Origin: Vermamoeba vermiformis
Lineage: Eukaryota
Reading direction: 5' to 3'
Length of the DNA stretch: 43,186 nucleotides
Assembly (NCBI GenBank): GCA_045837725.1
Contig: JBEWZL010000220.1
Span: 248,001 to 291,186, forward strand
In this document: positions 1 through 43,186 of the stretch, piece by piece
How positions within the stretch are numbered: the first letter of the stretch is position 1
Layout of the letters: every line of letters begins with the position of its first letter
The notes under the pieces: model-generated
Seen by the model: the letters and a program-made list of their open reading frames with translations, nothing else
Database searches by the model: none
What the model was told of the DNA's origin: nothing
Program-made: the position numbers and the translations under genes

Positions 1-2515
1 TCCGCTGGACATCCGTTCGTCCAAATGGTGCCACCATCAGTAATAAAGTATAATTCGTTGAATAAGGCCATTTTATAGTAATGTGGCATCTCAGGATCTA
101 AATAAAATGTCAATCTATGCACGTTCACTGAAAATTTATCAACTTACCATTAATGATTGGATCTTGCCATTTTTCGATTTCCTTCTCCCATTCACGCCAA
201 GAATAGAGCGCATCTTGAGCAATTTGAACAGCAGCATCACCGTCTGTACCATAGAAGCGAGTGTACCGACGATAATATGCATTGCCAGAATAAAATCGGA
301 TCAAGGGACAATCCCAAGACAAAGCGAATTCAAAAGTAGCTGTTTGGCCTGCTTTGACCTAAATAAATTATAATTAGATTTCACATAATAAATATTTCAA
401 ATTTAAAATATGAATACGTACGACTTTCTTGATCGCAACAGCAGATGCGTAAATTTCGCCTTTTTGAGAAACATCGGACTCTTCTTCTTTAAAGTCCAAG
501 ACCCCAGAGTCTGAAAATTGCTGCCACAAGTTCTCAGCAGAAGTTTTATCGTTCGCGAGCCACTTTGATTTGAACGAGACCAGCGAGTCTTTGTCTTCCT
601 TGTCGATCTTAGTAACGACTGCAAAAGACAGCGGGTCTCTGTGAGTGACATCTGCCGGCTTTGCCTTCTTGCCGTTCTCCGTGACACTTGCCACTTGATG
701 CGAGGTCTGGCGCCAATCGTGGTTCAACAGCACACCGCAGATTTCATCGAAGTTCTCGACGACATCGCGCTTGGCTTCTTTTTCTTCGACAGGCAGAATT
801 CGTTCAGTGTTGACGATATCGTGCTCGTCAATGTTGTTCTTGGCTCCATTGGCACCGCACGACTCGCTGTTGCACCCACCGTTTTTGTCGTTCGAGGTGT
901 CAATGTTGTTGTTCTCCATTTCTTGCTTGGATTGTTTTTTGACCTTCTGTCTGAAGCTCTTATTCTGGTGGCCGGCTTCTTTGTCAACTTGATCGCCTGT
1001 GCCGTTCTGCCACGTGAACATGATCGACACCTCTTTGTCGGTTTGTGAGGTGTTTTCCTATACCGAGTTAGGCCTATATTAATATGGTAATATTAAGTAC
1101 TTACCACCGTCCACACGAAGACACCAACAGGGTAACTGCTTTCTTTGTAGTTGTGAGGCAAAATGGGCGACAACTGCTTGCACGTCACTTTCAAGTCTGG
1201 ATCCGGCTCGCCGTTGTAGACATTCCAAGAACGCGGAAACAAAGCGTGATACTCGGTATTATTGCCTTGAATTCCGTTCCAATTCCACGATTGCAACGGT
1301 GATTTCTGCGAGGAATTAGATTTTGACACTTTGACACGCGTCATGTTTTAAAGATGCCAACACTTACCTTATCCAAATCTTTTCTTCCGTTTAATACAGC
1401 AGCACGTTTCTAAGAAATGATTGTTAGCGAAAATTGGTTTGTTTGCAAGACAGAAAAATTATCGAAATTCACTTACGCCGTCAGGAAGCACTTGATATTT
1501 CTTCTTTGACTTTTTGGATCTTTTCTTAGTTTTTCTTTTTAACTTGCCACTAGCGGTCATTGAGCCACTAGCACTCAGAGAGGCGCTAGAATTTAAAGAG
1601 CTTGGACCACTCGCGGTTGATCCTGAAGTGTCCGATCCAAAACTGCTATCCTTTTGGCATACAATAGGTGCACTATATAGAGAGAATTGATTGGCATCCA
1701 CGATTCGGTAATTGACAATGCCTCCAGGAACTAAAGTCCATCTGACAAAAAAAAGGTTAAAATTCAAATATTTTTAGGTCAAAAAGCAATTTCCAAATAC
1801 CTGCAGAAGTCGCCTCGCCAGCCTCTATTAATAGCCCCGCTTCCAATGCCACCGATCGGCACACCCATGATGGATCCTTAAAAGGAAAATCAGCAACAAA
1901 TTCAACTGAACAAAGTCCGTTACCAATTTAATGGTAAATCGTCAAATATGCTGCGTAACATCAAGCATAAAACATGCAGCCAATAAGGTATCGCGATAAG
2001 AATCATGCTATCGAAATTTCAAGTTTTGCAAATCCGGATGTGTTATTATTACGAGCTGAATCAATTATTGATACGCACCAATGGGTTTCAATGGGTCTAC
2101 TAAAGGATCCATCATAGGCAATCGCCCCTCGGAGCGTTCTTGTTTAATGTAGCGCCATAAACGCCAAGCTGATTTTAACATGGAAATAGCTTGCATCGGA
2201 GTGACCTAATAGTATTATAAATAATTACTACACGTGAAAAATAACATTGAGTACTGATAACATAGAGAAATATGATGAACGAAGCAAGTTAATAATTTTT
2301 TAATAATTTTTAAAGACAGATCCGAAAGTTCTCGTTTGACACGGCCTTACCTTGAATTCCTTTACGGGCATTAAATCATCGCCATATTGTCTGACCCATG
2401 TGCAGTTAGGAATGCCCTCGGGTCGCTCACTCTTCGCGTCAAAAGTATTGACGAGCGTATCCGGGTTTAATTTCGGAGCACCACTCGTCGTTGTAACATT
2501 CGTATTATTATTCAT
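1..2515 (-). CDS. GBA2: Non-lysosomal glucosylceramidase (GBA2/GH116) N-terminal region; multi-exon; runs off left edge
   Basis: Exons give [26 protein letters not shown]...[13 protein letters not shown]...[59 protein letters not shown]....[17 protein letters not shown]; probable ATG at 2515. Confidence 0.9.
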
Positions 2516-3002
2516 TCGTGGTAACGTCGTATTGAGTGTAAAAATAATGTGTTGCGCATTGTTCGGGTCGCAATCATAAACTGCTCATGAATTTTGAACT
2601 ATTTTCAGTGAATTCTAGAGAACTATTCCAAAAGAAAAATATCGGGCACAACTCACGTTAAACACTATCGTAGAAATCAAACCCGTACATACCGATCTTC
2701 ATCTGAGAAGCACGTAAAGCTCATCTTGATCTCGATCTTCTACATCCCTTTGCTCTTTGCCTCAATTATTGAACAACAAAGAAAAATGCTTTTCGGGGAG
2801 AATTTCGACAAAATGCCTGAACCGGGCGTGGCTGGCTTCAATTTTTTTTGTGGGAATTCGAAAAACATTGGAAATTGTTCACCCGTCAAAAATATTGTTT
2901 GATGAATTAGATAAAAGGAGGCACCACAACTACACAAAGGTAAAATATTTGAAGTATTTAAATTAGAGGCTTTTCTAACGATTTTTTCGGTTTCAAAAAC
3001 AG

Positions 3003-4686
3003 ATGCGAAAAGCAGCACGCAAGCAGAAAAAATTGGCTAAATTAGAATCAAAAGAAAAAGAGTCATTGCTAGTTAAAACATCTATAGAACTGCCAGAATC
3101 GAAGGAATTGAGCTTATATTCAGCTCGCGGTCGATCCAGATTCAACCCAACTGTGATTTTAGCAGCCCAGCACGACTATCCTGGCATTGCGTACGCTATC
3201 TCACGGAGCAATACATTGCACAAATTAAATTGCGAGAGTGACATCAAGTTACTCGAATGCATTAACCAAGCGTTAAAGATCAACACATCCATCAAATTTT
3301 TCACTTTTACCAATCACTTCGTAACGACGGAAGATTTAAATCCCTATATGCAAGCATTTTTCCCTATAATTCGAGATATATTACAGTATAACAACTTAAC
3401 AACGTGCAACTTTTCCCGCACCCCCCAACAGCGATTCAGAATTAATTATTGGCCTAAAAAACAACACGAGCCTGACTTCATTAACAATGCCAAGCTATAG
3501 ATACACACCAGAATCAATGCACGCATTGGCAGATATCATTAGTAATCACCCGAACTTGGCAGATCTGACCTTCTTTTCGGGACATCAAGCTCAGAAAGAT
3601 GGATGGAAATATATGGCCACTATCGTACTCGCCAATCGCTTGCGTAAACTATCCTTTGGAACGAGATACAATGTTTGGAAAGATACTTTCGGTCCCGTTT
3701 TTGACGCCCTTCAACACAACACGTCTTTGACGTTTCTGTCATTCGAACAACAAGGCACGGGCCTACGTGACGAATGTTCTATCTCAGAGGCCGAGTGCGA
3801 CGTACTATCCAACTCATTACGTTTAAATCAAACCCTCACTAAGTTAAACATCAATGGCATGAAACTCGGATCCAACAAAATGTCAAAAATTTTCGACGCG
3901 CTACAGCACCACACAGCACTAACAGAGCTCAATTTCTGGGAAAAGAACAAATTGGATGCAGATATTGCGCCGTCTCTTGGCGCGTTCTTGCAAGTCAACG
4001 AGTCGTTAACAGAGTTGGATCTGTCTTATTCTAACATCACAGCTGAAGCTTGTCAACATTTCGGACCCGCGCTTAAAAACAACCGATCGATTACATCACT
4101 CAATTTGTTCATGAATCCTATTTGCTCTGAAGGCTGCAAATATCTCGCTGAAGGATTGAAATTTAACAAGGCGTTGATCCGTGTCAACCTCAAGGACTGC
4201 AAGATCCAAGACGGAGGATGCGTCTATTTAGGAGAAGCAATCAAAACGAACCAATGCTTATTGCATCTTGATATTAGCGGCCATGAAATCAAAACTGAAG
4301 GATATAAAGCACTGATCGAAGGAATGAAAGAGAATGATTCGTTGACAGATCTGACACTCTCAAAAGACAGATCCGTGCCAAGCGAACTTCACGATGAAAT
4401 TGTGACTATTCAAAATAGAAACAGGCAATATCAACGAGAGCTGAAAGTGACTACGATCACAATGTTGATCCAGATCGCACGTTCAGATGCATTCGACATG
4501 TTTCCATTGGAGATATGGCTTCGCATATTCAAGCACTTTGTATGTGGAGGTGTGCCAGGATTCAATCACATTGCTGAGACGATATTGATGCACTCGGATG
4601 TGACTGATCTGACATCGTTGTGTAAAATGAGAATTGTCAGAATCAACGGCAAGAGCCATCTTGTACAAAAGAATACAGATGAATAA
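3003..4686 (+). pseudogene. RNI/NLRC3-like leucine-rich repeat protein, copy 1, with one frameshift (pseudogene or sequencing indel)
   Basis: ORFs 3003-3500 and 3487-4686 join on shifting frame near the C-run at ~3421-3426; the shifted frame gives LIIGLKNNTSLTSLTMP, matching paralogue FANGLKNNTTLKYLSIP; repeated LKxNxSLTxLxL 28-aa LRRs; no introns seen. Confidence 0.8.
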
Positions 4687-4860
4687 AAGAATATTGCAAA
4701 AGCGTTCTATCTTTTTTCTGGGGATGATGGGACCGAATGTGTACTCTTTTTTAATCGTCGCGAAAAAACCGCGCAGCGTAATGACCGTCGATATTTATGA
4801 CCACGAAGGATATTTGTTCTATAATTAATTATAGCGATCGGATCCAGAAAGAAGATAGTA

Positions 4861-6513
4861 ATGAAACATTTAAAATACGCTCGTACGAACCAAGCCACCA
4901 AAAAATTGCCAGCTATACCCGTCAGAGATCTGATATTAACAAAGAAAATAATTCATATCTCTACCATCAATGATCATTCATCTTTTAGCCTGCAAGATCC
5001 GTCTAGCCATGATACGACAATTTATTTGGCAAAAGGAGATTATAGCGACATCGCCCAAGCAATTGAAGAGAGCGAAATTTTGAAGCATTTAGAATGTAGA
5101 ATTAATCCTGCCTTCTCCTTGCAACTTTGCAATGCTCTGAAAGAGAACAAATCCGTTCGATCTCTCAAGATCTCCCCGCCAAAACTCAATACCGAGCCTC
5201 ACTTCGTCATCAACCCTCTTTTAGACGCTCTAGGAGAATTGTTGTCGGTTAACAATTGTTTGACAAGGCTAGACTTATCAAGCGAGTTTTACGAAAAAAA
5301 GAATGATCTGTTCCTCAAGTTCGCCAATGGACTCAAAAACAACACAACGTTGAAGTACTTGTCAATACCAGATATCAATTATGGAGTAGAAGACATTACA
5401 CCGGTCATTGAAGCGATCAAAAATCATCCTGAATTAAAACCTGCAACGACCAAATTTCAATTAGGTCCGTGGAAACGCCAAAGTGAAGCTTTGGCACTAT
5501 TAATTAAAGAAAATGTCATTGACGAGCTCACGATAACAAAATATTATTTTAGTTCAGAACAGAGTACTATTCCTTTTTTTGAAGCGCTCCAAGAAAACAC
5601 TTCGATAACGGATCTGCGCCTAGCATGTAATCTAACTGCAGAAGAAGTGAATGTCTTTGCCGATGCACTTAAGCTCAATCACTCCTTGACGAAGCTGGAC
5701 CTCAATAAAAACAAACTTGGATCCGGTCACCTGTCAAAAATTCTCAACTCACTATTACATCACCCTTCACTGACTCTACTCACATTCTGCGATAACAACT
5801 TAACAAACAATATTTCGCCATCAATAGGATCATTAATAGAGATGAATTCATTGACACAATTGGATCTGAGAGAAATTGGAATCACCGCAGAAGGTTGCAA
5901 ATTTATTGGTCCAGCGCTAGCAAAGAACAAATCGATCACGTGGTTAAATTTATCTAAAAACCCCATTGAACTGGAAGGCCTTAAATGTCTGACCAAAGGC
6001 CTCAAGCACAATAAGACATTAATTAGCTTAAGTTTACATGACTGCGGGATTGATGAAGAAGGCTGCAAATACATTGGAAAGGCTCTCGCAAGAAACAACG
6101 GCTTATTACAATTAGATATTTCATCTTCGGAAATTAATATCAACGGATACAACGCTTTGATCAAAGGATTAGAACAAAACACGTCGTTAACTTATTTACA
6201 CGTGATAGCTGATCGATTAGTCGCTAAAAAAAGACGAGATTTGGTCACGAAAATTCTCGCGAAGAACAAACAACAGCGAAAAGACCTCATCGTGAACGGC
6301 ATTACAGCTTTGATCCAGATCGCCCGATCTTTTTCCAACAGTTTGTTTCCTTTGGAGATCTGGCTTAGAATCTTCGAATACCTCTCATGCGGTGCAGTAC
6401 CTAGCTTCAAATACATCGCTGAAAAGATTCTGATGGACGCGGATGCACGAGATCTGAAGACTTTATGCAAAATGAAAATTGGAAGAATCAACGGCAATAG
6501 TCATTTAATATGA
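4861..6513 (+). CDS. RNI/NLRC3-like leucine-rich repeat protein, copy 2 (550 aa, intronless), with C-terminal F-box-like motif
   Basis: Repeats such as ALAKNKSITWLNLSKNPIELEG; shares FPLEIWLRIF and RING(K/N)SHL(V/I) tail with copy 1. Confidence 0.9.
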   Translation: MKHLKYARTNQATKKLPAIPVRDLILTKKIIHISTINDHSSFSLQDPSSHDTTIYLAKGDYSDIAQAIEESEILKHLECRINPAFSLQLCNALKENKSVRSLKISPPKLNTEPHFVINPLLDALGELLSVNNCLTRLDLSSEFYEKKNDLFLKFANGLKNNTTLKYLSIPDINYGVEDITPVIEAIKNHPELKPATTKFQLGPWKRQSEALALLIKENVIDELTITKYYFSSEQSTIPFFEALQENTSITDLRLACNLTAEEVNVFADALKLNHSLTKLDLNKNKLGSGHLSKILNSLLHHPSLTLLTFCDNNLTNNISPSIGSLIEMNSLTQLDLREIGITAEGCKFIGPALAKNKSITWLNLSKNPIELEGLKCLTKGLKHNKTLISLSLHDCGIDEEGCKYIGKALARNNGLLQLDISSSEININGYNALIKGLEQNTSLTYLHVIADRLVAKKRRDLVTKILAKNKQQRKDLIVNGITALIQIARSFSNSLFPLEIWLRIFEYLSCGAVPSFKYIAEKILMDADARDLKTLCKMKIGRINGNSHLI

Positions 6514-6585
6514 CCAAAGTTATATAACCAACATAATTGCTAAGGAGCTGCCTTTATTCCATTATGTACAACAACAAAATTGTCT

Positions 6586-15344
<8,759 letters not shown>

Positions 15345-15934
15345 TTGGTCATGAGAGGAGCCTGGTATTACGATCTATAGTTTGGCTAAAAAGAAACAAG
15401 ACGAAAAAGCGACCTAAAAAAAGCACGTGAAACGAAATCATTTTGATACGCATCGTTCAATGAAACAAACACAATTATATTATTGTAACTCCACCCATAA
15501 CAACTTAAATCATTCAATGGATTATTAGTCGAGGAATAAACTTCGTGCACGCACCGCAACGCGTGAATCTGAAACACATTATCGGGCCAACCCGGCTCAG
15601 TTCCTAGGTAAGCCCTATTATCCACCGTTTAATTTTCAACTGTAACATTACATCATTCGTCATGTTGCGTATTTAATACGTATTTTTTTATTTCTGGTTG
15701 GGAATTTGCTTCATTATTCGACCTAAAAATTACCATAAATAGACCATTACGCGACATTATTGCCGTATTCCCAACTCACGATTTTTACGGATGCCTTTTT
15801 GGCCGAATCCAAAAATTTACTGAAAATTACCTGCAATGCCCCTCGATTTTCTTGAGAGTGCCAGCGCCGTTTTACTCAATATAAGATGTCGTTACGCGAT
15901 TCGTTATTTCAATAACTTTATGACAATTGACAAC

Positions 15935-16970
15935 ATGTCTAGCATTAAAACTGCCTTCAATGCTACATCTCTGCGCCAGTACTTCGTTGAGTTCTTGGGC
16001 ACGCTTCTCTTCGTGTTCATGGCCACCGGCGTCGTAGTGTCTACCACTTACGTTGGCGGAATGAACTCAGGCGCCATTGTGGCTATTGGCCTTGGATTTG
16101 GATTCAGCTTAGCGGCGATGATTTTCGCAGCTGCTAATTACTCGGGAGGTCATATTAATCCAGCAGTCACTGCTGCATTTATGGTGACCAACGACATTCA
16201 CTTCTTAAAAGGCATCTTCTACATTCTATCGCAACTCGCTGGAGCAATGGTCGGATCTGCTTTACTTCGTGCAACTACACCAGAAGTTGGTAAGCTCGAC
16301 ATATCTCAATATATGACCCACCTTTGTTATGATACTCATAACTTTTGTTCTAAGCTTGGAGAGCTGCCAACTTGGGCGCAACGAAAATTAGCGCAGATCT
16401 ATCCCTCGCTTCTGCGGTATTCTTCGAGTTGATTATCACTTTTGTGCTCGTGTATACCGTGTATACTACCGTAGATGTACCTAAAAGTAAGTATTAGGTT
16501 GCTTGTAGCTTCAAATTTATGTGTATGATCTGATCGAACCAAAAACTTACCGTTACAACAGAAAAAGACGGTGGTGTTGGCAAATTGGCTGCTATGGCCG
16601 TTGGTCTCGCCGTGCTTGCTTGCCATTTAGTCGGAGCACCATTCACTGGTCCTTCACTGAACCCTGCTAGAAGTTTTGTAAGTGTCAAGGACGCGCCACA
16701 TCCAGGAAAACACATTTCCAACGCTTTCTATACTAGTATAGCGCTCATGATGCTAATTTTTCGCTATCTCAGGGACCTGCAGTCGTGTCGGGCTATTGGC
16801 AGAATCACTGGGTCTATTGGGTCGGTCCTTTGGCAGGCGGAATACTCGCGGGCCTGATCTTCAAATACATCCTGATGAATAAGATGCCGTGGCAGCAGAA
16901 CCCTAATTCAACGCAGTCTACTCAACCCGATAAGGCTGACGAAGATAAACAAGGAGATGAAATGGCTTGA
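15935..16970 (+). CDS. Aquaporin / MIP channel; multi-exon
   Basis: YFVEFLGTLLFVF, SGGHINPAVT and GPSLNPARSF (two NPA motifs), HWVYWVGPLAGG. Confidence 0.95.
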
Positions 16971-17407
16971 ACAATTCAAAAGCATAGGACAGATTGATCA
17001 AAAATATTATTTTAAAATTGTAAATAATAGCTTGCTGGCTTCTGTAAATAATTTTCTTAACGTAAAATAAGAATCACAATCATATAGTCATTAATAATAA
17101 TATTTATACCTGTCAGAACTTGTTTGAGTTCCCACGTAACGGTCACTTTTGCTGTTCCGATCTTGCGGCTTTTAGATACTGATTGATCATAATCTTATAA
17201 GATTCTATAGGCAAGGAATGTTCTAGGCGCTGACTCGTTACCCAAATATAGCCGATGACTGTGCATTTCAGCTTCTTTCGAATTACAAAATATCGAAAAA
17301 ACCTCCGCTCCGTTTTTTCGGCCTTTTTTTTTCTTTTCCTCCCTAGGCAGTTAACCAACGCAGCTCTCGAGCGAACAACACGGCATTAATCTTATAATCA
17401 CAACACA

Positions 17408-20400
17408 ATGGGTTTCTTAACAGATGGAGACACGTTAGATTGGGAAGATGCTAAAAAAGTTAGAGATTACATTAAAGAGCACGGCATCTTACAATTTTTG
17501 TCTATTTGGAGAAAATTAAAGGACCGCGAGAACGATATTCTGTTGTGGGGTGATGAAGTAAGAAAATTCAAACTTTGTGACCCCGCGATCAACCAATTCT
17601 AAATTTATTTTAACTGATAGATTGAATATATTATTCTTCATTTCGACGAGGAGAAGAAGAAAGTTACAGTATCTTTGCGAGGATTTGATATTGTCCATGA
17701 ACTGGATACCCTGACCGAAAATGATCCGGAGTGGAAAGCGTATGTAAATTTAGCAAACTATTAATTTAGCATACACCATCAATCTTGCATTTATTAAAAT
17801 TAATAATAGTGAAAAAGAATAATTTTAAATTACCGTTTTCGGATCGGCATGGAAGCTTCTTTTCACTTCCATGAAATTAACATGCCGATTGAAAACGCGA
17901 TTACTAGCATTTATTGTGATATTATTAATGATATTGTGATAATATTCGTTGAGCAAATACTTATTTCTTAATTTTTAAAAGTCTGTTCGCTTGGAGACCC
18001 GAGTACGGTACTCATATGATTGAAGGTACGTTCATATATGTTATATTAAATTAGTACTATTTATGGTAATATTATTATCGTTATTTTCGATTTTCTTGTG
18101 TTATTTAGATAACGTCTAGAAGGCGGCGCTCGTACGGTTTTGAGAGCTCTATTAACTGTAATTATCATAGGTACCCCCGGAAAACCTTTCAATTGCAGAG
18201 ATTTCGCTCTCGTTGAGTCTAATATGAAGCTAAGGCAAGTTCATCAGCGGATTAAGATCGGTTACGCGCGATCGAAAACTGACCTTGAATGAATTAGACG
18301 TAAGGCTATCAAGTCTCAGCTTAGAGAAAATGAAGATGTGATCACATTAACGAACTTCCCATTGTTCGGCGTGGGCGAATTCACGACTCCGGCTCATTTA
18401 CCGAATGGTCCCATCGCTATGTCTTTGTTTACTCCTGATGAGATTATTAACCCTCATAAACGATTCGGGTAAGGCTATATAACAATGACCGAGCTTATCA
18501 CACGAAGCCGTAATTGCTAAGCTAAACTACATGAATTTCTTTTTGCTTGATCTGGATTCACTAACTCCGGTTTATGAACAGCACTTTGACTGCCAATATT
18601 CGCAAGCGTCGTGGCGGGAAAGTTGTTATCCAATCTCCCTTATATATGGATAAGAACACTAAGCCATTGATCTACGATGAGCTTCGAGAGCAAGGTGTTC
18701 CTGTGAAGGATAATCACATTTATATGGACTCGATGGCCTTCGGAATGGGTCAATGTTGCTTGCAATGTACCTTCCAGTGCGTCAACGTAGAAGAGGCTCG
18801 TAATTTCTACGATCAATTAGCCGTGTTGTGCCCCATTATGGTACGTGTACTATGGAACTACAGATCCACCAGTTTAACATTCTAAAATATGAATATCCGT
18901 TCATGATAATAACAACGATGTCTTATAAACAATGGACGAGTATATCGATTTATAATACTAATTTCTTCGTAGTTGGCGCTGACTGCTGCAGATCCAGTTT
19001 TGCGTGGTTATTTGGCTGATACTGATGTTAGATGGCACATTATTTCTCAATCAGTCGATGACAGAACTCAAGAAGAGTTGGGTGTAGTTGTAAGTAGCTG
19101 TCTGAAAGTGATTATATTAACTCGTCAGATCGCGAGACACGCTTGGTCAAATACTAATGATTCAATATTATAGCCTCTCGAAAACGACAAATACGTCTTG
19201 AAAAAGTCTAGATATGGCCCTATTGACTGCTACATTTCTCAGCACGTCAATCCTAAGTTCAACGATGTGCCTATTATCTACGACAACGCTTACTATCAAA
19301 AACTCCTCGATAATGGTACACAAACTCTACTAAAGATATGAACGGTGTATATTGACATGATTATTATCTAGGCGTCGATGAGATTATGGCCAAGCACATT
19401 GCTCACTTGTTTGTGCGTGATCCTTTGGTTGTTTACAACGACAAGATCGAGATCGACGACGAGACTCACGTCGATCACTTTGAGGTACGATATTAAAGTT
19501 GTTATATGATATTGTTAGTGGCTGTATGTTAACAACATTCTCGGTAGAATATTCAATCCTCAGTATGGCAGACGGTCAGATTCAAGCCTCCTCCACCCAA
19601 CAGCCCTATTGGTTGGCGTGTAGAGTTCCGACCTATGGAAGTACAAGTAAGTATATTATTAAATAAGCTTTATATCCTGATCACTCTCGTACGAGAGTAA
19701 AAGAAGAATTATTTTTGGATCGAAAGAGCGAAACTAACATTTTCTTTTAGTTGACCGACTTTGAGAACGCAGCATTCGCTTGCTTCGTTGTGCTCTTCAC
19801 TCGTGCATTATCTACATTCGATATGAACTTGTACATTCCTATTTCAAAGATGGAAGAAAACATGGAGAAGGCCTTGTTGCGCGATGCTGTTCACACTCAA
19901 AAATTCTTCTTCAGAAAGAATATTACTAGCAAAAGTAAGTATCTGACAGCTACAACCACCAGTACATATATCATTATTGAAATGTAATTATGAGCGGAGA
20001 CTAAACCTTGATAATGTTGTAGTGAGCGCGAATGATGGATTGTCTTTGTGCAGCACTCCAATGTACTCACCTGGCAAGACACGTGACGACGAGTATGCTG
20101 AGATGACTATCAATCAAATTATGAACGGCTGTGAGGTAAGTTAAAAATTTCATCGAATCTGACGAGTATCTCGAAGAAGAGTGGCTCAAGATCTTACTAA
20201 TTCATGCTTTAGAAACTTGGTTTCCCTGGTCTTATTCCTCTCGTCAAGGCCTACTTGGACAAGGTTAACTTGGATTGGGAGACACGATGTGTCTTGAACC
20301 GTTACATGAAGCTGATCTCACAACGTGCATCTGGTAAGAAGTCGACTTCCGTTTTACTGAAAATGCTATAAATATGGCCGATATATATTTGATAAGTAGT

Positions 20401-20698
20401 AGCTAATGTTATGTGTCTAGGACAATTGCAAACTATGGCTGCTTGGATGCGAGACTTTATCACCAAGCATCCGGACTATCAACACGACTCAGTTGTTAGC
20501 GAGTCAATCAACTACGATCTTGTTAAGACTTGTTTGAAGGTATGTAATTCATCAGATATTAGCGGTTATTATGCAAAGCTAACAGAGCGAATCTAGATCG
20601 TGAACCACGAGGAAGTGGAGTTGGCCAAGCCGTTGTTGGGAGACTTGTACAGCGACTCTGTTAACAATAACAACACGAACAAGCCTGGTTCGAACTAA
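17408..20698 (+). CDS. GCLC: Glutamate-cysteine ligase catalytic subunit; multi-exon
   Basis: [97 protein letters not shown]; stop TAA 20696-20698. Confidence 0.96.
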
Positions 20699-20877
20699 TG
20701 TGCCAATAGAGCCAATAAATTATTCTCTCGCTATTTTTAACTTGTGATCGAGAATCTTGTTAAAAATTTGTGGTTTAGCTGACGTCAATTTATTTCAAAT
20801 GTCAACTGGCGAAGCACCACAAGTTTATGCCTGATAAAGTTCATATTTATTTGTATTGTCTTGCATAAATAGAGGTG

Positions 20878-23274
20878 ATGGATCGGTTCTTCGCTCTTGC
20901 ATCTTTGACATCTACAGGAGTTGGTAGAATAGCGCTTACTTATTACTTTCTATCGCTTCTAAATACGCCACTATTATTATGTATGCTACTTTCAGTCTCA
21001 TTAGCACTATATGGAGGTCTACAAGCATGGATGTGCGTACCAAATCCGAATAACGAAAGCTCTAGGCGCTTGTCATTCGAGCTGGTCACTTATAATGCCA
21101 TGGAAATATTATTATTGGGATTATCAGCAGGCCAAAAAAGCTTATTGGACATGGCATTGGTGCAGGTATGATTAATTATCATTTTCATAATAATAAAGCC
21201 ACAATAATTTAAGAGATAAGAGTTCAATAGGCACATCATTATTTAATTAAACATTATACTATTTAATTCGATTCAGATTTAATATCTATCTACGTTACTA
21301 AATGCAATCTTTTTACAGCTGTTGACACTTTTCGTGATAAACGCTACAACAAGAGCAGATCTAAAGTCTATTAAATATCCAGTATCAGTGCTTGCAGTAG
21401 TCCTCGGAGTGTTAGTATTGACTGTCGACAAAAACTTGGCGTTCTTTCCTCGAGTCGAAACAGTTGCATGGAGCGTAGTTACCATCGATATACATTCACA
21501 TATCATTCAAAATGGCAATTCTTTATCACAACGAACAATTTTTCAGTCGGAAGCGGTTGGCGCGGTCGTGTCATTCATGATCTCGTCGCTGATCTGGGTC
21601 AACAACGTGGAGCGCTTACAACTTTTGCCCGTTGAACATGACATGTACTCGACACTACTGCTTATTGCTGCGACAGCTGGATTGGTTCATTTGCTTTTCA
21701 AGCGGCTGACAGTCACGTTACCAAGACGGATTCAAAACCCGATCCAACCAGCAACCACCTTCGTATTCATTTCAATAGCTTCAGCGATCATTTATAGTAT
21801 TAATCATAACAAAGAGGTTTCATGGCCCGTAATAGCATCGATTGTCATGTTAGCTACTGGAGCGTATTTGTCAGCAAGTGCCAGATCCGACGTTCGACCA
21901 TCAGTTCTTCGAGCCCAACGATACGAAGAGCAATCAATTCCATCCATTAGAATAGCGGTCCTCATTGGCGTTACATTTTTAATACTATCGACGTACTCTA
22001 CCGCAACCATCAATGCCGAGATCCGCTCAAAGTTAAGCAACAGGACCGATGATGAATATCTCACGATCGAAGATGATTTTGACACGAAGACTTATATACC
22101 CACAAATATCAATAATATTACATATGACACGTCTCCTAAAGAAATCGAGCGTCAAGAACAGCGCGAGCAATGTTTTATCAAAACCCGCAAGTTGATCGTG
22201 GACACTGTATTCCCGCTAATTCCGCGCAACAAAAACTTCACGGCGGTAGATTTCCCGATGAATTGGGACCTTGGTTACCAGCAGATTTGGGTTGGTCAAG
22301 AACGCTTGTGGCACATCTACGGTCAATTTCCGCTACGCATGCCATCAATGAATCAAAGTGACATTCCTTCCGTTGAAGAGGTAACCGTTTTACTGATAAT
22401 GTTATTATTTATTAATTGGATAAATTTGTAGTTCCTGAAGGACGGAGCAATTTTCTTGCCTGGTGGAAGCAATTTTGGTGATTTGAATGAGGATGCGATG
22501 ACCTACAAATTGTCAGTTTTGAAATCTCACGCTGGTAATCCGATCGTTTCGTTGCCGCAAACGATGCTTTTTACGTCCAATGACAAAGTTGCAAAGCACA
22601 AGTCTGCGATCAACGCGCACAACCAGTTGACATTACTATGGCGAGATCAAGAATCGCTTCAATTGGCTAAAGAGACTTACAACAATGCTAAGTCCTTGTA
22701 TTGTCCTGACATGGCCTACACGCTTGGTCCAACCCTGCCAAACAGCTTGCCACAAGTCGATGTGATCTTCGTGATTCGACGTGATGCCGAAAAGACCGTT
22801 AGTAGCACAGACATTGTTAAGGCCAAGAAAGCAGTAGAGGATGCCGGCTACACTGCAGAAGTATGGGATTTCCCGACCCAAGGCTACCCTATGTACCAAG
22901 ACAGCACGACAAAGGAGGTGGTCTACGACTACAGAAAAATTTTGCCTGGAAGAATTGCCCCGAAAAATGAGCCCAATAACGAGCTCTATTCAGAATTGCG
23001 TCTTCAAGTCGGAATGAATTTAATTAGCCGCGGAAAAGTCATCGTTACAGATCGATTGCACGCGTTGATTATGGCACAAATGATTGATCGGCCTGTCATT
23101 TACTTTGACACCAAGTACAACAAATTGACACGTGTCAGAACAGCTCATGTCAAAGCAGTCAAGGAGTGTCAAGACAAGGTATTCAATTCCAAGAAAGTCC
23201 AATCGATCCACGAAGCCGCTAAAAAATCCGTCGAATTGATGAGCGGATCCAGCAAAAAAACACCTTCAGTGTAG
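20878..23274 (+). CDS. Polysaccharide pyruvyltransferase-family protein with multi-pass N-terminal membrane domain, copy A (3 exons)
   Basis: PGGSNFGD, LPQT, LLWRDQES, CPDMAY, VIVTDRLHALI; about 9-10 hydrophobic segments in the N-terminal ~290 aa. Confidence 0.8.
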
Positions 23275-23341
23275 AATATAGTTCTAGTTGTAAATAATAG
23301 CTTTCTAATTTTAATAATTCATTTTGTTTTGTTTTGACTTC

Positions 23342-24267
23342 TTAGCTATTAATTTTTTTAGCGATGCCGATCATGCGAATGTTTTCGGGCTTGGCGTTGT
23401 ATTTGTCCATTAATTCGTTTAATTTGTCCAATATCGGTGTGTAACAGCGCCGTTTTGGAATCTCCCAAGATAACACATAGACGCCCGTCCGAGTCTGTAC
23501 ACTCGTCGTGAATTCTGCACCTCGTTTTTTAAGCTAAATAAATAAAATTACCATCCGTATATGGTATTTTAACGATTATATGATTATTATTTACGTCTTC
23601 CACAGTAGTGTCAAGATCTGCGGGCTGAACCATCGTTCCGGCTTTAATACTCGACTCCCAACCTCTCCTGCATCACATAACCATTTAAAATGAATCAATA
23701 ATTAATTAAAGTATTGTACTATGGCTAATTACCAGTCTAAAATCTCTTTAAATGTCAAATAAGAAATTCCGGTGACTTGAGGCAACGTCGGCTGGTTCCA
23801 GCTAGCTATTAGTTGTGATATATCGTCTGATGCATCAATGGGTGCGCCTCTTAGTGGCGCAATTGAAACGTCATCGGAGCTGGGTAGATTTGGTTAAAAA
23901 GGGTTGAGATCTAATTTTAAAATGAAGAGCGTGCGTAAAATTTAAATAATAATTAAATAAATAAAAATATGTATGATAAATGCAGATTAAATTACTAAAG
24001 TTCTCCCACTGGAAAGAGCAGAATGGCCTCTTTTTTTCTAATAATAATTGAATCTTCTGGGCTTGTATTCCAATATTCTACGCCATTTTCATTTAATAAT
24101 TGGAGCCTTGTAGGGCATTCCCACGATTTTATGATCTTGTTTTGGAGCTCTGTAGGCAATTTGGTCACATCCAATTTACATTCGCTGATTTTTAGTTTAC
24201 ATAATGAGCTGAGTGCGAGAATATTCGGTCTAATCTCTATAAATGCATATATTGTCGTGTTGTTCAT
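23342..24267 (-). CDS. Uncharacterised 4-exon protein resembling a phage/bacterial hypothetical family, with BC-box-like segment
   Basis: Exons splice in frame at GT-AG sites: MNNTTIYAFIEIR...LSSLCKLKI...LPTELQNKI / APLRGAPIDASDDI...ISYLTFKEILDW / ... / PENIRMIG; stop at 23342-23344. Confidence 0.65.
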
Positions 24268-24526
24268 GTGTTTTCCTGTGCAGTATCTGGTGGAGAGTAA
24301 TTTTTTTTTTCAGTCCATTTTTGACCCGAGATCAAGCCCCCACGCCGGGCTTGACCCAATAATTGACACAATTAATCAGTTGAGGTAGTACATATGCATT
24401 ATGAACGTTTTACAGTATGAAAATGATCGGCTTCAAATTAGAGTGAAATTTGTGTTTTCCGGGATTTATTTACAAGTGAGTGTTCGCAGGTATTTAAATA
24501 ATATTAATATTATTATTTAAATAATA

Positions 24527-26959
24527 TTAATACAGTAAGTCTTTTTTCAAAGTAATGAATTTGATCGCTTTGTTAACAGCGTTCTTTGCAGACTGCTCGT
24601 AGAACATATTGAACGCTGCATCAGTGCACTCTCCAATCACTTGCGTCAATTGTTTTCTGACGGGCTCGTTTTTGCCGCTTTTTTCGTTGATATAAACAAC
24701 AGGCTTATCCATCAAGTTCGCTATAATAGTCGCATGCAATCGATCTGTTACGATGATCTTAGCGCGACTGAACAAATTTACGGCAATTTGCAGTCTGTAT
24801 TCGGGCGCAATATCCATATTTTCTTCCTTCTTTTCTTTCAAAATTAATCTATTCGGAAATACTCTCGAATAATTATACCAAACGAATTCTTCGCTGTCCT
24901 GGTACACCGGGTATCCCTTAAAAGGAAAATCCCAAGATTCAGCGTATAGACCTTGTTCTTCAATCGTGCCAAGTAGTGACTTAATATCGCTGTTCGATTG
25001 TGTTCCTTCGTCGTCTCGGCGGAACAACAGCAAGATGTCAATGTACGGCTGCGAGTTCGGGAAGGTAGGACCAATCATCCAAGTCGTGTCAGGCACGTAC
25101 ATCACATTGGCTGTCGTGAAATGTTTCTTCGCGAAATCGATCGATCCTTGGTCTTGCAACAAAATTGTCAATTTTTCGTGTAAATTGAATGCTTCAATTT
25201 GGTCCGCGAGAAGTGTTGGATCTGATGTGCCGTAGTTAATGATATCAGGCATAATCACTACTGGGTTGTATTTAAACATATCGACGACTCTAGTCTTCAG
25301 TCGAGCTCTGTCAGCTGAATCGTCGTTCATTGTTCCGCCGCCAGTCAAGAAAATTGTTCCGTTTCTCATATGCTGATCTCGATACTAGGCACGATCTTGA
25401 TTAGTATAATATTACGGAGTATATATACTTTGGTGTTCAGCTTACTCTCTTCAAGTTCGTGGTGCTATTGAGTTCCCAAGCAGCTTCAAATCGAGCGGGA
25501 AATTGTCCGTACACGTGCCACAACTTCTCTTGTCCGAGCCACACTACGGCGTCGGTAATGTTGTAATTGTACGCGTAGTCCATGGCTGTAAAGTTGGCGT
25601 ATCGGACGATCAACGACGTGACTTGCTTGATGATGTACTGCCGTGTCTTGTGCATGCATTGGTACCGCTGTTCTTGTCGTGCAATCTCCCCGGGAGATAT
25701 GTCGTATTGAATGTCAGTGTAATTGTATCGCGACTCTTCAAACAGATCTGCAAATGGAGATGTTGTCGAATTTGACTTATTCTCTTCGACATTAAACACC
25801 ACGGAATTTATCGTGGATGAGCTGTAACCGACCAATAATAAGAAGGCAAATCCTATGACTGCAACGGTCTTGACATTCGATATAGTGTCGTTTGCACGAG
25901 CCGATTGAATGTTGTTGTGATGACTTTCGTTGACCACGGGAGTTGTCAGGTACGCGCCAGTGATGAACATTGCAGCTGCTATTATCGACTGAGGCGTGAC
26001 TGTAGTGGCGTTCATAGCGACAGATATGACTAAGGCGACGAGTACTAGCAATGCAGAAGTTGTTTCGCGGAAAGAGTGCTTCGGGATCTGATCCGCCAAG
26101 CGGTTTTTGCCGAATAAGAGAGCTCCGACAACCAGGGCTTTTATGGACAAAGATGGCAAAGAATCCGCTGGCAGTTTGACCAAATATAAGCGTTCGCTAT
26201 TATTAACCCATACCAATAAGGATAAGACAAAAGCCACAATTGATCCAAAAATCTCGGATTGGAGATGCGATCTTTCGGCATTGGGATTTCGTCGTTGGGT
26301 ATTGATGGCATTCAAATCGGATGATGCCACGCTCCATATAACAGCAGCAAAGAACGGCAAGCCTCCAAAAGTGAAGTGAGAAGTGTACAGGATGTAGCAT
26401 CCAACCGAAACAATTAAAAATGCGATGCCGTTACGAAGGGTGAACTTGATTTGCGTGGATTTGGCCATAATATTGATGAAGAACATCGACAAAAGCTAAA
26501 AAGATACGAAGGTCAGATTTGGTGTAACGGTATGAGGTACATCCGGATCACAAAACTAAAGTAAAGCTTCGAAATTTATCCGAATGGGACTCATTAATAT
26601 AAGCATCATTAATAAGTCATATTTAACGTTACAAACTCGTGCAAATGTAATTTAAAGTTGGATGAACGTACCTGTACCAGAACGAAGGAAATTAAATTCG
26701 GATCCTTCAGCGCAAAATTTAGAAAAATTATATCTAGAGCTGTATAAGCAACGTGGTGCATGGAGGGCTGAACAGGATGCTCTGCTGAGGTTGTTGGCGT
26801 CATCATCCAAAGTTGCGCCAATCCAAAAACAGCCAAAGTTGCCGAAACCACGATTGATAAGAGCAATGGGGTGGCCATAGTAGATAAGAAATTATAGGAC
26901 AAAAGCAGCCGTCCGACGCCCACGGCAAAAAGAGAACCGAAAGCCAATACTCGATCCAT
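24527..26959 (-). CDS. Polysaccharide pyruvyltransferase-family protein with multi-pass N-terminal membrane domain, copy B (3 exons)
   Basis: Colinear with copy A (MDR..A..SL...GVGR, SE..G..V.F..S.L.WVNN.ERL, RQEQR.QC..KTR, LWH.YGQFP, WDFP..GYP.YQDS, IIVTDRLHA), with the same intron positions. Confidence 0.8.
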
Positions 26960-27534
26960 CCGTTCCGATTACGATAGATACAAATATGAGCTCGGTCAGG
27001 GTTTGGTATTAGTTAATAATATGCTGCTAATACCTGATAAATATAAAAGAAAAATGTTCGGCAATCAGTTTTGGTAATTTGCGTTTTATTAAATTTATTC
27101 GTGGGAAGGAAAAATCACAACGTCAACCGCCATAAGCACTTGAAACCAATGCACAACCTCAATGAGTTAAAACTAACATAAAGCAGGTCACCAAGGCAAT
27201 ACAGCTCTTGAGCAAAAGGCGGCTGAATTTTGACGGAAAGTAGCGCTGGAGTAGCAGATCACTAATCGTTCGCAAGAATAATTCTCGTTGCCATAGAATT
27301 AATTAAGATAGTCGACATATGAAATGCTACTTTCTATTTTTAGTACTACCGGACCAAATTAACGTCTCGTTTTCGGCATGGTGCTAACCATGCGGTATGT
27401 GGTCGATCATTATCGATATAATAATTGCATAATAATATAATAATAACAATTCTGATAAATTTCTCTTAATTAGTTAAAAAAGAAGCCATCGCCGGCACTT
27501 TGTCTAGATCGTTCGTGCATTCCTTATTAACACA

Positions 27535-29254
27535 ATGGGAGATAATTTTGACAATTTCTTAGAACAATTAGAGCCATTTGACGACGTTCAGGTACATAAT
27601 TAATCACCTTGCTTTATCTGTAATTTGATGGCAGATCTGTCAAGTTTGTCGGCTTTGTAAAAGCTCAGTTTCCAATGGTGAAATTAATATTAATTACTAT
27701 AAAATGATGTGCATATCTTATTTTGTTTTCTAATTTAAGAAATTAATTTTAACAGGATGAAGACGGCGAGAATAACTTTACCGGTCAGTTGGGGTGGATA
27801 ATATGCAAATTTTATTATAGAGATCTTATTTATTAACAATATTTGATTAAATCAGGAAGCAATTTTGTTCAAGAAGACGAGATCAAATCCGTTAATCGCT
27901 TCAAAACGCTTGATAACTCACCTCCACCGTTATCCTCGCTTTGTATTGTTAAAATAACCTCATGGATGAACGAGGCTGCCTGTCCTTCTTCCTACGGTCT
28001 TGCCCTCAAAGTCTTCAACAACATCCCACTTGCTCGTGTTCAAAAATTCTATCAACAACGAGTTAAACTGTTGCCAGATGATCTTCAAGCTAAATTAATA
28101 TCGCAGCTCTCATTTACAACGCTCAAATGCATTTACCAAGATTCAATTTGGGACGTGGATCCGATCACCCTTGCCGGAAGGTAAGCTCCACGAATATTTT
28201 GCTTAATAGTGATAAATATTAACATGGTATTCGAATAGTATTAAGCAAGAAGAAGACATGCTTCGTTATTTGTATTGGAAGAATCCTACAGATCCGCTGC
28301 TGAGGGAGTTCGAGAAGACACTCATACTCGACGTGTTCGGCGATAAAAGAATATGGCAACTTTTAAATAGCAAGCACCTCCCGCCTACTAACAATGTACG
28401 AAATATCACTTAGTTATAAGCATTCTAACGGATGTGACTGTAGTTCAAAGACGCACTCGTGCAATCCTACTTGAAAGAATGTTTTAACTACAAGTTCTGC
28501 GGAAAAGATCAATTCATGAAAACTTTTCATGAAATGACGAACGGGTGTCTGAACAAGTTGAATTGGAATAATGTGCTTGTTGTCGGTGGATCCGTTCTTA
28601 AATCACTCCGACACGAGATCAAAAAAATCGGAGAGCCACATTACCGATACGGACAATATAATACGTCTGATATTGATATCTATATTTATGGATTATCAAA
28701 AGAGCAATCACAAGCAAAAGTTGAAGAAATTTACAAATCCGTTTCATTGTGCTGGAAAAAGCCCGTTGGAATTTTCAAAACAGCAAATACGATCACCCTA
28801 GTTTCAGATCACTCTTTTAGAAACATTCAAATTATCCTTAGGTACGTCGTTGAGCTCCTTATGTGAAATCCAGATCTGATTTTTTTGCAGCACTTACGCA
28901 TCCCCTTTGGAAATTTTGTTGGCCTCTGATATGAATTCATGTTCGAGTAAGTATATGAATGATTTTACAATGTAATTGCTTGTAATAACAATAATTTGCA
29001 GTTGGATTTAATGGCAGTACAGTGCTCACAATTCCACGGTAACGCTTATGCGGACTCACTTTTCGACGAATTTTCTGACAAATTATTGCAGGTTTTTGTT
29101 CGGAGCGATGTATGGCTCTAATATGCTCGACAGCAGTACTAAATTTGGAACAAAATTGCGGTGGGAGCGACTTGCTAAGTACTTCCACAGAGGCTACAAC
29201 ATCGTGTCTCCGTTACACATTCGCGTTCATGGCAACGGCTCATTCAGTGCGTGA
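27535..29254 (+). CDS. Pol-beta-superfamily nucleotidyltransferase-like protein; multi-exon; 3' end uncertain (may extend to ~29867)
   Basis: NWNNVLVVGGSVL, SDIDIYIYGL, KTANTITL, RNIQIIL..YASPLEILL..D...C.IGFNG, ERLAKY..RG; N-terminal PPLSSLCIVKI...LPDDLQAKLI. Confidence 0.75.
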
Positions 29255-29966
29255 TACAAATACTAGCTCTAAATTAAGCTTAAAATAGTTGAAATATTCG
29301 CAAAGAATGCCGGATCGCGTTGTTTCTAATAATTTTTTTTTGCAGATTCGGAGGAGCGGATCGACAAAAATATTTCGCAGTCGACTGTAACAATAAAATT
29401 ACGTTTTTCAACATAGAACGACCACACTTATATCTTAAAGTTATATTTCTGTACAAAGTGGTCCCTGAATTGACGGCAATTGATGCGAAGTGCCGTAACT
29501 TTTGGTTGGTAAGCCAGATGCTGGATTTGTTTTTTCTGATCTTCGCATCACAACAAAATTAACGACTAATTCCATCGCGATAAATCATAATATTAATAAT
29601 AGAGTGCCTCGTAAGCAATTACAAGCACTTTTGAATTATTTTGAATTATTTTTTAAAATTAACGCCTCCGATCTGTTCGGCCATTGTGCTGCAACTATTC
29701 GGGTCGTACTTTCGATTTGTAACACTCTTATTAATACAATCTTATTGATAGGTGTGCGACTTCATATTGAGAAGATTTTGTACAGGCGATTTAGGGGACC
29801 CGGACTCTATTGTTTGAGTTTTTTCTGCCATCTTTGTAAACAAATTCCAGTAAATTTCGCACAATAGTGGTGAGTTATTATCACTTTATACATGGCTAAT
29901 GATTACTCAGTTTATTTTTGATGTGTTAGATCCGAACCACACGCGACCTCGAAAAGTGCCTCGGCA

Positions 29967-32904
29967 ATGGCCAAAGTAGTAAACCTTGGTGCCACATGCT
30001 ACATTAGCAGTTCTTTACAGCTATTATTTAGTATTGAAGCTTTCCGTGAGCTTGTTATATCATCAAAACCTACACACAAACTTGCGATTGAATTTCGACA
30101 GATTATCACACTTATGAAGAGTAATAAAACAATTCATATCGAACCATTAACAAGGCTATTGAAAATATCAAAAGCAAGCTACCAAAAAGAACACCGTGAT
30201 TTACAAGAGTTTCTGCTCAATTTATTGGACAAGTTAACTGAAGACTCTGAGTTCAAGCGAATTATAAAGCAAGTTTTTGGTGGTGCCTTACAACGTAATG
30301 GTTCAGAATTAATGGAGCCTTTTATAGGTACAAATGACTGCTGCAACTCGACTTAATTTCAATTGACTTTATAATTTAGATATTTCAATTCCAGTTGCCC
30401 CCGGCAATGTTGTGGACAGTTTAGTTCAACTTTTCAGCAGTGTACATAACATTTGCATAAGACTTGGATTTTAACTTATTCAATGATAAGGACTGGGGTT
30501 CACACAAATTTTTGACATTCCCCACTGCATTAGTCCTCCACCTTAAGCGTTTTGATAATCTGGGCAACAAGAATGAAGCGAAGTTTCACTTCAAGTCAAC
30601 TCTAGTTATTCCAGCAAAGCTCAGTTGTAGTGGTCATGCAGAGACCTACCAACTCAAATCAATAATAGTGCACCAAGGAACTGCTAAACAGGGTCACTAC
30701 GTAACCTACAGCCTTGCGAACAACCAATGGCTTGAACTCAATGATGCAGTCGTCTCAAAGGTAGTCAAAGTATGCCATTTTGCAGGTTCTAACCTCAATG
30801 TAGGCTCCCAAAGACTTCATGCAGAGGTTATTTGAGGGAATTGCAAGTGCTTATATCTTAGTGTACTGCACACAGCGTATTTCATCCCCAACCAAGTCCA
30901 GACCCACACGAATTATTGGAAATGAATCACAGCAATTTAATGATTTTATGGAATGGGACTCAACATCATGTCAAAGTGATCCAATAGAGATATCAGATAG
31001 TGAATATGAAGCAAACGAAAGTGATGATATGAGTGAATCAATTGAAGAAGATAATGAAGAGACATCAGAAGTCGCAAGTCCTGCAGCAGTGAAAGAAGGT
31101 ATTGATTTCTCATTCATTAATCATTTTGATAACCATTACTGGCAGCTAAACTTCAAGCAAAACTGTCTGGGTGGAAAAACGATGGGAGTAAATTCAAGCC
31201 CAAAACTTCTCAACCATTGACAAACCCAGGACCAAAGCACCAGCTCATCTTAACAAAAATTAATGCAATACGTCATCAACTGGGAAAGCCAAAACTGTCT
31301 TCAACACTACGTGTCACAGAGCTTGACTGTTACTTACTTATGATGAATGACATAATTGAACATATTGAAAAAACAACAGATGCAAATCTGCACATCAAAG
31401 CAGTCGATTTGCGCGCTTATCTTGGTGTTAGAATTGCACAACAATTATTGCCAGGTCATTCTGTTGATGACTCTTGGGCCTCCTTTTTGCATTCACGCGC
31501 CATGTGGGGCAACAGGTGGATTGCTAAAACAATGCTAAAAGATGAATTCAAGTTTATACACCGGAACAAAAAGTAAGTTCGTTGTTCACTCACTGTAATG
31601 GTTCTTACCTTTGGTCTTAGGTATGATGTGTACTTTGTTTGGGCAGCTCTGAATCAAACCTACTCAGAAATATGGGTGCCATTCAGCCACCTTGCTTTAG
31701 ATGATAAAGCAAATGCTTGGAAAGGAAGGTCAATTTACAAGATTTACAGATTACGCAAGCCATTCCCTTGGGCAATGTTAGAATATGTCATTATTGATGA
31801 AAGTGGATGGATGTCTGGCTTCATTCCTCGATATGGACTGTTTGCTACCATAACAGACAAGTTCAAGAAATGGCGAGAGTTATATCACGCCTTCAAAACA
31901 GGTCAACTTTCGCAAAGACCTCTACCATTTAAAACAATGTTTCCACGAGCATCAAAGACAAATTTCGATTTGGAAAAAGCCGTCAGTTTTTTATTGTCAA
32001 GACTCCCTGACAAACAAAGGCACGTTTATGACTTTATTAGAGAACCCACAAATTATGAAGAATGGAACAATCTGACAACTCGAAACTTATCACACTATCA
32101 TGTATTTTGTGACAGAGAGTTTTCCTCACTATGGCAGCACCTGCAAAAGCACAATATTGGATACACTGTTGGCATTATTGGAACATCACACCCTAACCTG
32201 TTTCAAAACAACCTTGCTCATTGTTTACAGCCAGGACAATGGCGCAGCTTAACAAACGACTCAGATATCATCATGTCATTCTATGACCCTCAAGGCAAGA
32301 CCTGTCACTGGGCTAGTAATCGAGGAACAGCAGCCTCAATTTCTGAAAAAGTAATTGATGGAAACAAAAAGAAAAAGCTTGCATACTCTGCTCCCCACTT
32401 GGTGCAACAATATCGGACATACTTCAGTTCTGTGGATAAGCATAACTCCAAAGCCAAGAAGTTTAAGTGGCCCTACCGGATTCGAAAAGTAACAGAGCGC
32501 TTAGTATTTGCAGATTGGGAGCGCTCTGCTCAAGTTCAGGCAGAAACACTCTTCAAAAGACTCACCAACAGTGATATTCCTGCCAAGAAATTTCTTGCCA
32601 ATTTAGCGCGCTCCCTGGTAGAGGAATTCCAATCAAAAAGGAAACGAAACTACACAATAGAAGCGTTAGATCTTGTGCGCGCCAGTGGAAAGCATAATCC
32701 ATACACCCACACCTGTGCGTACGAATTTGGCAACTCCAAGCGTTGTTTCTTTTGTCAAACTCAAAAGATATCTTCTTCTACACTGTAAGTATGTGTAGGT
32801 GTACTTTTGTCAAACTAATTAATTGCCTTAGCTACAAGTGCATTCAGTGCAAAGTTGCCTTACACAAGAAGTGCTGGAAGAAATTCAAAGGTGTAAATCT
32901 TTAA
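29967..32904 (+). CDS. USP (peptidase C19) deubiquitinase fused to piggyBac-family DDD transposase with C-terminal Cys-rich domain; 7 exons, ~880 aa
   Basis: Introns 30328-30379, 30442-30490, 30761-30803, 31099-31145, 31573-31620, 32785-32831 give one open frame; USP motifs NLGATCYISSSLQ, LVLHLKRF, HQG...GHY, WLELNDA; piggyBac motifs LALDD...WKGR...Y...KP, VFCDREFSS, YRTYFSSVD; CFFC...CIQCKVALHKKC. Confidence 0.85.
31146..32904 (+). mobile_element. piggyBac-derived transposase region; element ends not identified
   Basis: Three catalytic-Asp motifs and Cys-rich tail; no convincing TTAA-flanked terminal inverted repeats found by eye. Confidence 0.7.
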
Positions 32905-32942
32905 GTTTTGTACAAGGAGTTATCAGTTAACTATTGTGTGAA

Positions 32943-33210
32943 TAGCATGTAACACGTTGTGGTGTAGCATGAGCACGAAAGTGCCTGAGGCGGCTTTGAC
33001 GCAAAAAACCTCGTGTGTAGGCACTGAGAGTTTGGGGATAGTCAGCTTGCTTCAGATTTATTCACATAATCACCTGCTAGGCTAACTGTTAGTAGCATGT
33101 AACACGTTGTGGTGTAGCATGAGCACGAAAGTGCCTGAGGCAGCTTTGACGCAAAAAACCTCGTGTGTAGGCACTGAGAGTTTGGGGATAGTCAGTTTGC
33201 TTCAGATTTA
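32943..33210. repeat. Direct repeat, 2 x 118 bp, period 150 bp
   Basis: 32943-33060 and 33093-33210 differ at two positions (gcggct/gcagct; cagctt/cagttt). Confidence 0.95.
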
Positions 33211-33595
33211 CTCAACAGACGATAGCCTGGGCTACTATTGAGCTTATTTATGAGAAATGGGAGCAGCCATGTCCAAATTCTGGTACGTCTACCGTGTAGA
33301 CTTCCAGTTGGTTAAGGAATATAATTAAAAGATCTGTCAATTTTTTCATCAGATTATTAGTAACTCAAATATGCATCTATTTATTAATGACATAATATTG
33401 GTGATCGATCCTCGATCGTATTAATTTTCCGAATTTTCTTGAATCAAAATTAAATTTCAAAAAATTGGTTTAACGACAATTATTTTAAAGGCGCCATCCT
33501 ATCAGCATACACTATCGCTATAATCAACGATTATATATGCACGCCTCTTCTACATAAGTACTATAAAAAGCCTCGTACTCAGTCGTTAACACCAC

Positions 33596-33817
33596 ATGAA
33601 AGTCGATTATTGTCTTGGACAAGTAAGATCTGTTCGCAAACTCCATAATATGATTTCAAATCAATACTTTAACTATATATCAATAGCATATATTGTTCTT
33701 GGCACGTTCGGCATCGCTGCTGGCAAGATCTGGGGCATCGTGCACGGATTGGGCATAATTGCGCTTATCAGATTCGCATTCAAAACCGCTCGGAAAATCC
33801 GCGAGGGCATTCATTGA
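33596..33817 (+). CDS. Possible small hydrophobic protein (73 aa)
   Basis: TATAAAA about 35 nt upstream of ATG and two hydrophobic stretches; no recognisable homology. Confidence 0.2.
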   Translation: MKVDYCLGQVRSVRKLHNMISNQYFNYISIAYIVLGTFGIAAGKIWGIVHGLGIIALIRFAFKTARKIREGIH

Positions 33818-34242
33818 TAGACACTAGGAGCACTATATACTATACCCAAATATATATTGACGACCACGCTTGTTCTCGAATCCACCTTTTGTTCGACAAT
33901 CCGTATTCATAGCTAATAAGATATTAATGACTTTTGTAATATATGTATAATATTATTTCGTATATAATCAACCTCTGTACGCGTAATTAAGATTCTTAAC
34001 TTTCGCTGGATTCGGCATCCGGTTCGCAGAACGAAAGTAAAATAATACTGCTTTACTATAATACGATTCGTCTGAATATTACAAGGATATTTGTGTCAAC
34101 AGCATCTTGGGTATTAAATCCCCAAGCAAAGAGTCGAGAGATCGAATTGGAATGGTGTTCCAAATCCGCATTGCTACATCCGGTAATAATTTGGCTTGAT
34201 CGACATTGCCTGACTGGTGAATGAGAAATATGGGATTAATTA

Positions 34243-37200
34243 TTACGAAATTTCCATAGTATCATTTAAGAAAGGGTGTTTAAGGCATTCGTCAGCGCTT
34301 ATGCGTCGATCTGGATCCCATCGTAACATCCGTTGAAGAAGATCCACTACATGATACATATTAGCGACCATTATATAAATATATATATATATCTGCTACT
34401 AACATCCTTCCTCTGTGGCTAATCCACTCAACTCTCCTTGTTTAACTTTCGTAATTAACAATTCGCGTGTCGCCTTTGATCGGATCCGAATGCCGTACAT
34501 CTACCACAATGTTATTAGCCTATAATATTACTATATATCCATACCTTCTCGGCACAGACAAGACCAGCAGAGAAAACGTCCATTTTGTTCGTTTGAGGGT
34601 TATTGTAAATTCTTTCTGGTGCAAAATAGACTGCTGTGCCACCGTGAAAATAACGGCAAGTGCAGCCCTCTGGAACTTCCACAGTAAACTATGATATTGA
34701 AATGTAAATATACTACAACATAATGCAAGTCTTTTACTTACACCAAAATCGATCAGTTTGATCTCATTTGTTGCAGGGTCTACCATAACATTGTTGTGCT
34801 TGATGTCACCATGAATAAAGCCTTGAAAGTGCATGTAATCCAATGCCTAATTAGATAATAATGCATGTCAATATTATGATGCACAAACTAATGCAAGATG
34901 ATCATACCTCTAAAAATCCATGCATAAACAGCTTCAACTCATGCAAATCTTTGTAATCAGGAAGGGGTGACAACAATTCAAGCCATAATTGCACCTTGCC
35001 ATTCCATCTGGTGATCTCATCACGTACTCGCTTCACAATTCCTGAGCCTTCAACAGCAAAGTTAGTTTGGAGCTACTTTCAATCACAATCATTTGATTTG
35101 TACCTGGAAGTCTTCTGATTACTCCTGCTTCATGAAATGCTGTGGATACAGAATCAAATTCTTTGATTGCAATCTCCTTGCCACTGACTTCATCAAAGCA
35201 ACGATACACCCATGTGACACCCTAGGATTATGTAATTAGACACCTTAGTCTGGCTTCACTATTTTAGCAATAATCAGTATTACCAAGTATATAAGGCCTT
35301 CCTTCTGTAGCAGTTGCTCCTTGATCTTTTCATAGTGATTGACATTGTTCTGGTTGTTAGGCAATGTTTGGGCCTGTTTATGATCTGTTTTAAATCTTTT
35401 GTGGTCTGGACCTTCATTGTCATTCTTTCTTTTCTTCAGCTCACTATCTTGATGATATTTTCTCTTTGTGCCCTGTTTGCCCTTTTCATTTGAGTCTGTC
35501 TTGTTCTGTTCCTCTGTCTTCTTTGCTTGCTTTTTCTCATGACGCTTAGCTTTTGTCTGTGCAGTCAAAATCATGGTCACATCCTCAACAACACTCATCA
35601 TCTGATCAAGTGTCTTTGGTACCAATTTCAATGTTTGAGAAGTCTGGTACACTGCCAAACGTGCCATCACAACTCCAAATTGGAGCCAAGTAATGTAGTT
35701 CTTTGTCAACTTGAAGTTGGACACACAAAGTGCTTGGTATTTAAATTTCAGATCGTCATTGTTTGTATTCTCAAGCACAAACACTTGCCAATTGTGTTGT
35801 CTGACATAGAAGCCAAGTGTAAAGTGACGAGGTTTCAGGTAGAATTTTTCTTCTAAATCTCTTATCATGGCCATCTCAATCAATAATTTAACACTAAGAG
35901 AACATTAATGACATTGTTTTTCAAAACATATTCAGTACTTACATGTCAGTTTTGTTGTACTCCTCTCCTTGGCATTCAATGACAATGTGTGGCAAAACAG
36001 ATTCTCCCATGAGTGGAAGCCATGTAGATTTGTTTGATAATAACTGTTGCAATAAATCTGTCATTGGATGTTCTATACGAGCATACACTGTGCTCTCTTT
36101 GATGTCAACACACCAATGTGATGCTGCCAAATCAGGCTTAACTGAACAAGCTGTGTCAAATTCAGGATGATGGTAAAGTTTGTGGTATTGCCTATAATTA
36201 TAACGATATTGTTATTTAAAACATTTGTACTGTTGCAAATACTTACGATTCAATGTTGCCAAAAATGTGACAAAATGCTCTCGCCATTGAAACAATCTTT
36301 GCCTTACTGGCGGTAGAGAAATTTGTCTCCTCAAATATGTATCGCAATGAATTGAAGTACTGCTTCCATCTCGCGTCATTAATGTGAGTGATGGTCCAAT
36401 CACCGTCATTCATATTGTACTTGTCTTCCAATTTAATGACTTTTGTGATGTCACTAGGAGGCAAGTGCTCTGTTTGCTCTTCGTGCATTGGGATCTTGCT
36501 GACATCAAAAACTAGCCAAGGAAACTTTGGAAGAGAATGTTGTGTGGTTGTATTATTAAAAGTCGTATCTGCTTCTATATTGTAATGTATTTTTGCCTTG
36601 GCTAAGTGAGTCGCATTGAATTTAAAGCTTGAAATGTCAATTATGTCTTTTGTCTCATCCACAACCATCTGAATAAAGCGTATTTAGTACAACCATAATA
36701 TATAGTCAAATACAGCCTAATTACCTCTGTAATATAAGTGAATTTTGACGGAGTTGGTTTGTGAGGTTTTTCAAACTGAGGTCGCAATTGCGGGACGGTC
36801 AAAACATCGGTAGATATCACTAAATAAGTAAGTTAAATATGCAACTAAGCGTGATAAGTTCAAAACGGCACTTACCGTGTTTTTTCGTTTCAGATTTGCT
36901 TTGAGCGCCATTTTCCGTCGTTTTTGCAGTCTTGGAACTAAGTTGCTTGGTAGGCCTCCTCATATTGATACCTGTAATCGGACGATTGGCTTTATTCTTC
37001 GTCTCGCCAGTTGTTGGTTTTGCTTCGGCTTTTGAGTTCGAACTTGAATCTGCATCAGATTTCGGATCCACTGTTGAAACGAAGAAAAGTTCTGCTCCGT
37101 GTTTTTCGTACGATTTAATATGCTTCAAATTATTATCTGCCAAACATCTTCGCAGGAGCTGGACCAACTCTTTCTTCCGCTTCGGTTGTTGAAGTTCAGA

Positions 37201-37302
37201 TCTTTGCTTGCGGTAATAATCTAATATTTGCCGTAATATTGGTACGGTAGTCTTCTTATTATCTACCAGCTCTTTTATGGTTGGTTGTGGTGCTTCTGAC
37301 AT
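34243..37302 (-). CDS. Multidomain protein: SAP/HeH-like N-terminus, PD-(D/E)xK-like domain, Ser/Thr protein kinase; about 11 exons
   Basis: In-frame splicing from MSEAPQ (37302) to stop 34243; TVPILRQIL...KKELVQLL; VKPDLAAS...LPHIVIECQ...D.VKLLIE; kinase EIAIK, HGDIKHNNVM, IDFG, GT..YFAPE, DVFSAG, DLLQRML.WDP.RRISA..CL.HPFL. Confidence 0.8.
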
Positions 37303-37417
37303 TTTAAAATCAATTGTTCTGACGAATCCAGTTTTTTGCATTTTGCGCGGGAATTTAAACGTTGGATCAACGAGAGATCTCTCGTTCCAGTTGATAGCAT
37401 AACGATTCAATATATCA

Positions 37418-38675
37418 TTATAGCGTCCAATTAAATGACTTTTGAGTGATAACAGCTGCTCCATATTCGCCGTATTTCTCTTGCGGATCCAATGCTGTTT
37501 TGACGCATCCGACAAAGCGAACAAAGAGCCGCCTATCCAAGTGACATATAGTCTATCATATTTAGCTGTAATATTAATCCTTGGTGCTGCGTATCCGTGT
37601 CGTTTGGTTAACTGGATCAGATCTAGCGTTAATCTCTCGCTAAAATTTGGTAATAATGAACATCCGCCAGATAACACTAAATTCGACCAATATGTATCCC
37701 TATATTGTTGTTCTATATGAGCTATAGCATGGCATATTGTCTCAACTAGTCCGCTACTTTCTAATTTTTGATCAAAAATTATTTCTGGCGCTCGAAATCT
37801 TTCGCTATCTAAATAAGGTTATTGTTAATACAGTACTCATTATAATCATATATATAACTATGCGTACTTATAGTCACTAAGCGTCCTTCGTTCGCGTTGT
37901 ATTGCTGATCGAGCTCGTTGGTACTGTACGATTTTTTAGTGTCGCTTTGAAAGTCCAATGTGACGTAACACAATTGTTCTTATATCTCGCACAATCTCCC
38001 GCTCAAAAACTGAAAGGAACGATATCTATGGCACTTCATGTTAGTCCGTGAAAAATATTGAATTGGTCAATTAAAAATTTAGCAATGGCTTATAAAGTAT
38101 AACAATAGTATACTATAGCATATACGCGAAAAATCTTTTCATGAATTTTTGTCTGTGAAAAAAATACTGACCCTTTCTCCACGAGTATTTTCTGCAGATA
38201 TTCCGTTACATCACGCCCTCCGACAGCATATGAAGACGATGCATATTGTACTAGTCTGCCATCAGTGACGATAGATATTGATGTTGAGCTGTCACCTGTA
38301 AATATAACGGTCAAAAAGTGGTTCAAAACTTGAGTGGATCCGCTACTTCACAACATTACTCGTACGTTATATACAATCATATGATAGTAATAATAATGTA
38401 ATATATCGTACCCGAGTCTATGACCATTCCTGCATTCTTTCCCGCGTGACAAAGTGCGAGCACAGCTGGCTCCGCTACGAGCAATGACGGCACGCAGAAA
38501 GTTTCCAGCATGATCTCCGTTGTCTTCAAAAACGTTTTGTTCTCGTTATGCGCGTATGGGGCAATTAATACGGGATATTCTACCGGTGCTACTTTCAACA
38601 CTTCGTAAAAAGTGTGGTGCCAGATGTGAGCTCGATGTCCGCCAAACTCTTTATTCGCTCTGTTTCAAATAATTC
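37418..38675 (-). pseudogene. Divergent actin/actin-related sequence lacking the N-terminal ~65 residues, with about four frameshifts
   Basis: IWHHTFYEVLKVAP.EYPVL, EIMLETFCVP, GMVIDSGD, GGRDVTEYL, EREIVRDI/EQLCYVTLDF, ERFRAPE, VLSGG, WIGGS, YGEYGAAVITQKSF; indels near 38628, 38023, 37982 and 37476. Confidence 0.85.
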
Positions 38676-39455
38676 CTATTCTTCATATGTGCGTAGTGGT
38701 CTGTGTCCAGTTTTCGGATCAAATTCATCGCTCGTCCATAAAGTAACATTGTCTCGCATCAGGCCCAACAACAAAGTGACGTCGCGATAGTCGTCCTCAT
38801 TTAATGAATCTATTCTATTCACCGCTGCGTGGAATAATTCGCTGGCTATTGTTACAGCTCGCAAAGGATCGTTGAGTCGTTCATAAATAAAAGTTGAATA
38901 TTCTAAAACGAATCCAAGTTTCACGCGATCCAAGTCGTCTAATTGCGTAATATATTCCATGCCTGCTTCATATGCAATTTTTGCTTGATTAATTGCGTTA
39001 ATTCGGTGTTCGTCTCGCTTCAAATCCTGAATCTCCTCCCAATACTGGCCTTTTAATCTATAGAACGAAACTATTTCAGCAATAGTTCGGGTCTTTGGCA
39101 GTACATCGTTGTCTATAATATTAATAGCCTCTAATATAATTTTTTCGTGCTCGTCTATCAATTTTTGTAAATAGATCCGACACAATTCCCACTGCCGATC
39201 CTTTGCTTTGGCAGCTAACCTAATCTCTTGACTACTTGTCTCTCTATAAGCAACTCTAAAGCGTCTAAAGTGCATCGACATCGCTATTGCAAACAGTCTA
39301 CGCTCTTCGCTTGTAAACTCTCCATCCATTTTAGCAAGTTTTTTAATTCCTTGCCACATATCATCGAGCAGATCTGCTTGTTCAGCTAGGTTAATATTAA
39401 ATACTATTTCTTCACGGATATTTATATTATTGGCTTCCATGGTCTTGTGTTGCAA
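38676..39455 (-). CDS. Divergent intronless 14-3-3 domain, probably the 5' part of a 14-3-3-actin chimera
   Basis: LAEQA...DDM, EERRLF, FY.LKG.Y, LG.VL.YS.F.YE.LNDP..A, AV..ID.LNE..Y.D.TLL..L.RDN.TLWTSD. Confidence 0.85.
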   Translation of the reverse strand: MQHKTMEANNINIREEIVFNINLAEQADLLDDMWQGIKKLAKMDGEFTSEERRLFAIAMSMHFRRFRVAYRETSSQEIRLAAKAKDRQWELCRIYLQKLIDEHEKIILEAINIIDNDVLPKTRTIAEIVSFYRLKGQYWEEIQDLKRDEHRINAINQAKIAYEAGMEYITQLDDLDRVKLGFVLEYSTFIYERLNDPLRAVTIASELFHAAVNRIDSLNEDDYRDVTLLLGLMRDNVTLWTSDEFDPKTGHRPLRTYEE

Positions 39456-39545
39456 CGGTCAGATCAAAATAAATCTTTTTTTATTTTTCCGACTCATTAC
39501 CACGACTCTAACAGGTCGAATTGGCGTTATTATTACATATTTATC

Positions 39546-40454
39546 ATGGAGTGCCATTTGGACTTGCCGTCAGAGATATGGACTTCGATTTTGGAATTTT
39601 TGGATGTCAAATCTGTCGCCGTATTCATTCCTCAAGTCAACAAATTATTTAATCACTTAAGTCTCGATGAAAGACTATGGAGGATTAAATGCGTGGCGAA
39701 ACGATTAGATTTTAAGATAAAAAAAGCGGATGAAACATTTAAACAATTTTGCTTGGCCTGTAAGTCTTGTTATTTCACATTCTAATAGAATTAAATATTA
39801 ATATTATACAATAAATCACTTAAGCAGGGTTGCATCAATGGCACCAAAAGACATCCAATTAATCTTTTTATTCCAGCCGATCCACCTCAGTTATTTCCTT
39901 TTCTTGGAATGGAAATAGGACATATAGCCACGGTCGAAGCTGTAGAGAACAATAATCACAAGAAAGGGGTTTCCAGCGTAACTTTTCTTTTCGAACCAAA
40001 TCTGCTTTTACGTCGGATTAGTTTTTATCCAGGCCTTATAAAAGATATCACAACAACGTAGGTCCATATTAAAATACTTACCTTATTGCTGCACTCGATT
40101 TTTCGTCAAATTAAAATGAAAATGAAAATTCAGTACGCGTATTGAATTCGATCTTTAATTAACGTTTATATCCTTAGAGAGAAGCTCTTCAAGGCGTTTA
40201 ACAATTTTGAGCGGTCGTGGTACGACTTGTTGATATTTCTGCGCCGAAAATTTGGAAATTACAAGATGGCACCCTTGCCCAAATATCAGCCCATACGATT
40301 CTCCACTTTTTTTACAGCTGGCGTGCATACCATCGCGATGTATAAGGATGTTTATTATAGGATTGGTATTTCATTCAAAAGCGCTGGAAGTAAGTTCATT
40401 TTTCCGAAAATTCTGGATTTAGATCCGTACCAAACAAAGAAATACTTTCTTTAA
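39546..40454 (+). pseudogene. F-box protein (3 exons) with one apparent frameshift
   Basis: LDLPSEIWTSILEFLD......IPQVNKLFNHLSLDERLWR; exon 2 needs a frame change at caaaag (~39846-39850) to stay open and splice into the 40227 ORF frame. Confidence 0.7.
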
Positions 40455-41041
40455 TAACATAAATAATTAACTATATGCTATTTTCACTATAGTATCATAA
40501 AATAGGCGCAATAATTACATTTAAAGTGCTGGATCGTGCTTTTAGTTTCGGAAATATCTTCAAACCAAGCAAATAATATTAATAAAAATTATTATTTCTT
40601 AGAAAATGAGCTGAGCACATGCACCACAAGTCTTGTGACCATTGAAAGTCCCAGCGATAACGCGACAGCACTGACCTGGGCCGAGCAGTATCACAACCGA
40701 ACTTTAGAACCAGATAACTATGCCATTCCTGACGATGTGTTGTTGGCTTATAAAGATTAGTCGAATATGGCAATATATAGCGATATTAATGGAGCTGCTG
40801 GGAGAATTAGGCGTTGAGATTAAAAATGTGACACGTGTCAAACCTTGTTTTCATAGCGAGTACGGTGATTTAAGTCTATAAATGTATTATTAATAGGCAG
40901 CTTATAATTATAAAAATTAGGGTTATTCCGTATTAATTGTGCGATCAATCCTTTTCATCTTAGCCACAATTTTTTTTGACTCAAAACGTGATTTTGAACA
41001 GCCAACGCATTTTTTATTATTTATTTATTTATATATGAGCC

Positions 41042-43186
41042 ATGGCCAACGGCTGCTTACTGTGTTGCTATGACACAACATTAGTCGTAGCAGTCTTTTG
41101 TTGGATGGTGGCTGTTGGCGCGTTTGTGGCCGGAGTATCAGCTTATGCCTTCTATCAAGTGATAATAGGGTTTTGGATATTTATGGGCATATCATTGGCT
41201 CTATCTGTCGCAGGATATGTAATGTCGAGAAGAAGGCTCAGATGGCGCGACAATTCAAAACGGTCAAAAGGATGGAGTAAGGCAATTAATTGCTTAATAA
41301 TTTGCACCCCAATTTATGCTATTTTTTTATATGAATAATGAAGCCGAATAATAACGTAATAAAAGAAAAATGTGTTGCGAATCTGCAGAATAGTAATTTT
41401 AATTTTCTAATTATTATAGGATCGATTACCGAGCCACCAGTAGTGCAGTATATTTATGTAGTATTAACTGGCACTGTATTGCTCGTTTTTTTCGGCTCCA
41501 TTATTTGGATCACGCAATCTGAATACCGGCCCTTGCTTGATGTCAAGTTTTTAAGCCGTGGACAATTAAGCCATAATTCTGCTACATTTTTAATAAGAGA
41601 TTCTGCTCGTACTTCGGTCGTAAGTCCATTTTGAATCAAATCTTTTTTTATGTTTGCGCGGCCTAAGATCTGCTTTCAAATTACGGCATTTATTGATATT
41701 AGTATAATATAGATCATGCACTATCGTACCGTTGGCTCGCAACAATGGCAAGAAACAAATGAATTCGATTTAACTGAAGCCAGAGATTTTTTAGCGGGCA
41801 TTACGCTTCAAAATTTAACGCCAGCAACAGATTATGAATTCCAAATTATATATGATAATGGCGAGTATACTAGTGATATACAGTCGTTTAGAACGAGGCC
41901 TATTCCGAGTCCTAACAGCACGTACGCGTTCAAGTTCGGATTTGGATCTTGCATCTACAAACAGACCGATCCTTTTTATAAGTAAGTCCTATATTTAAGT
42001 TTACAATATTAATATTTAGCTTATACACTTATTCGTTTATTATTTTAACGAGATTTAAAATAAAAAATTAACGGATGCAGGATCTACAAATATAAAATTA
42101 ACTTATTTTATCGCTAGTATTAAAGCTATGGCAGAAGAAAATCAAGACTTCAATTTATTTCTCGGAGATTTCATTTACATTGACCACCCGTTCCCTCTAA
42201 ACGCAAAAACATCGTTTTATCATTATCGCTACAGATCCGTACACAGCGACGAATATATCAGCCAATTATTGTCTTATCCGAGCTATTATATGCGTAAGTA
42301 ATACACATATATTATTATGAATTTATCTAATCGATTTTTTTTCAGTGGACGATCATGAAATTGAAAATGATTGGGATAAAGGCACTTCCGTAAGATTTTT
42401 ATCAAATTTATTATAATTCGATAATAAAATTGATAAATTTCATTTGCAGGGCAAATATTTCGACGCCATAGCGGCCTGGAAAGATTATTGTGGCGTTAAC
42501 AACCCGAAATTTAACGCCACGGCTCCCGAGAGTAAGACTTGCCTAATTAGGAAATATTCGCTGATTTCCATTTTTAGATGTAGCGCATTATTATAGCTTT
42601 GATATTGGCTGCGCTTCATTTTTTATCGTTGACACGCGAACTTTCAGATCTCCAAATCGAGAGGTAAATATCGCTTAATTAATTATATGTCCTATTATAT
42701 AGATCATATACTAATAGTTTATTCATATAATAGCCCAATGATAGCGAAACTAAGACTATGTTGGGTGCAGATCAGTTACAAGATCTGTTCGCGTGGCTAC
42801 TCAGTCATAATTCTTCGCAAATTAAGGTATAATAATTATAATTATATTAATATAACCTAATAGATATTAATAATCAGCAAACTGATACTAAAAATACCAT
42901 AATTTAAATTTAAATTTAAATTTTTTTTAGTTCATCGGCACGTCAGTCCCGTTCACTGAATTGACGGTCGGATCAGATGTTTGGTCCGGTCGCACAGTCG
43001 AGCGTCAAAAGATACTCGATTTCATCGTGCAGCACCACATCAACGGCATTGTGTTTTTGAGTGGTGACAGTCATTGGGCTGGGGCGTATAAATTGCGCAA
43101 AGGCAAGTCAAGCCAATATATTTTCCTTAAAAATAACACGTACTGCTAGTAATAATACTATCTTGATTGCAAACTGCCTTTTTTTT
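41042..43186 (+). CDS. phoD: PhoD-family alkaline phosphatase with N-terminal transmembrane helices and fn3-like domain; runs off right edge
   Basis: FGFGSC, LFLGDFIYID, DDHEIEND, FFIVDTRTFRS, MLGADQL, DVWSG...ERQKILDFI, VFLSGDSH. Confidence 0.9.

What the first reader, a model, noticed from the sequence alone, without database searches (positions are those of the whole stretch)
27535..40454. ~13 kb accessory island: possible cargo-carrying piggyBac-type element
Seen: between the pyruvyltransferase and PhoD genes lie, tightly packed, a nucleotidyltransferase, USP-transposase, nuclease-like-kinase, 14-3-3/actin chimera and F-box gene. The two central convergent genes look intact while the flanking ones carry lesions. 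Inference: a large mobile unit whose cargo manipulates ubiquitin and phosphorylation signalling, or a hotspot of captured genes. No terminal repeats were found, so the boundaries are unproven.
Basis: inference. Interest (0 to 1): 0.75.

Follow-up and report, generated by a model that had tools for sequence, protein, structure and literature searches.

The report
Transposon with a built-in deubiquitinase
The proposed 13-kb island is not one unit; inside it sits a 3.9-kb, many-copy piggyBac-like jumping gene whose transposase carries a conserved ubiquitin-removing enzyme, a handy case for testing why transposons keep such enzymes.

Summary
The genes exist, but the 13-kb unit does not. Contig depth in the best-holding DNA run is 16-45 times the flanks only over 29416-33177. 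The mobile unit is about 3.9 kb (29374-33318), flanked by ATAT, with only a weak terminal inverted match (10 of 17 bases) and a 150-bp subterminal tandem repeat. It encodes one 7-exon, 886-aa protein: USP deubiquitinase (Cys/His/Asp intact, fingers shortened), acidic linker, piggyBac-type DDD transposase, cysteine-rich tail. A metagenomic sister element keeps all six introns, the USP triad (50% identity, synonymous sites saturated), the repeat and the right end, so the fusion is old and under selection. The element is CpG-depleted, near-identical in a water metagenome, and one transposase intron is spliced in another run. It sits in the probable last exon of the nucleotidyltransferase-like gene. 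The kinase, 14-3-3/actin and F-box genes lie at background depth. Transposons with deubiquitinases are known, including one USP fusion to another transposase family; a USP-piggyBac fusion was not found in nine paper searches. What the USP does is inferred, not shown.

The parts
29370..29373 (.). left ATAT, probable target-site duplication
   Evidence: X3 contig fits from 29370 with 0 differences, then 110 nt run off unlike (table 8); partial-bin depth puts the edge at 29370; sequence
29374..33318 (+). USP-piggyBac-like DNA transposon, 3,945 bp
   Evidence: X1 depth 9,345-17,361 in the six bins 29416-33177 against medians of 255 (7 left bins) and 713 (15 right bins); sister element L001
29374..29390 (+). 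left terminus; weak inverted match to 33302-33318
   Evidence: 10 of 17 bases complementary; random pairs of the window reach this in 0.5% of 200,000 draws; length 17 was chosen after looking
29374..29966 (+). CpG-rich leader, probable promoter and 5' UTR
   Evidence: CpG o/e 1.37 against 0.49 in the gene; L001's first 400 nt are also CpG-rich (1.35); promoter function is inferred
29967..32904 (+). USP-transposase gene; exons 29967-30327, 30380-30441, 30491-30769, 30804-31098, 31146-31572, 31621-32784, 32832-32904; 886 aa
   Evidence: no internal stop, six GT-AG introns of 34-52 nt; same six positions and phases in L001; intron 31573-31620 spliced out in run X9
29967..30869 (+). USP / peptidase C19 domain (aa 1-256): C11 (29997-99), H210 (30695-97), D226 (30743-45); fingers region shortened
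   Evidence: Pfam UCH E 1e-15 and 9e-18; PDB USP34 E 7e-10, Ubp8 E 1e-7; triad kept in L001
30870..31183 (+). acidic Ser-rich linker (aa 257-345), contains intron 4
   Evidence: 24% Asp/Glu in both elements, 2-3 CK2-type motifs; 38% identity
31184..32671 (+). piggyBac-type transposase core: D502 (31700-02), D639 (32111-13), D747 (32435-37)
   Evidence: Pfam PF13843 E 4e-11; the three Asp are invariant in 13 of 13 aligned rows; model pLDDT 78, best PDB folds piggyBat 9c0f and piggyBac 6x67, E about 1e-10
32672..32904 (+). C-terminal cysteine-rich domain, C-x2-C-x12-C-x2-C-x4-H-x2-C, split by intron 6
   Evidence: spliced sequence; 82% identical in L001; no profile search of the spliced domain
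32943..33219 (+). subterminal 150-bp tandem repeat, 1.8 copies, 96% alike
   Evidence: L001 has a homologous duplicated unit
33302..33318 (+). right terminus
   Evidence: 33303-33325 (23 nt) identical in L001, unrelated sequence after; first single-locus X1 contig starts at 33296, depth 276
33319..33322 (.). right ATAT, probable target-site duplication
27535..29373 (+). host gene, Gad2-like / nucleotidyltransferase-like, 9 exons; its probable last exon is cut by the transposon
   Evidence: open model; Atlas 0.95, 175 of 256 features; RNA reads of a relative in X10 support two of its introns (table 5c)
33323..33395 (+). probable displaced 3' end of that gene
   Evidence: removing the element and one ATAT gives an open 437-aa frame; three other cut models also give short open tails, so this is not a test of the cut
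34243..37302 (-). neighbour, not cargo: HeH/SAP-like motif, unassigned middle domains, Ser/Thr kinase; 11 exons, 834 aa; CpG-poor from 34545 to 36819
   Evidence: Pkinase; HeH E 0.008, below cut-off; spliced joint 35220->35286 in X9; X1 depth 1.3 times its neighbours
37418..39440 (-). neighbour, not cargo: divergent 14-3-3 ORF (38679-39440) followed by a broken, 5'-truncated actin-like sequence
   Evidence: Pfam; one stop and three frame changes; background depth
   Evidence: X9 joint

Best explanation
29374-33318 is an autonomous, recently active cut-and-paste DNA transposon of a divergent piggyBac branch, present in tens of copies, that landed in an ATAT site in the last exon of a host gene. 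It makes one spliced protein: USP deubiquitinase - acidic linker - DDD transposase - cysteine-rich DNA-binding tail. Shown by sequence or reads: extent, high depth, gene structure, intact catalytic residues, conservation in a sister element, splicing of one intron, CpG loss. Inferred from piggyBac knowledge: the core and tail bind the ends (probably using the conserved right end and the 150-bp repeats, since the inverted repeats are poor), excise the element and insert it at a 4-bp site. Inferred and untested: the USP is tethered so that it acts where the transposase is. Most likely it strips ubiquitin from the transposase or transpososome and so delays its degradation (about 45%); otherwise it removes ubiquitin marks from nearby chromatin to ease silencing (about 25%), tunes repair of the breaks (about 20%), or cuts another substrate (about 10%). 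The shortened fingers suggest it cuts within chains or near the attachment point rather than gripping a whole distal ubiquitin (analogy to CYLD, recalled). The other genes of the 13-kb interval are host-locus neighbours.
For: Depth 16-45 times the flanks over exactly this stretch. Two independent edge readings at 29370 (X3 contig; partial bin). Right edge fixed by L001 and by the first single-locus contig. ATAT on both sides. If all copies shared sequence to 33325, a unique word at 33326 would be expected in under 0.6% of cases for 15 or more copies, against 51-89% for an end at 33322. Gene open in both elements with the same six introns; USP 50%, core 63%, tail 82% identical, pN 0.35/0.25/0.12 against pS 0.76-0.83. 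Five X3 pieces over the element differ by 2 bases in 3,374, while three host pieces differ by 1 in 323, 6 in 355 and 5 in 275; in X9 the transposase piece differs by 1 in 285, host pieces by about 3% (shown rows only). CpG o/e 0.49 with TpG/CpA excess, against 0.97-1.50 in all 316 outside 2-kb windows. DUB activity has been shown for Helitron VTD domains (PMC9741609).
Against: Only one copy is held with both ends; L001 lacks its first ~20 bases. No empty site was seen. L001 and the window share AAT beyond the right ATAT (about 3% by base composition), so the end or target may be longer. The terminal inverted match is weak and starts with T, not C. The lay tool warns that summed contig depth is no copy number, and X1 may be the window's own source. 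No shown RNA joint links the USP exons to the transposase exons (17 joints and 610 pieces were hidden). A Met in the linker is conserved in both elements and could start a transposase-only protein. RNA run X10, from a diverged relative, has no reads from 30043 to 35058. No activity of either domain was measured.
Confidence: 0.82

Rival explanations
1. One reading: a ~13-kb piggyBac-type element (27535-40454) carries the five genes as cargo to manipulate ubiquitin and phosphorylation signalling.
For: The genes are tightly packed and odd; the kinase gene shares the transposon's CpG loss (o/e 0.39) and is at 1.3 times the depth of its neighbours.
Against: High depth is confined to 3.9 kb, with no step at either proposed border. 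No end repeats at the borders. The right border cuts the F-box gene. L001 ends at the same base and goes on into unrelated DNA. A CpG-normal 920-bp spacer separates the two CpG-poor blocks.
Confidence: 0.04
2. The element is real, but its tips and target differ from my call: for example the element ends in ...ATATAAT, or duplicates 2-3 bases or none.
For: Window and L001 share three more bases (AAT) after the right ATAT. The inverted match is weak. Four cut models all leave a plausible host C-terminus.
Against: The X1 contig that starts at 33296 is single-locus, which is very unlikely if every copy ended at 33325. X3 departs exactly before ATAT on the left. A palindromic preference around ATAT would explain the shared AAT.
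Confidence: 0.15
3. USP and transposase are two proteins from one element: retention of intron 4 ends a USP-only protein, and an internal Met in the linker starts a transposase-only protein.
For: Read-through of intron 4 meets a stop in both elements; a linker Met is conserved; no shown RNA joint covers intron 4.
Against: Intron 4 has the same position and phase in both elements and joins the frames. The end of the USP and the linker lie in one exon. The only CpG-rich leader is upstream of the USP.
Confidence: 0.15
4. A domesticated, immobile USP-PGBD host gene, like the intron-bearing domesticated piggyBac genes.
For: Six conserved introns and purifying selection; introns are described for PGBD5, PGM and TPB2 (PMC5381638); poor terminal repeats.
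Against: High depth, different flanks in X3 and L001, insertion into a host exon, CpG loss, conserved non-coding right end.
Confidence: 0.03

Closest known systems
piggyBac (T. ni) and piggyBat transposons
   Same: DDD core, cysteine-rich tail, acidic Ser-rich stretch before the core, 4-bp AT-only duplication, asymmetric subterminal sequence; best fold matches 6x67 and 9c0f (PMC5381638, PMC11707139).
   Different: N-terminal USP domain; six introns in a mobile copy; ATAT instead of TTAA (listed as a rare exception in PMC5381638); termini 10 of 17 complementary and starting with T; Asn at the fourth-Asp position; a ~60-aa insertion between the first two Asp; 12-14% structural identity.
Unnamed sister clade P0003-P0006, P0008 and their cluster members
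   Same: Share the insertion; 24-31% identity; form a 100/100-supported group with the window and L001.
   Different: No USP by Pfam in any of the 22 hits scanned. P0004, P0006 and P0008 look full-length. Caveat: these gene calls ignore introns, so an upstream USP exon could be missed.
Trichomonas vaginalis XP_001314237.1 (Transposase_11 + peptidase C19), noted in PMC2836005
   Same: USP-family domain in the same protein as a DDE transposase.
   Different: Another transposase family (pfam01609); mentioned in one sentence, with no ends or activity in the passage seen. I did not fetch the protein.
Ginger (OTU, Ulp1), Mutator (Ulp1), Helitron/Helentron (OTU, VTD) protease fusions
   Same: DNA transposons keeping a ubiquitin or SUMO protease on the transposition protein; proposed roles in repair (PMC2836005) or against proteasomal loss (PMC9741609).
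   Different: Other protease clans and other transposon superfamilies.
Teratorn and other large cargo elements (PMC6431247)
   Same: piggyBac-like transposase.
   Different: Those are 41-182 kb with many genes and 18-bp terminal repeats; this element is 3.9 kb with one gene.
Repbase 'piggyBacA' group (recalled, from no call)
   Same: I recall it as piggyBac-related elements with ATAT duplications.
   Different: Could not be checked: the term was absent from the 15 papers and the 25 of 110 listed. If the recollection is right, the ATAT target is not new.

Membership tests
piggyBac superfamily (canonical piggyBac-like element) | DDD catalytic triad in an RNase H-like core (T. ni D268/D346/D447) | tested here: met
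   D502, D639, D747 invariant in 13 of 13 rows; PF13843 above cut-off; fold matches. The alignment behind included five canonical piggyBac-like rows.
piggyBac superfamily (canonical piggyBac-like element) | C-terminal cysteine-rich zinc-binding domain | tested here: met
   C-x2-C-x12-C-x2-C-x4-H-x2-C in both spliced models, 82% identical; by pattern only, no profile or fold
piggyBac superfamily (canonical piggyBac-like element) | TTAA target-site duplication | tested here: not met
   ATAT at the read-defined edges; one full locus and two half junctions; PMC5381638 lists ATAT as a rare exception
piggyBac superfamily (canonical piggyBac-like element) | 12-19 bp terminal inverted repeats beginning with C | tested here: not met
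   10 of 17 complementary, beginning with T
piggyBac superfamily (canonical piggyBac-like element) | precise excision restoring the target | not testable with these tools
   no genome held; no empty site among the shown rows
USP / peptidase C19 deubiquitinase | Cys box, His box and Asn/Asp in order | tested here: met
   C11, H210, N225/D226 align with solved USPs and are kept in L001
USP / peptidase C19 deubiquitinase | full fingers subdomain (usual, not universal) | tested here: not met
   55-59 residues between thumb and palm anchor points against 87 (USP28), 109 (USP12) and 113 (USP46), from hit coordinates; no CxxC in the span
USP / peptidase C19 deubiquitinase | cleaves ubiquitin conjugates | not testable with these tools
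   needs a bench assay
Autonomous mobile DNA transposon | several near-identical copies with different flanks | tested here: met
   depth 16-45 times the flanks; X3 copy with another left flank; L001 with another right flank; indirect, no assembly
   one relative held (L001): none of these genes in 4,379 nt, of which about 530 lie beyond the right end
Crinkler-like REase + kinase protein (neighbour gene) | protein kinase domain with catalytic motifs | tested here: met
   Pkinase; Lys, HGD, DFG and APE motifs in the model
Crinkler-like REase + kinase protein (neighbour gene) | restriction-endonuclease-fold domain before the kinase | tested here: inconclusive
   a PD...E-x-Q pattern by eye; no Pfam hit, Atlas at most 0.82, model of one exon pLDDT 55 with only helix-pair matches
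Crinkler-like REase + kinase protein (neighbour gene) | ubiquitin-like header domain | tested here: inconclusive
   exon-wise Pfam shows only a weak HeH match; no Crinkler profiles were available

The most novel reading that the evidence does not exclude
The window and L001 found an undescribed piggyBac branch that is mobile with almost no terminal inverted repeat, targets ATAT, keeps six introns, and uses a tethered, finger-shortened USP as an essential counter-defence: it removes ubiquitin from the transpososome or from silencing chromatin at its own ends in a host that methylates transposons. It would be the first active cut-and-paste element in which the value of a carried deubiquitinase could be measured with one point change.
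Probability: 0.3. Interest if true: 0.75.

Novelty: new variant of a known kind. Interest (0 to 1): 0.55.

Why it matters
Several DNA transposon groups have separately picked up ubiquitin or SUMO proteases. The papers I read offer only hypotheses for why (repair, or protection from the proteasome). This element is small, intact, apparently recently active, related to the best-studied transposase tools, and carries the protease on the same chain, so the question can be tested directly. Its non-TTAA target and poor end symmetry also widen what piggyBac-family enzymes can recognise. The 13-kb cargo idea, which drove the first score, is not supported.

Tried and rejected
No whole genome is held, so no self-search for copies. 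Repeat scans found no clean terminal repeats for either unit; the best pair (29432/33304, 73%) does not match the read-defined left edge and was dropped. Word searches for longer relatives found none for the transposase exon (0 of 1,885 candidates), the nuclease-like exon (0 of 58) or the 14-3-3 ORF (0 of 2,201); all three are weak negatives. Viral contigs held no relative. The two genome contigs pattern hits L002 and L003 are chance matches in bacterial DNA. The metagenome scan gave 1 relative of 135 candidate stretches. My early idea that 14-3-3, actin and kinase form one reading frame (note) was dropped: the actin C-terminal motif lies in another frame and ends near 37418, so the long open frame arises from a frame change. 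The 2-exon reading of 33596-33817 in that note was replaced by an unspliced 73-aa ORF. No RNA holder was listed on record; X9 is only guessed to be RNA, though its contigs lack introns. The fold of the nuclease-like exon was uninformative. Earlier findings: nothing. PMC7187635 is not held. A search on a guessed amoeba host gave nothing relevant; no call identifies the host. No supplements were read; supplement S2 of PMC5381638 lists the non-TTAA elements and may bear on the ATAT claim.
Full report
Setting. The window is eukaryotic DNA of about 39% G+C with compact genes and mostly 45-65-nt GT-AG introns. No genome is held and no call names the host. Matches in water metagenomes and the gene style suggest a free-living protist, which is my inference only.

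Observation. The two central genes are intact: a 7-exon, 886-aa USP-transposase on + (29967-32904) and an 11-exon, 834-aa kinase gene on - (37302-34243). Of the flanking genes only the 14-3-3/actin sequence is clearly broken, with a stop at 38676-78 and three frame changes. The first gene reads open through nine exons and resembles Gad2-family proteins in the Atlas (0.95), a lead that fits a nucleotidyltransferase fold (that link is recalled). The F-box gene has an open 254-aa model reaching about 40760, so the proposed right border lies inside a gene.

Where the mobile unit is. CpG is normal across the window (o/e 0.97-1.50 in all 316 two-kb windows outside 29300-36900) but drops to 0.49 in the USP-transposase gene and 0.39 in the kinase gene body, with TpG/CpA excess and a CpG-normal 920-bp gap between them. 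I laid 4 of 13 listed runs on 24400-43186. In X1 the summed contig depth averages 11,477 over five bins of 29416-32550, against medians of 255 to the left and 713 to the right. The kinase gene is only 1.3 times its neighbours, and nothing changes at 27535 or 40454. The tool warns that such depth is not a copy number and that X1 may be the window's source; I read it as 'tens of copies'. A water-metagenome contig (X3) matches from 29370 with no difference and then runs 110 bases into other sequence; the partial bin gives the same edge. On the right, the first single-locus contig starts at 33296. ATAT stands at 29370-73 and 33319-22, which gives an element of 3,945 bp. Only the top rows of each table were shown (610 pieces, 123 loose ends, 17 joints hidden).

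A sister element. A metagenome scan gave one relative among 135 candidate stretches, L001. It encodes an 887-aa protein with all six introns at the same positions and phases; identity is 50% in the USP, 38% in the linker, 63% in the core and 82% in the cysteine-rich tail, with synonymous sites saturated (pS 0.76-0.83 in the three domains). It keeps a duplicated ~150-bp subterminal unit and 23 identical bases at the right end, then passes into unrelated DNA. It begins about 20 bases inside the left end. So the USP is not a chance neighbour: it has been kept, with C11, H210 and D226, since the two families split.

The ends. They are atypical. The termini are complementary at 10 of 17 positions and begin with T. 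The window and L001 share AAT beyond the right ATAT, which has about a 3% chance by composition. Against a longer end, a unique 31-mer at 33326 is expected in under 0.6% of cases if 15 or more copies all ended at 33325, and in 51-89% if they end at 33322. I put ATAT at about 85%. PMC5381638 (12 of 25 passages seen) gives TTAA and 12-19-bp repeats starting with C as the family rule and ATAT as a rare exception. By those two tests the element is not a canonical member, although its enzyme is clearly piggyBac-type.

The protein. The core has the DDD triad D502/D639/D747, invariant in 13 aligned proteins, and its model (pLDDT 78) matches piggyBat and piggyBac best. A search of 1.84 billion representatives gave 37 hits. 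None of the 22 scanned has a USP domain, though such gene calls ignore introns. In a tree of 30 rows (hits under 330 aa and three L001-type duplicates left out) the two USP elements are sister to nine rows without a detected USP, and together they form a long, fully supported branch. The USP matches solved USP34, Ubp8, USP12 and USP7, but its fingers region is about 30-55 residues shorter than in USP28, USP12 and USP46 and has no CxxC.

Activity and insertion. Five X3 pieces over the element differ by 2 bases in 3,374. In X9 a transposase piece differs by 1 in 285 while host pieces differ by about 3%, and intron 5 is spliced out. This fits a young, transcribed family. X10, RNA of a more distant relative, shows reads on the nucleotidyltransferase-like, 14-3-3, F-box and PhoD regions but none on the element or on most of the kinase gene. 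The left ATAT lies 25 bases into the probable last exon of the nucleotidyltransferase-like gene; without the element the frame runs on to 437 aa, though other cut models also give open tails.

Mechanism. Shown: structure, conservation, high depth, CpG loss, one splice. Inferred from piggyBac work (PMC11707139, 12 of 21 passages): core and tail bind asymmetric ends, and an acidic N-terminal stretch with CK2-type sites restrains activity; here that stretch links to a USP. My best reading is that the tethered USP removes ubiquitin from the transposase complex and slows its degradation (about 45%); anti-silencing on chromatin (25%), tuning of repair (20%) and other substrates (10%) remain. None is tested. 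CpG loss points to host cytosine methylation of the element (inference).

The 13-kb reading. It fails on depth, ends, linkage in L001 and a border inside a gene; I give it 4%. What remains of interest is the kinase gene: intact, spliced in X9, near single-copy, yet as CpG-poor as the transposon, while long host genes in the window are not. A restriction-nuclease-plus-kinase layout as in Crinkler-like proteins (PMC5289972, 11 passages) is possible but unproven.

Novelty. Deubiquitinase or SUMO-protease fusions are known in Ginger, Mutator and Helitron elements, and PMC2836005 (3 passages) notes one Trichomonas protein with peptidase C19 on a Transposase_11 domain. Helitron VTD domains are active enzymes (PMC9741609, 12 of 29 passages). 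PMC6431247 (8 passages) describes no such piggyBac; of PMC12957317 I saw only the abstract and outline. Nine searches listed no USP-piggyBac fusion; the library lacks most subscription journals and Repbase. I recall a Repbase group with ATAT targets but could not confirm it. Verdict: a new variant of a known kind; interest 0.55.

Noticed in passing
window 34545-36819: The kinase gene body is as CpG-depleted as the transposon (o/e 0.39) although near single-copy, intact and spliced in X9; its first exon and last two exons are CpG-normal. It may be a silenced repeat-family or transposon-derived gene.
   Followed up: partly
window 37418-39440: A divergent 14-3-3 ORF abuts, in frame across one stop, a 5'-truncated actin-like sequence. 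No longer 14-3-3 relative was found (weak negative). It may be a decayed chimera or two adjacent genes.
   Followed up: partly
window 38022-38613: X1 holds a second form of the actin-like region at equal depth with 50 differences in 459 nt and a joint skipping 132 nt: a very divergent allele or paralog.
   Followed up: no
window 31801-32863 and 32898-33133: X1 joints at depth 934 inside the transposase, and loose ends in X1 and X3 that resemble the L001 form of the repeat start, suggest deleted copies or sister families in the same samples.
   Followed up: no
window 24400-28161 versus 33805-43186: Background depth in X1 is about 2-3 times higher to the right of the transposon than to the far left (medians 713 and 255); cause unknown.
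   Followed up: no
window 29506-29545 and L001 113-150: A splice-donor-like motif and nearby bases are conserved in the otherwise diverged leader; there may be a 5' UTR intron or a small upstream exon.
   Followed up: no
window 33596-33817: CpG-normal 73-aa ORF with a hydrophobic C-terminal half between the transposon and the kinase gene; no Pfam hit.
   Followed up: partly
window 27535-29373: The interrupted host gene resembles Gad2-family proteins (phage anti-defence name) and a eukaryote/giant-virus cluster in the Atlas.
   Followed up: partly
   Followed up: no
P0003-P0010: An unnamed piggyBac clade with a ~60-aa insertion and a DREF motif at the second Asp, known here only from short unnamed contigs; its ends and targets were not examined.
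   Followed up: partly
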